Assembly (NCBI GenBank): GCA_035553475.1
Contig: DATNDQ010000014.1
Coordinates: forward strand, 7,350-71,349
Source: Gemmatimonadales bacterium
GTDB taxonomy: Bacteria > Gemmatimonadota > Gemmatimonadetes > Gemmatimonadales > GWC2-71-9
Length of the DNA stretch: 64,000 nucleotides
Direction of reading: 5' to 3'
Shown: piece by piece, positions 1 to 64,000 of the stretch
Layout: each line of letters begins with the position of its first letter
Position numbering within the stretch: position 1 is the first letter of the stretch
Notes under the pieces: model-generated
The model's database searches: none
Seen by the model: the letters and a program-made list of their open reading frames with translations, nothing else
Told to the model about the DNA's origin: nothing
Position numbers and translations under genes: made by a program

Positions 1-166
1 TCATGTATTCGCGGGGTGGCAACGGCAGGAAGGGGAATCGGCGGAACCAGTCGCGGGCGCGGAAACTCCACGCGAGGCGGAGGAGGTCCACGGCCAGCCG
101 GGGGGAGAGCACGGCTCGTGCGCTCAGGCGGAGATAGAACGCGGGCCAACTCGCGGGAGCCTGCAT
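1..166 (-). CDS. hypothetical protein, N-terminal part only (gene continues past the left edge)
   Basis: Not in the ORF track because there is no stop in the window. A reverse-strand ATG at 166..164 opens a frame that stays open to position 2: MQAPASWPAFYLRLSARAVLSPRLAVDLLRLAWSFRARDWFRRFPFLPLPPREYM. Third positions are GC-rich like the neighbouring genes. No family recognised. Confidence 0.35.
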   Translation of the reverse strand, partial: MQAPASWPAFYLRLSARAVLSPRLAVDLLRLAWSFRARDWFRRFPFLPLPPREYM

Positions 167-189
167 GCGCCTCGTATATTTGCCGGTCT

Positions 190-1371
190 ATGACGCTCGC
201 CAGCGGTCGCGCCGCGCGGCCCGACCCCTCGCTCAACCCGTCCCTGGCGCGCTACCGCAGTGAATTTCCGGTCTTCGCGGATACCATCTACCTGAATACC
301 TGCTCACTCGGCGCGCTGGGATCTCGTTCCCGGCGGAAAGTTACCGAATTCCTGGACGGCTGGGAAAAACGTGGAGCATCCGCCTGGTACGACGTGTGGT
401 GGGAGGCCCTCCAGGAGCTCCGCACCCGGTACGCCCGCCTGATCGGTGCGCAGGGGAGCGAAATCGCGCTCGCTCCCAACATCTCCACGGCGGTGGGCAC
501 CGTCGCTTCGGCCCTCGACTACCGGGCCCGCCCCAAGGTCGTCGTCACCTCCCTCGACTTCCCGACCGTGGCGTACCAGTGGCTGGCCCGGCGTCCTGAG
601 GGCGTCGAGGTGGTGGTGGTGGAGAGCCCCGATGGCGTGACGGTCCCGGTGGAAGCGCTCGCCCGGGCCATCGATGCACGGACCGCGCTCGTCGCCACCT
701 CCCACGTGTTCTTCACCACCGGTGCCATCCAGGACATCCGCGCGGTTGCGCAGGCGGCGCACGCTCAGGGGGCAGTCTGCCTGATCGACGCGTATCACTC
801 CGTCGGGCAGCTCCCGGTCGACGTCCGTGACGCCGACGTTGATTTCCTCGTCGCGGGAGGATTGAAGTGGCTCCTCGGCGGACCGGGCGTCGTCTTCCTC
901 TATGTACGCGACGCCCTGGCCCGGTCACTTGAGCCCACCCTCGCCGGCTGGTTCGGCCACCGGGACCAGTTCGCCTTCGACCCCCGGGGGCTCGCCCGCC
1001 ACGACGATGCCCGGCGCTTCGAACTGGGCACACCCGCGCTCGCCGCCGTGCACGCTCAGCTCGGCGGACTCGAGTACATCGAGGAGATCGGTGTGCCGGC
1101 CATTCGACAGGCGTCGATGGGGCTGGCCGAAGACCTCATCGCCCGCGCTCGAGACCGGGGCTGGAAACCACGGGTGGCGGCGTCAGTCGCCGACCGGTCC
1201 GCCATCGTCATGCTTCCCATGTCCGACCCTCACGCGGCGGTCCGTCATCTGGCGCAGGCGCACATCATCGCCGACGCCAGGCCCGGCCACGTCCGCCTCT
1301 CACCCTTCTTCTATAACGTGCAGGAAGACCATGTCGCAGCTATCGAGCAACTCGCCCAAATCGACCACTGA
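190..1371 (+). CDS. class V aminotransferase-fold PLP-dependent enzyme (cysteine desulfurase / kynureninase-like)
   Basis: ORF 16..1371. The first 58 codons are an Arg/Gly-rich shadow; the first plausible ATG is at 190 (MTLASGRAARP). Family-typical motifs: IYLNTCSLGAL, HVFFTTGAIQDI, LIDAYHSVGQLPVDV, AGGLKWLLGGPG (PLP-lysine context). Confidence 0.8.
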   Translation: MTLASGRAARPDPSLNPSLARYRSEFPVFADTIYLNTCSLGALGSRSRRKVTEFLDGWEKRGASAWYDVWWEALQELRTRYARLIGAQGSEIALAPNISTAVGTVASALDYRARPKVVVTSLDFPTVAYQWLARRPEGVEVVVVESPDGVTVPVEALARAIDARTALVATSHVFFTTGAIQDIRAVAQAAHAQGAVCLIDAYHSVGQLPVDVRDADVDFLVAGGLKWLLGGPGVVFLYVRDALARSLEPTLAGWFGHRDQFAFDPRGLARHDDARRFELGTPALAAVHAQLGGLEYIEEIGVPAIRQASMGLAEDLIARARDRGWKPRVAASVADRSAIVMLPMSDPHAAVRHLAQAHIIADARPGHVRLSPFFYNVQEDHVAAIEQLAQIDH

Positions 1372-2077
1372 GGACGAACGTCTCCTCGCGTCGCCCACCG
1401 TCAACGAGCGGCGGTCCTTCACCCACTCGGACCCCTGGCGGGTGCTCCGGATCATGGGAGAGTTCGTCGAGGGGTTCGACACCCTGCACGACGTCCGCAA
1501 CGCCGTCACGATCTTCGGTTCAGCCCGCACGAAGAACGACGACAAGGTGTACGAGCAGGCAATCACGACCGCCAAGCTGCTCGCCAAGGAGGGCTTCCCG
1601 GTAATCACCGGGGGCGGCCCCGGGATCATGGAGGCCGCGAATCGCGGGGCGCAGGAGGGGAATGGACTCTCCATCGGCTGCAACATCGAGCTGCCCTTCG
1701 AACAGCACATCAACCCGTACGTGGAGCGTTCGATCAACTTCCGGTACTTTTTCGTCCGGAAGACGATGTTCGTGAAATACTCGACCGCTTTCGTAGTTTT
1801 CCCGGGCGGGTTCGGCACCCTGGATGAGATGTTCGAGGCCCTCACGCTCATTCAGACCGGCAAGGTCAAGCACTTCCCGGTCGTCCTGATGGGGACGAAG
1901 TACTGGGGCGGCCTGGTCGATTGGCTGCGCGACCGCGTGGCAGCCGAAGGCAAGATCGCCACCGAAGACCTGAACCTGATTCATCTGACCGACGATCCGG
2001 CGGACGCCGTCCACTGGATCACCCAGGCCCGTGAGCGCCGTACCGCGGCGCACGCGGCTTCCACCCACAACCCCTAG
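1331..2077 (+). CDS. LOG family / TIGR00730 Rossmann-fold nucleotide-binding protein
   Basis: ORF 902..2077 with the start taken at ATG 1331 ([10 protein letters not shown]), overlapping the upstream gene by 41 nt. Signature motifs: [27 protein letters not shown]. Confidence 0.85.
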
Positions 2078-2087
2078 CCAAAAACCG

Positions 2088-3221
2088 ATGACTCGATCCC
2101 AGTATCTCCGTGGCCAGCGCATCGATCCCGCCCCGATCTCCGGCAAGGAGACCGTCGCGGAGCTGATCGACAGCGCCTTCCTCGCCTACAACGCGGGCCG
2201 GATGCGCGAAGGCTGCCGCCTCTTCGTCGAGCGGATGCTCGCCCCCGACTGCACCGTCGGCATGAGCCTCACCGGCGCGATGACGCCCGCGGGACTCGGC
2301 ATGTCGACCATCATTCCGTTGATCGAAGCCGGGTTCATCGACTGGATCGTCTCCACCGGCGCGAATCTGTACCACGACTCGCACTTCGGCCTGGGTCTCG
2401 CGATGCACCAGGGCACGCCGTTCGCTGACGACGTCGTGCTCCGCGAAGAGGGTGTGGTCCGCATCTACGACATCTTCTTCGACTATGAAGTCCTGCTATC
2501 CACCGACGCCTACATCCGCGAGGTCAGCGCCGGCCCGGAGTTCCAGCGCTCGATGAGCACCGCCGAGTACCACTACCTCCTGGGGGGATACATCCTGGAG
2601 CGGGAAAAGAAGCTCGGCATTTCGCGGAAGTCGGTCCTCGGCGTCGCCCACCAGTGCGGCGTGCCGATTTACACCTCGAGCCCGGGCGACTCTTCGATCG
2701 GCATGAACGTCGCCGAGCAGGCCCTCGCGGGGTCGAAGCTCCGGTACGATGTGAGCGCGGACGTGAATGAGACGGCGGCCATCGTGTATGCCGCGAAGCA
2801 CGGGGACGGCACCTCCGGCGTGCTGATCGCCGGCGGCGGGAGTCCCAAGAACTTCGTCCTCCAGACGGAGCCGCAGATTCAGGAAGTCCTGGGAATCAGC
2901 GAAAAGGGGCACGACTACTTCCTGCAGCTCACCGACGCACGCCCCGACACGGGCGGACTCTCCGGCGCGACGCCCGCCGAGGCGGTCAGCTGGGGCAAGA
3001 TCGACCCCGACAAGCTCCCGGGCACCGTCGTGTGCTACACGGACAACACGGTGGCCCTGCCGCTCCTCGCGTCCTACGCCCTCGCCAAGCGGCAACCTCG
3101 ACCCTTGAAGCGGCTCTATGACCGCCGCGCGGCCATGATGGCGGACCTGATGAAGGCCTACGAAAAAGCCCGGAAGTCGCGCGACGCCCGGGCGGAGGCC
3201 GCCACTGGCGGACGCGCGTAA
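2088..3221 (+). CDS. deoxyhypusine synthase family protein (bacterial DHS/homospermidine-synthase-like)
   Basis: ATG 2088 ([12 protein letters not shown]) inside ORF 2031..3221. Motifs [33 protein letters not shown] match the DHS family. Confidence 0.85.
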
Positions 3222-3240
3222 AAGCGGTTCGTCGGCGGTC

Positions 3241-4713
3241 GTGGGCTCCAGGACGTACGCGGCGTACGTCCTGGGCATCCTCACGCTGATCAATCTCCTC
3301 AACTACCTCGACCGCAACGTCGTCTTCGCCGTCTTCGAGCCGGTCAAGCACGAGCTCCACGTCACCGACCAGCAGCTCGGCTGGCTCGGCTCGGCCTACA
3401 TCATCCTCCTCTCCCTCTGCTCCATTCCTCTGGGCGTGCTAGGTGATCTCAAGTCCCGGCGGGTCGTCATCGCCTGGAGCCTCGGGTTCTGGAGCCTGGT
3501 CACGTCCGCTGCGGGGTTCGTACGCGGATTCGGACAGCTCGTGTTTTTCCGGTCTCTCGCGGGTGTGGGTGAAGCGGGTTACTCGCCGGCCTCTCAGGCG
3601 ATCATCGCAGACTACTACAAGGGCCGGGCCCGGGCGTTCGCCATGGGGATCTACTCGGTGGGCACCGCGGTCGGAGGAATCCTCGGCATCTGGCTCGGCG
3701 GCGTCATCGCGGCGCGATATGGATGGCGCTGGGCGTTCATCCCGATGGGAATTCCCGGCCTGATGCTCGCCGCCTCCGCCGCCCGGATCCGCGAAGTGGA
3801 CGAACGCGCGGCGACACCGGTGCGCGCCCTCCTCGTGAAGTGGTACCGCACCGGCATTCGTCACGTCGTGCGCTACGTCGTCCCGGTCGCGATGCTTTCC
3901 GCCCTGGGCGCGATCACGGCCGCCGTGCTCGATCTCACCTTCGACCTTTCCTTCGACCGGTCCATGGCGGTCTTCGGTGTGTTCGTGGCGGCGGGGTTGG
4001 CGTGGACGGTCGCGCGCCTCGTGCCCGTGGCGGTCCGCCGCACCGCCGGTGCGGGGGATGTGGCGGCGTCCGCGTTCGAGGAGTTTCTCGAAGCCGCCAC
4101 TGTCGTGCTCCGGACTCCGACCTTGATCTGGGTGTTCGTCGGCGGCGCGATGGTGACGTTCGCGGTGAACGGGTTGATCGCGTGGGCGGCGACGTTCATG
4201 GCCCGGGTGCACAACATGTCGGTGCCCGACTTCAGTGCCCGGTTCGGCGTGTGGGCGCTGGCGGGCGGCATTTCGGGCGTGCTGGCCGGCGGCAAGATCG
4301 GCGACTGGTTGCAGATCCGGTGGCCGGGGGGCCGCGTGGTGGCTTCGGGGGCCGGATTCATTCTGGGTGGACCCCTCGTGGCCTGGCTCGTGTTTTCCGG
4401 CAGTCTCCGGGGCTTCGCGCCGCTCCTCTTCGGCATTTACTTCTTCTATACCTGGTATAACGGGCCCCTCGCGGCCGTGATCTTCGACGTCGTGCCCGCC
4501 GCCGTGCGGGCCTCGGTCACCGGCGGGTTCGTGCTCTTCTCCCATTTGGCCGGAGACGCCCTCGCGCCGCCGCTGGTGGGATACCTGTCCGACAAGACCC
4601 ACAGCATTCAGACGGCGATGCTGATCCTTCCGGTCGCCGGTGTGGTAGGGGGATTCGTGATTCTGGTGGCGCTCAAGACCGTAGCGAACGATATGCAGCG
4701 GGTGAAGCGATGA
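3241..4713 (+). CDS. MFS transporter (Spinster-like)
   Basis: ORF 3241..4713 with a GTG start. About 12 hydrophobic segments. N-terminal LNYLDRNV and a GDLKSRR loop motif typical of MFS. Confidence 0.85.
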   Translation: MGSRTYAAYVLGILTLINLLNYLDRNVVFAVFEPVKHELHVTDQQLGWLGSAYIILLSLCSIPLGVLGDLKSRRVVIAWSLGFWSLVTSAAGFVRGFGQLVFFRSLAGVGEAGYSPASQAIIADYYKGRARAFAMGIYSVGTAVGGILGIWLGGVIAARYGWRWAFIPMGIPGLMLAASAARIREVDERAATPVRALLVKWYRTGIRHVVRYVVPVAMLSALGAITAAVLDLTFDLSFDRSMAVFGVFVAAGLAWTVARLVPVAVRRTAGAGDVAASAFEEFLEAATVVLRTPTLIWVFVGGAMVTFAVNGLIAWAATFMARVHNMSVPDFSARFGVWALAGGISGVLAGGKIGDWLQIRWPGGRVVASGAGFILGGPLVAWLVFSGSLRGFAPLLFGIYFFYTWYNGPLAAVIFDVVPAAVRASVTGGFVLFSHLAGDALAPPLVGYLSDKTHSIQTAMLILPVAGVVGGFVILVALKTVANDMQRVKR

Positions 4714-5702
4714 GCCGACGGCAAACGCCACGGCCCGAGCTGCGCTGCACCCGGTGCCGCGCCGAGCTCGAGCACTTCTGGTCCTTCTGCCCCAATTGCG
4801 CCAAAACACTGGTCTGGGGTGACACACAGCGCGAGACCGGCGCGGAGTGCGCGTATTGCCGCTGGATGGTGTCGGACACGTTCTCGTTCTGTCCCTGGTG
4901 CGGCCGGAACATCCACGACCGGCAATCGTCGCTCGAGCCGCTCAAGGCACCGAAGGGCTTCAAGTATCACGCGCGCTGCGACTGGGGATGCGGGGGCGGC
5001 GTGATGTACCCCATGCAGTGGTGCCCGTGGTGCGGACGCGAGCAGATCTGGCGCTACACGCACTTTCAGAACATCTGTCCGCACTGCGACAAGGGCGTCG
5101 ACGACTGGATGGACACGTGTCCCTGGTGTGGAGAGGACGCGACCGGCCGGATCCTCATTCCCCGTGCCCTCACGCGCGCGCGCCGGCTCCTGATCGTCAG
5201 CCGGATCATGGATTGGAACTACCGGATCCTGCTCAGGCCCGGCGTCTCGGGTGTCGATCCGGACGCGCCGAAGGTGATCGAGATCGACCGTCGCTACGTC
5301 ACGGCCAAGAGGCATCGCGACGAGATCAGCTGGAACATGCTCACCGGGCTCATTCTGCATGAGCTGGGGCACTCGTTCCTCTATCATCACTGGTCCTGGA
5401 CGACCACGGGGCGGTTCCGGCGGGCCTTCGGGGAAGTGCGGAAGGCGTATCGAGTGGCGGACGAGCACTGGGTGGACTTCGAGCGGCGGAAGATCGCGAC
5501 CACCCTGCCGGACTACGTCAGCGTCTACGCGGCGACGCACCCGCAGGAGGACTTCGCCGAAACCTTCAGGTTTTACGTGGCCCGGCGGGGCAAGCTCCGG
5601 GAACTCTTCGGGGAGTTCGGACGGAAACGCAAAGGCGTGCAACTCTTCGAGAAATTCCTGGTCCTGCACGACTACGTGAGGGGCCTGCGTGGCTGGCGCT
5701 GA
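4710..5702 (+). CDS. multi-zinc-ribbon protein with C-terminal putative zinc metallopeptidase domain (HExxH)
   Basis: ATG 4710 overlaps the MFS stop (ATGA). Four CxxC...CPxC units (CTRC..CPNC, CAYC..CPWC, C..C..CPWC, CPHC..CPWC). These are followed by HELGH and THPQEDFAETF, as in the putative zinc-binding metallopeptidase family. Confidence 0.7.
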   Translation: MSRRQTPRPELRCTRCRAELEHFWSFCPNCAKTLVWGDTQRETGAECAYCRWMVSDTFSFCPWCGRNIHDRQSSLEPLKAPKGFKYHARCDWGCGGGVMYPMQWCPWCGREQIWRYTHFQNICPHCDKGVDDWMDTCPWCGEDATGRILIPRALTRARRLLIVSRIMDWNYRILLRPGVSGVDPDAPKVIEIDRRYVTAKRHRDEISWNMLTGLILHELGHSFLYHHWSWTTTGRFRRAFGEVRKAYRVADEHWVDFERRKIATTLPDYVSVYAATHPQEDFAETFRFYVARRGKLRELFGEFGRKRKGVQLFEKFLVLHDYVRGLRGWR

Positions 5703-5729
5703 ACCCCCGACGCGTAAGCATCGGCGGGT

Positions 5730-5760
5730 CCCCGGGGCCACGCCCCGGGGTTTATCTTTC
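5730..5760 (+). terminator. rho-independent terminator after the zinc-ribbon peptidase gene
   Basis: CCCCGGGGC-cac-GCCCCGGGG is a perfect 9-bp stem, followed by TTTATCTTTCT. Confidence 0.6.
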
Positions 5761-5782
5761 TCCCCGTCTCTTCAACCCGGAA

Positions 5783-6529
5783 ATGCAACGGATGCGAGTT
5801 CTGACTCCCGTCCTGGCCTGCCTCCTGGCGGCCAGGCCCCTGAGTGCACAAACGCCCGACAGCGTCAAGGCGAAGGCGGACACGACCAAGTTGTCGTTCG
5901 GCCTCGGCCTGGTGACGACGGGCGGGAACACGAGCGTCACGACCTTCAACTTCGGCAACAACTTCTCGTACATCTCACATCCGTGGGTGTTCTCGGAAGC
6001 GGCGTCCATGATTTATGGGTCGACGCACGATACCGTCAACAACGACCAGTATCACCTGCTCCTCCGCGTGGACCACGGCGTGCACGACGGAGTGTCCGCC
6101 TACGTCTTCGGAACGTTCGATCGTGACCGTTTCGCCGGCTTCGCGTCGCGCTATCAGGAGGCGGCCGGTTTCGCGTGGAAGGCCGTCGAGCAGCCGATGG
6201 ATCTGGTGACGCTCGAGGCCGGCGCGCAGGAGACGCAGCAGCGGGACCTGGGGACCGGGGGAACGACGTCGTTCACGGCGGCACGCGCGGCAGTGACGTA
6301 CAAGCATGGTTTCAACAAGACCGCGTACGCCCAGGAAGCCGCGGAAGTGCTGCCCGATCTGCAGCACAGCAAGAACCTCCGGATCAATTCGGCCACCGAC
6401 CTCGTCGCACCCCTGTCGACGGTGTTCTCGATCAAGGTCGGGTACGTAATCCGGTTCGACAATTTGCCCCCTCCGGGGTTCAAGAAGACGGATAGGATCC
6501 TCACGACTGGGATCCAGATCACGCTATAA
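5783..6529 (+). CDS. DUF481-family outer-membrane beta-barrel protein (YdiY-like)
   Basis: Signal peptide MQRMRVLTPVLACLLAARPLSAQ. Alternating beta-strand pattern. GGNTSV near the N-terminus, and a C-terminal KVGYVIRFDNLPPPGFKKTDRILTTGIQITL tail like the YdiY family. Confidence 0.7.
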   Translation: MQRMRVLTPVLACLLAARPLSAQTPDSVKAKADTTKLSFGLGLVTTGGNTSVTTFNFGNNFSYISHPWVFSEAASMIYGSTHDTVNNDQYHLLLRVDHGVHDGVSAYVFGTFDRDRFAGFASRYQEAAGFAWKAVEQPMDLVTLEAGAQETQQRDLGTGGTTSFTAARAAVTYKHGFNKTAYAQEAAEVLPDLQHSKNLRINSATDLVAPLSTVFSIKVGYVIRFDNLPPPGFKKTDRILTTGIQITL

Positions 6530-6539
6530 GGAGGCGCGT

Positions 6540-7274
6540 ATGGCTAACCCGGTATTGAATTCGAAGACGTTCTCCGGCTCGAGAGTCATGTCGGGCGAGG
6601 AGACCATGAGCATCGAGGGCACCGTCAACAAGACGGGACTCCTGCTGCTCATCTGTCTCGCCACGGCAAGCTGGGTCTGGGCCCAGACGTACCATGCGAT
6701 TGACCCCTCTGTGGCGCGTCCCTGGATGTTCGGCGGCGCCATCGGCGGACTGGTCGTCGCGTTCGCAACGGCCTTCCGCCCGCAATGGTCCCCGATCAGC
6801 GCGCCGCTCTACGCTGCCCTCGAGGGATTGGCCCTGGGTGGCGTGTCCGCGATCTACGCCACGGCAGTTCCGGGTATTCTGGTGCAGGCGGTCTGCCTCA
6901 CGTTCGGCACGCTCTTCGTCATGCTGATCGCGTATCGCTCCGGCGTGATTCGCGCGACCCCGAGATTCAGGAAAGTGATGGGCATCGCGATGGGTGCCAT
7001 CCTCCTCTACTATCTCGCGACCATGGTGATGGGGCTGTTCGGGCTGGATACGAGCTTTTTCAACGCCGGCGGCACCCTGGGCATCCTCGTCAGCGTCGTC
7101 ATCGTGGCGATTGCGGCGCTTCGGATGGTGCTCGATTTCGACATGATCGCACAGGGCGCCGCCCAAGGCGCCCCAAAGGCCATGGAGTGGTATGGGGCCT
7201 TTGCCCTGGTGGTGGGCCTTATCTGGCTCTACTTGGAGATCCTGAACCTCCTGGCCAAGACCAGCCGCCGGTAA
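6540..7274 (+). CDS. Bax inhibitor-1/YccA-like membrane protein (BaxI_1 type)
   Basis: The N-terminus MANPVLNSKTFSG is typical of the family, followed by about 6-7 hydrophobic helices. Confidence 0.7.
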   Translation: MANPVLNSKTFSGSRVMSGEETMSIEGTVNKTGLLLLICLATASWVWAQTYHAIDPSVARPWMFGGAIGGLVVAFATAFRPQWSPISAPLYAALEGLALGGVSAIYATAVPGILVQAVCLTFGTLFVMLIAYRSGVIRATPRFRKVMGIAMGAILLYYLATMVMGLFGLDTSFFNAGGTLGILVSVVIVAIAALRMVLDFDMIAQGAAQGAPKAMEWYGAFALVVGLIWLYLEILNLLAKTSRR

Positions 7275-7306
7275 CCTGCAACCTTCGGCACAGCTCCAGG
7301 CATCCA

Positions 7307-7339
7307 AAGCCCGGGACCCTCAACGGTCCCGGGCTTTTT
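7307..7339 (+). terminator. rho-independent terminator
   Basis: AAAGCCCGGGACC-ctcaac-GGTCCCGGGCTTTTT: an 11-bp GC stem followed by a T-run. Confidence 0.7.
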
Positions 7340-7358
7340 CATTCCACCTGAGGTCCTT

Positions 7359-8882
7359 ATGCCGATTGCGAATCGCCTTCGCCCCGCCGGCGCAGCGGTG
7401 GCCGTCCTGGCTCTCGCTCTGGTCTCCTGGGCAGCCGGCCGCGCGTCGGGTGCCGCCGCGCCACCCTCCACGGCCGCCGCCGACTCCGCGACTATCGCCC
7501 ATGTACTGGATCTCCTGCGCAATGCCGACACTACCGTCTGTGAGCTCGCGGCGCGTTCCCTCACCGAAGGGTGGGGCGGGTACGGTGCGCCGATCGGCAC
7601 GTCACTGACGCGATCGGTACTCCGCGCCGGACGCCGGTCCGAGCAGGCCGTGGTGAGTGCCTATCGCGCGGCTCTTCGCGATCCCAACACTTGCGTGCGT
7701 GACCTCGCCGCGCAGCAGGTTGCCGACGACGATTCAGCCAGTATCAGTCTCTTCACGTCTCTTTCGTCCGACCGCGACCCCGCGCTCCGCACCACCGGTG
7801 TGTTGGGGATCGGCATCATCGGCAGTGCGAAGTCCCTCGCCCTGCTCAAGAAAACCATCGGTGACGGAGACTCCCGCGTTCGCGCCATGAGCGCCTGGGC
7901 TCTGGGTCAGGTGGATGACGGCGATGCGGTTCCGGTGCTCGCCAATGCGCTGAAGGACGATTCCGCCGAGGTACGCCAGCTCGCGGCGCGCTCTCTCGGA
8001 TCCATCGGTGTCGTGAGCGCCCTGACACCCTTGCGCCGCGCCCTGCAGGACCCGGCGGCGCCGGTACGCCAGACCGCCGCATGGGCATTGGGTGAAATCG
8101 GCGAAAAGAGCGCGGTGCCAGCCCTGAGTGCGGCACTGAAAGACGTTGATCCCGACGTACGTGCGACGACGGTCTGGGCCCTCGGCCAGATTTCGGACTC
8201 CGCCTCGACCGCTCCGCTCGCGACCGTCCTGCAAGACGACGACCCGGAAGTGAGGCAGATGGCGGTGTGGGCGCTGGGACAAGTCGGCGACCGCAGCACG
8301 GTTCGTCCCTTGAGTCAGGCACTTAAGGATCGCGACGAAGACGTGCGGGGCATGGCGGCTTGGGCGCTGGGCCAGGTGGGTGACGAAGCCGCGGTGCCGG
8401 CCCTTACCGGTGCGCTGAAGGATCAGTCGTCAGACGTCCGCAGCACGTCGGCCTGGGCTCTCGGTCAGGTCGGCGAGTCGCAAGCGGTGCCCGGCCTGGT
8501 CGCGGCACTCAAGGATCCAGTGGCGGACGTGCAGTCCAGCGCGGCGTGGGCCCTGGGCCAGATCGGCAGCGCGCAGGCGATCGACGGGCTCAAGGATGCG
8601 CTCAAGGATGCAGACGCGGACGTCCAGGAGACGGCGGCGTGGGCGCTCGCGCAAATCGACGATGACCGGGCCGACGAAGCGGTGACCGCTTACTACAAGT
8701 CAGGCGGGCTGGAGGAGCGTCACGGACCCCACCCGCATCCTCACCCCCACCCGCACATGAGCTACCGCTTGATGAGCGGAATGCCGATGCCCATGCCGAT
8801 GCCCATGCCCATGCCGATGCCGAACATGGGCGGACGGATGCGGATGCATGTCCATCCGCACGTCCGGGTGCGGGTGAACTAG
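7359..8882 (+). CDS. secreted HEAT-repeat (PBS-lyase HEAT-like) protein with His-Pro / Met-Pro repeat tail
   Basis: Signal-like N-terminus (AVAVLALALVSWAAGRASG). About 10 tandem units of the ~31-aa type DxxVRxxAAWALGQ[IV]Gdxxa[VI]PaLxxALKD. The C-terminal 53 aa are HGPHPHPHPHPH...MPMPMPMPMPMPMP...HVHPHVRVRVN. Confidence 0.8.
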   Translation: MPIANRLRPAGAAVAVLALALVSWAAGRASGAAAPPSTAAADSATIAHVLDLLRNADTTVCELAARSLTEGWGGYGAPIGTSLTRSVLRAGRRSEQAVVSAYRAALRDPNTCVRDLAAQQVADDDSASISLFTSLSSDRDPALRTTGVLGIGIIGSAKSLALLKKTIGDGDSRVRAMSAWALGQVDDGDAVPVLANALKDDSAEVRQLAARSLGSIGVVSALTPLRRALQDPAAPVRQTAAWALGEIGEKSAVPALSAALKDVDPDVRATTVWALGQISDSASTAPLATVLQDDDPEVRQMAVWALGQVGDRSTVRPLSQALKDRDEDVRGMAAWALGQVGDEAAVPALTGALKDQSSDVRSTSAWALGQVGESQAVPGLVAALKDPVADVQSSAAWALGQIGSAQAIDGLKDALKDADADVQETAAWALAQIDDDRADEAVTAYYKSGGLEERHGPHPHPHPHPHMSYRLMSGMPMPMPMPMPMPMPNMGGRMRMHVHPHVRVRVN

Positions 8883-10510
8883 GAAACGCGGCTGGCGCGG
8901 GCCACGCCGGTCATGAACTCGCGTGCCCGCTGTACTTCGGTGAGGTAGTCGGCGATCTCCTCGGTCTCCTGGGTTCGGTCCCAGCCGAGGAGATCTGCCA
9001 TCCGGCGGGCCACCGGGGGAGCGGCGGCGCTCCCGTGAGCCGGATCTTCGTAAAACAGATGCGTCCGCCGGATCAGGACATCGGACAGCCGCATCGCCAT
9101 TTCCCGCTCCACTGCATGAACGACCTCGGCCCACACTTCCGGGCGGCCGTCGAGGATCGGCCTTCCCAGTGTACGGTCCCGTTCGATCAGATTCACCAGC
9201 GCCGCGGATTCCGAGCCATAGGTATGTACCAGATGCCGGGCGACCGGCTCCGCGATATCCCGCGCGCGCGCCGACTCCACCATCACTTCGAGATCCGCGA
9301 TATCTCCGCCCGGCAGCACCAGGTGATCGGTCGCGGCACGCGTGGGCACCGGCCGCCCATCCGCGTCGTGGAGCTTCTGCGTTACCCGATCCACCACGTC
9401 TCGACCCATCACGCGGTGCGTCGTGAGCTTGCCTCCGGCGATCGTCATCAGCCCGCTGGCGCTCTCGACGATGCGATGCTCCCGGGAAACCTGCGCTGGC
9501 GTCGCCGACTTCTCCGGCGCGAGCAGGGGACGCAAGCCCGCCCAGGTCGAGATGACGTCTTTCGGAGCGAGCCGCGCCTGCGGAAAGAGGGCGTTGGCCG
9601 AGCGGAGCAGGTAGATGACGTCGTCCGCGGTGGCGCGCACCTCGTCGGGGGACACGCTGTCGTCGGTGTCGGTGGTGCCGATGTAGCTCACGTCATCCCA
9701 GGGAAGGACGAACATGACGCGGCCGTCCACCGGAGAGAGCAGGGTGATCGCGTTGGTGTGGCCGATGCGGGACCGCGGCACCACCACATGGACACCCTTG
9801 GTGGGGCGCAGCAGCGCCGGCGCGGTCGGGTCATCCATGCGGCGGAGTCCGTCCACCCACGGCCCCGTCGCATTCACCACGATCTTCCCCTGAATGGTCG
9901 CGGTCTGGCCCGTGAGCTGGTCCTGCACGACCACGCCCTTCACGGTGCCATCGGGCTTGGATAGCGCCGTCACCTCGACGTAGTTCGCGACCTGGGCACC
10001 CGCGAGTACCGCGGCTCGAAGATTGGCGAGCGTCAGGCGGGCGTCGTCGGTCTGCGCGTCCCAGTACAACCCCGCACCCGTCAGCCCTTTTTCCCGGAGC
10101 CCCGGTTCCATCCGGCGGGCCGCTTTCCGCGAGAGCCACTTGTGCGTGTGAACATTTCGGAAGGACGCCAGCAGATCGTAGATCCAAAGTGCTGCGAAGA
10201 TCTTCCACCCCGGCACGCGGGAACCACGATAGGCGGGGAAGAGGAACGGCAGGGGGCGCACGAGGTGCGGCGCGATGTTCAGGAGGACCCGGCGTTCCCG
10301 GCTGGCCTCGAACACGAGTCTGAAGTCCCCGTGCTCCAGGTATCGCAAGCCACCGTGAATCAGCCGTGAGGAGTGAGAGCTGGTGCCGCCCCCGAAATCA
10401 CCCTTCCCGACCAGGCCGACCGAAAGTCCCCGCAGCGCGGCATCACGTGCGATGGCCGCTCCGGTGATGCCGCCGCCGATCACCAGCAAATCGACCGGCG
10501 CGTCGGTCAT
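8879..10510 (-). CDS. glpD: FAD-dependent glycerol-3-phosphate dehydrogenase
   Basis: ORF 8879..10750 with the start taken at ATG 10510 (MTDAPVDLLVIGGGITGAAIARDAALRG, the FAD dinucleotide fold). The SSHSSRLIHGGLRYLE motif and overall length fit GlpD. Confidence 0.85.
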   Translation of the reverse strand: MTDAPVDLLVIGGGITGAAIARDAALRGLSVGLVGKGDFGGGTSSHSSRLIHGGLRYLEHGDFRLVFEASRERRVLLNIAPHLVRPLPFLFPAYRGSRVPGWKIFAALWIYDLLASFRNVHTHKWLSRKAARRMEPGLREKGLTGAGLYWDAQTDDARLTLANLRAAVLAGAQVANYVEVTALSKPDGTVKGVVVQDQLTGQTATIQGKIVVNATGPWVDGLRRMDDPTAPALLRPTKGVHVVVPRSRIGHTNAITLLSPVDGRVMFVLPWDDVSYIGTTDTDDSVSPDEVRATADDVIYLLRSANALFPQARLAPKDVISTWAGLRPLLAPEKSATPAQVSREHRIVESASGLMTIAGGKLTTHRVMGRDVVDRVTQKLHDADGRPVPTRAATDHLVLPGGDIADLEVMVESARARDIAEPVARHLVHTYGSESAALVNLIERDRTLGRPILDGRPEVWAEVVHAVEREMAMRLSDVLIRRTHLFYEDPAHGSAAAPPVARRMADLLGWDRTQETEEIADYLTEVQRAREFMTGVARASRVS

Positions 10511-10642
10511 TTTCGCGAGAGCGGCCGCGCGGCCGCGGTGAGAGAACGAGGTTTCGGCTCCCAACGAAACGGCCTCCGCTTGGCTCGCCCGGCAGCGTGG
10601 TGGTAGGTTTCTCTGGTTGAGTGTGACCCGAGGGAGAATGTA

Positions 10643-11896
10643 ATGCCTCAAGGAGACCGCCGCGTCGCCATCGTCGCCGGATGCCGAACGCCGTTCGCCA
10701 AATCGGGAACGGTGTTCCGGGACGTGCTCGCAGTGGACCTCGCCCGCCACGCGGGGCGAGAGCTCCTGGAGCGGACGAATCTCGATCCGCGCGAAGTCGA
10801 TGAGGTGATTTTCGGGCAGGTCGTCGCCTCGCCCCTGGTGCCGAACATCGCCCGCGAGGTCAGTCTCCTTCCCCAGCTTCCGAAAGAAATCCCCGCCTAT
10901 ACCGTCAATCGAGCCTGCGCCTCCTCAGGCCAGGCCGTGACCAACGCCGCCGATCAGATCGTGCGAGGGCACGCCGACATCGTTCTCGCCGGCGGAGTGG
11001 AATCCCTCTCCGACGTCCCGATTCTCCATACCCACCGGATGGCTCAGATCCTGACCGAGCTGTCCAAGGCCAAGTCACTGGGTGCCCGGCTCGCCACGCT
11101 GGCGAAGATCCGGCCCCGCGACCTGATCCCCGTCGCTCCAGCCATTTCCGAGCCTTCCACCGGGGAGACGATGGGGCAGTCGGCAGAGAAGATGGCCAAG
11201 GAGAACGGCATCACCCGGGAAGCGCAGGACCAGTGGGCCCTTCGCAGCCACAAGCTCGCGGCGGCAGGGACCGCCGATGGGCGCCTCAAGGCCGAAATCG
11301 TGCCCTGGCTTCCCTATGACGGCGGTGCCCCGATCACGGCCGACAACGGCATCCGGACCGACACGACGCTCGAGCAGATGGCCAAACTCAAGCCGGTCTT
11401 CGACCGCCGGTACGGATCTGTCACCGCCGCGAATTCGTCCCCACTCACTGACGGTGCGTCTGCCGTGCTCCTCATGAGCGAGGATGCCGCTCGAACCCTC
11501 GGCTACAAGCCGCTGGCGTTCATCAAGTCGTACGCGGTCGCCGCCGTGGATCCGGGATGGCAGCTTCTTCAGGGACCCCTGTGGGCCGTGCCGAAGGCGC
11601 TCGAGCGCGCGGGGATTCCGTGGAGCTCGCTCGGGTTGCTCGAGGTGCACGAGGCGTTCGCCGCACAGGTCCTGTCGAACTTCAAGGGGTGGAGTGAAAA
11701 GGGGTGGAACGTGAACCCCGACATCATCAACGTGATGGGCGGGTCCATCGCCATCGGCCATCCCTTCGGCGCCACCGGCGGCCGGGTGATCACGACCCTG
11801 GCGAATGAGATGAACCGCCGCGACGTCCAGTTCGGCCTGGTCTCGATCTGCGCGCAGGGCGGGATGGCTTTCGCTTGCGTCCTGGAGCGGGTCTGA
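10643..11896 (+). CDS. fadA: acetyl-CoA C-acyltransferase (3-ketoacyl-CoA thiolase)
   Basis: Thiolase motifs: VNRACASSGQA (active-site Cys), NVMGGSIAIGHPFGATG, CAQGGMA. Stop TGA 11894..11896 overlaps the next ATG (TGATG). Confidence 0.9.
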   Translation: MPQGDRRVAIVAGCRTPFAKSGTVFRDVLAVDLARHAGRELLERTNLDPREVDEVIFGQVVASPLVPNIAREVSLLPQLPKEIPAYTVNRACASSGQAVTNAADQIVRGHADIVLAGGVESLSDVPILHTHRMAQILTELSKAKSLGARLATLAKIRPRDLIPVAPAISEPSTGETMGQSAEKMAKENGITREAQDQWALRSHKLAAAGTADGRLKAEIVPWLPYDGGAPITADNGIRTDTTLEQMAKLKPVFDRRYGSVTAANSSPLTDGASAVLLMSEDAARTLGYKPLAFIKSYAVAAVDPGWQLLQGPLWAVPKALERAGIPWSSLGLLEVHEAFAAQVLSNFKGWSEKGWNVNPDIINVMGGSIAIGHPFGATGGRVITTLANEMNRRDVQFGLVSICAQGGMAFACVLERV

Positions 11897-14019
11897 TGGC
11901 TGGTCCGGCGCTGACCTGGGAGATCACCGACGGCATCGCGATCGTCACCTTCGACACGCCCGGGACGTCGGTGAACGTCATCTCGGCGTCGGTGAAGCAG
12001 GAAGTGATCCGGGCGTTCGATACCCTCAAAGCCGACGAGCGCGTGAAGGCGGTCGCATTCTTCTCCGGCAAACGCGACAACTTCATCGCGGGCGCCGACA
12101 TCGAAGAATTCGTGAAACTGCAGACCGCCTCGGAAGCCGAGCAGCTCTCTGCCGACGGTCAGGCGATGCTCGGCAAGATCGCGGAATTCCCCAAGCCGGT
12201 CGTCGTCGGCATTCACGGCGCGTGTCTGGGGGGCGGACTCGAGTTCTCGCTCTGCTGTACGTACCGCATCGCCACCGATCATCCCAAGACGTCGATCGGG
12301 CTTCCTGAGATCAAGCTCGGCATTCTCCCCGGCGCCGGCGGTTGCCAGCGGCTTCCGCGGCTGATCGGTGTTCGCGCGGCGCTCGACATCATCCTCGCAG
12401 GCAAGACGGTCCCCGCCAGGAAGGCGCTGCAGGTGGGCATCATCGACGAGATGGTGCCGCAGTCGATCCTCAGGCGGCAGACGCTGGAGATCGCGAAGAA
12501 GCTCGCGGGCGGCTGGCGGCCCCACCGGCACCGTCCGGGCGGGTTGATGGGCTTCCTGCTCGACGGCAATCCGCTGGGGCGGATGCTCGTGTTCAACCTG
12601 GCGCGCAAGAGCGTCGAGAAGGAGACGCACGGAAACTACCCGGCGCCCCTCGCGGCGCTCGACGCCGTCGAGTTCGGCCTCAAGCACGGGATGACGGCCG
12701 GGCTCGCGCATGAAGCCAGAGGGTTCGGCCGACTCGCGGTGACCGACGTCTCGCGCAAGCTCGTCCAGATATTTTTTGCGGACACCGCTCTCAGGAAGGA
12801 GCCCTGGGTTTCTGCCACCGGTTCGGAGGTCCGCCGTCTCGGCGTGGTGGGATCGGGTTTCATGGGGAGTGCCATTGCGGGAGCCGCCGTGACCCAGGCG
12901 GGCGTGGACGTGCGGCTCAAGGATGAAGATCTGTCCAGGATCTCCAAGGGCATCGCGGCGGCCCGCCGGGTGGTGGATGACAGACTTAAGAAGCGGCGGA
13001 TTACCAAGTATGATCGCACCCGGCTCGTTGCATTGGTGTCCGGCGACGCGGCGTACACGGGGTTCGGGCGGGCCGATCTCGTGATCGAGGCAGTCTTCGA
13101 GGATCTGAAGGTCAAGCAGAAAGTGCTGCAGGAGGCCGAGGCGGTTCTACCCAAAACCGCGGTATTCGCGACGAACACCTCGACGATCCCGATCCATGAA
13201 ATCGCGGCGGTATCGACCCGGCCGAGCCAAGTCATCGGGATGCATTTCTTCTCGCCCGTTCCGCTAATTCAGCTGCTGGAGATCATCCCCGGGAAAGACA
13301 CCACGCCCGAGACCATCGCCACCACGGTCCAGTTCGGTCGGCGGATGGGGAAGATCCCGATTGTGGTGAAGGACAGCGCGGGTTTCTGGGTCAACCGAGT
13401 TTTGGCGCCATACCTCTGTGAGGCCGCGTACGTACTGCTCGAAGGCACCGCCATCGAGGAAATCGATCGGGCCATGGTGCAGTTCGGTTTCCCCGTCGGA
13501 CCCATCACCCTGCTCGACGAAGTCGGTTTGGACGTGGCGGTGCACGCTTCGGAAGTGCTCTTCAACGCCTTTGGCGAGAGAATGAAGCCGGCGCCGGCGC
13601 TCGAGGCCATGATCAAGGACCAGCGATTGGGCCGAAAGGCTTCGAAGGGGTTCTTCCGGTACGAGAAGGGAAAGAAGCTTGGGGTGGACGAGAGTGTTTA
13701 CACCCTCGTCGGGGTCCATCCCAACGGCGGTCCTCGCGCAGCCGAGATCGTCCAGCGGCTGTCTTTGGCGATGCTGAACGAGGCCGCTCGGGCGCTCTCG
13801 GAAGGAGTTGTGCGGTCACCCCGCGACGGTGACATGGCCATGGTCTACGGGACCGGCTTCCCACCTTTCCGCGGTGGGCCCCTCCGCTACGCCGACGACC
13901 TCGGCGCCGCGCGGATCGTCGACGACCTCGAACGCCTGACCGAACGGTTGGGCATGCGATTCACGCCCTGCGACGCGCTGAAGGACCTCGCGCGGAGCGG
14001 CGGCAAATTCTACTCCTGA
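11896..14019 (+). CDS. fadJ: multifunctional enoyl-CoA hydratase / 3-hydroxyacyl-CoA dehydrogenase
   Basis: ATG 11896 in ORF 11875..14019. N-terminal crotonase fold (GACLGGGLEFSLCC, LPEIKLGILPGAGG). Central NAD fold (LGVVGSGFMGSAIA). Thiolase-first gene order as in fadIJ. Confidence 0.9.
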   Translation: MAGPALTWEITDGIAIVTFDTPGTSVNVISASVKQEVIRAFDTLKADERVKAVAFFSGKRDNFIAGADIEEFVKLQTASEAEQLSADGQAMLGKIAEFPKPVVVGIHGACLGGGLEFSLCCTYRIATDHPKTSIGLPEIKLGILPGAGGCQRLPRLIGVRAALDIILAGKTVPARKALQVGIIDEMVPQSILRRQTLEIAKKLAGGWRPHRHRPGGLMGFLLDGNPLGRMLVFNLARKSVEKETHGNYPAPLAALDAVEFGLKHGMTAGLAHEARGFGRLAVTDVSRKLVQIFFADTALRKEPWVSATGSEVRRLGVVGSGFMGSAIAGAAVTQAGVDVRLKDEDLSRISKGIAAARRVVDDRLKKRRITKYDRTRLVALVSGDAAYTGFGRADLVIEAVFEDLKVKQKVLQEAEAVLPKTAVFATNTSTIPIHEIAAVSTRPSQVIGMHFFSPVPLIQLLEIIPGKDTTPETIATTVQFGRRMGKIPIVVKDSAGFWVNRVLAPYLCEAAYVLLEGTAIEEIDRAMVQFGFPVGPITLLDEVGLDVAVHASEVLFNAFGERMKPAPALEAMIKDQRLGRKASKGFFRYEKGKKLGVDESVYTLVGVHPNGGPRAAEIVQRLSLAMLNEAARALSEGVVRSPRDGDMAMVYGTGFPPFRGGPLRYADDLGAARIVDDLERLTERLGMRFTPCDALKDLARSGGKFYS

Positions 14020-14042
14020 TCATCTAAAGGATCTACACGACG

Positions 14043-14975
14043 ATGCTGCGCGCCGGCCTTCTCTGGCTCAGCGAGCAACCGCAGGTATTCCGTTTCGTCC
14101 GGTCCAGCCGGCTGGCGCAGAAATTCGCGTCCCGGTTCGTCGCCGGCGAAACCGTCGATACGGCCATCGCGGTCCTCAAGGACCTGAACGCCGCGAATCT
14201 GACCGTGAGCCTCGATCTCCTGGGTGAGTCGGTCAACTCAGCCGAGGAAGCAAAGAATGCGCAGCACAGCTACCTCGAGCTCCTGGATCGCATCCAGAGT
14301 GCCGGTGGGAACGGCAACGTCTCGGTGAAACTGACGCAGATGGGCCTGGACATCGACGAAGCGCTCTGCGTGGCGAATCTCCGGTCGATCATCGGGCGGG
14401 CCAAGCAATACCACTCGTTCGTGCGGCTCGACATGGAAGGGTCGGCGTACACCGAGCGGACCCTGTCGATGTTCAAGCGCACCTTCTATCCCGAGTTCGG
14501 TCAATCGACGGGAGTGGTGCTGCAGTCCTACCTGCGGCGCACCGCGAAGGATGTGGACGAGATGATCGGTCTGGCTGCGCGGGTGCGGCTCTGCAAGGGC
14601 GCGTACAAGGAGCCCGCGACGGTGGCGTTCCCCAACAAGGCGGACGTCGACGCGAACTACGTCGCCTGCATGGAGCAGTTGATGGAGCGGGGCAACTATC
14701 CGGGCCTCGCCACCCACGACGAAAAGATCATCGAGCACGCGAAGGAGTTCGCGAAGAAGAAGGGCATCGGGGCCGAGCGCTTCGAGTTCCAGATGCTGTA
14801 CGGCGTGCGCCGCGACTTGCAAGTGAAACTCCGCAAGGAAGGCTGGAACCTCAGGGTCTACGTGCCGTACGGCACGCACTGGTATCCCTACCTGATGCGC
14901 CGGCTCGCTGAGCGCCCGGCCAACATGTGGTTCATCCTCGGCAACGTGATCCGGGAGTCGCTACGACGGAGTTGA
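14043..14975 (+). CDS. proline dehydrogenase (monofunctional)
   Basis: About 310 aa. Motifs VSLDLLGESV, VSVKLTQMGL, VRLCKGAYKEP, FEFQMLYGVR are typical of the stand-alone PutA-type proline dehydrogenase domain. Confidence 0.85.
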   Translation: MLRAGLLWLSEQPQVFRFVRSSRLAQKFASRFVAGETVDTAIAVLKDLNAANLTVSLDLLGESVNSAEEAKNAQHSYLELLDRIQSAGGNGNVSVKLTQMGLDIDEALCVANLRSIIGRAKQYHSFVRLDMEGSAYTERTLSMFKRTFYPEFGQSTGVVLQSYLRRTAKDVDEMIGLAARVRLCKGAYKEPATVAFPNKADVDANYVACMEQLMERGNYPGLATHDEKIIEHAKEFAKKKGIGAERFEFQMLYGVRRDLQVKLRKEGWNLRVYVPYGTHWYPYLMRRLAERPANMWFILGNVIRESLRRS

Positions 14976-15289
14976 GCTCCCCCGATGGCACGCTGGGCGG
15001 ATACCAGCGAGTGCATCAGCGGGCGCCGGCGTTCGGCGGCAGCGACGGGCAGGCTTACACGGTGTCGACCTTCGTGGATGACGATCCCGATCCGGCAGGT
15101 CAGTACGGGGCGGCCCTGTTGTTCATCCGGTGGTCCGAAGCCGGCGACCGCCCGGTCGGCCACGTCGAGACCGACTACCTGGCTTTCGGTCCCGATCCCG
15201 CCGCCGCCCTCGCCCCGGTTCTCGAGCTCTCCCTGGAAGACGTGAAAGCCCACCTCGACCGCCTGCTGGCGATCCGGACGGCCGATTGA
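14972..15289 (+). CDS. hypothetical protein
   Basis: Frame of ORF 14927..15289. TTG 14972 overlaps the upstream stop as TTGA, and its own stop overlaps the rsgA TTG as TTGA. Coding-like GC3. No family recognised. Confidence 0.4.
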   Translation: MSSPDGTLGGYQRVHQRAPAFGGSDGQAYTVSTFVDDDPDPAGQYGAALLFIRWSEAGDRPVGHVETDYLAFGPDPAAALAPVLELSLEDVKAHLDRLLAIRTAD

Positions 15290-16212
15290 CCTCGGGCGTC
15301 GTGTTGGCCCGGTCCGGCTCGACGTACCGCGTTCACGCCGAGGGCCGGGAGATCGTGGCCACACTTCGCGGCAAGCTCAAGCACAAGGACGACGATCGTG
15401 TCGTGGTCGGCGACGTCGTCGAGATGGACATGGAATCCGAAGACTCGGGCGCGATCACGGGCATCAAGGAGCGCCGCAGCGTGCTCCAACGACGCGCCGC
15501 GGGGCAGGGCGCGGGCCGGTCTCAACCGATCGCCGCGAACGTCGACCAGGTACTGATCGTCGCCTCGGCCCGCGACCCCGAGCTCACGCCGCGCATGATC
15601 GACCGGTTTCTCGTCATCGCCGAGGCGAACCATCTGCCGGCATTCGTGGTCGTGAACAAGTCGGAGCTGGATCGTGAAGCCGGTCCGGCCCTCGCCGAGC
15701 GGTACCGGGCAGCCGAGTACCCCGTGCTGCTCACGTCGGTGAAAGTGCCCGAGGGACTGGGCGAGCTCGAGGAGCGTCTGCGGGGGCGTGAGACCGTACT
15801 GGCAGGTCAGTCCGGCGTGGGGAAATCGAGCTTGCTGAACGCCATCGAACCGGGTTTGAAGCTGCGGATCGGGGCCATCAGCGAGAAGTGGCGCACGGGC
15901 AAGCACACGACCACCGCGGCCGAGCTGATCCCGCTCAAGGCCGGAGGGTATGTGGTGGATACGCCGGGGATGAGGGAAGTCGGGACCTGGGGAATCGAGC
16001 CGGCCGAGCTCGGATCGTGTTTCCCCGAGTTTCGGCAATTCCTCGGACAGTGTCGGTTCGACAATTGCCGGCACTTGAACGAGCCATCCTGCGCCGTGCG
16101 GCAGGGAGCGGACGCGGGAGCCTTCCCCAAGGACCGCCTGGTGTCGTACGAGCGGATCTACGAGGAAATCAACGTTCCTTCCTGGTCCAGCGGTCGGCGT
16201 CGCGGGTCCTGA
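15286..16212 (+). CDS. rsgA: ribosome small-subunit-dependent GTPase A
   Basis: ORF 15130..16212; the upstream part is an Arg/Pro shadow. TTG 15286 (or GTG 15301) precedes the OB-fold VLARSGSTYRVHA. Motifs VVNKSELD, LAGQSGVGKSSLLN, and the zinc knuckle CRFDNCRHLNEPSCAV. Confidence 0.85.
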   Translation: MTSGVVLARSGSTYRVHAEGREIVATLRGKLKHKDDDRVVVGDVVEMDMESEDSGAITGIKERRSVLQRRAAGQGAGRSQPIAANVDQVLIVASARDPELTPRMIDRFLVIAEANHLPAFVVVNKSELDREAGPALAERYRAAEYPVLLTSVKVPEGLGELEERLRGRETVLAGQSGVGKSSLLNAIEPGLKLRIGAISEKWRTGKHTTTAAELIPLKAGGYVVDTPGMREVGTWGIEPAELGSCFPEFRQFLGQCRFDNCRHLNEPSCAVRQGADAGAFPKDRLVSYERIYEEINVPSWSSGRRRGS

Positions 16213-16501
16213 CCTTCGCCATGGTGGCCGCGAACGCCTGATCCAGGTCGATGTGCTGTGAGTTCGCGAGACAGATGACGACGAACAGGATGTCCCCGAG
16301 CTCCAGAGCCAGGTTCCCCGCCGGCTCCTCCGCCTTCTTCGTCTTCTGACCAAAACGATGATTGATCTCGCGGGCCAACTCGCCTACTTCTTCCGTGAGC
16401 CGTGCAAGGTTGGTCAGCGGACTGAAATATCCTTCTTTATATTGGCTGATCCATTGATCGACTGCCGCCTGGGCCTCGCCAAAAGACACCGGAGCCTCCA
16501 T
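16169..16501 (-). CDS. MazG-type nucleotide pyrophosphohydrolase domain protein
   Basis: ATG 16501 (MEAPVSFGEAQ) in ORF 16169..16564. The EEVGELAREI and LELGDILFVVICLAN motifs are the MazG EExxE/D helices. Its 3' end overlaps rsgA by 44 nt (convergent). Confidence 0.8.
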   Translation of the reverse strand: MEAPVSFGEAQAAVDQWISQYKEGYFSPLTNLARLTEEVGELAREINHRFGQKTKKAEEPAGNLALELGDILFVVICLANSQHIDLDQAFAATMAKVRTRDADRWTRKER

Positions 16502-16503
16502 TC

Positions 16504-17742
16504 GTGACTGCCGCCAAACCGCTGGTGATGCCATTTCGGGGAGAGCGCTATGCGCGCCCGTCACTGGACGCGGTTCTGGCTCCTCCGTACGACGTCATTT
16601 CTCCGGACGCGAGGAAGACGCTCGCGGCCCGCGACCCCCACAATATCGTGCACCTCATTCTGCCGGAAGCGGCGGTGGCGGAGGAGAAGTACGCGCAGGC
16701 CGCGCGGCTCCTCCGCGAGTGGCGCAAGACCGGCGTGCTGGCCGAAGACCCGGGGCCGTCCGTCTATGTCGTCGCCCAGGACTACACCCTGCCGTCGGGT
16801 GAACATCGCACTCGCGTGGGCATGCTTGCTGCCGTCTCCGCCGAGCCGTACGAAACCAGGCGCATCAAGCCTCACGAGAAGACGCACGCGGGCCCGAAGG
16901 CCGATCGCCTCGCCCTCCTGAAGGAAACCCAGACCGGCCTTGAGTCGATCTTCCTGCTCGCCCCCGACGCGGATCGGGGACTGACGAAGGCCCTGCTCGA
17001 GGTGACGAAGACCAACCCCGCGGCGCAGGGGACCCTCGACGGGGTTGGCCATCGGCTGTGGGTGGTGACCGGGAAGGCGGGTGACCAGTTGGCGGAGCGG
17101 GCGTCCGCGGGCGCGCTCTACATTGCCGACGGGCACCACCGGTACGAGACCGCGGTCGCGTACGCCAAGGAGAACCCCAGGGCCGACCGGGTCATGGCCT
17201 TCATCGTTTCGGCGCATGACCCCGGGCTCGTCGTCCTGCCGACGCACCGCGTCATCTACGGTGCGGGCCGGGATGTGTCGCACCTGATCGAGCAGTGGAA
17301 GCTGTGGTTTGATGTGACGGCGGGCGCAAACGTGACCGACGTCGTGGCCCACCTCGCCAAGGCGGGCGCGTCTCATCCTGCCTGTTTCGTCGCGCTGCCC
17401 AGGGACGGGCACACACTGGTGCTGCGGGCGAACGCGCCCCTCGACGACGTGCCGGGTCTGGGCACGAGTCCGGCCCTCCGGTCCCTCGACGTCGCGGTCA
17501 TCGAGCCCCTCGTCGTGAAACAGATCCTGGGTGCGGGTACCTCCACGCCGACCCTCACCTACACCCCCGACGCCAAGGCAGCGCTCGACGCCGTGAAGAC
17601 CGGCCGCGCCGCGGCGTCCGTGCTGCTGAACCCGACCAAGGTGTCGCAGGTGGTCGCGGTGGCGGATGCGGGAGAGGTGATGCCGCAGAAGTCCACCTAT
17701 TTCGTGCCCAAGGTGCCCGCCGGACTGGTTCTCAAACCATGA
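16504..17742 (+). CDS. DUF1015 domain-containing protein
   Basis: GTG start at 16504. PFRGERYA...LAPPYDVISPD...NIVHLILPE and ADGHHRYETA are the characteristic DUF1015 motifs. Confidence 0.8.
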   Translation: MTAAKPLVMPFRGERYARPSLDAVLAPPYDVISPDARKTLAARDPHNIVHLILPEAAVAEEKYAQAARLLREWRKTGVLAEDPGPSVYVVAQDYTLPSGEHRTRVGMLAAVSAEPYETRRIKPHEKTHAGPKADRLALLKETQTGLESIFLLAPDADRGLTKALLEVTKTNPAAQGTLDGVGHRLWVVTGKAGDQLAERASAGALYIADGHHRYETAVAYAKENPRADRVMAFIVSAHDPGLVVLPTHRVIYGAGRDVSHLIEQWKLWFDVTAGANVTDVVAHLAKAGASHPACFVALPRDGHTLVLRANAPLDDVPGLGTSPALRSLDVAVIEPLVVKQILGAGTSTPTLTYTPDAKAALDAVKTGRAAASVLLNPTKVSQVVAVADAGEVMPQKSTYFVPKVPAGLVLKP

Positions 17743-18005
17743 GTGCCGGCCGTCCGCGGGAGCAAATCCTCGGGAACCTCGAGTCCGTGTATCGCGAGGC
17801 GTACGACCGCGCCAAGACGGCGGGCGATGAGCGCCGCATGGCCGATCTGGATGCCGCGTATCAGCGGGAACAGCTCCTCTTGGAAGTTCTGCTCGATATT
17901 CGGGACGGCCTGACGTCGAGGTCCGCTCCAGCGGCGCCCGCACCGTCCGGCCCCGACCCCATCGCTGTCGTCGACACCATCCGCCGAATCAGCCAGCTCC
18001 GCTAA
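17739..18005 (+). CDS. hypothetical small protein
   Basis: ATG overlaps the DUF1015 stop (ATGA). High GC3, helical-looking 88-aa product. No family recognised. Confidence 0.5.
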   Translation: MSAGRPREQILGNLESVYREAYDRAKTAGDERRMADLDAAYQREQLLLEVLLDIRDGLTSRSAPAAPAPSGPDPIAVVDTIRRISQLR

Positions 18006-18014
18006 GGGAGATTT

Positions 18015-19664
18015 GTGATGCGTCGCCTGTCCTTGCTGCTCCTCCTGCCTGTGGCCGCCTGCGGCCAGAAGGCCGATCTCGTCATCAATCACGGAATGGT
18101 CTGGACCGGAGCGACCTCGGGTGGCCCCCAACCTGGTGGCGTGGCCATCCAGGGCGACAAGATCATCGCCGTCGGAGACAGCGCGGCCCTCGCCCCGTTC
18201 CTGGGATCCGGCACGCGGGTGATCGACGCGAAGGGCGGCCTGATCACTCCTGGATTCAACGATGCGCATACGCATTTCGTCGACGGCGGATTTCAGCTCT
18301 CGTCCGTCGACTTGCGGACCGCCGCGACGCCTCAGGAGTTCGTGCGGCGCATCGCGGAGTTCGCCAAGACCCGGAAGCCCGGGGAGTGGATCACCGGCGG
18401 TGATTGGGACCACACGCTCTGGCCGGGCCAGCCCCTGCCGCGCCGCGAGTGGATCGATTCCGTTACACCCAACACGCCGGTCTTCCTCAGCCGTCTCGAC
18501 GGTCACGAAGCGCTCGCGAATACAGCCGCCCTGAAAGCCGCGAACATCACGAAAGCCACGCCGACGCCGACGGGAGGGGAAATCCTCCATGACGCGAAGA
18601 CCGGAGAGCCGACGGGGATCTTCAAGGACAACGCCCTCGCGCTGATTATCCGGGCGGTCCCCGATCCGTCGCCGGAGCGCGTCGACTCCGCCGTGGCACA
18701 CGCACAGGCGTATGCCGAGTCATTGGGACTCACGGGCACTTCGTTTGTGTCGGTGCCCTTTGCGGACTGGGCGAGCCTCCGGCGCATGGAGAAAGCCGGC
18801 AAGCTCACGATGCGGTTTACGCTGTACCTGCCGCTCACCCAGTGGCACACGGTTGCGGACTCGGTGAAGGCGCTGGGCGCGGGAGACGACTGGGTTCGCG
18901 TGGCCGGCGTCAAAGGCTACATGGACGGCTCGGCCGGCGCGCGCACTGCCAAGTTCTACGAGCCGTATTCCGATTCCGCCGGGTACACCGGTCTCTTTCG
19001 GAACCCCCCCGACAGCATGGCGAAATGGATTGGCGCCGCCGACTCGGCGGGCCTCCAGATCGCGGTGCACGCGATCGGCGATCAGGCGAACGGGGTCTTG
19101 CTCGGGATCTACGACAGCGTGGGGAAGGCCCACGGAGCGCGCGACCGTCGCTTCCGGGTCGAGCACGCCCAGCACTTGCGTGCCCAGGACATCCCGAAAT
19201 TCGGCTCGGACGGCATCATCGCTTCAGTTCAGCCATCTCACCTCACCGACGACGGGCGCTGGATCCAGACGCGCATCGGCCCTGAGCGCATCAAGACGAC
19301 CTATCCCTTCCGCACCATCCTCGATACGCACGGGGTGCTCGCCTTCGGGTCCGACTGGGATGTCGCGACGCCCGACCCCTTGAAGGGCATCGACGCCGCG
19401 GTCACGCGCCGCACCAACGACGGCAAGAATCCGGGCGGGTGGCAGCCCCAGGAGAAGATCACGCTCGCCGAGGCGCTCCGGGCCTACACCTGGGGCAACG
19501 CATTCGCCGTGTTTCAGGAAAAGAAGCGCGGCACACTGGCTCCCGGGATGTACGCCGACGTGGTGGTGGTCGACCGGAACCTCTTCACGATCCCCGCGGA
19601 CTCCATCGGGGCTTCGCACGTGCGCGTCACCGTCGTGGGCGGCAAGGTGGTGTTCGAGCACTAA
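18015..19664 (+). CDS. amidohydrolase family protein (YtcJ-like metal-dependent hydrolase), secreted/lipoprotein
   Basis: GTG 18015 or ATG 18018. Signal with LLLLPVAACG. Motifs PGFNDAHTHF, GYMDGS, AVHAIGD, FGSDWDV are typical of the Amidohydro_3 group. Confidence 0.85.
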   Translation: MMRRLSLLLLLPVAACGQKADLVINHGMVWTGATSGGPQPGGVAIQGDKIIAVGDSAALAPFLGSGTRVIDAKGGLITPGFNDAHTHFVDGGFQLSSVDLRTAATPQEFVRRIAEFAKTRKPGEWITGGDWDHTLWPGQPLPRREWIDSVTPNTPVFLSRLDGHEALANTAALKAANITKATPTPTGGEILHDAKTGEPTGIFKDNALALIIRAVPDPSPERVDSAVAHAQAYAESLGLTGTSFVSVPFADWASLRRMEKAGKLTMRFTLYLPLTQWHTVADSVKALGAGDDWVRVAGVKGYMDGSAGARTAKFYEPYSDSAGYTGLFRNPPDSMAKWIGAADSAGLQIAVHAIGDQANGVLLGIYDSVGKAHGARDRRFRVEHAQHLRAQDIPKFGSDGIIASVQPSHLTDDGRWIQTRIGPERIKTTYPFRTILDTHGVLAFGSDWDVATPDPLKGIDAAVTRRTNDGKNPGGWQPQEKITLAEALRAYTWGNAFAVFQEKKRGTLAPGMYADVVVVDRNLFTIPADSIGASHVRVTVVGGKVVFEH

Positions 19665-19807
19665 GCTGTTACAAACTGTGACGTTACATGGGTAGCGGAC
19701 GGCAGAGGGAAAGGCAGATTGAACGCCGGGCGTTTTGATCGGGAACGCCGCATTTACGACCGGACATGCCGCAAAACCGCCTGTCGAAACTGCACAGGAG
19801 AAGACCC

Positions 19808-20995
19808 ATGGACGTGCGCAAGACCGTCTGCTGCTTGATCGTGGGACTCGTCGCCGTCTCGAGCCGAGTGGCCGCCCAAAAAGACAGCATCGCTCAGATC
19901 GAGGCCCGAGTGAAGGCGGGTGATTCGCTCGACGCCGAAACCGAATTCCGGCTGGGCACCTACTACGAGTTCGCGAAACGCTACGACGATGAGGAGCGGG
20001 CCTTCCGGACCGCCATCGCCGCCGACCCGCGCTACGCTCCTGCCTACCTCTGGCTCGGCGACCTCCCCTACGTGCGCGAGCCCAAACTCGCCAAAGACGA
20101 AGAGAAAAACCGCGTACCGCCGGAATGGACCAAGCCGCTGGATGACGCCGCACGTCTCCGTCTCCAGGCACTGCTGATCGATCCGCTGGTCGACTGGCGG
20201 GCGCGCGGCGAGAAACCGATCCCGGAGGACATGGTCTCCCTCCCCGAGTACAAGGGATACGAAAAGGAAACGACCGACGCCTTGGCGTGGATCGGCATCG
20301 CCGGCTACGACTACGAGCGGTATGAGCTGTCGTTCAGCGCCATGGACCTCTACTGGAGCCGGCGGTATGGCTCGCTCCCGAACGACTCAATTCCGGATTG
20401 GGTCTTCATCTACCACGGGCTCGCCGCCGCCCACTTGAACGCGTACGACAAATCCACGAGCGACTTCGAGATCCTCCTGAAGCGGGCGACCAAAATCGAA
20501 CGCTCCGACTCGCTCATTCATTTCCCGCTCAACACCAACGACTTCCGCTATCTGCTAGCAATCTTCAAAGAGCGGATGCACAAGCCGGCCGATGCGGTCC
20601 AGCTCTACCAGGACGCGATCAACGCCGACCTCGGCCTCTACATGGCCCATGCCCGGCTGGCGCAGATGTATCGGGGCTACAAGATGTGGGACAAGGCGCA
20701 GGCCGAGGCGCAGGCGGCGGTGGATGCAAATCCCGACGACGCGTCGCTCCTCGTGGACCTCAGCGCCATCGACCGTGACGCGGGGCACCTCCCCGATGCG
20801 CAGGCCGCCCTGAAAAAGGCCACCACCCTCGACGCCCGATACCCCGAGGCCTACTACCGCCTCGGCATCGTGTCGCAGGAGCTCAATCAGCCGGCGGACG
20901 CGAAGACCGCGTTCACGCATTTCATCGCGGTCGCTCCGCACCGCCTCGCCACGGAAGTCACTGACGCGCACCAACGGCTCTCGACGCTGCACTGA
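19808..20995 (+). CDS. secreted TPR-repeat protein (paralog 1)
   Basis: ATG 19808, preceded by AGGAGAAG; signal MDVRKTVCCLIVGLVAVSSRVAAQ. TPR-like helices throughout. Clearly homologous along its length to the next gene. Confidence 0.7.
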   Translation: MDVRKTVCCLIVGLVAVSSRVAAQKDSIAQIEARVKAGDSLDAETEFRLGTYYEFAKRYDDEERAFRTAIAADPRYAPAYLWLGDLPYVREPKLAKDEEKNRVPPEWTKPLDDAARLRLQALLIDPLVDWRARGEKPIPEDMVSLPEYKGYEKETTDALAWIGIAGYDYERYELSFSAMDLYWSRRYGSLPNDSIPDWVFIYHGLAAAHLNAYDKSTSDFEILLKRATKIERSDSLIHFPLNTNDFRYLLAIFKERMHKPADAVQLYQDAINADLGLYMAHARLAQMYRGYKMWDKAQAEAQAAVDANPDDASLLVDLSAIDRDAGHLPDAQAALKKATTLDARYPEAYYRLGIVSQELNQPADAKTAFTHFIAVAPHRLATEVTDAHQRLSTLH

Positions 20996-21014
20996 CCGCT
21001 TCCTCGAGGTTACC

Positions 21015-22175
21015 ATGATCCGCCGTCTCGCTCTCGCCGTGCTCCTGCTCCCGGTCGCCCTCGGGGCCCAGCGCATCAAGCTTCCCGCGTCCCTGTCCGA
21101 TCTTCAGGCCCGTGCGCTGAAGGACTCGGATGACGCGGCGGCACAATACAACGTGGCGCTCGCGTACTGGAACGCGCAGCGATGGAATGACGCAGATTCG
21201 GCATTCCACCGCGCTATCCACCTCGACCCGCGGTTCGCACCGGCCTACGTCGGTCTTGCGTACTTGCCGTACGCGGAGCGCTCCTCGCTGGGCAACGAAG
21301 TCGTGGAGCAAGAGGTGCCGGCCGACTGGAAGCCCAAGGTCAAGGACTCCGACGAGATGCTGTCCCGGGCCCTGATCATCGACCCCCTCAGCGACATGCG
21401 GCTTGCCGGGGCCGTACGCGTGAGCTCGCAGGCGGCCCAGGAATACCTGAAGGAGTGGTACGGCGAATGGCTCGCCGACTACGAGGAAGGGCGTGACTAC
21501 TACTACAACGGCGATTTCGAGAAGGCCTACAACGATTTCACCCGCGTGACGAGGGACATCCGGGGGGAGATTCCCACGGTGCTCCTGTACTTCCACGGAC
21601 TCTCTGCCGCGCAGATCGGCAAGAACGACGAAGCCCTCGCCGACTTCGAGTCGCTTCGAGACCGCCTGCAAGGGGAAGAGCACCGGGACAGCACGCTCCA
21701 CATCCCTCTCAAGACCAATGACTACCGCTACATCGTCGGCGTCATGCAGGAACGTCTCGGCAAGCTCAACGACGCCATCGACTCGTATCGGGAAGCCGCG
21801 CGGAACGACCTGGGCCTCTTCATGGCGCACGTGCACCTCGCCAACATGTACGAACAGCACGCCATGTGGCCGCAGGCCATCCGTGAACGGCAGGAGGCGG
21901 CGAACGCCAACCCCGACGATCCGTCCCTGCAGCTCGATCTGGGCGAGACTTTCGCCCAGGCTGGCCAGTGGCAGGATGCGGAGAAAGCTTTGAAGGACGC
22001 CCAGACGGGGAATCCACGAGACGCCCGCGTCCCCTACTACCTGGGTGTGGTCGAGATGCAGCTCAACGACAAGGATGACGCCCGCAATGCCCTCAGCCGC
22101 TTCATCGCCATCGCCCCGAGCCGCTATGAACGCCAGGTCGCCGATGCCAAGAAACGCCTCGACTCGCTCCACTAG
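21015..22175 (+). CDS. secreted TPR-repeat protein (paralog 2)
   Basis: Signal MIRRLALAVLLLPVALGAQ. Shares blocks with paralog 1: DPR[YF]APAY, LIIDPL, NDLGL[YF]MAH, ANPDD, and the C-terminal RL[SD][TS]LH. Confidence 0.7.
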   Translation: MIRRLALAVLLLPVALGAQRIKLPASLSDLQARALKDSDDAAAQYNVALAYWNAQRWNDADSAFHRAIHLDPRFAPAYVGLAYLPYAERSSLGNEVVEQEVPADWKPKVKDSDEMLSRALIIDPLSDMRLAGAVRVSSQAAQEYLKEWYGEWLADYEEGRDYYYNGDFEKAYNDFTRVTRDIRGEIPTVLLYFHGLSAAQIGKNDEALADFESLRDRLQGEEHRDSTLHIPLKTNDYRYIVGVMQERLGKLNDAIDSYREAARNDLGLFMAHVHLANMYEQHAMWPQAIRERQEAANANPDDPSLQLDLGETFAQAGQWQDAEKALKDAQTGNPRDARVPYYLGVVEMQLNDKDDARNALSRFIAIAPSRYERQVADAKKRLDSLH

Positions 22176-23718
22176 GGCCCTGCTCGTCGCCTTGCTCGTG
22201 GCCGCGCCGGTGACCGGGGGCGCGGCCCAGCAGCGTACTTCCTATGAGGAGCTGCAAACCTTCTCTCAAGTGCTGACCTACATCTTCCACAGCTACCCGG
22301 ACTCGGTCAGCTACAGCATCCTGGTCAAGTCCGCGATCGACGGCGTACTTCGCGACCTGGACCCGCACAGCCTGTTCTTCTCGCGCCTCGACTATGAGCG
22401 GTTCGATTCGCTCCAGCGCGGTGACCTCGCCACGACCGGCGCGTCACTCGACGACGTCGACGGCGACCCGACGGTGCTCGGGATCTACCCGAAGAGTCCC
22501 GCGGAAGATGGCGGCGTCAGGCCTGGCGACCGGGTGCTCGCCATCAACGACACGGTGATTGCGGGCCTGGAGATCGAAACGGTGCGGCTCCGCATGGCCG
22601 GGGCCCCAGGGACCAAGGTCCGCGTCCGCTTCGCGCGCGGACCCAAACTCGAGCCCGACACCTTCACGGTGACCCTCAAGCGGAAGGCATTCGAGGAACG
22701 GGACGTCTGGTCGGTGCGGATGGTGGACTCGGTCACCGGGTTTCTGCGACTCGACGAATTCGGCGAGAAGTCTGCGGAACAGGTGCACGACGCCATCAAG
22801 ACGCTGAAAAAGCAGGGAGCGAAGCAGATCATCCTGGACCTCCGCAACAACCCCGGAGGCATCGTCGACCAGGCGGTGGACCTGGTTTCCGAGTTCGTGC
22901 CCAAGGGCACGATCGTCTTCAGCACCAAGGGACGGCGGGCCGACGTCGACACGACCTACCGCACGCGCAAAGACGGCGACTTCAGGGACCTTCCCCTCAT
23001 CGTTCTGGTGAACCAGCTCTCCGCCAGCGCCGCCGAGGCGACCGCCGCCTCCCTCCAGGACCACGACCGGGCTCTGATCATCGGAAGACGGACCTTCGGG
23101 AAGGCGCTGATGCAGTCCAACTTCATCCTGTCATCCGGCGAGGTCCTGCACATGACCATCGGTCACGTGATCTCGCCCTCGGGCCGGTACATCCAGCGAC
23201 GGTACGCGGGCCTGGCTGTGGAGCAGTACTACGATCTCGCCGGCAAGACGGGAGCGGCGAACGACACGGACAAGGTCTACCACACCGATGCCGGGCGCGC
23301 CGTACGAGGTGGCGGCGGAGTGCTCCCCGACATCGTGGACTCGGGCGGCGTGCAGCCGGCCGCCTGGTGGGCAGCGGCGCAGGACTCGGGATGGATTACC
23401 GCCGTGGTCGACTCGGTGGCCCTGACTCAGCCTGCGACCCCCGTGGGAATGGCCACCTTCGAAGCTTCGCTGCCCCGCTGGGGCAACACCCTCATGCCCG
23501 GCCTCCTGAAGCGGATTCGCGACCGGCTTCACGTCGAGGCGATGGTCGACTCAACCACCCAATGGCGGCTGGGCTACGAAGTGGGGCGCCGGGTGGTGGA
23601 AAATCGTTGGGGCGTGGACGCCATGTACGATCTGGACCTCCATCACGATCGGGACGTCCGCCTTGCCCTCGGCGCCTTCCCCAGGCTGAGCGACCTTTTG
23701 AAGGCGAAGCCCAACTAG
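22144..23718 (+). CDS. S41 family C-terminal processing peptidase
   Basis: ORF 22045..23718. ATG 22144 gives the signal-like [29 protein letters not shown] (32-nt overlap with the TPR gene; start uncertain). PDZ region, then [14 protein letters not shown] (catalytic Ser) and RRTFGKA (Lys). Confidence 0.8.
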
Positions 23719-23734
23719 GCTATTTTTGAGGCCT

Positions 23735-25867
23735 ATGGCCACCAAGACCCCCCCCCAGTCTCGCACCCAGACGAAGTCCGCCAAGTCCCAGCTCTCGAAG
23801 GCCGAGCTCTTGGACATGTACCGGCTGATGCTCCTGTCACGTCGGATCGACGACAAGGAGATCCAGCTCAAGCGCCAGAACAAGATCTTCTTCCAGATCT
23901 CGGGCGCCGGGCACGAAGCCATCCTGGTCGCCGCCGGGAAGGCGATGAAGTCGGCGTACGACTGGTTCTATCCCTACTATCGGGACCGGGCCCTCTGCCT
24001 CACCCTCGGCATGACCCCCACCGAGATGCTCCTCTCGGCCGTGGGCGCCGCCGAGGACCCCAATTCGGGTGGCCGGCAGATGCCCTCCCACTGGGGCCAC
24101 CAGGCGCTCAACATCGTCAGTCAGTCATCCCCAACCGGGACGCAGTTCATCCAGGCGGTCGGCTGCGCCGAGTCCTGGTATCGGGCGTCGAAGATTGCCG
24201 ACGCCGACGTGTCGGTGAAGAAGGACGAAGTGGTGTATTGCTCGTCGGGCGACGGCACCACGAGCGAAGGGGAGTACTGGGAGGCCTTGAATACCGCGTG
24301 CAATCTCAAGCTGCCCGTCGTGTTCCTCGTCGAGGACAACGGCTACGCCATCTCCGTGCCGGTCGAGGTCCAGACCGCCGGCGGCTCGGTCTCCAAGCTG
24401 GTCACCGGGTTCCCGGGCCTCTTCATTCAGGAAGTCGACGGCTGCGATCCCATTGCGTCGTATGAGACCATGCGCCGTGCGGTGGAGTATTGCCGCGAGC
24501 GCAAAGGTCCCGCACTGGTCCACGCACACGTCACCCGTCCCTATTCCCACTCGCTCTCCGACGACGAAATCCTCTATCGCCCCGCCAAAGAGCGCGAGGA
24601 AGACGCCAAGCGCGATTGCGTCGTCGTCTTCCCCAAGAAGCTCGTGGCGGACGGCATCGCGACCCAGGCGGAGATCGAGGCGATCCAGAAGCAGGTCGAC
24701 GACGACGTCCAGGTCGCGGCCGACATGGCGTTGGTGTCGCCCCAGCCGAAGACCGACACCGTCTACAACTACGTGTACTCCCCCGACGTGGACCCGACCT
24801 CGGAGCAGTTTGACACCGAGGACGATCCCCAGTTCAAGGGTGAGCCGACGACGGTCGTCGACCTCCTGAACGCGTGCATGAAGGACGAAATGGCGCGCGA
24901 CGCGCGCATTCTGGTCTTCGGCGAGGACGTCGCGGATGCCAGCCGCGAGGCGGCGCTCAAGGATGTGAAGGGCAAGGGAGGCGTGTTCAAGGTGACGTGG
25001 GGCCTGCAGCGCCAGTACGGCGGGGACCGCGTCTACAACTCACCGCTGGCCGAAGCCAACATTTTGGGACGCGCCATCGGGCTTTCGATGCGGGGCTGGA
25101 AGCCCGTAGTCGAGATCCAATTCTTCGACTACATCTGGCCCGCGTACCACCAGATCCGGAACGAGCTGGCGACCATGCGGTGGCGGTCGAACAACGCCTT
25201 CAAGTGCCCCGCGGTGGTCCGCGTGACGTACGGCGGCTATCTGAAGGGTGGTTCGATCTACCACTCGCAGACCGGTGCCGTCGTGTTTACCTCGGTCCCC
25301 GGGCTCCGCGTGATCTGTCCGTCCACGGCGCTCGACGCGAACGGCCTGCTTCGTACCGCCATCCGCTGCGACGACCCGGTGCTCTTCCTCGAGCACAAGC
25401 ACTTGTACCGTCAGACCTACAACAAGGCCCCGAATCCCGGCCCGAACTTCATGATCCCGTTCGGGAAGGCGCGGGTGGCACGGGAAGGCACCGACCTGAC
25501 GGTCATCACTTACGGCGCCGTGGTGCAGCGGGCCCTGGTTGCGGCGAAGATGCTCGAAGACGCTGACGGCACCAGGGTGGAGGTGATCGATCTACGGTCG
25601 CTCTCGCCGGTCGACTGGGAGACCATCGAACAGTCGGTCCGGAAGACCAACAAGGTCCTGGTCGCCTACGAAGACTCGCTGTCGTGGGGATATGGCGCCG
25701 AGATCGCCGCAAAGGTCGCCGACGTCTGCTTCCCGTGGCTCGACGCTCCCGTGAAGCGCGTGGCCTCGACGGACACGTTCGTCGCGTATGCGCCTGAGCT
25801 GGAGGATGTGATTCTGCCGCAGGCGGAAGGCCTGGCGGCGGCAATGCGGGAGCTGAAGGCCTTCTAG
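23735..25867 (+). CDS. 2-oxoacid (branched-chain type) dehydrogenase E1 component, fused alpha/beta subunits
   Basis: ATG 23735 in ORF 23726..25867. The N-terminal half resembles TPP-binding E1 alpha ([24 protein letters not shown]). The C-terminal half resembles E1 beta ([22 protein letters not shown]). Confidence 0.9.
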
Positions 25868-27714
25868 GACCGCATCAGGTCTTTGACTTCCCCGGCCGCG
25901 GCGATGGCATGGTCCACGTCGCGTGAGAGGGCCCGGGCTTGCTGCGTGGCCTGGGTAAGGTCGCCGAGCACGGCGCCGATCCCGGCGGACTTCAGGCGCA
26001 GCAGGTCGTACCGGACGTTCTGCATCGCCAGGACACAGGACTCGAGCTGCTCGCGCACCCCGTCCCGGCGTCCCACCAGATCCGCCAACGCCTGCCGCTG
26101 CCGCTCGAGCAGCGCCAGCTGACGGTCCCGCTCCGCCCCCTCGGGCTGCGCTTTCAGCTGGGTAATGCGTTCATCCAATCGGGGAACGCTCGTTCCATCC
26201 ACATCGGCACTCATCGCGTGCAACATCTTCGCGAGGTTCTCGGCGCGCTCCATCAGGGCGTCGACGGTCTGCGTGACTTCCGGCAGCCGCTCCTTGTCGG
26301 ATTGCGGCAGTCGCTGCACCACGCCGAAGATCGCCTGGCGGTCACGGCGGACCTGGTCGATGGTGGCCGCTTCATTCCCGTAGTCGTCCGTGCTGGCCGG
26401 AATGAGCGGCGTGCCCACCGCCGGAGAGAGCCGGGACTCCGCGGCATCCGGAGCGGCGGGGCGCATGAAGACGTCCCGCCAGCTGTAGCCGGCCTCCCAG
26501 AGGCGCCAGAAGCGCGGCAGCACCCCGAACGCGCCCCACAAGCCGATGGGCCAGATCGACCAACCCACCCCGCCGCCCGTGACGAGGTTCAGGAAGAGCA
26601 GGCCGCACGATACGGACGCCCACGAGACGAAGTTGGCGCGCGTGGCTTTCACCATCGCGGCCTCGCCACCGGGAGATTTCTGGAGCTGATTCCGATCCCG
26701 GTCGCGCTGCTGGCGGCGGACGGAGCGCCCGCGGCCGACGTCGGGGGAGCGCGGCACCGGCAGCGGAGCGCGGCCCTGAGGAGCGACGGGACGATTCAGG
26801 CCACTCGACCCGCGGCTCGTGACCACGCGCGGCGAGGGACGGAACGCCGGCGTCGAGCGGGACTCGAGCGCGCGCCGGAGCGCGTCAGCCGTCGGCCACC
26901 GCTTCTCGGGGTCCTTGTCCAGACAGCGCATCACACACGCCGAGAGTTCGGCGGGGCAATCAGAGCGCTTCGACGTGATGTCCGGTGCTTCCTCCGTGAT
27001 CTGCTTCATCAGGAGACCGGGCACGGTCGGCGCGGAAAACGGCAGCTCGCCGACCAGCATCTGATAGCCCACGACGCCCAGGCTGTAGAGGTCGGACCGT
27101 CCGTCGATCTCCCGCTCACCCAGTGCCTGCTCCGGGCTCATGTAGTGCGGTGTCCCGATAGCCACGCCCGTGCCCGTCAGCGTGCCCGGGCCCGTGGAGG
27201 AGGTCAACGCCTTGGCGATCCCGAAGTCCGTGACCATCACGCGGCCGCGGGACCCTTCGAGCAGAATGTTGTCGGGCTTTACGTCGCGATGGACGATCCC
27301 GACCGCGTGGGCGGCGCCGAGGGCGTCGACCGTCTCGAGCATGATGCGGCGAGCTTCTTCTGGAGGCAGCGTGCCCCGGCGCTGCAGCTTGCCGGAGAGC
27401 GGCTCGCCGTCCACGAATGCCATGATGAAGTAGACGAGGCCGTCCGGACCCTCGCCGACCGAGAAAATCGGAACGATGTGGGGGTGCGACAGACGCGCCG
27501 CGGTCTCGGCCTCCCGCAGGAAGCGGAGCCGGATTTCTTCGCGGAACGCGAGCTCAGGGGGGAGGACCTTGATGGCCACCCGGCGTTTGAGCCGTTCGTC
27601 GCGGGCGCTGTAAACAACGCCCATCCCGCCCCGGCCGATCTCACTGTCGACCGCATAGGCGGAACCGAGCGCCCGGGACAGGCGGCCCATTAACGAGTTG
27701 TCGTTCTCGCTCAT
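25864..27714 (-). CDS. serine/threonine protein kinase with C-terminal membrane and coiled-coil region
   Basis: Hanks kinase motifs: [34 protein letters not shown]. These are followed by a Pro/Arg linker, two hydrophobic helices ([14 protein letters not shown]..., [12 protein letters not shown]) and about 200 aa of helical heptad-like sequence. Confidence 0.9.
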
Positions 27715-27942
27715 TCCCCTCTAGAGCTCAGGCTAAAACGCAGGTGAGTACAGACTTGAAAGATTAGCCCTCTGGAACCTCTCCGGCAACCACACTAGCC
27801 ACCGCTACTTACGGAGTCTCGTCGCGCTCGTTTCTCCGCCGAACTGACCGCTCGGGGTACTCCCTTGGGCGCGGTTCGGCAGGTCCTGCCTCTTTGGCCG
27901 GGAAGTGAGGGAACGCCTCGCCTTGGAATGCGGTTCTTTCCT

Positions 27943-27958
27943 TGGCACGGTGGATGCA
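27943..27958 (+). promoter_or_regulatory. candidate sigma-54 (-24/-12) promoter upstream of lon
   Basis: TGGCAC-GGTGG-ATGCA compared with the consensus TGGCAC-N5-TTGCA. GG and GC are at the correct 11-nt spacing with one mismatch. It lies 128 nt upstream of the lon ATG. Confidence 0.3.
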
Positions 27959-27968
27959 CCTGCGTCAT

Positions 27969-28046
27969 CACACCCTAAAGGGTGTGCTCGGCGTATCACT
28001 GCGCTTGAAGCGCAGCGCGGTGCCGAGCCCAGGCTTCCAGCCTGGG
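27969..28046 (+). promoter_or_regulatory. structured leader: three consecutive hairpins upstream of lon
   Basis: H1: CACACCC-taaa-GGGTGTG (27969..27986). H2: CTCGGC...[CTGCGC-ttgaa-GCGCAG]...GCCGAG (27987..28027). H3: CCCAGGCT-tcc-AGCCTGGG (28028..28046), followed by an A-rich tract. Confidence 0.3.
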
Positions 28047-28085
28047 AAAAAAGAAAGTGCTGGATCAACCCAGGAGTCGATTGCG

Positions 28086-30509
28086 ATGTACGAGCGTCTA
28101 ACACTGCCGGTCCTGCCCCTCCGCGAAATGGTCCTCTTCCCCGGTGTGTCTCAGCCCATCGGCGCCGGGAGGCCTGCGACCCTGCGGGCCATCGAAGCCG
28201 CGTTGCGGAGTCAGTCCCACCTGATCTTCGCCGTTTCCCAACGCGAAAATGTCGATCAGGTGACGCCGGGCGTCCTCTATACCACCGGTACCATTGCGAA
28301 AATCAGCCAGATCCAGCGTGGCATCGGCGGCGTCCAGCTGATGCTCCACGGCGAGGTCCGCGGCACGGCTCTCCATTACCAGGAGGCGTCCGGGCACCTC
28401 GAGGCTGTCGTTCGGGAAGCCACCGACCTCCCTCCGTTGGATGAGAAAAACCAGGCCTTCGTTGCGCTCTACCGGGAAGCCCGGGAGCGCGCCGGTGACC
28501 TGGGCCGGAAATCGGGCCTTCCCGAGGAGGTCGTCAAGCAGGTGCTCGACGACGTCAACGATCCAGGGCGGTTCGCCGACCTGGTCGCCGGGTACCTCGA
28601 GATCAAGCCGAGCGAAAAACAGAGCCTGCTCGAGACCCTGGGTGTCGAAGACCGGCTCCGCCGCGTGCTCGTGCATGTCCAGCGGCAGATCGGCATGCTG
28701 GACGCGCAGGAGGACATCAAGTCCCAGGTCCAGGAAGAGCTGGGTGAACGGCAGCGGGAGATGTACCTCCGCGAGCAGCTGAAGGCGATTCACAAGGAGC
28801 TGGGAGACGAAGACGAAGTGGGCGACGTCGACGAGCTGCGCAAGCGGATCTCCGCGCTCGATCTCCCCGAAGCCGCGCGGAAGGAAGTCGACCGCGAGCT
28901 GCTGCGGCTCGATCGCGCGAACAAGGATTCGATGGAAGGTCAGGTCATCAGAACCTTCCTCGAGACTGTGGCCGAGTTGCCGTGGAACAAGCGTTCCGAA
29001 GAGTCTCTCGACCTCGATCGTGCCGCGAAGGTGCTCGAGGAGGACCACTTCGGCCTCCAGGAAGTGAAAGACCAGGTCCTCGAATTCCTCGCGGTCCGGA
29101 AGCTCAGACTCGAGAAGCCCGACACGGAAGCGAAGGGCAACGAGGACGACAAGCAGGCTAAAGGTCCGATTCTCCTCTTCATCGGTCCCCCGGGCGTCGG
29201 GAAGACATCGATCGCCAAATCCATCGCCCGCGCGATGGGCCGGCCGTACGTCCGCATTTCGCTGGGCGGCGCGCGGGATGAAGCGGACATTCGCGGGCAC
29301 CGCCGGACGTACGTCGGGGCCATGCCGGGACGCATCATCCAGGGGATGAAGCAGGCGGGCGCCAAGAACCCGGTCTTCCTCCTCGACGAGGTCGACAAGC
29401 TCGGCGTCTCGTTCCAGGGCGATCCCGCCTCGGCGCTGCTCGAGGTGCTGGACCCGGCCCAGAACGACAGCTTCACCGACCACTATCTGGGCGTGCCGTT
29501 CGATCTGTCCGAGGTCCTGTTCATCGCGACGGCGAACTTCCCCCAGAACATTCCGGGACCGCTGATGGACCGGATGGAGACTGTCACGTTCGCCGGCTAC
29601 ACGGAGCGCGAGAAGCAGGAGATCGCGCGCCGCTATCTGATCCCCCGTCAGCTCCAGGAGAACGGACTGACGGCGGAACAGCTCACCATCACGGACGACG
29701 CACTCCAGGCCGTGATCTCGAGCTACACACGGGAAGCCGGCGTCCGCCAGCTCGAGCGTGAGATCGGCAAGGTGGGCCGCAAGGCGGCGCGGAAGATCGC
29801 CGGCAAGGACGCGGTGGTGGTGAATGTGACCGCCGCGGATGTGCCGGCCCTGATCGGACGGCCGAAGGTTCACCCCGAACGCAAGGCGGGGGCCGACGAC
29901 GTGGGCGTCGCGACCGGCATGTACTACACGCCGGTGGGTGGCGACATCATGTTCGTCGAGGCCAGCGTGATGCGCGGGAAGGGCGAGTTGACCCTCACGG
30001 GACAGCTCGGGGACGTGATGAAGGAGTCGGCGCGTGCGGCGTGGACCTACGCCAAGTCGCATGCGGACCAGCTTGGGATTCCGGAGAGCCGGCTGCAGGA
30101 TTCCGACGTTCACGTGCATGTGCCCGCGGGCGCGATTCCCAAGGACGGGCCCTCGGCGGGCGTCACCATGGCGACCGCCCTGGTCTCAGCACTCTCGGGA
30201 AGACCGGCCCGCCACGACCTGGCGATGACCGGCGAGGTCACTCTCCGCGGGAAGGTTCTGCCGATCGGCGGCGTGAAGGAGAAGGTGCTGGGCGCCGTCC
30301 GGGCGGGGATTCAGACCATCATCATCCCTGAGGAGAATGGCCGGGATCTGGAGGACCTGCCGGCTGACGTCCGCCAGATGCTGGACGTGCACCTGGTGTC
30401 GGATCTGGGTCAGGTGTTGAGCCTGGCTCTGCGGGGAGCACGCTTCGAGGCGGGTCACCTGGTGTTCGAGGGTGATGCCCCGAAGGAGCCCAGGATGGTT
30501 GGACGCTAG
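28086..30509 (+). CDS. lon: ATP-dependent Lon protease
   Basis: ATG 28086 ([20 protein letters not shown], the LON N-domain) in ORF 27942..30509. Walker [17 protein letters not shown], and catalytic PKDGPSAG ... GGVKEK. Confidence 0.95.
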
Positions 30510-30549
30510 GACGCTAGGACGCTAAGACGCCAAGTCGCTAAGACGCCAA
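30502..30549. repeat. 8-nt tandem repeat (GACGCYAR x6, plus a degenerate 7th unit) at the lon/tetR convergent junction
   Basis: GACGCTAG GACGCTAG GACGCTAA GACGCCAA GTCGCTAA GACGCCAA (GTGCTAGC). The first unit contains the lon stop and the last degenerate unit contains the TetR stop. Confidence 0.8.
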
Positions 30550-30552
30550 GTG

Positions 30553-31146
30553 CTAGCGCGCAGCGACCCCGGCGACCAGAAGTCGAGTGGCGCCCTCGCG
30601 CCAGCGTTGCCGAAGCGCCGGTTCATCCATCGCGAGAGAAGGCGCGCTGGCAGAGACGACCGACTCGAGATTCAGAAAACCCACCATCAGTACCAGGGCT
30701 TGAGCCGCGGTCAGGTGCGGGTCGACATCATCCCGCACCTGACCGAGGCCCTGACCTTCCGCCAGCAATACGACGAGCCGCTTGACCACCGGAGCAAAGG
30801 GCGCGATGTCCACCCGCCCGGAGCGGGTGAGGAGCGCCACCAATTCGGGGTGCGAGGCGAAGAACGTGTAGAGGAGGTCGAGGGATCGCTCGAGCCGGTC
30901 CAGTGGGCGGCCCCCGCTCGCGGTCAGCCCGGTCAACGACTGTTCGAGGTCCGCAGCCGCCCGGCCAAGGACTGCACGGAAGAGCCCCTGCTTCGACTGG
31001 TAGTAGTAGAACAGTAGCTGCTTGTTGACCCCCGCAGACCTTGCGATGCGATCGACCCGAGCGCCCTCAAAGCCCTCACGGGCGAACTCCCGCTGTGCCG
31101 AATCAATGATTCGTAAGGCTCTTGAATTGCTGAGCTTATGCTTCAT
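30553..31146 (-). CDS. TetR/AcrR family transcriptional regulator
   Basis: N-terminal HTH RIIDSAQREFAREGFEGARVDRIARSAGVNKQLLFYYYQSKQGLF. ATG overlaps the upstream stop (ATGA). Confidence 0.85.
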   Translation of the reverse strand: MKHKLSNSRALRIIDSAQREFAREGFEGARVDRIARSAGVNKQLLFYYYQSKQGLFRAVLGRAAADLEQSLTGLTASGGRPLDRLERSLDLLYTFFASHPELVALLTRSGRVDIAPFAPVVKRLVVLLAEGQGLGQVRDDVDPHLTAAQALVLMVGFLNLESVVSASAPSLAMDEPALRQRWREGATRLLVAGVAAR

Positions 31147-32120
31147 TGCCTCAATTTATCAACCTTGCGGTTGATATCAATACCAAATATTGCAACGTTC
31201 GGCGGGGGTTGGGGAATCCCCTGCTGGAGGAACGGGATCAGCGACCTCAGCACAGCGGCGGGATCCTCATCGGGCAGGTCATGGCCCACCCCCGGCACGA
31301 GGACGAAGGCTGCCCGCTGGAGGCTGGCCGTCATGCGCTCACCAATCCCGGGGGGAATCCAGATATCGCGGGAGCCCCACAGGACGAGCGTCGGCTTCGC
31401 GATGGAGTCGAGTCGTCCCTTGAGGGCGCTGAAATCGAACTCGCGGGCGACCCCGGCAAGCGTCCTTCCAAAATCGGGCGCTGCAACCGGCGCGTAGTAC
31501 TGATCCACTTCGGCCTGAGTCATTCGGCTGGGGACCCCGAACGTGGACTGTAGGGCCTTCTCGACCCCACCTCGTCCCCGCAGTCCTGCGACCATCTGGC
31601 CGACCAGTGGAGCTCGAGCGAGCCGGGCGAGAAGGGGGAGGTGAGTACCGAGTCCGGCGGCATCGATCAGGACCAGGCCGCGGACGTTCGAAGGATCCTT
31701 GAGGGTCGCGAGCGCCGCGATCTCCCCACCCATCGAGTGGCCCACCAGCACCACGTCACTCAGATGCAGTGAGTCGAGAAGAGCGACGGTCAACGACGCG
31801 TAGTCGTCGGCGCTGAAGCCCGATGTCGGCCGGCCTGATCCGCCGAACCCTGGGCTATCGAACGCGACCACGTGGAAGCCGGCCGCCGCAACCGGGCCGA
31901 TCACGTCCCGCCAGGCGTAGATCGACGCGCCGAGGCCGTGGAGAAACACAACCGTCTGACCGGTGCCAGACTCGACGTACCGAATGCGCGCGCCCTGGAC
32001 GGTGACGTACTTGGCCTGGAGGCCGGTTCCCGCGGGATACCACTGGGATTCAGGAATCGGCGCGGCCCGGCACCCCGTCACGCCGAGAGCCAGAAAGCCC
32101 AACAACGGCGGCCCTTTCAC
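31143..32120 (-). CDS. alpha/beta hydrolase, probable lipoprotein
   Basis: ORF 31143..32168. GTG 32120 overlaps the TrmB-like stop (GTGA) and gives (M)KGPPLLGFLALGVTGC, a lipobox. Motifs VVFLHGLGAS, the nucleophile elbow GHSMGG, and a late GHDLPDE His. Confidence 0.8.
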   Translation of the reverse strand: MKGPPLLGFLALGVTGCRAAPIPESQWYPAGTGLQAKYVTVQGARIRYVESGTGQTVVFLHGLGASIYAWRDVIGPVAAAGFHVVAFDSPGFGGSGRPTSGFSADDYASLTVALLDSLHLSDVVLVGHSMGGEIAALATLKDPSNVRGLVLIDAAGLGTHLPLLARLARAPLVGQMVAGLRGRGGVEKALQSTFGVPSRMTQAEVDQYYAPVAAPDFGRTLAGVAREFDFSALKGRLDSIAKPTLVLWGSRDIWIPPGIGERMTASLQRAAFVLVPGVGHDLPDEDPAAVLRSLIPFLQQGIPQPPPNVAIFGIDINRKVDKLRQ

Positions 32121-32767
32121 TTGATTGCCGCCACTCCGACCTGCACCAGCAAGGGATGGGCACTCCACATCGCCGTCATCAGGTCTCCGGCCCCCGACGA
32201 GGAAAACACTCGAGCGTCATCGATCAACAGGATGGTCGGGGACGAGGCAGCTACCGACCCCTTGGCAAGTGACTCCGGGTCTTCAGCCTCTCCGGCGATC
32301 AGGACGTCGAGGGACGCCCGCGACGCCGCGCGTCGCCACGCAGGGAGAGACGGACGCCAGAGCTCTGCCGCCACCGTACCCTTCACGCTCCGCTCGGCCC
32401 GAGCCACCAGCTGCTGCAACGCATTCACGGTCCCCCGCAGACCCTCCGCCGAGTGAATCGTCGGCTCGGATCCCGTCGCCGTCCCCTCGAGGGCCCGGCT
32501 CAGCCGATCGAGCGCCTGCCCTTGGGATGCCGCCACCCGCGCCACGAGGCTCGAGGGGTCAGCCGGCCGAAACTGCGCCGGACGCCCCGCGGAGGTCGCC
32601 GCGCCCCGGCTTACCAGGCCTTCGAGGGCGGCGTAGGCATTCGCTCGGGCCAGACGGCAGGCGCGGGCGACCGCATAGCCGGTACTCGGGCCCAGGCGGA
32701 GCAACGAGGCGTAGACGAGGGACTCGGTGGGGGTAAAGCCGAAGGGAGTGAGGTCGATCGAGGCCAT
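32117..32767 (-). CDS. TrmB-like HTH transcriptional regulator
   Basis: ATG 32767 (MASIDLTPFGFTPTESLVYASLLRLGPSTGYAVARACRLARANAYAALEGLVSRG). This winged-helix N-terminus is arranged like the TrmB family. The C-terminal domain is not recognised. Confidence 0.6.
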   Translation of the reverse strand: MASIDLTPFGFTPTESLVYASLLRLGPSTGYAVARACRLARANAYAALEGLVSRGAATSAGRPAQFRPADPSSLVARVAASQGQALDRLSRALEGTATGSEPTIHSAEGLRGTVNALQQLVARAERSVKGTVAAELWRPSLPAWRRAASRASLDVLIAGEAEDPESLAKGSVAASSPTILLIDDARVFSSSGAGDLMTAMWSAHPLLVQVGVAAIK

Positions 32768-32796
32768 AGAGTAGTAGCCCAAGCTACTACTCTATG
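32765..32796. promoter_or_regulatory. perfect 14-bp inverted repeat spanning the TrmB-like start codon
   Basis: CATAGAGTAGTAGC-ccaa-GCTACTACTCTATG. The left arm contains the reverse-strand ATG (32767..32765). It lies 15 nt downstream of the stop of the upstream gene. Confidence 0.5.
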
Positions 32797-32810
32797 ACCC
32801 TTCCCGCAAA

Positions 32811-33923
32811 CTAAACGACTTCGATCGGCAAGCCGAGCAGCCGCGCGATGAGCGCCAGCCGGAACGTGATGTCGGTCTGCTTCTGGGCCGGGCTCTTTCC
32901 CGGTCCTTCGAGCGGGAAGTAGTGGCTCAGTACCGGGCTGTCGGACTTCGGCATGGTCCGAAGCGCCTTGGGACTCCAGACCCCCTGGTCGTCGCACTCG
33001 GAATAGAGGCGCGCCAGCACTTTGGTGGCGGAGGGGATCTGCCGGACCAACCCCAGCCGTGCGAGGATTTCCAGCCAGTACACGGCGAACGGCACATCCG
33101 GTACGTGCCCGTGGGAGTCCGCCCGGAGAGGGTCACCCATGATGATGAACGTGGGCGGCAGAATCTTCTTGCCTGCCAGCTGGAAGAACGCCCGCTTGGG
33201 TGCCGGCGTCGAGAAGTACGCCCCGAGCCGCTCGACGAAGCCTGAACGCTCGCGCTGGAGGGCCGGCAGGAAAGCCAGCATCTCCATCGCGAAGTAGGAC
33301 GGGGGTACCGCCTCAGGTTCGACCACCGTCTTGCCCTGGGCCTTCTTGAACGGCTTCTCCAGGATGGGACTTCGGAGATACAACGAAATCCCGTTCAGGA
33401 TGTTGTGCGCTGCTCCGCGCAGGCGGGGATCCTCGCCGCGCGACGCCCGGGCGAGCGCGGCCGCCGCGCCTTCCCTGCCGAGGTTGCGCGCCCAGAGGCC
33501 AAAGCCCGGGTCGGTCTTGGCGGAGCGCTGAAACTCGACCAGCAGAGTGGGGTCGGGATCGCGAGAGAGGAGGCGGAACAGGAACCGGTCGGCGATCCGG
33601 AACACGCGCTGATCGGCTGGCCATCCCAGCTCGAGCAAATGACGGTATTGGGTGACGGTCCCTGCCTCGGTCCACCCGAACACCTTGTTGGGTCCCGGTG
33701 CGAGCAGGTTGGCGCCCCACAGCCCGGTGTCCTTCTGCTTCCGCGCGATCGCCTGGGCCGGCTTGTACTCGAGGGCCTGAGCGGCGAGCTCGGCCACACG
33801 CTCAGGATCACGAGCTCCTTCAGGTGCCGCCTCAGCCATTGCCCGATACTGGATTGGAAGACTGGCTGCATCCTTGAGCCAGGACAGCGGAAGACGATGC
33901 GTGGTGGGGAGTTCCAGGGTCAT
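32811..33923 (-). CDS. hypothetical protein (370 aa, helical repeat-like, no family recognised)
   Basis: Long ORF with coding-like GC3. The opposite-strand ORFs are Arg/Gly-rich shadows. It is preceded by an AT-rich promoter-like gap. Confidence 0.6.
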   Translation of the reverse strand: MTLELPTTHRLPLSWLKDAASLPIQYRAMAEAAPEGARDPERVAELAAQALEYKPAQAIARKQKDTGLWGANLLAPGPNKVFGWTEAGTVTQYRHLLELGWPADQRVFRIADRFLFRLLSRDPDPTLLVEFQRSAKTDPGFGLWARNLGREGAAAALARASRGEDPRLRGAAHNILNGISLYLRSPILEKPFKKAQGKTVVEPEAVPPSYFAMEMLAFLPALQRERSGFVERLGAYFSTPAPKRAFFQLAGKKILPPTFIIMGDPLRADSHGHVPDVPFAVYWLEILARLGLVRQIPSATKVLARLYSECDDQGVWSPKALRTMPKSDSPVLSHYFPLEGPGKSPAQKQTDITFRLALIARLLGLPIEVV

Positions 33924-34081
33924 TCTCCAGGACTGACGTTTGCGCTTACCGGACCGTCAAAAACGGGCGCAAACTTACCTGACCCCTGCGAGTCCAGCAA
34001 TGACTCGAACGCATGATACGCGTAACTCTTTTCAGCACAGTGCATTAGCAGACTACCATCATACTGCAACAAACTGCACAA

Positions 34082-35719
34082 CTAACGCTTGAAGTCGGCC
34101 CCCGGCAGCCACCGCGGCAGGTCGGTCGCGTCCGCGACCGCGAGGGTCAAACGCATCACCACCCGGACCTCCTGGCTCATTCCGTCATAGCGGAACAGGG
34201 GAGTCCACTCGTCCGAGGGCTGGTGATAACGGTGCTCCTCGAAATCCTGCTCCTGTTGTCTCCCCCACCCGCCGGGCTTCCCGATGAAATCCTCGCCGGC
34301 CTGAATCGACAGCGCCGGCACGCCGGCCTTCGCGAAGGGGAAGTGGTCGGACCGGAAGAACCCCCCACCGACATCGGGACGATTGGCGACCTTCAACGAC
34401 TCCGCCGCCGCCGCGTCCGAGAACATCTTCCCCAGTGACGACTGGTCCGTGCCCAGGGCGGCGATATCCCGCGTCGCCCCGTGCACGTTCACCTCGTCCA
34501 TGTTGATATCAGCCGCGGTTTGGGCGAGAGGGAAGAGCGGATGCGCCACGTACCCGGCTGATCCCAGGAGCCCACTCTCCTCGGCGGTCGTCGCCACGAA
34601 GAGCACGGACCGTCTGGGGCGCCTGGGCATTTTCGACAGGGCTTCGGCGGTCGCCAGCATCGCCGCAACTCCCGACGCGTTGTCCTCCGCCCCGTTGTAG
34701 ATCGAGTCGTCCCCAACCGCGGGTCCGATTCCCTTGTGATCCCAATGCGCCGAAATCACCACGACCTGCGACGAGAGCACGGGATCGGATCCCCGGAGGC
34801 GCGCGACCACGTTCTCGCTCTGGACGTGCCGGACCGCGCTCGCGAGGTCGATCGCCGCGTGCAGGCCGGTCGACACCGGAATGAATCCCCGGTTGGCCGC
34901 GAGCCTGGTGAGAGAATCGAGATTGAGCCCCACCGACGCGAGCGCGGATTGCACCGCGTCATGGGTGGCCCACGAGGCAAAATCGAGGGAGGGGCCCGCG
35001 TCCCCCTCAAGCTGGAACTGCTCGACGGACCAGGATCCCCGGACCACGTCCCAGCCGTAGGTCGCGCTTGGCGTGGTGTGCACCAGGACCACTCCGATCG
35101 CTCCCTGTCGGGCCGCCTCCTCGAGCTTGTAGGTCCAGCGCCCATAGTACGTGAGGACCCGTCCCTTGAAGAGCGTCGAGTCCTGGATGCCCGGGTCATT
35201 CACGAGCATCAGCAGCACTTTGCCGTGGAGGTCGGCGCCCTTGTAGTCATCCCAGCGGTACTCGGGCGCCTTGATGCCGTACCCGACGAACACGACGTCC
35301 CCGTCCACCGTGATTCGCGACTCGGGCTTCATCGCCCACTCCACGAACTCGTCACCCGGCTTGAGGCTCCTGGTGTCCGCGCCCTTCCCCCAAACGAATG
35401 AGGGTTGCTGGGTCAGAGTTCCGGTGAGCGAAACGGGCTGGAAATACGAGCCATTCGGACCCGCGGGCTCGAGGCCCAGCGCTTCGAATTGCGCGGCGAT
35501 GTAATCGGTCGCGAGGTGCCCGCCCCGTGTCGCCGGGGCGCGACCCTCCAGCAGATCGCTCGCCAGGAACCGGAGATGGGCATCCATCGCACGCTCGTTC
35601 GGCACCGGGATGACCTGGGGCGGCGGGCCAGCCGGTGTGGCGGGAGTGGCAGGCTTTTGCGCGAGGGCCGGACCCGACGAAGCCCCGAAGATCAGCAACA
35701 GGGTGTATAGAGGTCGCAT
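34082..35719 (-). CDS. M28 family aminopeptidase with PA domain, secreted
   Basis: ATG 35719 (MRPLYTLLLIFGASSGPALAQ signal) in ORF 34082..36055. Motifs ISAHWDHKG, GAEDNASGVAAML, TTAEESGLLGS, and RSDHFPFAKAGVP are the M28 metal ligand blocks. Confidence 0.85.
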   Translation of the reverse strand: MRPLYTLLLIFGASSGPALAQKPATPATPAGPPPQVIPVPNERAMDAHLRFLASDLLEGRAPATRGGHLATDYIAAQFEALGLEPAGPNGSYFQPVSLTGTLTQQPSFVWGKGADTRSLKPGDEFVEWAMKPESRITVDGDVVFVGYGIKAPEYRWDDYKGADLHGKVLLMLVNDPGIQDSTLFKGRVLTYYGRWTYKLEEAARQGAIGVVLVHTTPSATYGWDVVRGSWSVEQFQLEGDAGPSLDFASWATHDAVQSALASVGLNLDSLTRLAANRGFIPVSTGLHAAIDLASAVRHVQSENVVARLRGSDPVLSSQVVVISAHWDHKGIGPAVGDDSIYNGAEDNASGVAAMLATAEALSKMPRRPRRSVLFVATTAEESGLLGSAGYVAHPLFPLAQTAADINMDEVNVHGATRDIAALGTDQSSLGKMFSDAAAAESLKVANRPDVGGGFFRSDHFPFAKAGVPALSIQAGEDFIGKPGGWGRQQEQDFEEHRYHQPSDEWTPLFRYDGMSQEVRVVMRLTLAVADATDLPRWLPGADFKR

Positions 35720-35770
35720 CGGCTGAACCAATCGCCTTGCTCCACCTGTAGCAAGGGGGCATTTTTCGGC

Positions 35771-37798
35771 ATGCTGGAAGCTCTCAAGTCTCGCCCCGTC
35801 AATAAGCTGCCCGATCGCGTCCGCTTCCCGGGCCGCATCCTGTTCCTCACCGAGGATGCCGGCCTCGTGCGTGACCAGCTCGCCGGCAAGGATCTGCCGT
35901 GGCCCCCCAAGGTGCCACTGCGCGACAACATCTCGACGGACGAGATCACGCCGGCGTACATCTGCTACTACTACGACGAGACGCTGGGGGAATTCCCCTA
36001 CCTCGGACTCAAGTGCGGTGACCAGTTCCCGATCACCCGCGGCTCGGTCAAGCAAGGTGGCTTTGTAGCCTCAGTCTCCGGGAAGCGCCGCGGAAAAGGG
36101 TCGTCCCGGGAGCAGTCGCCCTACGCCGAGATGTGCGCCGGTATCAAGCTGGTCATCGCTGAGAACATCGAGCGCATCTATCGCGAGAATTGCCAGAACC
36201 TCGGTGTCCTGACCACGACCGATTTCTCGATCATCGAGCGCGTACGGCGTGGTGAGGAGATCCCGCTCTCCGCTTTCACCGAGGGCGAAGGCGAGATCAC
36301 CACGGGCATCATCGAGTACGACGGCCTCTTCAACTACAACGTGGCGCGCCTTCAGGGCAAAGTCGTCCTGAGCCCGCCGGCCACGCCACGCCGTCCGATG
36401 ACGCTCGGCGAAAAGGTGCTGGCCCGTCACTGGGTCGTGGATCCGTCGAAGGGCAAGGTCGGCGTTCCGTCGGTGAAGCCGGGGGACGAAGGCTTCGTGG
36501 TGACCGACATCCGGTTCAGCCACGAGTACGTCACGCCGATGGCGGCGATCTTCTTCGAACAGCTGGTCGGCCAGGACGAAAGGGTGCTCGATCCCGGCTC
36601 GGTCCTCCTGTTCCGCGACCACCTCACCTTCCTGGGTGAGGCGATGACGCCGGAGCGGATCAAGGAAGGTCTCCTCGACGTCGCCAATCAGCTCGAAAAA
36701 AAGCAGCGGGCCTTCGCGGAGAAGCAGGGGATCAAGCTCTACGGGGAGCTGCGCCTGGGCCACCACGGCTCCGAGGCGATCTGCCACTCGAAGATTCTCG
36801 AGTCGCACGCGCTTCCGGGCCAGGTCATCATCGGCTCTGATTCCCACACGCCGCACGCGGGCGCCGTGGGGTGCGTCGCGTTCGGAGTGGGGACCACGGC
36901 GATCTTCAATTCGTGGATCACCAAGGACGTTCGTCTCACCGTGCCCGAGACCGTGAAGGTCGTGGTCAAGGGTGTCAAGCCCGCGAACGTGACCGCCAAG
37001 GATTACATGCTCGAGATCCTGCGGCATCCGTACATCAAGAGCGGGCAGGCGATCGGGAAGCTGGTCGAGTATTGCGGCGACGCGGTCGAGGCGCTCTCGG
37101 TCGACGAGCGCGCGACGATGACGAACATGACCGCCGAGGTCGGCGGGTTCACGGGATACGTGGCACCCGACGAAAAGACGGTCGCGTATCTGATGGACTA
37201 CCGGAAGATGACGCGCGCCGAGGCCGAGAAGGCCTGCGCGGACCTCGCGTCCGACCCGAACGCCGAGTACTGCGAGGTGATCGAGATCGACGCTTCCCGG
37301 CTCAAGCCGATGGTCGCGCTCCCCGGTGACCCGGGCAACGGCGCCTACATCGACGAGCTCGGCGCGCCGATCAAGGTCGAGATCGCGTACGCGGGGTCCT
37401 GCACCGCCGGAAAGAAAGAGGACATGGACATGTACGCCCGCGTCCTCCAAGAAGCGGTGGACCGGGGCCAGAAGGTGGCGCCGGGCGTGAAGTTTTTCAT
37501 TCAGTCGGGATCACAGGATGTGAAGCGGTACTGCGAAGAGCAGGGCTATCTCGACCTCTTCCGGCAGGTGGGAGCCACGTTCCTCGAGCCGTCCTGCGGC
37601 GCCTGCATCAACGCGGGTCCCGGCGTCTCGCGCACCAAGGACGAAGTCACCATCTCGGCCATCAATCGGAACTTCCCGGGCCGCTCCGGCCCGGGCCAGC
37701 TGTACCTCGCGAATCCCTACACGGTGGCCGCGTCGGCAATCGCGGGCGTGATCACCGAGTGGGCGCCGGCGCCGGAGGCGCGCTCAAAGAGCCGGTGA
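35771..37798 (+). CDS. aconitase/3-isopropylmalate dehydratase family protein with N-terminal swivel (LeuD-like) domain
   Basis: Residues ~45-190: DNISTDEITPA and GKGSSREQSP (small-subunit/swivel motifs). Then the large-subunit blocks GSDSHTPHAG, YAGSCTAG and CGACIN (Fe-S cysteines). The order is swivel first. Confidence 0.85.
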   Translation: MLEALKSRPVNKLPDRVRFPGRILFLTEDAGLVRDQLAGKDLPWPPKVPLRDNISTDEITPAYICYYYDETLGEFPYLGLKCGDQFPITRGSVKQGGFVASVSGKRRGKGSSREQSPYAEMCAGIKLVIAENIERIYRENCQNLGVLTTTDFSIIERVRRGEEIPLSAFTEGEGEITTGIIEYDGLFNYNVARLQGKVVLSPPATPRRPMTLGEKVLARHWVVDPSKGKVGVPSVKPGDEGFVVTDIRFSHEYVTPMAAIFFEQLVGQDERVLDPGSVLLFRDHLTFLGEAMTPERIKEGLLDVANQLEKKQRAFAEKQGIKLYGELRLGHHGSEAICHSKILESHALPGQVIIGSDSHTPHAGAVGCVAFGVGTTAIFNSWITKDVRLTVPETVKVVVKGVKPANVTAKDYMLEILRHPYIKSGQAIGKLVEYCGDAVEALSVDERATMTNMTAEVGGFTGYVAPDEKTVAYLMDYRKMTRAEAEKACADLASDPNAEYCEVIEIDASRLKPMVALPGDPGNGAYIDELGAPIKVEIAYAGSCTAGKKEDMDMYARVLQEAVDRGQKVAPGVKFFIQSGSQDVKRYCEEQGYLDLFRQVGATFLEPSCGACINAGPGVSRTKDEVTISAINRNFPGRSGPGQLYLANPYTVAASAIAGVITEWAPAPEARSKSR

Positions 37799-38495
37799 TG
37801 GCGATCTTGAGGGCGTGAATTCCCCCCGAAAAACTGCGCGTGCCCGTGACCGTCGTCGACGAGTCGGGCTCGAGCTTGGCCGTCAGATGGAAATCCCCAT
37901 TCATGGTGCCGTGTGACACGGCGAGCGTAATCCCGCCCAGGCCCGTGGTCTGAGGGGAGCCGAAGCTGGCGGCCGTCACGTGAAAGGCGCCGGTGCGGGT
38001 CAGCCAGGTCTGGACCGCGGAATCCTGCGCCTGCGCGACCACGAAGCCGACGCCGGTCCCCACCGTATCCGGTGAAAAGGACGTCGCCAGGGAGTCGGAG
38101 AAGGGGGGCGTGATCCCCGCGCCGAGCAGGAAGGTGATGCTGTCCACCGTCTGTGACGTGGGGCGATAGTGCCGCCAGTCCAGCAGGGCGCTGAAACGGG
38201 CGACGATCGGGGTGTCTCCCTTGGTCGCATTGATGTCGAGCAGGATCCCGACCAGGCGGGTCGTGTCGCCGGGCCCTTCGCCTTCCTTCGTGGCCTGATC
38301 GATGAACGGGAAGACGAAGGTCGAAAGCTCGGAATAGAAGCTGTCCGAGGCGAGCGCCTTGCCCAGTGCCGCCCGGACCGCCGCGAGCTCCGCGCCGTCG
38401 ATAGCGTCCGCGCCCACGCTGGTCGTGCTCGAGGAGCACGCCGCCGCGAACAAGGCCGCGAGCACCATCCCCACACCGACCTTCCGCATGCCCAT
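37752..38495 (-). CDS. hypothetical lipoprotein
   Basis: ATG 38495 in ORF 37752..39146: MGMRKVGVGMVLAALFAAAC (lipobox), then Ser/Thr/Gly-rich beta-like sequence. The 3' end overlaps the aconitase-family gene by 47 nt (convergent). Confidence 0.55.
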   Translation of the reverse strand: MGMRKVGVGMVLAALFAAACSSSTTSVGADAIDGAELAAVRAALGKALASDSFYSELSTFVFPFIDQATKEGEGPGDTTRLVGILLDINATKGDTPIVARFSALLDWRHYRPTSQTVDSITFLLGAGITPPFSDSLATSFSPDTVGTGVGFVVAQAQDSAVQTWLTRTGAFHVTAASFGSPQTTGLGGITLAVSHGTMNGDFHLTAKLEPDSSTTVTGTRSFSGGIHALKIAITGSLSAPPAPAPTR

Positions 38496-38517
38496 CTCCG
38501 TTGTGAAGTGCTTAGTC

Positions 38518-39741
38518 CTACTCGCCGACGCCGGCTTCGGTTTCAGAGGGGTGGCTGGTGGTGCGGAAGGGCCGCAGGGCGTCGCGCTGATAGACGCTTC
38601 TGGGGTTCCACAGAACCCACGACGTAATGCCCAGCTCCTCCGCCGCGCGGATTTCTTCGCGAATCTCCACCGGCGTGTAGCGCGGCTTGCGCCGGCCGAG
38701 GGTGAACGCCTGCAGGTACGGACGGATGGTGGCCGCGTTCGGAATGTCGCGGCTCTTCTCCTGGGCGTCCCGCAGGGCATCGTGCACCACCCGGTACGGC
38801 TCTCCGTTGGGATGCGCGAACCCGAAGGCGCCAGCATAGTAGTGACTGGGATAGACCATCGGCAACACCACGTCGGCCACCGAAGCGAAGTCCTCCCAGA
38901 CCTGGCCGATGCCCAGGTCCCCGCTCGTGGTCGAGGCGGTGAGCGCGAAAATATCGAAGGTCGCGGGCACGCCGGCGGCGCGGACGCGATCGACCAGCAG
39001 CTGCACATGGCGCCGGACCGCGACCCGTTCGGTATCCCCGGGCTTCTTGGCAGGGAAAATCGCCTCGGCCAGCTTCGCCCGGGGCTCGTCGGGGAAGCGC
39101 ACGTAGTCGAACTGCACTTCGTTGAAGCCCTTCTCCACCGCTTCACGGGCGAGCTGCGCCGCGTAGATCCACACGGAGTCGTTGTACGCGTCGACCCAGG
39201 CGATGTTGATCCGGTCGCGCCACAGCCCGCCCCGCCTGTCCTTCACCGACCATTCCGGCTTCCGCTCGGCCAGCCGCGGATCCTTCGCCACGACGATGCG
39301 CGCGATGGTGTAGATGTGATGCGCGCGCAGTGTGTCGAGCCGGGCTTCGACGTTCTTGGTCCGCGCGCAGGCGCTCGCGCCGATCTCGACAGCGGTGGGC
39401 ACCTGCGACGGATACAGCATGCACCCGGTATCGTCCTTGACGTCCACGACCAGCGCGTTGATCTCGGTGGAGTCGGCGAGGCGCGCCAGGCCCCAGAGCT
39501 TCGGCGATGCGAAGGCCCACGCGTTGACGTAGAGCGCTCTCACGTTGCGCGCGTTCACGAACATCGGCTGATCGGGATGCGCGAAGTGAATCGTGCCCGG
39601 GTGCAGGAAAATCGGCAGCTGATCCGCGCGCACGGGAATCAGCGCGCGCGTGGAATCGGGTCTCCCTTGGGCGAAAAGCCGCCCCGGGAAAGCCAGGGCG
39701 GCGAGCACCAGCAACCAGCTGCCATCACGGCGAAAGCGCAT
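38518..39741 (-). CDS. DUF4015-type putative glycoside hydrolase (TIM-barrel-like), secreted
   Basis: ATG 39741 (MRFRRDGSWLLVLAALAFPGRLFAQ). Motifs ALYVNAW, INALVVDVKDDTG, GFNEVQFDYVRFP, and PMVYPSHY resemble the putative glycosyl hydrolase DUF4015 family. Confidence 0.65.
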   Translation of the reverse strand: MRFRRDGSWLLVLAALAFPGRLFAQGRPDSTRALIPVRADQLPIFLHPGTIHFAHPDQPMFVNARNVRALYVNAWAFASPKLWGLARLADSTEINALVVDVKDDTGCMLYPSQVPTAVEIGASACARTKNVEARLDTLRAHHIYTIARIVVAKDPRLAERKPEWSVKDRRGGLWRDRINIAWVDAYNDSVWIYAAQLAREAVEKGFNEVQFDYVRFPDEPRAKLAEAIFPAKKPGDTERVAVRRHVQLLVDRVRAAGVPATFDIFALTASTTSGDLGIGQVWEDFASVADVVLPMVYPSHYYAGAFGFAHPNGEPYRVVHDALRDAQEKSRDIPNAATIRPYLQAFTLGRRKPRYTPVEIREEIRAAEELGITSWVLWNPRSVYQRDALRPFRTTSHPSETEAGVGE

Positions 39742-39792
39742 AGGGGTCAACAGGATAGGAATTCGCACCGGCAGAATCAAGAGTACAAACTG

Positions 39793-42162
39793 CTACTTCA
39801 TCTCCAAGCTGTTGAATAGCAGGGGATAAGTGGCCAGGCTCTGGCCACGATACTGCGGGCGGAAACCGAAAAGCACCGCCTTTCCCTGACCCACCTTCAC
39901 CTCCACCATCGCGGCACGTCCGGCCACGCGCTCAGGGTGCAACACCCAGCCCGACAGCAACAGGGAGTTGGGGTCGGTCGGGTACCGGCCGATGACTCGA
40001 ACCTGTGTCGAATCCAACACGTCGAAGGCGGGTCCGCCCTCGAACCACGCGATGCTTCGCGGAGACATGCCGTGAGCTTCCGCGGCCGTGGTATCGAGCT
40101 CGAGACGGAAAATCGATCCCGGAGCGTAAAACTCGTCGTCCCCCACGCCTTCGAGGACGTTTCGCACCGGGAGCAACAGCGTCTGGATGAGGAAGCGGCT
40201 CGCCTCGTTGAGGGCCACCACCGTTCCGCCATCCTGTACGAATTGCCGGAGGGCATCGACACCACTCGATCCCAGCCCGCCTGCATACGTCGCGGGGTAG
40301 CGAGGCGAGGGAAGCCCTTCGAGCAGGTCGTGCGGCGATTCGTCGGGGAGAATGATCACGTCGAACTTCGCCTTGAGCCCGCCCGCCCGCATCGTCGAAT
40401 CGACGATCGAGACGTACGGGACCTTCCAGGTATCGAAGATCCAGCGCGTCCACCCTTCGTCCATCGACGCGGCATACGACCGGTAAATGGCGACTTTCGG
40501 CGCTTCTCCCGAGCTGAGTCCCGGATACCCGGGCGTCGCACGCGGTGCCGTGATCGGCGCCGACAACTGCAGCCGGGCCGGCTCCTCAGCCAGTGGCGTC
40601 GCCGTCAGGCCAAGCAGGAGCGGCAAGGTGTTCGCGGTGACGTCGTAGGGGCGCTCGGGCGGACCATTCGGGTAGAGGCGCCGGTCAGGGTACGCTTGCG
40701 GCTCGAGCAGGGTCTTCGCGAAAGCGGCGTACGGTTGGCGCAGCGTCACGACGTACGTGCCCGCCGCGTACCGTTGGCCGCCGGCGCTGAACGCCTGGTT
40801 CGCGGAACGCACCTCGACGCCGCCATGATGGAAAACCGAGAAGAGGGTCGCGAGTGCGACCGAGTCCTGCTGTCTGGGAATCGCGTAGGCCCAGGGCCAC
40901 CCCCGCCAGCCACGCACACCGCGCCAGCCCACCGTGAGAAAATCACTCAACCATTTGGTCCGCTCGGTGGACGCGTGCTCGAGCAACGCGTACGCGGCGT
41001 CCGTCTGATAGCTCACGATGTCGTGCAGCGTCCAGCGGCCCCCGGGCCAAGGATGTGGGAAATTCCAGGAGCGCTCGCGCGGGTTGAATCCGCGTCCCGC
41101 CGCGGAGAGCTGATCGAACGGGATTTCGACCGGCGTCGCGAGCTCGGCGCTCGCGGCCTCGGTGAGAATCCGCACCGCGCCGTGATAGTGGGCGAAGGCC
41201 CGGGACGGGGTCCAGGCATCGTAGAGGCTGTTGATCGCGACGCCGGTGCGCCCATCGCCGCCGAGGGTCCACGCGATCGACGTGCCCAGTGCGTTGTCCC
41301 CGTCCACGAGCAGAGGATCCACGTTGGGCTCGATGGGATCGAGGTAGGGAGGCAGGAACAGCCGGGAACCGTTCTGTCCCTGCTGATGCAGATCCATCAC
41401 GATCTGCGGATGCCAGACGTCGTACAGCGAATCCGCCACCAGCTGGGTCTCGGCCTGCGTGAACTCGTACCAGTCCCGGTTCAAGTCGTGCCCGACGTAG
41501 TGGTGATAGAGCTCCGGTGGCTGGCTCCCTTCCGACGGGGTCCCCAGGGTGCGGGTGTACCACTTGCTGACGATCGTCACGCCATCCGGATTGAGAGACG
41601 GCACCAGCCAGAGAATCACGTTGTCGAGAATCGCGCGAGTGCGGGCGCTCGTGTCCGTCGCCAGGCGATACGCCAGCTGCACCGGTGAGAGGTGTCCACC
41701 CACCTCGTTCGAGTGCACACCCGACGTCACCATCACGATCGTCCTGCCGTCCTTCAGCGCCTGCTCGGCGTCCTTGTTGTTGGCGAGGGTACGCGGATCC
41801 GCCAGGCGCGCGTTGATGGCGCGGAAGTGGTCGAGACGTTTCAGGTTTTGCGGGCTCGAGATCACCAGCGCGATGAAGGGCGCGCCCAGGGTGCTCTTCC
41901 CGATTTCGCGGAGGTCGACGCGGTCACTCGCGTCCGCCAATGCGTGGTAGTAGCGGACCAGCGTGGGCCAGTCGGGCAGCTTGCGGTCGTCTCCCGGCTC
42001 GAACCCCAGGATGGACCGGGGGGTCGGGATCCTGGGCGCCGCGGCGTGCTTGGGTGCGGGAGCCGGATGCTTGGGACGAGGCCGCTGGCCGGCCAAAGGG
42101 CCGGCCAGCGTGAGACTCGCGAGAAGAACGGTCCCCGGGATCGAACGCCGGAGCGTGAGCAT
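39793..42162 (-). CDS. M14 family zinc carboxypeptidase-like protein, secreted
   Basis: ATG 42162 (MLTLRRSIPGTVLLASLTLAGPLAGQ) in ORF 39793..42342. SGVHSNEVGG (HxxE zinc motif), NPDG, and a later H in LTEAAS. Large C-terminal extension of unknown function. Confidence 0.75.
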   Translation of the reverse strand: MLTLRRSIPGTVLLASLTLAGPLAGQRPRPKHPAPAPKHAAAPRIPTPRSILGFEPGDDRKLPDWPTLVRYYHALADASDRVDLREIGKSTLGAPFIALVISSPQNLKRLDHFRAINARLADPRTLANNKDAEQALKDGRTIVMVTSGVHSNEVGGHLSPVQLAYRLATDTSARTRAILDNVILWLVPSLNPDGVTIVSKWYTRTLGTPSEGSQPPELYHHYVGHDLNRDWYEFTQAETQLVADSLYDVWHPQIVMDLHQQGQNGSRLFLPPYLDPIEPNVDPLLVDGDNALGTSIAWTLGGDGRTGVAINSLYDAWTPSRAFAHYHGAVRILTEAASAELATPVEIPFDQLSAAGRGFNPRERSWNFPHPWPGGRWTLHDIVSYQTDAAYALLEHASTERTKWLSDFLTVGWRGVRGWRGWPWAYAIPRQQDSVALATLFSVFHHGGVEVRSANQAFSAGGQRYAAGTYVVTLRQPYAAFAKTLLEPQAYPDRRLYPNGPPERPYDVTANTLPLLLGLTATPLAEEPARLQLSAPITAPRATPGYPGLSSGEAPKVAIYRSYAASMDEGWTRWIFDTWKVPYVSIVDSTMRAGGLKAKFDVIILPDESPHDLLEGLPSPRYPATYAGGLGSSGVDALRQFVQDGGTVVALNEASRFLIQTLLLPVRNVLEGVGDDEFYAPGSIFRLELDTTAAEAHGMSPRSIAWFEGGPAFDVLDSTQVRVIGRYPTDPNSLLLSGWVLHPERVAGRAAMVEVKVGQGKAVLFGFRPQYRGQSLATYPLLFNSLEMK

Positions 42163-42195
42163 CGGTGACCCGCTTCGAGGGTTGCTAGTGGGGGC

Positions 42196-42242
42196 GAAAA
42201 ATATCGGGGCGGGGCGCCGAAAGCGACCGGCGCCCCCGCCCC
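42196..42242 (-). terminator. rho-independent terminator after the OmpA-TSP3 gene
   Basis: Reverse strand: GGGGCGGGGGCGCCG-gtcgcttt-CGGCGCCCCGCCCC (one bulge), followed by GATATTTTT. Confidence 0.6.
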
Positions 42243-42250
42243 TCGAAAGG

Positions 42251-43879
42251 TCAGGGAAGCTTGTGGAGTTCCACGCGGCGGTTCTGCGCGCGGCCCGCCG
42301 CGGTCGTATTTGGTGCCACCGGTTCGGCAGGACCGTACCCACGCGCGCTCATCCGCGACGGGGACACGCCCTTCCGCGCCAGGTACGCCCGCACCGCGAG
42401 GGCTCGGGCCGCCGAAAGGCGGACGTTGATCATCCGCGATCCGGTGTTGTCGGTGTACCCCGCGATCTCGATCCGGATATCCGGATTCGCGACCAGCACC
42501 CCCGCCACCTGATCGAGGGTCGCGTACGATTGCGGCGTCAGCACCGACTTCCCGGACTGGAAGGTGACGCCTTTCAATACGTACGTCGGCCGTGCCGGTG
42601 CAGCTCCCGGCGCGACGGGCGCGGTCTGGAAGAGGATGGGGCACCCCTTCGAGTCCACCGGCATGCCACGCGGGGTGTTGGGACACTTGTCGAGCGAGTC
42701 GGGCACGCCATCCCCATCCGAATCCAGCGCGGGGAGCTGCGGGCACCCGGTCGCATCCACCTTGGCCCCCGGCGGCGTGTTCGGGCACTTGTCGATGCCG
42801 TCGGGCACGCCGTCATGATCCGAATCCACCGGACAACCCACTGAGTCCACGACGGCGCCTGTCGGCGTGTTCGGGCACTTGTCGATGCCGTCGGGCACGC
42901 CGTCCTTGTCCGTATCCACCGGACAGCCCACCGCGTCCACGACCGCACCGCGGGGCGTATTGGGGCATTTGTCGATGCCGTCCATCACGCCGTCGCCATC
43001 GGAGTCCTTCGGACAGCCGACCGAGTCCACCGCCGCGCCGACGGGCGTGTTGGGGCACTTGTCGATGCCGTCGGGTACGCCGTCCTTGTCGGAGTCGATT
43101 GGACAGCCGGCCGCGTCCACCGTCGCGCCCACCGGCGTGTTCGGGCACTTGTCGATGCCGTCAGGCACGCCGTCTTTGTCGGAGTCGATGGGACAGCCGA
43201 CCTTGTCCACCACCGCGCCGGCCGGTGTGTTGGGGCACTTGTCATACTTGTCCGCGATGCCGTCTCCATCCGAGTCCTTGAGATGGATCGCGCTTCCCGC
43301 CTGGAAGAACGACATCCCCAAAGACGCCACGAAATGGAAGGCCGAGCTTCCGAACGTCGAGTTCGAAGACGGTACGTAGATCTCACGCCCTTCGGCGCGG
43401 ATGGCGACGTGCGGACTCAAGAAAATTCTCGCCCCCAGCGCCCCATGCGGTCCGCCATCCGAGAAGCGGTAGGGAGCCGAGCCGCCGAAGTCCTGACGCG
43501 TATAGCCGGCAGCGCCATACAGCGTCAGATGGGGACCGGCGGGAAGATTGAGGATCAGCGAACCGCCGCCGAAGATCGGGGAGATCTCTGATGGCGATCC
43601 CGCCGGCGTCTGCGGAGCCTCGAGCAGTGCCTCGATCTCGACCTCGAAGTTCGGCGTGATGAGGTACCCGATGCGGGCGCCCCCGCCGAGCGTGTTCTTG
43701 AGGAGAAAGGCCCTGTCGTATCGCGTGTACGATCCGAAGAAGCTCGCCTCGAATCGCGTGGGTGTTTCGGTTGGGCCTGCACTGGGGTGCGCGGGTGCCG
43801 GGGCAGGACTCTGTGCCCCCACCTGCGTCACGGCCAAAGACAACAACAAACCAGTCAGCGTCCGAGCTCGCCTGCTCAT
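42251..43879 (-). CDS. OmpA-family outer-membrane protein with thrombospondin type-3 repeats
   Basis: ATG 43879 (MSRRARTLTGLLLSLAVTQVGAQ). N-terminal beta-barrel-like region. Seven DxDxDGxxDxxDxCPNTP units. C-terminal OmpA domain (IEIAGYTDNTGS...N..LSAARA...AQNRRVEL). Confidence 0.85.
   Translation of the reverse strand: MSRRARTLTGLLLSLAVTQVGAQSPAPAPAHPSAGPTETPTRFEASFFGSYTRYDRAFLLKNTLGGGARIGYLITPNFEVEIEALLEAPQTPAGSPSEISPIFGGGSLILNLPAGPHLTLYGAAGYTRQDFGGSAPYRFSDGGPHGALGARIFLSPHVAIRAEGREIYVPSSNSTFGSSAFHFVASLGMSFFQAGSAIHLKDSDGDGIADKYDKCPNTPAGAVVDKVGCPIDSDKDGVPDGIDKCPNTPVGATVDAAGCPIDSDKDGVPDGIDKCPNTPVGAAVDSVGCPKDSDGDGVMDGIDKCPNTPRGAVVDAVGCPVDTDKDGVPDGIDKCPNTPTGAVVDSVGCPVDSDHDGVPDGIDKCPNTPPGAKVDATGCPQLPALDSDGDGVPDSLDKCPNTPRGMPVDSKGCPILFQTAPVAPGAAPARPTYVLKGVTFQSGKSVLTPQSYATLDQVAGVLVANPDIRIEIAGYTDNTGSRMINVRLSAARALAVRAYLARKGVSPSRMSARGYGPAEPVAPNTTAAGRAQNRRVELHKLP
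42635..43276 (-). repeat. seven tandem ~90-nt coding repeats (TSP3 calcium-binding units)
   Basis: 30-aa units of the form DSD[GK]DG[VI]xDxxDKCPNTPxGAxVDxxGCPx repeated head to tail. The nucleotide-level repetition is obvious (GGGCACTTGTCGATGCCGTC recurs). Confidence 0.8.
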
Positions 43880-43922
43880 GGACCCTCCACGGGTCATTCG
43901 CGCTCTACGCTAATAAGCGCAG

Positions 43923-45488
43923 TCAGAATCCCCAAACTCCAGCCACCCGGAGCCGGGTGGTCAGGTTCATGCCGCCGAGGACCAGGCCGTGAAAAGACCC
44001 GTCGCTGGCCCGCCAGGTCGCCCCCGAGGTGCTGGCGACGACCCCTCCGCCGGCTCCTGAAATCGTGTTTCCGCCGGCCGGGTGGAAGCTCCCGAGACTG
44101 TCTCCCACCATCGCCGCCGCCAGCGTTTCGTTCGGGCAGGCCACACCGCCGTCACACACACCACCGACGGCCAGGACGGCGTTGCCGACCGGGAGGACGG
44201 AAAACTGCGATCTCCCTTGCGGGAAGAGGCCGGGTCCCGGGGCCCAGGCCGAGCCTAGAAAGAATCCCGAGACCAGACTGAGCGTGGCGGTGTCGCTCGT
44301 CACCAATCTGCTGGGTGTCGCGTCCAAGCCCCCTCCGGGATCCGCGCTATCGGCAATGCCCCCGAACGCGAAAGCGCGATCGTCGAGCACGACGCCGCCA
44401 CCGTAGGCCCGGGGACCCGTGAGCGACGGCGCCGTATACCAGCCGTCAATACGGCCATCCAGCCCCACGCGGCCGATGTAGACACCGGCCTGCGGCCGGC
44501 CCGCGGAGTCGGCGCCGCCAAACACGTAGATCCGTCCCCGCCGCGCCACCGCGATGGCGCCCGCGACGGGAGCGGGGAGTGGCTCCACCGGAACGAACGC
44601 CGTCGTGACGTGCGTCTGGGAAACCGCGGCGACGTACACCGTCGCCTGGGCATTCCCCGCCGTGTCCATGCCGCCGATCACGATCAGCTCGGTGCCGGTC
44701 AGGCGGGAGTTGTAAGGCGTGGCCACCACCGCGCTCGCGAAGGCGAGGCGGATGGGGAGCGAGTGGTTCGAGTCCGAGAACGTCGTGTCGTGCTGGCGGG
44801 TCCACGAGCCGATCGAGCCGTTGCTCGTCACCGTCGCTACGTACACGCCCGAATCAGGCAGGATCGTCGAGTCCCCGCCGATCACCTCGGCACCGCCGGC
44901 GGCATAGAGGGTCGTCGTCACTCCGCCACCCGACGCGGGGTACTCGGCGGCGGCGAGCGCGACTCCCACCGGCGATTGGGGGAACGGCGTGCGCGCCTGC
45001 CACAGAAATCCACTGGTGTCGAAGGGCACGCGTGGCAACACGAAGACGCTGGTGTTGAGGGTCCTGCCGCTCCTGGTGTGGATCGTGAGCGTACCGGACG
45101 TGGCGGTTCCGGGGACGACGACGCGGATCGCTTCATCGCTCCAGCCGGCACTGTCGGTCGCCGCGTTCACCGTGCCTCCACCGAGCGCGGCGAATGTGAC
45201 ACTCGACGTCGTGCTGTCGAGCTCGAATCCGAAGCCTTCGATGACGGTGGACTGACCCGCGGAGAGAATCGGCTGGATGGCGCCGTCGACGTAGTCGATA
45301 CGGGGAACCGGTGGCCCCGGTTCGGTGGCGCCCGTACAGGCCCCGACCGCGGCGAGCAGGGCGGCCGCCAGACGGCGGCCTGGGCGCCAACTACGACCGG
45401 GCGTTCTCTCCCCGGACGAAGCGGACTGCCCGCTGGAGATTCTCCGCGAGCGAGGACAATTGCGTGGCACCCTGGGCGAGGTCTTCAA
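43923..45488 (-). CDS. IPT/TIG plus Kelch-like beta-propeller lipoprotein (start uncertain)
   Basis: Lipobox LLAAVGAC. An IPT-like segment (STVIEGFGF...VTF...[16 protein letters not shown]), then repeated blocks YAAGG / VIGGMD / YVFGGAD / FAFGGI / LAVGGV. The only ATG (45488) and GTG (45470) overlap the upstream gene by 98 or 80 nt. Confidence 0.6.
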
Positions 45489-47523
45489 TCGCTCTGAGCT
45501 GTTCGGCCGCCGCGGCGGCGACCGCCTCCGTTTCCTGTGTGGATTCCCGTGCTCCGGCGTGTCCCTGCCGCAGGCCTTCGACGACCTTCACCGCGATGTC
45601 CGCATTGGCGCGGGCGACCTCGCCCACGCGTTGGCCGGCCTTCGCGGTGCCGACGGCCGCTTCATTGATCCGGTCGAGGTCTTGTACCCAACTGGTGGAC
45701 GTTTGCACCACGTCGGCCAGATCGGCCCGGATCCGCTCGAGCAGTTGAGCGGCACGGTCCAAGGCCCGACGGGTCTCCTGCACGGCCTTCGACACGTTCC
45801 GGGCTTCCCGCGCGCTCGCTTCCGCGAGCTTGTGGACCTCGTCGGCCACCACCGCGAACCCCCGGCCATGCTGTCCGGCCCGGGCCGCTTCAATGGTTGC
45901 GTTCAGCGCCAACAGATTGGTCTGGTTCGCGACGAAGCCGATGGTCTCCGAGAATTTCTCCACTTCGCTGGCGACATCCCGGAGCCGCCGGACTTCCCCG
46001 GCGCTCTCTTCGGCCGTGGTCGCGAGGTCGGACAGGCGCCGAACGGCTCCCTGCGTCGCCCCACGAACGCGCTCGGCGGTCTGCTGCATCTGGGTCCCGG
46101 CGTTCCGCGTAGCTTCGCCGGCGCCCGCGACGTCGGCGGCGCCGCGCCGGAGCTCGTCGGCTCCGTCCGAGGCCGTGGCGACGAGCGTCGCGGCGTCGGC
46201 CGCGCTCTTGCTGGCCCGCTGCGCCGACGCGGCCACCTCCTGGCTCGACGCGTGGATCTCCTGCGTCGTGGCGGTGAGCGTCTCGGCGTACTGCAACATC
46301 TTGTCCGAGGCAGTGGCGACGGGAGCCACGGAGCCGTCGAGCGCCAGCATCAGCGCCAGCTGAGGCGTGAGGAGACTCAGAAGCTCGCCGTCGGACTCAC
46401 GGTACATCCGCGGGTCCGAATGCCGGATGCTCCAGAGACCCATCAGTTTCCCGCCGTGATGGAGCGGAATGAGGATCTCGGCACCCGGGGTCTCATCGCC
46501 CGCCAGTACCACCTGATCGGGCCGGAGATCGTGCGCCACCAGCGGCCGGCCCAGCCGGAGGACCTCTCCTGTCAGCCCGGCGTCGGCGTCGTACCGGAAA
46601 TTTGCCGTGATGCCGCTCCTCGCCATCGTGGTGTCCGCGATGAGCTCCATCTCCCGCCGGCGCTCGTCGAACCGGATGATGCCCATGTGCTCCCACGGCA
46701 CCAACCGGCGGGTGAGATCCTGAATGCGCGTGAAGCTCTTCGACAGACTGATGTCGGCCGCAATGGCGCCCGTGAGCCGCTGTACCAGGTCGAGCTCGTC
46801 GGCACGGACCCCGAGCCGAATCACCGACACGCTCACGATCGTCGCGGCGGCGAGGAGGAGGCTCAGCGTGGCCGCGGCCCACAGCGGGATGTCCGATTCG
46901 ACCGCGCCGAGCCATCCGAGCGCCAGCCCGGCGGACACGACGTAGACGATGGCTTCCCACCGGGCCGTGAGGCGCGCGTCCACCCAGGCTACGGTCTGGG
47001 ACGCGGCGAGCTCGAGGTAGAACGTACCGTTGATGAAGATCGGGATGACCAGCAGGATGCCGACCAACGGGAGCAGGTTCGCGACCGTCAGGACATTCAC
47101 GCCCGTGGCGCCGTGCACCAGATCGTACGCCAACCCCACGAGGACCGTGCCCGTCCCCAGGTGCGCGGCGTTGAGCAGCGCGGAATAGAGAGGAAGCCGT
47201 CGCAGAGCCAGATCGCCGATCAGCATCGCGGCAGGCGCGACGACCACGGCGAATGGCCATCCCCGGGAGAGCAGCGCCAGGATGAGGACGCCCAGCACAT
47301 AAGAGGAAAATCCGTTGCCGGGAAGCGCGATGCCGTAGCGCCGGGACGCGGCGCCGGCCGCGAGCAGTACACCGGTGGCGAGGAAGGTGGAGCCGTTGAG
47401 GGCCACCCCGCCTCCGGCGATGGCCACGACGGCGGCGACGACGCCGACGATCGCAACGCCCGCGACCACGGCGCGGACGACGACCACTCCTGACAGGACG
47501 AAGCCGCGTTTCTCTTGAGCCAT
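45391..47523 (-). CDS. methyl-accepting chemotaxis-type sensor: polytopic membrane domain + GAF + MCP signalling domain
   Basis: ATG 47523 (MAQEKRGF) in ORF 45391..47565. About 7-8 hydrophobic helices. A GAF-like block ([13 protein letters not shown]...[16 protein letters not shown]). Then the conserved MCP hairpin [41 protein letters not shown]. Confidence 0.85.
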
Positions 47524-47584
47524 GCGGGGTCCGCGCAAGCTCGGGCGTGTGGCGCGGCGTGTCAAGCGTGGCTATGCTACCCGG

Positions 47585-47818
47585 GTGAAGCTTTCCATTC
47601 GCTACTGCGTCGTCTGAAACTACGAGCCTCGGGCCACCAGTTTGGCGGCCGAGATCACCCGCGAGTTTCCCGATGCCGAGCTCCAGCTCATTCCCGGATC
47701 CGGGGGCGTGTTCGAAGTGTCGCGTGACGGAGTGACCATCTTCTCCAAGAAGGCGCTCGGGCGGCACGCCCAGCCGGGCGAGGTCATGGCATTGCTGCGC
47801 GAAGCTCCCGCCACGTGA
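47585..47818 (+). CDS. SelW-like (Rdx family) selenoprotein, in-frame TGA (Sec) at 47615..47617
   Basis: Not in the ORF track. GTG 47585 read through TGA gives (M)KLSIRYCVV-U-NYEPRATSLAAEITREFPDAELQLIPGSGGVFEVSRDGVTIFSKKALGRHAQPGEVMALLREAPAT. The YCxxU, PRA..LA.E, GGVFEV and SK..GR.P..E blocks appear in Rdx order. The stop overlaps the pfkA GTG (GTGA). Confidence 0.7.
47628..47653 (+). promoter_or_regulatory. candidate bacterial SECIS hairpin
   Basis: It starts 10 nt after the UGA: CUC-(G)-GGCC-A-CC [AGUUU] GG-C-GGCC-GAG. That is 9 bp with one bulged G and one A.C mismatch. The apical loop contains GU. Confidence 0.35.
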
Positions 47819-48882
47819 AGATCGCCATCTCCACCGGTGGCGGTGACGCCCCGGGCCTCAACGCCGTCATCCGCGGTGTCGTGCTCGCCGCCGCTCACCG
47901 TGGCTGGGAATGCCTCGGCATCCGCCACGGCTACGACGGGCTCATGGGCCTCGACAAAGTCGTCCCCCTGGGACCCGCGGAAGTCCGGGGCATCACGCAT
48001 CTCGGCGGCACCATCCTGGGCACCACCAGCCGCGGCAACCCGTTCCATTGGAAAGAAATGAAGAAGGACGGGACCGTCGTCGAGCATGACAGGTCGAAAG
48101 ACGTCGTCGCCGAGGCCAAGCGGCTGGGCATCGATGCCATCGTCGCGATCGGCGGGGACGGCTCCCTCGGCATCGCCATGCAGCTCTACCGGATGGGCAT
48201 TCCCGTCGTCGGTGTCCCGAAAACCATCGACAACGACGTCGGCGGGACCGTGGCGACCTTCGGATTCGACACGGCCGTCCAGACCGCCACCGAAGCCATC
48301 GACAAGGTGCACTCCACGGCCGAAAGCCATGACCGGGTCATGGTGGTCGAAGTGATGGGCCGCCACGCCGGCTTCATCGCGCTCAACTCGGGGCTCGCCG
48401 GGTCCGCCGACGTCATCCTGATCCCTGAAATCCCCTTCGACATCAGGAAGGTCGTCGAGAAGATCCGGGCTCGCGAAGCCGAGGGGCGTCACTTCAGCAT
48501 CGTCGTCGTGGCGGAGGGCGCGCGCCCCAAAGGGGGCGGGGTCTCCCTCATCGACCCCGAGCACCACCGGCTCGGCGGCATCGGCGACAAGGTGGCTCAT
48601 TCGATCGAAGAGATGACCGGGAAGGAGACTCGCTCGATGGTGCTCGGCCACCTGCAGCGCGGCGGCTCCCCGACGACCTTCGACCGGCTTCTCTCCCTGC
48701 GATTCGGCGCCGCGGCGGTCCGCTTGATCGCGGAGAGGAAGTTCGGATACATGGTGGCGCTTCAGCCCCCTGACATCGTGGCGGTCGCCATCGAGGAGGC
48801 TATTGCGAAGCCGCGTCATGTACCGCTGGACTCGGACGTCATTGCCACCGCTCGCGACTTGGGCATTTCCCTGGGGGATTAG
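47815..48882 (+). CDS. pfkA: ATP-dependent 6-phosphofructokinase
   Basis: GTG start. Motifs TGGGDAPGLNA, GGDGS, PKTIDND, and MGRHAG. GGDGS rather than GGDD suggests the ATP type. Confidence 0.9.
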   Translation: MKIAISTGGGDAPGLNAVIRGVVLAAAHRGWECLGIRHGYDGLMGLDKVVPLGPAEVRGITHLGGTILGTTSRGNPFHWKEMKKDGTVVEHDRSKDVVAEAKRLGIDAIVAIGGDGSLGIAMQLYRMGIPVVGVPKTIDNDVGGTVATFGFDTAVQTATEAIDKVHSTAESHDRVMVVEVMGRHAGFIALNSGLAGSADVILIPEIPFDIRKVVEKIRAREAEGRHFSIVVVAEGARPKGGGVSLIDPEHHRLGGIGDKVAHSIEEMTGKETRSMVLGHLQRGGSPTTFDRLLSLRFGAAAVRLIAERKFGYMVALQPPDIVAVAIEEAIAKPRHVPLDSDVIATARDLGISLGD

Positions 48883-48990
48883 CCTCTCGCCGTCCCCTCC
48901 TGAGGACATTTTCCTCTGTTTCACCCCCGAACCGCCCCACACCTCCTAACCCCCTCATTCTCAGCACAGGTTCGCCCCAAAAAGCCCGCT

Positions 48991-49006
48991 TGGCACGGGA
49001 CTTCCA
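48991..49006 (+). promoter_or_regulatory. weak sigma-54-like -24/-12 element
   Basis: TGGCAC-GGGAC-TTCCA. The -24 half is perfect, but the -12 GC is replaced by CC. It shares the 10-mer CTTGGCACGG with the site at 27942. It lies 29 nt upstream of ATG 49035. Confidence 0.2.
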
Positions 49007-49034
49007 CTAGTAGGGGGCGACCACAGGAGGTCAT

Positions 49035-49472
49035 ATGAAACGGACCCTAATGTTGTGCCTGGCGCTTCTCGCTGGTGGGGCCATCTCGGCGAATGCGCAA
49101 ACCCGCGTGATCGTGTCCTTCGGCGTCGGAACGCCTGGTTACGCCGGGTTCGTCTCGGTTGGTCAGCCATGGTACTGGTACGGCGGTGAACGCGTCTACT
49201 ACGTCCAGCGCTACTACCAGGGCCGTCCGATGTACTACTACGATCCGCGTTACGTGCCGGAGGATTGGCGCGGTCACGACCGCAACTGGTTCGAGCGACA
49301 TCGTGACTGGGACCGCGGCCGGAAGTTCGACGATCGCGACGACGACCATGCGTGGCACGACCGCGGGCAGCACCGCGGCTGGTACAAGCGGGATCAAGGT
49401 GACCAGGGCGGTCGCGGCGATCATGGCGATCACGGCAAGAAAGATCACGGCGACCACGGCAACCATCGCTAG
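49035..49472 (+). CDS. small secreted Tyr/Trp/Arg/Asp/His-rich protein
   Basis: Strong SD (CAGGAGGTCATATG). Signal MKRTLMLCLALLAGGAISANAQ. The mature part is low-complexity (YYVQRYYQGRPMYYYDPRY, DRDDDHAWHDRGQHRGWY, GDHGDHGKKDHGDHGNHR). A strong terminator follows. Confidence 0.6.
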   Translation: MKRTLMLCLALLAGGAISANAQTRVIVSFGVGTPGYAGFVSVGQPWYWYGGERVYYVQRYYQGRPMYYYDPRYVPEDWRGHDRNWFERHRDWDRGRKFDDRDDDHAWHDRGQHRGWYKRDQGDQGGRGDHGDHGKKDHGDHGNHR

Positions 49473-49496
49473 GCGCTGAGTCGTTAAAGGAAAGGG

Positions 49497-49535
49497 CGGC
49501 GGTCGGGTTTTTGACCCGGCCGCCGTTCTCTTTTT
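49497..49535 (+). terminator. rho-independent terminator
   Basis: CGGCGGTCGGGT-tttt(g)-ACCCGGCCGCCG: a 12-bp stem with one G.U pair, followed by TTCTCTTTTT. Confidence 0.75.
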
Positions 49536-49555
49536 CCCTCTACTAATATTGAAGC

Positions 49556-52111
49556 GTGGCATCCTCCCGCGATCACCTCCTCCCTCCCGATCGTGAGGCC
49601 TATCTCGCCGCCGGTCAGGGGGGCCGCGTCATCGTCATTGCCCCCACCCGCGCCGCGTGCGAAACGATCGAGCTCGCCCTCGGTCTGGAGATCGACACCC
49701 TGCTCGCCCGGGAGCATGGCGGCGACATCGACCGGCTGGCGCGCTCGGGATCGGGCTTCGGCATCATGGCGGGGACGGGGACGGGCAAGACATTGGCGAT
49801 CAGGCCGATCGCCGGCGCCATCGTAGGGCTTCCCCTCAAGGTCGGAGTCGTGAACCGCGAGCGGGAGGCGACGCCCGAAACGCCCTCGTGGAACGTGGTC
49901 ATCATCACCACCGGCATCGCGCGGCGGTGGTTCCAGGACGGCCTCATCACCAAACGCGACACCCTCATCATCGACGAGATCCACCAGACCTCGGCCGAGC
50001 TGGAGCTGTGCCTCGCGTTGGCCAAGCGGGCCGGGTGCCGCTGCATCTGGCTCTCCGCCACGGTCGATCCCGAGTTCTATGCCCGTTACCTCGAGTCCGC
50101 CGAAGTGCTGGAAACGACGGCGTTCGATCCGGCGCGCGCCGCCGACGTCCGGGTCGTTCCCCAGCAGCCCCTCTCGTTCCTGAACGAACGCTTCATCACT
50201 CGCGTCCTGCGCGAGCGGCGGGGCGTTGCAGTCTTCGTGCCGACGCGGGCGGAGGTGGAGCAGATCGCGTCGGAGCTCGGCGCGAAATGGCCGAGGCTCG
50301 ACACGGCGTTTTACCACGGTGGCGAACCGATCCGCGTCATCAGGCCATTTCTCGACGGCACCGTCAAACGGCCCTTCCTGCTCGCGATGACGGCGGCGGG
50401 GCAATCGGCCCTCAACATCCGCGGGCTCGACACCGTCGTCATCTATGACGCGCGCTACACCAACGTCATCGAACGGGGTCGAAACGTCCTCACCCGCCTC
50501 TACCTCGGCGCGAACGAGATCTTGCAGATGGCGGGGCGCGTTCATGGCCGCGTTCAGGGAGGAGAGGTCACCATCCTGAGTGACCGGCGGCTGGTGTTCG
50601 ATCAGCTGCGCCCGACACCGCCTGAGTTCCAGCTCGCCGGAGATGCGGAGCGGGTCGCGATGACTTGCGCCGCCATCGGCGTGGACGCCGGGGATCTCGA
50701 TCTGCCCGTGCCCCTCGACAAGCGGTCGTATCGGGAAGCGGTCACGCTGCTCACCGATCGGGGCCTCGTGGAAAACGGGCGCCTCACCAACTACGGGCGC
50801 CAGGTAGAGGCGATGCCGTGCGAGCGCCCCTGGGGCGAGCTCCTGGTGCACGCGGATACGCCGCTCCTCCCGGTGGTCGCCGTCGCGGCCAATATCGACT
50901 CACTCCACCGCATGACGCGCGACGACCGCAACCTGCAGGGACTGATCGTTCCGGGCTCCGACCACCTTACCGCCTACAACGTCTTCGCCGAAGCGGTCAA
51001 CAAACATGGTGACCTCGGCGAGGTGTACGGCCTGCCGCGCCATCTTTTCCGCGAAACCATCGATCGCTGGGCCGAGGGCCGGGGCGTGCTGGTCAAGGCG
51101 ATCGAGGACATCGCGCTCGGCACCGCATCCGTGTATCGGCAGCTCGAGATGTCCCTCCCCGCGCGCTTTCCGGTGGCCGACGACGGGATCAAGTCCCAGT
51201 TCGCCGATCTGCTCGCGAAGGTCGCACCCTTCGACGTCGTGATCGACGAGGAGACCGCGGATGGGCAGGAGGCGCGGGTGAGTCGCGGATCGGTGTGCGG
51301 GAGTTGGGGCGCCATCGCGGGGACGCTGCGCTATTTCGCGGACCGCTTCGGCAATCCGCGCGCGGCCATCGAAGGCACCCAGATCCCGGAGCGCTCTTTG
51401 CGGCGCTATGCCCGCCGCGCGCCGCCGCAAGTCACGTTCGAGCGCCATCGCCGGCATGAAGGGCTCATGGCGGTCCGGACCGTCGAATACCAGGGCTTCA
51501 TGCTGGAGCGGGAAGTCGAAGCGCTGACGGGAACGTTCCCGGCCGATCTGGCGGAGGCCGCGCGGCAGGCGCTGGTGAAGGCCGTACGAAACGGGGGTAC
51601 CCCGCACCCCGATCAGCCGCGCCTCTCCCGCGCCTGGCACCGCGCGCAGGCGCTCTGGGGCCGTTCGGGTGGGACACTGAGCCAGCTCGCCCCCGAGGCG
51701 CTGGAGGAGCGGCTCACGCACCAGGTGGCGTCGGTGACGAGCTGGGACTCTTTCCTGCGCGCGCGCCTGTCACTCGACGTGGACGACCTCGTGAGTGAGG
51801 CGGAGCGGGCCAAGCTGGATGGCCTGCCCCAGTCGGTCGCGCTCTTTGGAGACCGGGTGGCGATCGAATACGGAATCGAGGATGGGAAGGGTGTAGCGCG
51901 GCTGCATCTCAAGGAGGGCCAGGCGCGGCGAATTCGCGAAGGCGACCTGCCCGTCCTGGACCGCCCGCTCCGGTTCACTGTCACCCGGGGGAAACGTGAG
52001 GCGGCGCGGGCCGATTCGATCACCGATCTCAAGAGGCGCCTCGACGAGCTTCCCAAGGGGAAACCGAAGTCGGGAAAGCCCTTCCGCCCCCCCCGCCGCC
52101 GCCGAAGGTAG
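49556..52111 (+). CDS. DEAH-box ATP-dependent helicase (HrpA/HrpB-like)
   Basis: GTG 49556 is the first possible start after in-frame stops. Motif I AGTGTGKT, motif II DEIH, SATV, and QMAGRVHGR (motif VI-like). Long C-terminal region and a basic tail KGKPKSGKPFRPPRRRRR. Confidence 0.8.
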   Translation: MASSRDHLLPPDREAYLAAGQGGRVIVIAPTRAACETIELALGLEIDTLLAREHGGDIDRLARSGSGFGIMAGTGTGKTLAIRPIAGAIVGLPLKVGVVNREREATPETPSWNVVIITTGIARRWFQDGLITKRDTLIIDEIHQTSAELELCLALAKRAGCRCIWLSATVDPEFYARYLESAEVLETTAFDPARAADVRVVPQQPLSFLNERFITRVLRERRGVAVFVPTRAEVEQIASELGAKWPRLDTAFYHGGEPIRVIRPFLDGTVKRPFLLAMTAAGQSALNIRGLDTVVIYDARYTNVIERGRNVLTRLYLGANEILQMAGRVHGRVQGGEVTILSDRRLVFDQLRPTPPEFQLAGDAERVAMTCAAIGVDAGDLDLPVPLDKRSYREAVTLLTDRGLVENGRLTNYGRQVEAMPCERPWGELLVHADTPLLPVVAVAANIDSLHRMTRDDRNLQGLIVPGSDHLTAYNVFAEAVNKHGDLGEVYGLPRHLFRETIDRWAEGRGVLVKAIEDIALGTASVYRQLEMSLPARFPVADDGIKSQFADLLAKVAPFDVVIDEETADGQEARVSRGSVCGSWGAIAGTLRYFADRFGNPRAAIEGTQIPERSLRRYARRAPPQVTFERHRRHEGLMAVRTVEYQGFMLEREVEALTGTFPADLAEAARQALVKAVRNGGTPHPDQPRLSRAWHRAQALWGRSGGTLSQLAPEALEERLTHQVASVTSWDSFLRARLSLDVDDLVSEAERAKLDGLPQSVALFGDRVAIEYGIEDGKGVARLHLKEGQARRIREGDLPVLDRPLRFTVTRGKREAARADSITDLKRRLDELPKGKPKSGKPFRPPRRRRR

Positions 52112-52204
52112 ACAAATCCCGGGCGTTTACATCTGTGACCTTCGCCCGTTCGCGGGGTCTCTTGAAGGAACCCGAGAGAACCCCGTATTACGGAAAGGTC
52201 ACCA

Positions 52205-52678
52205 ATGGCCGGCAACCGTCCTCTGACTCAGAATCCTCCGTCACTCACCCCACTCGGTCGTGCGCTCCTCGATTCCATTCGCGAGGGCGTGGTGGTCTTC
52301 GATACCGATGGGCACGTCCTCTACGCCAACCAGGAAGGCCAGCGCTCCATCGGGAACGGCTCCCCCAACGGCAACCTGCCGGGCAAGGAAGAGCTGCTCC
52401 CGAGGCTCTCCGCGATGGGCGCTCGCATCCTGCCGCTCCGCGTCCCCGATTCGCAGGCCGGGGCGGCGGCGGTGATTCCACCGAAAGCCGACCGGGGCCG
52501 CACCCTCGCCGAACGTGAGCGCCAGGCGATCGTCGACACCCTGGAAGCGACTCAAGGCAAGCTCGCCGAAACCGCGCGCCGTCTTGGCATCAGCCGGACG
52601 ACTCTGTGGCGCCGGCTGCGGGAGTACGGGCTGAAGCAGAAGAACGAAGCGTTCTGGCGGGCTCGCGCCGCTTCCTGA
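52205..52678 (+). CDS. PAS-like sensor fused to Fis-type HTH DNA-binding domain (no AAA+ module)
   Basis: N-terminus LLDSIREGVVVFDTDGHVLYANQEGQRSIG (PAS-like). C-terminus ERERQAIVDTLEATQGKLAETARRLGISRTTLWRRLREYGL (Fis/NtrC-type HTH). Confidence 0.65.
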   Translation: MAGNRPLTQNPPSLTPLGRALLDSIREGVVVFDTDGHVLYANQEGQRSIGNGSPNGNLPGKEELLPRLSAMGARILPLRVPDSQAGAAAVIPPKADRGRTLAERERQAIVDTLEATQGKLAETARRLGISRTTLWRRLREYGLKQKNEAFWRARAAS

Positions 52679-52723
52679 CGCGCGGCCTTACGTCCCCGGG
52701 AAGCCGCTCCTAGCTTCCCGGGG

Positions 52724-53191
52724 ATGGCGAATTCTCCGAGCCCGTTTCTCATCCAGGAGTACGTCCGCTGGTCGGACGTAGACTACGCCGGCATCATTTT
52801 CTACGGCGCGTACGTCCGTTTTTTCGAAATCGCCGAAACTGAGCTCTTCCGTGCGTCCGGCCTGGCCTACAAGGACGTTTTCGACCGCCACGGGATCTTC
52901 CTTCCACGCCGCGCCATCCACGCGGAGTTCTTCGTGCCCGCCCGCCTCGACGACCGCCTCACGGTGGCCGCGTACATCGGCAAGGTCGGCACCCGTTCCA
53001 TGACCATCAATTTCGACGTCGTCTGGGGTGAGCCCCGTTTCCTGGGCGCCACTGGATGGCAGGTGCTCGTCTGCGTGGACAAGCAGACCTTGAAGCCGCG
53101 CGCCGCCCCTCCAGCGCTGCTCGAGGCCCTCGCGCCCCACACTCTGTCGCCCGAGGCCGCACGCGCCGCGCTGGGCGTTCGCGCTCCCTGA
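52724..53191 (+). CDS. acyl-CoA thioesterase, 4HBT/YbgC family
   Basis: The VRWSDVDYAGIIFYGAYVRFFEIAETELFRASG hot-dog fold N-terminus, with the Asp in the YbgC position. Confidence 0.85.
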   Translation: MANSPSPFLIQEYVRWSDVDYAGIIFYGAYVRFFEIAETELFRASGLAYKDVFDRHGIFLPRRAIHAEFFVPARLDDRLTVAAYIGKVGTRSMTINFDVVWGEPRFLGATGWQVLVCVDKQTLKPRAAPPALLEALAPHTLSPEAARAALGVRAP

Positions 53192-53679
53192 AGACCGCAC
53201 CTCTGCTCGGCGCCCTCCTGGGGGTCGCAGCCTGCCTCGACGGCCCGCCGCCCGCCACGATGGGTGTGCGGGTCTTCCGGACCGCCAAGGACTCGACGGC
53301 CTATACGGCGCTCGACGTCGCTCACACGTGCAAAGGGGGCGGCGTCCTCTTCGACGCGGTCAGCGGGGCCTACGGCGTTCTCGCCTGGGTCCGTTCCCCG
53401 ACGCCCCTCTCGGCGGGATCGTACCCCCTCCTCGGAAGGGCTGACAGCATCACGCCGCGCGGCGCCGTCGTGGCCGTGCGCTTCATCCTGCATGACATAG
53501 CCCACGGATTCCCCGTGGATTCAGGAACGCTGACGCTTACCTCCGTCGGACCCGAGTATCGGGGACGGATTCAGGGCTCGGGGACCGATGCGGGTCTCGC
53601 CTCCCGGAGCCGGGTGGACATCGTCATCGACTCCGTCAGGCCCCGGCCCGACTCACTCGCGTGTGGAGCGAAGGGATGA
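53188..53679 (+). CDS. hypothetical lipoprotein (start uncertain, possibly CTG)
   Basis: Frame of ORF 53056..53679. The only start-like codon just before the lipobox (LKTAPLLGALLGVAAC) is CTG 53188, which overlaps the thioesterase stop as CTGA. ATG 53056 would overlap that gene by 136 nt. Confidence 0.4.
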   Translation: MKTAPLLGALLGVAACLDGPPPATMGVRVFRTAKDSTAYTALDVAHTCKGGGVLFDAVSGAYGVLAWVRSPTPLSAGSYPLLGRADSITPRGAVVAVRFILHDIAHGFPVDSGTLTLTSVGPEYRGRIQGSGTDAGLASRSRVDIVIDSVRPRPDSLACGAKG

Positions 53680-54740
53680 CCGTCAAGATCGGCATGATCG
53701 GCACGGGGTTCGCCCGTCGAGTTCAGCTGCCCGGACTCAAGCTCGTCCCCGGCGTCGAAGTGACGGGCATCGCGAGCGGGAAGCGCGCGAACGCCGACCA
53801 GGTGGCGAAGGATTTCGGAATCCCGCATGTCTTCGATGACGGCGTCGAGCTGGCGCGTTCCGGTGTCGCCGACCTGATCATCGTCTCTTCGACCCCCGAC
53901 ACCCACCTGCGCTTTGGCCTCGCGGCCCTCGAAGCGGGACGGCACCTGCTCTGCGAAAAGCCGACGACGCTCGCCGCACCCGAGGCCCTGCGTCTGTGGG
54001 AGGCGTCGGCCGCGCGACCCAAACAGGTCGCGTGGATGGATCACGAGCTCCGCTACGAGCCGAACCGCAAGAAGGCCCGCGACCTGATCCGGAGCGGTGC
54101 CATCGGGGACATCCGGCACATCGAAATGGCCCTGCGCCCCTATCTCAGAGGAGATGGCCGGCCCCAGGCGAGCAACGCCCCCTGGAACTGGTGGTACGAC
54201 GCTGGACGTGGCGGCGGGCTCCTGGGCGCGGTGGGGTCGCACCTCATTGACCTCTGCCGCTTCTGGACCGCGAGCGAACCGGTGTCGGTCGCCGGAGTGG
54301 TCGAGACCTTCACCAAGCGCCGGAACGACGACGCAGGCGTCTCGCACCCCGTGACCGCCGACGAGTTCGCGAGCTGGACCATGCGGATGGGGTCAGGTGC
54401 GGTGGCGTCACTGACGCTGTCGTCGGTGGCGCATCATGGCGGCGGACACTGGTGCCAGATCACGGGTACCGAGGGATCGCTCGTTCTCACCGGCGAGCAC
54501 ACCCTGCACATCGGGAAGCGCGGCGGGGACCTGGAGGACATCACTCAGCCGGACGATCTCTGGGAAAAGACCACCCCCAACAACATGTGGGCACGGTCGT
54601 TCGTGCGGCTGATGCGCGACCTGGTGCCCGTGTTGGGGGGCGCCAAGCCTTCCGGCACCCCGGCCACGATGGAAGATGGCTGGCGGATTCAGCGGATCAT
54701 GGACGCCGTGCGCGCCGGGGTAACTGCCCGGTTAGATTAG
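53676..54740 (+). CDS. Gfo/Idh/MocA family oxidoreductase
   Basis: ATG 53676 (ATGA overlap). MTVKIGMIGTGFARRVQLPGL NAD fold and the EKP motif (LLCEKPTT). Confidence 0.85.
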   Translation: MTVKIGMIGTGFARRVQLPGLKLVPGVEVTGIASGKRANADQVAKDFGIPHVFDDGVELARSGVADLIIVSSTPDTHLRFGLAALEAGRHLLCEKPTTLAAPEALRLWEASAARPKQVAWMDHELRYEPNRKKARDLIRSGAIGDIRHIEMALRPYLRGDGRPQASNAPWNWWYDAGRGGGLLGAVGSHLIDLCRFWTASEPVSVAGVVETFTKRRNDDAGVSHPVTADEFASWTMRMGSGAVASLTLSSVAHHGGGHWCQITGTEGSLVLTGEHTLHIGKRGGDLEDITQPDDLWEKTTPNNMWARSFVRLMRDLVPVLGGAKPSGTPATMEDGWRIQRIMDAVRAGVTARLD

Positions 54741-54744
54741 GGCT

Positions 54745-55953
54745 GTGGAGCAGACGTACTTTCGGAAGGGTTTCGGGCTCAAAGGGGCCATCGAAGGCAC
54801 CCTGGCCGCGGACTACCACAGCCGCGTCGTAGATCACGTACGTGCGCAGGGTTTCAGCCTCGCCGTCGGTGACCTGACCTTCCGCCTCGCTCGCGAATTC
54901 GGCTTCTGCTACGGCGTCGACCGCGCGGTCGAATACGCCTACGAAACCCGCACCAAGTTCCCCGACGCGCGGGTCTTCCTGGTCGGCGAGATCATCCACA
55001 ATCCCCACGTCAACGCCAAGCTCCGTTCCATGGGCGTGGAGTTTCTCCACCGTCCCGAGGGCGGAGAATTCGATTTCTCTCACATCGTTGCAACTGACGT
55101 CGTGCTCATGCCCGCGTTCGGCGTGACCGTGAAAGACTTCCAGCGCCTCCGCGACCTGGGGTGCGTGCTGGTGGATACGACCTGCGGATCGGTGCTCAAC
55201 GTCTGGAAGCGGGTCGAGTCGTATGCCAAGGACGGCTTCACCGCGCTGATTCATGGCAAGGCCTATCACGAAGAGACCAAGGCCACCTCGAGCCAGGTGA
55301 CCAAGTATCCGGGTGGGCGCTACGTCGTGGTCCGTGACATGGGCGAGGCCCGCTTGCTCTGCGATTACATCGAAGGGCGGGGCGACCACAAGGCGCTGGT
55401 CGACAAGTTTGCGAGCGCGATGTCCCCCGGCTTCGACCCGGACCGGGATCTCGTGCGCGTGGGCGTCGCCAATCAGACCACGATGCTGTCCGGTGAATCG
55501 CTCGCGATTGCCGCTGAGGTCGCGAAGAGCATGGTGAAGCGTTACGGCGAGGCCTCCCTGGCCGAACACTTCCGCACCTTCGACACCATCTGTTCGGCAA
55601 CTCAGGAACGTCAGGACGCCGTGCTGAAGCTGATCGCGGACCCGATCGACCTGATGGTCGTGATCGGCGGCTACAATTCGAGCAACACCACGCACCTCGC
55701 GGCGATCTGCCACGAACGTGTGCCGACGTATCACATCGAAGACGCCTCGGGCATCGATCCTGACGCCCGGACCATCAGGTTCCGTCCGGTGGGCGCCAAG
55801 ACCGAGGAGACCAAGGGCGATTGGCTGCCCGCAGGACCGCTCGTGGTCGGCGTCACCGCCGGCGCGTCGACGCCGAACAACAAGGTCGGCGAGACCATCG
55901 AGCGGATCGCGGCCATGCGTGGCCTGGCGCTCGAAGTGGCACCGGCCTCGTGA
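54745..55953 (+). CDS. ispH: 4-hydroxy-3-methylbut-2-enyl diphosphate reductase
   Basis: GTG start. Motifs [45 protein letters not shown], and [10 protein letters not shown]. Long-form IspH/LytB. Confidence 0.9.
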
Positions 55954-58900
55954 AGCAGTTTCATCCCGCGGTGGAGCGCTGGTTCACCGGGCGCTTCCAC
56001 GAACCCACCGAGCCGCAACGCCGCGCCTGGCCCGCCATTCAAGCGGGCCGCGACGTCTTGATCGCCGCGCCCACCGGCTCCGGCAAGACCTTCGCTGCAT
56101 TTCTGTCGTCCATCAATTCGCTCCTGCAGCAGGGAGTGGACGGATCGCTCGACGACCAGATCCAGGTCCTCTACATCTCGCCGCTGAAGGCGCTCTCAAA
56201 CGACGTCCAGAAGAACCTGAGCGAGCCCCTGCTCGAGATCAGCCGCACCGCACTCGAGATGGGCTTGCCCGAGGTGACGCTGCGCACGTTGGTGCGCACC
56301 GGTGACACGCCGCAAGCGGAACGGCAGGCGATGCTCAGGGAGCCGCCCCACATCCTGGTGACGACTCCGGAGTCCCTGTACCTGCTCCTGACGTCCGAGA
56401 AGGCGCGCGGAATGTTGCGGACGGTGCGGACGGTGATCGTGGACGAGATCCACGCACTCGCGCGCGACAAGCGGGGGAGTCACCTGACCCTCTCACTGGA
56501 ACGGCTCGCCGCGCTCACCGGGCGCCCGCTCCAGCGCATCGGCCTGTCAGCCACGCAGAAGCCGATCGAAGAAATCGCCCAGTTCCTGGTCGGTACGGGC
56601 CGCCCGCTTCCCGACATCATCGACGCCGGGCACGCGCGCGAAATCGATCTCGCCGTCGAGCTCACCAGTTCTCCCCTGGAGGCCGTGATGTCGGGGGAGG
56701 TCTGGGGTGAGATCCACGAACGGCTGACGCAGCTGGTCCAGGAGCATCGGACCACGCTGATCTTCGTGAACACCAGGCGGATGGCCGAGCGATTGGCGAT
56801 GCACCTGTCGGAACGGCTGGGCGAGAACGCGGTGACCAGCCACCACGGGAGCCTGTCGAAGGAGACGCGCCTGGATGCCGAGCGCCGCCTCAAGGCGGGC
56901 GAGCTGAAGGCGCTGGTCGCCACGGCGTCCCTCGAGCTCGGGATCGACATCGGCACCGTAGACCTGGTCTGCCAGGTCGCGTCGACCCGGTCGATCGCGA
57001 CGCTGCTGCAGCGCGTGGGCCGCTCCGGCCATCACCTCAAAGCCATCCCGAAGGGCCGGCTCTTTCCCCTTTCGCGAGATGATCTGGCCGAGTGCGCCGC
57101 GCTCCTCCGCGCGGTGAAATCCGGGAAGCTGGACCGGCTGATCATCCCGGAGAAGCCGCTCGATATTCTGGCGCAGCAGATCGTGGCGGCGGTGGCGTGC
57201 GAGGAATGGGACGAGGGAGCGCTCTTCGAGTGGTTCCGCCGGGCCTATCCGTTCCGCAACCTGACTCGCGAAGAGTACGACTCCGTCGTCCTCACCCTTG
57301 CCGACGGCTACACCACCCGGCGCGGGCGGCGCGGGGCGCACCTCCATCGCGACGGCGTGCATGCCCGCCTGCGCGGCCGCCGCGGAGCCCGGCTCGCCGC
57401 CATCACCTCAGGTGGCGCCATCCCCGACATCGGCGACTACCGCGTGATCCTCGAGCCGACGGAGACTTTCGTCGGCACGCTCAACGAGGACTTCGCGATC
57501 GAGAGCTCGCCGGGCGACGTGTTCCAGCTCGGGAACGCTTCCTACCTCATTCTCCGGGTGGAATCGGGGCAGGTCCGGGTCGCCGACGCGAAGGGCCAGC
57601 CGCCGACGATCCCATTCTGGCTGGGCGAGGCACCGGCGCGCACCATCGAGCTGTCCGAGGAGGTTTCCCGCTACCGGGTGGATCTGGAGCCGCTGCTGGG
57701 CGACATCAATGCCGCCATCCAGTGGACGATCGACCAAACCGGGCTCTCCGAGCCCGCGGCGCGGCAGCTGGTTGAGTACCTGGCGGCGAGCAGGAAGGTG
57801 CTGGGATCCCTGCCCACCCAGGAAACCTTGATCCTGGAGCGCTTCTTCGACGAAGCAGGCGGGATGCAGCTGGTGCTCCACGCGCCTTTCGGTGCCCGCG
57901 TGAACAAGGCGTGGGGGCTCGCTCTCCGGAAGCGCTTCTGCCGGTCTTTCAACTTCGAGCTTCAGGCCGCCGCCACCGATGATGCCATCATCATCTCGCT
58001 CGGCCCCCATCACTCATTCGCGCTCGGCGATGTCTTCCACTATCTGAACTCGGGCACCGCGCGGGACCTCCTGGTTCAGGCGCTGCTCGATGCCCCCGTG
58101 TTCCAGAGCCGCTGGCGCTGGAATGCGACGCGGGCATTGGCCGTGCTCCGGGCGCGCGGTGGCAAGAAGGTCCCGACGCCCCTGCAACGCATGGAGGCCG
58201 AGGACCTCTCGGCAGCAGTGTTCCCCGACCAATTGGCGTGCCCGGAAAACCTGGTGGGTGACCGCGAGATCCCCGACCACCCGCTCGTGAAACAGACCAT
58301 CGAGGACTGTCTCACCGAAGCCATGGATTGCCCGGGTCTTCTCGAAGTCCTGCAGGGAATCGAGGCGGGGAGGTTCACGCTCGTCGCCCGCGACACCCCT
58401 GAACCCTCGCCGCTCACTCACGAGATCCTGAACGCCAAGCCCTACGCGTTCCTGGACGACGCCCCTCTCGAGGAGCGCCGCACGCAGGCCGTGCTCACTC
58501 GGCGCGGTCTCGACGTCCGCACCGCCGACGACCTCGGCTCCCTCGACCAGGGCGCCATCGATCGTGTGCGCGAAGAGGCATGGCCGGAGGCGCGCGATGC
58601 GGATGAGATGCATGACGTGCTGATGGTCGCAGGGTGCCTGAGGGAGCGGGAAGAGGGAAGCGGGAAGCGGGATACGTTTAACCCCCTCCTGGAAGGGCTC
58701 CGGCGCGAAGGCCGGGCCACGGTGATCGACGGGCCTGTCTTCCTTTGGGTGGCCACTGAAAAAGTCCCGATGCTCCAGGCCATCTTCCCGGGCGCGGCGA
58801 TCAATCCGCCGGTCCCGGTGCCCGAGCGCGAACGGGCGAAGACCTGGACCCGTGAAGACGGAATCCGCGAGATCGTCCGCGGGCGGCTCGAGATCGTCGG

Positions 58901-60263
58901 GCCGACGACCGCGGCCGAGTTGGCGAGGACGTTCGGGCTGGAGGTGTCGGACGTCGATTTCGGGTTGGGCGCGTTGGAACATGAGGGATTCGTACTCCGC
59001 GGGCATTTCTCGCCGGGAGTCACCGAGCTCGAGTGGTGTGAGCGCCGGCTGCTGGCTCGCGTCCACCGCTACACGCTGGACCGCCTGCGCCAGGAGATCG
59101 AGCCCGTTTCCGCCGCCGACTTCATGCGCTTCCTCCTTCGCTGGCAACGCCTCACCGAGGACACCCGTGCGCAGGGGCCCGAGGGACTCTCCGCGGTCCT
59201 CGACTTGCTCGACGGCTACGAACTCCCGGCCGCGGCGTGGGAGACCGAGGTCCTGCCCTCACGCATGGCGGACTACGATCCGCTCTGGCTCGACGGTCTC
59301 TGTCTCTCGGGGGAGATCGCGTGGAGCAGGCTGTCACAGCCGGCAGGGACGAATGGCGCACGGAAGTCGGGGCCCATTCGCACCTCACCCGTGTCGCTCT
59401 TCCGGCGCGACCGTGGCGACGTCTGGCGCGCCCTGAATGGCGCCGTCGACCCCAAGGAGTTGCCCCTGTCCCATTCGGCCCGCGCGGTGCTGGACACGCT
59501 CGACAAACGCGGGGCGTCGTTCTTCGGCGATCTGGTGAATGCGACAGGGGAGCTGCGCACGGAGGTCGAAAAGGGACTCGGCGAGCTCGTGGCGTGGGGA
59601 CTCGTGAGTGCGGATTCGTTCTCCGGGCTTCGGGCGCTGCTCGTGCCCTCGGACCGGCGCCGCCCAATCGGCGGGGCTGGTGCCGGCAGGCGGCGCGGCA
59701 AGGTCGCTCCCTTCGGCGTCGAGAACGCGGGTCGCTGGTCTCGCGTGCCCGGTGCCTCGCTGGTCCCCGCCGAGCAGCTGGTCGAGGCACTCGCGTGGCA
59801 GCTCCTCCGGCGGTACGGCGTCGTGTTCCGGCGCCTCGTGGAGCGCGAAGGATTCCTGGCACCGTGGCGTGACATTCTCCGCGTCTACCGGCGTCTCGAA
59901 GCGCGCGGCGAAATCCGCGGAGGCCGGTTTGTCGGCGGGTTCTCGGGTGAGCAATACGCGCTGCCGGAAGCGATCGGTCTGCTCCGCGCGGCGCGGAAGG
60001 AAGAACCCTCTGGCGTTCTCGTTTCGGTGTGTGGTGCCGATCCGATGAACCTGGTGGGGGTCATCACCCCCGGAGACCTGGTGCCCGCCCTGGCGACCAA
60101 CCGGGTTCTCCTGCGCGACGGGATTCCGGTCGCCGTTCAGGAAGGAGACGGGCGCTCGGTGAGGTTGCTGGTCGAGGCGTTGCCGGAAGAAGCGCAGCTT
60201 CTCCGCACCGCATTGGTGAGGCGACGGCCCACACCGTTGGTACGAGCGTACTTGGGACGTTAG
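55950..60263 (+). CDS. lhr: Lhr-like large DEAD/DEAH-box helicase
   Basis: GTG 55950 overlaps the ispH stop (GTGA). [46 protein letters not shown], and RVGRSGH. The ~1437 aa length fits the long Lhr class. Confidence 0.9.
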
Positions 60264-60352
60264 GAAATCTTCAGACTTCGAGTAGCGGGCGGTTGCCGGA
60301 CGCGAAAAACGAGGCCCTTCCGCACATACTGTTAACGCGTTACGCTGATGTC

Positions 60353-60769
60353 ATGGAAAAGTTATCCGCTCGTCCCCCCGTCCTGCCCGAATCGGTGCTG
60401 CGCGACGCTGTCGCCCATCGGGTAACTGATCGGTCGCTTCGTCGCTGCGCCCGTGAGATCTCCATTTCGCCGAACGGCCTTCGCGACTTCCTGCATGGCG
60501 CCGCCCCGCGGCTGTCCACTCGCTCGAAGCTCGAACGCTGGCTCGCCGCCCAGACGCCCGACGAGAAAGCGCCCAACGTGGCGCATGTCGTCCGGCTGGT
60601 GGGCGACCTGACGGCCGAATTGTCGCCTTCCGATGGCGACAACCTCCGCCGGGAGATCACCCGCTACTTGAACGGCGCCTATGAGGCCCGGAAGCAGTCG
60701 GTTCCGAAGTGGCTCAAGGAGCTGTCGGAGCTCGACGCGGCAGCGGCGCGGCGCCTCAAGCTCGGCTGA
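60353..60769 (+). CDS. hypothetical protein, possible HTH
   Basis: ATG 60353 in ORF 60029..60769 (the upstream part is shadow). SLRRCAREISISPNGLRDFLHG looks like helix-turn-helix. The 3' end overlaps the radical SAM gene by 14 nt (convergent). Confidence 0.45.
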   Translation: MEKLSARPPVLPESVLRDAVAHRVTDRSLRRCAREISISPNGLRDFLHGAAPRLSTRSKLERWLAAQTPDEKAPNVAHVVRLVGDLTAELSPSDGDNLRREITRYLNGAYEARKQSVPKWLKELSELDAAAARRLKLG

Positions 60770-61886
60770 CCTCAGGCACCTTCAAATCGAGCTGTGCAAT
60801 GCGGGACCGGGAGCGATACCGGTCCCGCATTCCGTTATTGACCTCAAATCCATAGGCCTGCTGCAGCCTCTGAACGCGGCGGTTGAGCGCTTCCGCGTAT
60901 TCCCGGGGAGCGTTCGCCGCCCGCGCGTACGCCGTCCGGTAGCGCTCCGACAGCTCAGGGAAGTGTTCAGCCAGGACCGGCAGGAAACGGTCCCGGATCC
61001 CCGGATACATCCGGAGCGGGCTCGCGTGGATGAACCGCGCCCCCGCCTCGCGCGCGGCGCTGAAGAGGGCTTCGAGATGGGGAACGTCATCCGTGATGCC
61101 GGGAAGAACGGGGGCCACGATCAGCCCGGCGCGCACGCCGGCATCGGTGAGATGCTTCAGGCCGCGGAGCCGCGCGCGCGGCACGGGTGAACGCGCCTCG
61201 AGCGCGCGGATGACGTAGTCGTCGGTGGTGATCAGGGATACGTACACCTCGAGGTCGTTTCGCTCGGCAAGCTTGACCAGTACGTCCGCATCCCGGGCCA
61301 CGAGGGGGCTCTTGGTGATAATCCCCACGGAGAGCCCCTCGCACTGGGCGAGCCGTTCCAGGACACTTCTCGTGATCTTGAAAATCCGCTCCGCGGGCTG
61401 ATAAGGGTCCGTGGCGGTACCGATCACGATGGTGTCGGGTTCGGTTTTGGCGGGCGGGAGCGCCACGCGGCAGAACTTCCGCAGATCCTTCTCGAGCGCC
61501 TCGAGCAGATGGTCTTTCACGAAGATCCGGTTCTCGAACGCCTCCCATCCTTCGGTGCCCCGGTAGTCCGCGAACTCCTCGTCGGTCAGCCGTCCCTGGT
61601 CGTGGGCGCGCTCGACCGCGTACCGGTGCGCGAAGCGGGCGTAACAGTAGGTGCACCCGAACTCGCAGCCGACGTACGGATTGAGGGACCAGAAGTCCAT
61701 GCCGGTCTGGGCGGGGGAGTTCAGGACCGTGCGCGCCGAGTGGGCGACGAACCGGGTGCCGCGGAGCCTGGAGTCGAGTACCGGGAGCGGCTTCGGGCTC
61801 TGCGCAGGCAGTGGCAACAGCGGCAACTGGCATCCGTCGGCGGTCAGCAGGCGCTGATGTCTGACGTCTGATGTTTGACGTCTCAT
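60756..61886 (-). CDS. radical SAM protein, SplB / Rv2578c-like
   Basis: ATG 61886 in ORF 60756..61925. WSLNPYVGCEFGCTYCYARF (CxxxCxxC). Overall layout resembles COG1533-type DNA-repair radical SAM proteins. Confidence 0.8.
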   Translation of the reverse strand: MRRQTSDVRHQRLLTADGCQLPLLPLPAQSPKPLPVLDSRLRGTRFVAHSARTVLNSPAQTGMDFWSLNPYVGCEFGCTYCYARFAHRYAVERAHDQGRLTDEEFADYRGTEGWEAFENRIFVKDHLLEALEKDLRKFCRVALPPAKTEPDTIVIGTATDPYQPAERIFKITRSVLERLAQCEGLSVGIITKSPLVARDADVLVKLAERNDLEVYVSLITTDDYVIRALEARSPVPRARLRGLKHLTDAGVRAGLIVAPVLPGITDDVPHLEALFSAAREAGARFIHASPLRMYPGIRDRFLPVLAEHFPELSERYRTAYARAANAPREYAEALNRRVQRLQQAYGFEVNNGMRDRYRSRSRIAQLDLKVPEVSRA

Positions 61887-62109
61887 GCGCACCGCCCCCA
61901 CCCACACGACGGGCAGCTTTGGCAACCTGATTGGTGAACCACGGGCTCATTGCATTCAGGACAGCGGGCGACGGTGGTGGGAACGACGATGGGCTGAGAC
62001 ATTACGCGTCTCCGACGGTCTTCGGTATTTATTCGGGTCTACCTCCCGAAGCTACCGAGACGTCGGAGCCGCCGCCAGATGCAAGCGGAAGGTGTTACGG
62101 AATAACGTC

Positions 62110-63531
62110 TTAGGTCGCCACCGCTGACCTGCTGCGCGTCACAAAGTAGACCGGAATGCCGAGAGCGACGATGATCAGCCCGATTCCCGCGTACTTCGTT
62201 TGCGTGAACAAAAGATCGACGCAGAGCACGAGCGTCGAGACGAGATACAACCCCGGAATCCACGGATACCCCGGAGCCCGCACGGGCCGCTCGGCATCGG
62301 GCCGTCTCTTCCGCATCATGAACAAGCCGAGCGCCGTGCAGGCGTAGAAGAGCAGCTGGGCTGCGATGACGTAGGTCAACAGATCGTTGTAAGTGCCTGA
62401 GAGGCAGAGCACTGAGGTCCACAACGCCTGGATCCACAGGGCGAATTTCGGCGTCTGATACTTCGGATCCAGAGTGCCGGCTTTCTGGAAGAACAGGTTG
62501 TCCTTCGCCATCGCGTAGAACACGCGGGCACCCGAGAGAATCAGTCCGTTGTTGCACCCGAAAGTCGAGATCATGATGGCGCCCGCCATCAGGTAGAGTC
62601 CCGGGTCTCCGAACATGGCCTGCAGAGCCGCGGTCCCGACGCGATCCTGCGGCGCATGCGCAATCGAATCGCCGGGCAACGTCACCAAATACGCGACGTT
62701 GGCGAGCAGGTAGAGAATCGTGACCGTCAGCGTCCCCATCGCCATCGACAGGGGCAAATCCTTCTTCGGATTCTTCAGCTCCGAACCCGCGAATCCCACG
62801 TTATTCCACGAATCCATGGAAAAGAGCGATCCCACCATCGCGGAGCCGATGATCGGGAAGATCGCGAGCGTCAGGCCTTTCGCGGGCCAGAAATTGGCGC
62901 CGAAGTTCGCCGCGATCGCCGTGGCGTTCTTGCCGATCAACAGTCCGAGTACCACCAGCGCCGCGAGCGAGAGTGTCTTGACGATCGTGAGGGTCGTCTG
63001 GATGCGCGCGCCGGAGCGAACCCCGCGGGCGTTGATCCAGGTGAGTGCGATTACCGAAGCGATGGCGAGCAGGCGCTGCGGAGAAACCCCGATCGAAATC
63101 GGCCCCGAACCGAGATTGACGGTCGTGCCGAACCAGACGTCTGGAGACAAGCCGGGCCAGAAGATCGCGGTGAACTTGGCGAACGCGACGGCGACGGCGG
63201 CAATAGTGCCGGTCTGAATCACCGCGAAGAGCGTCCAGCCATAGAGATAGCCGAAGAGGGGCGAAATGCCTTCGCGGAGGTAGATGTACTGCCCCCCCGC
63301 GTTCGGGAACATCGCCGCGAGTTCGCCGTACGAAAGCGCGCCCATCAGCGTGATCACGCCGGACAGGGCCCAGACCAGGAGCATGACGCCCGGGCTCGAT
63401 ACCTGCCGCATGATGTCCGCGGAAACCAGGAAGATGCCCGACCCGATCATGGTGCCCACGACGAGGGCCGTGGCGTCGAGGCGGGTGATCTCCCTGCGGA
63501 ACTCCGTGTCCTGCTTCACACTGACACCCAT
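62110..63531 (-). CDS. APC-family amino acid permease
   Basis: N-terminus LDATALVVGTMIGSGIFLVSADI. 12 hydrophobic segments, 473 aa. Confidence 0.9.
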   Translation of the reverse strand: MGVSVKQDTEFRREITRLDATALVVGTMIGSGIFLVSADIMRQVSSPGVMLLVWALSGVITLMGALSYGELAAMFPNAGGQYIYLREGISPLFGYLYGWTLFAVIQTGTIAAVAVAFAKFTAIFWPGLSPDVWFGTTVNLGSGPISIGVSPQRLLAIASVIALTWINARGVRSGARIQTTLTIVKTLSLAALVVLGLLIGKNATAIAANFGANFWPAKGLTLAIFPIIGSAMVGSLFSMDSWNNVGFAGSELKNPKKDLPLSMAMGTLTVTILYLLANVAYLVTLPGDSIAHAPQDRVGTAALQAMFGDPGLYLMAGAIMISTFGCNNGLILSGARVFYAMAKDNLFFQKAGTLDPKYQTPKFALWIQALWTSVLCLSGTYNDLLTYVIAAQLLFYACTALGLFMMRKRRPDAERPVRAPGYPWIPGLYLVSTLVLCVDLLFTQTKYAGIGLIIVALGIPVYFVTRSRSAVAT

Positions 63532-63629
63532 CGGGTCTCCCCTTTCGGTCGGGCCCTAACCTAGTGGCTCCTCCCGGGGGCCGCTATGTTTTCCGCCATC
63601 GGTCCTCCCCTTCAGCCAATGAGGTCGTC

Positions 63630-64000
63630 GTGCGCCTGCTCCCTCGGGAAGAGGAATTTTTCGACCTATTCGCGGGTGTCGCCCAGCGCAACAAGGAGGC
63701 GGCCCACCTCCTCCGGCAGCTGTTCGACGCACCCCCGGACCGCCGGACCGCATCGGTCGAGGCCATCAAGAAACTCGAGCACGAGGCGGACCAGATCACC
63801 CACGAAGTAGTGAACCGCCTCGACCGCACCTTCATCACGCCGCTGGACCGCGAGGACATCCACCAGCTCGCGTCCGACCTGGACGACGTCATGGACGTGA
63901 TGGACGGCGTCGCGCGGCGCTCCCAGATCTTCCACGTCGGAGCGACGCCGGACGGGGTGAAGCAGCTCGCCGAGGTCATCGAGCGCATGGTGGGCGTGTT
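63630..64000 (+). CDS. DUF47 (PhoU-like, TIGR00153-type) protein, 5' part only
   Basis: Not in the ORF track (open to the window edge). GTG 63630: (M)RLLPREEEFFDLFAGVAQRNKEAAHLLRQLF...KKLEHEADQITHEVVNRLDRTFITPLDREDIHQLASDLDDVMD. This is the typical DUF47 start and helix pattern. Confidence 0.7.
   Translation, partial: MRLLPREEEFFDLFAGVAQRNKEAAHLLRQLFDAPPDRRTASVEAIKKLEHEADQITHEVVNRLDRTFITPLDREDIHQLASDLDDVMDVMDGVARRSQIFHVGATPDGVKQLAEVIERMVGV

Follow-up and report, generated by a model that had tools for sequence, protein, structure and literature searches.

SelW-like selenoproteins of bacteria have figured in catalogues since 2005-2006 (PMC1088965, PMC1794560). They form an established bacterial selenoprotein family, counted among those with few Cys homologues (PMC1794560, PMC1088965), and examples are found in Geobacter sulfurreducens, Desulfotalea psychrophila, Symbiobacterium and Campylobacter (PMC1794560, PMC4607533). 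The gene described here, which we call selW, is a newly recognised, unannotated member of this known family, and lies in a 64-kb stretch of DNA from a Gemmatimonadales bacterium (the window, i.e., the whole stretch of 64,000 nucleotides that was analysed). It has in common with the published members the small size (about 75-95 residues), a first beta strand followed by CxxU, a UGA at the second redox position, an intragenic SECIS just downstream, the predominance of Sec over Cys forms and frequent mis-annotation. It differs from them in its host, a member of the Gemmatimonadales, and in its genetic setting, a tight, conserved operon with pfkA preceded by a putative promoter of leaderless type, neither of which is reported for the family in the papers searched.

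More distant relatives include Cys proteins of solved structure and eukaryotic selenoproteins. The Cys-containing Rdx structures (Atu0228, 2FA8; SAV_2001, 3DEX; 2OKA; 2OBK; 2OJL; 2P0G) match residues 2-74 of the window protein, with E-values from 2.7e-10 to 2e-4, and carry the same signature, IxYC-xx-C...GG.FE. They differ in having CxxC rather than CxxU, a C-terminus longer by about 25 residues and no recoding signal. Mammalian selenoprotein W (mouse, 2NPB, E=0.11) and MIEN1/C17orf37 (2LJK, E=4.6e-6) are of the same family and share the N-terminal position of the CxxU; SelT, SelH and SelV are further relatives of the mammalian group. The sequence kinship with these proteins is distant, and the SECIS of eukaryotes, unlike the intragenic hairpin of the window, is found in the 3' UTR and acts via SBP2/eEFSec. 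Reported partners in this group include 14-3-3 and glutathione.

The closest counterparts of that hairpin are the E. coli fdhF-type element and the consensus bacterial SECIS (bSECIS) of Zhang and Gladyshev (2005; summarised in PMC13188914), which likewise form a hairpin 3' of the UGA, inside the ORF, with a small G[U/G] loop. The window element also agrees with them in its 8-bp upper stem, its 22 nt spacing and a minimum free energy (MFE) below -7.5 kcal/mol. The sequence of the window-type hairpin, GGCC[A/G]CC-[A/G]GU[C/U]U-GGCGGCC, is specific to the lineage and differs from that of fdhF. The fdhF SECIS carries a bulged U, whereas the window-type hairpin has no obvious one. In the open-access literature, our searches turned up neither a study of selenoproteins in Gemmatimonadota nor one that connects SelW with phosphofructokinase. 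The current understanding of Sec decoding is unchanged by the finding of selW. What is mildly new is the predicted lineage-wide usage of Sec in Gemmatimonadales, and a conserved selW-pfkA operon with a stop/start overlap and a promoter of apparently leaderless type.

We conclude that positions 47585-47818 very probably encode a genuine SelW-like selenoprotein in a soil Gemmatimonadales, with Sec insertion predicted to be driven by a SECIS. A first-pass annotation of the window had proposed a hidden gene of the SelW/Rdx family with an in-frame TGA at this place, and this proposal is now supported by profile matches, by the conservation of the TGA and by covariation in the SECIS. It had named an MCP-like gene and pfkA as the flanks, and both were borne out by profile matches. 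The features of the locus are as follows.

45391-47523, minus strand: divergent chemoreceptor gene (GAF+MCPsignal; 710-aa call), found upstream in 46/80 related loci.
47549-47578, plus strand: putative promoter, with -35-like GTGGCG (47549-47554), 18-nt spacer and -10-like TATGCT (47573-47578).
47585-47818, plus strand: selW-like (Rdx family) coding sequence of 77 residues, with GTG start, in-frame predicted Sec-UGA as codon 11 and TGA stop.
47606-47617, plus strand: redox motif Cys8-Val-Val-Sec11 (TGC GTC GTC TGA), with invariant Cys8, aligning with the CxxC of 2FA8/3DEX and the CVVC of Cys homologues.
47615-47617, plus strand: UGA codon, candidate selenocysteine; TGA in 80/80 related loci, TGT/TGC in the rarer Cys forms.
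47632-47650, plus strand: candidate bacterial SECIS hairpin, stem 47632-47639 with 47643-47650, loop G47640 U U, one A.C mismatch.
47815-47818, plus strand: GTGA overlap of the pfkA start and the selW stop (GTG 47815-47817 within the junction with TGA 47816-47818), with putative translational coupling.
47815-48882, plus strand: pfkA, 6-phosphofructokinase of the 'PFK_mixed' subfamily (PF00365, E=1e-105; TIGR02483, 437.5 bits, cut-off 430.55).

From the GTG at 47585-47587, the frame continues as AAG CTT TCC ATT CGC TAC TGC GTC GTC TGA, where the TGC at 47606-47608 is the codon of Cys8, and the translation of 47585-47818 is VKLSIRYCVV*NYEPRATSLAAEITREFPDAELQLIPGSGGVFEVSRDGVTIFSKKALGRHAQPGEVMALLREAPAT*. 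The TGA at 47615-47617 is the single in-frame interruption, and the next stop is the TGA at 47816-47818. The start, the internal TGA, the terminal TGA and the 77 residues that had been claimed are thus exactly what the sequence reads. The GC content of the read-through frame by codon position (0.64/0.49/0.79, in a genome of 66% GC) follows a coding pattern that is absent from the other two frames, and Pfam matches none of the alternative ORFs that overlap it on the two strands. The list of ORFs has a sole entry for this frame, the downstream fragment 47642-47818, and the matching public metagenome contig has zero gene calls between the chemoreceptor gene and pfk. An earlier start, ATG 47522, was considered and rejected: three loci (L061, L069 and L076) have stops in its frame, which show the segment to be non-coding, and it is as DNA that the segment is conserved (the promoter block described below).

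Profile searches were run with C or X substituted at the TGA. The Pfam family Rdx (PF10262, cut-off 22.6 bits) matched much better than expected by chance, with E=1.8e-19 and 70.2 bits (C) or E=2.9e-17 and 63 bits (X); the match spans residues 3-72 of the protein and positions 2-73 of the 74 in the profile. The NCBIfam model NF041051, which describes SelT/SelW/SelH family (seleno)proteins, gave 98.1 bits (C) and 90.4 (X), for a cut-off of 88, and TIGR02174 (CXXU_selWTH) gave 58.9 bits (C) and 54.4 (X), for a cut-off of 34.2. Hence, the Rdx and CXXU_selWTH models match at full length, the part before the TGA included. The solved Rdx proteins (2FA8, 3DEX, 2OKA, 2OBK, 2OJL and 2P0G), MIEN1 (2LJK) and mouse SelW (2NPB) align from residue 2-4 onwards, and their CxxC (CTQC in 2FA8 and 3DEX) falls on C-V-V-TGA. 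The Cys homologues P0003-P0010 carry CVVC in register with C8-V-V-U11, so that in forms reading CVVCNYEPRA the second redox Cys lands on the TGA. Cys homologues and CxxC structures thus agree in placing the TGA at the second redox position (C-V-V-U), where the first-pass annotation had put it. The product of selW passes every testable feature of the SelW-like/Rdx family, and its identity as a SelW-like protein is confirmed at the level of sequence. A thioredoxin-like Rdx fold is predicted from homology to the solved structures across residues 2-74.

At least 571 relatives came out of a scan that took one genome per species, and the comparisons below use the best 80 loci, nearly all labelled Gemmatimonadales or Gemmatimonadota; the gene of one of them (L002) is 97% identical to that of the window. 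At codon 11, each of these best 80 loci has the TGA, even where protein identity is as low as about 60%. The orthologues, which come from different MAGs, comprise 79 distinct sequences (78 in the codon analysis). Conservation across the related loci is of coding type on both sides of the TGA. In the ten codons before it, the entropy is 0.61, 0.47 and 1.12 at positions 1, 2 and 3, i.e., it has coding periodicity; Cys8 is invariant (78/78 distinct orthologues) and Ile5 nearly so (77/78). The start codon has a constant position, ten codons before the TGA, and is ATG in 66 cases, GTG in 13 and TTG in 2. The homologues do not, therefore, align only downstream of the TGA. A Cys codon (TGT/TGC) stands in place of the Sec codon in L084, L088, L089 and L090, and such Cys forms are a minority relative to the Sec forms.

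The codons preceding the TGA evolve as protein, which effectively rules out two alternatives, a downstream start and a pseudogene. A pseudogene derived from an Rdx gene of Cys form would require a single-base nonsense mutation (TGC or TGT to TGA), and would be in line with the lack of a gene call here in the source assembly. It would, however, have to keep the TGA at the same codon in 80/80 loci, under purifying selection on both sides and with an intact downstream frame, in a family where Cys forms are in the minority. The 79 distinct sequences come from different MAGs and are not assembly duplicates. We thus regard a pseudogene as extremely improbable.

Production of the post-TGA part alone, 58 residues from TTG 47642, is likewise very improbable. 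The ORF 47642-47818 exists, and dozens of database entries, 52-60 aa long, have their start in this region, which is how gene callers usually annotate the homologues. Yet these short entries start at any Leu or Met that follows the TGA, a known artefact for selenoproteins (PMC4607533). Such a product would also be without strand beta1, the redox motif and the greater part of helix 1, in a fold that aligns from residue 2, in agreement with the earlier claim that a downstream start would not keep the fold. Nor would it account for the conservation of the ten upstream codons as protein, with variation at third positions and an invariant Cys, or for the conserved start codon ten codons before the TGA (ATG 66, GTG 13, TTG 2).

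The annotation of the homologues in databases reflects the same difficulty. Our protein search returned 81 relatives of three kinds: full-length Cys forms, which carry CVVCNYEPRA; entries reading 'CVVW'; and short proteins of 52-60 aa. The 'CVVW' entries are two, the DNA behind a W form has TGA, and these entries come from gene calling with an alternative code, applied to ordinary DNA that contains TGA. The short entries, of which there are dozens, take the first Leu or Met past the TGA as their start. Two proteins (P0010 and P0012) have N-terminal extensions that resemble the in-frame upstream translation; these are over-extended calls in which the promoter block is translated as a spurious conserved peptide. 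Examples of miscalled entries are P0010, P0012, P0002 and P0001/P0008/P0014-P0017, and, among the loci, L087 and L089. Selenoprotein genes are often missed or truncated by annotation (PMC4607533). Here, hundreds of orthologues in Gemmatimonadota MAGs are missing, truncated, translated with W or over-extended, and annotation that takes selenoproteins into account would put right an entire family in a major phylum of soil bacteria.

The first-pass annotation had suggested the use of a bacterial SECIS predictor. According to a recent review (PMC13188914), the bSECIS model has 3-9 nt in the apical loop, 4-16 bp in the upper stem, a G within the first two positions of the loop (mostly N1-G-[G/U]-N-N2), a distance of 16-37 nt from UGA to loop and an MFE of at most -7.5 kcal/mol. 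We found a hairpin downstream of the TGA that lies within all these limits. It reads GGCCACCA-GUU-UGGCGGCC (47632-47650) and begins 14 nt past the UGA at 47615. The loop is GUU (or AGUUU, with an A-U closing pair), the stem has eight positions, seven of them standard pairs in the window, and the spacing between UGA and loop is 22 nt. The MFE is -9.9 kcal/mol, or -14.5 kcal/mol with a possible extension of the lower stem (47627-47655). In its 48-nt context, the window hairpin has a z-score of just -1.19.

Among the 79 distinct sequences, pairing holds in 95.1% of the cells of the stem, and shifting the 3' arm by 1-3 columns lowers this share to 14-55%. Two-sided changes affect four of the eight stem pairs, the observed covariation score was reached by none of 500 shuffles, and RNAalifold recovers the same helix. 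The most telling pair joins two third codon positions, one in an Arg and the other in an Ala codon (GC in 61 sequences, AU in 10, CG in 2), and is free of protein constraint because both sites are synonymous. When the Arg site has A, the Ala site has U in 10/14 cases, versus 1/65 otherwise (Fisher p=7e-9, uncorrected for phylogeny). The loop starts with G[U/G] in 79/79 Sec forms (G-U in 73, G-G in 6), and the third-codon positions within the hairpin are almost frozen.

The loop also seems to have left its mark on the protein. Residue 19 (Ser19 in the window; codons 8-9 after the Sec codon, 47639-47644) is Gly or Ser, encoded by GGU or AGU, in 73/78 distinct Sec forms, and we attribute this to its codon, which supplies the G-U of the SECIS loop. 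In three of the four Cys-form homologues, residue 19 is Ala (GCG/GCU), and the G[U/G] of the loop is lost. As read from these alignments, residue 19 is a clear, if small, case of an RNA element dictating the choice of an amino acid.

The DNA of the four independent Cys-form homologues was used as a control for the hairpin, and had to be rejected as a clean negative: the GC-rich stem mostly persists in it, with 0-2 broken pairs and an MFE of -6.4 to -12.6 kcal/mol. The weakest case is L084, with two broken pairs, an MFE of -6.4 kcal/mol and z=-0.17. This persistence suggests that part of the stem is imposed by the need to encode R-A-A-x-L-A-A-E at high genomic GC, or is left over from a Sec ancestry. 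The features of the region that are specific to Sec forms are only the loop signature and the covariation at synonymous sites. It is on these two, rather than on the stem by itself, that the assignment of a SECIS rests, and they make it a well supported prediction.

The machinery for Sec insertion was sought in the window and around the related loci. ARAGORN found no tRNA-Sec in the window and none in the 60 related loci that it covered, Rfam at the gathering threshold gave zero matches in the window, and tblastn with the SelA, SelB and SelD of E. coli as queries found nothing below E=0.3 in the 64-kb window and none of the three in the 3-kb flanks of the 80 related loci. The co-occurrence of the TGA and a SelB-type hairpin across at least 80 species-level genomes would nevertheless be hard to explain without Sec decoding, which is a strong indirect argument for it. 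The presence of the TGA in all 80 best-matching genomes would then imply that selenocysteine decoding is widespread in Gemmatimonadales.

The negative searches for Sec machinery in the window and in the flanks of related loci would also be expected if the UGA were decoded otherwise, e.g., as Cys or Trp by a near-cognate or suppressor tRNA, or by Cys-tRNASec, in a lineage without selenium-dependent decoding. Two database entries do read the codon as W. But these stem from calls under an alternative code on TGA-containing DNA, and simple read-through would have no need for a SelB-type hairpin, for its G[U/G] loop in 79/79 Sec forms or for its covariation. Furthermore, TGA is otherwise an ordinary stop in the window, where it terminates 10 of 28 confident long ORFs, and a search of the 64 kb for other TGAs with coding-type GC3 on both sides returned only two weak candidates, both without Cys, by a scan that missed selW itself and is insensitive to Sec codons very near the N-terminus. 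We consider decoding as an amino acid other than Sec very improbable. The two weak candidates, on the minus strand at 4969 (PQSQRA*YLKPFG) and 927 (GEGGLK*PGQGVA), are probably adjacent genes or due to chance.

Our preferred reading, Sec insertion, can be put as follows. Translation would begin at the GUG at 47585, and the UGA at 47615 would be read as selenocysteine instead of terminating it, because the hairpin at 47632-47650 would act as a bacterial SECIS and recruit SelB-GTP-Sec-tRNASec. Translation would then run on to the UGA at 47816. The Cys8-x-x-Sec11 centre, located after strand beta1, would cycle between the selenol/thiol and selenenylsulfide states, as in a small oxidoreductase. 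We infer Sec insertion, dependence on SelB and redox function from the sequence and its homologues.

The gene downstream offers a testable lead to the function of SelW-like proteins. A pfk gene lies directly downstream of selW in 63 of the 80 related loci. The GTGA overlap claimed for the window is present and conserved across the order: 27 related loci have a 4-nt overlap of the form NTGA, and 46 have either a gap of at most 9 nt or an overlap. No purine-rich Shine-Dalgarno sequence is visible in the 22 nt before the GTG of the window pfkA, and many loci with a spacer between selW and pfk are likewise without an obvious one; the lineage may not rely on Shine-Dalgarno sequences at all. In our reading, selW opens a conserved operon with pfkA, and PfkA is probably made by ribosomes that terminate on selW and then re-initiate. 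The GTGA overlap and the absence of a visible Shine-Dalgarno sequence point to this termination-reinitiation, which is probably the most economical reading of the junction.

A bolder reading is that the synthesis of PfkA in Gemmatimonadales is tied to Sec decoding, and/or that the SelW-like protein is a dedicated redox partner of the phosphofructokinase. The start of pfkA lies inside the selW stop, about 200 nt downstream of the UGA-Sec codon, without a Shine-Dalgarno sequence and on an mRNA that is perhaps leaderless, so that ribosomes might reach pfkA only by passing the UGA-Sec. Were the coupling real, glycolytic capacity would depend on selenium or on SelB status, and either form of the link with pfkA would give a first functional handle on the bacterial SelW family. 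We deem this bolder reading unlikely.

The remaining 17 of the 80 loci have no pfk downstream (L017, L028, L037, L038, L040, L046, L051, L052, L061-L063, L066, L069, L071, L072, L076 and L077). In L051, the selW stop is followed by a sequence that resembles the N-terminus of pfk (LRRAISTGGC...), without a significant tblastn match, and this may be a decayed or divergent copy of pfk. The short contigs that carry the P0005 Cys form (L084-L086) have no pfk downstream. Just past pfkA in the window, an ORF of 145 residues (49035-49472, plus strand) corresponds to a gene call in the matching public contig and has no Pfam match.

Upstream, the chemoreceptor gene and selW have in common an intergenic region of 61 nt. 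Within it, some 47 nt (47533-47579) form a non-coding block that is shared by about 45 loci linked to the MCP gene (e.g., L012:2935-2995), and that is more conserved than many coding positions. The -10-like hexamer TATGCT ends 6 nt before the GTG of selW; in the MCP-linked relatives, this hexamer has the form TAT(G/C)(C/G)T and the distance is 6-8 nt. On the minus strand, a TTGACA (47565-47560) faces the MCP gene and is perfectly conserved in MCP-linked loci. A scan of 47300-49100 for the sigma-70 consensus called no promoter. This pattern of conservation suggests that the block 47533-47579 is a compact bidirectional promoter. Since it ends so close to the start, with the GTG 6 nt past the -10-like hexamer, it also suggests that the selW-pfkA mRNA is leaderless or nearly so. 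On leaderless mRNAs, GUG is a weaker start. The loci that have no MCP gene show another arrangement, in which CTTGGC-N17-TACGAT stands 35-45 nt upstream and a GGAG-like motif comes after it.

Elsewhere in the window, ARAGORN called a 'tRNA-Pro(CGG)' at 4238-4329, of 92 nt, with the anticodon at position 37 and a poor D-arm, which Rfam does not see. It lies inside a continuous frame resembling a membrane protein, and is almost certainly a false positive rather than an unusually long tRNA.
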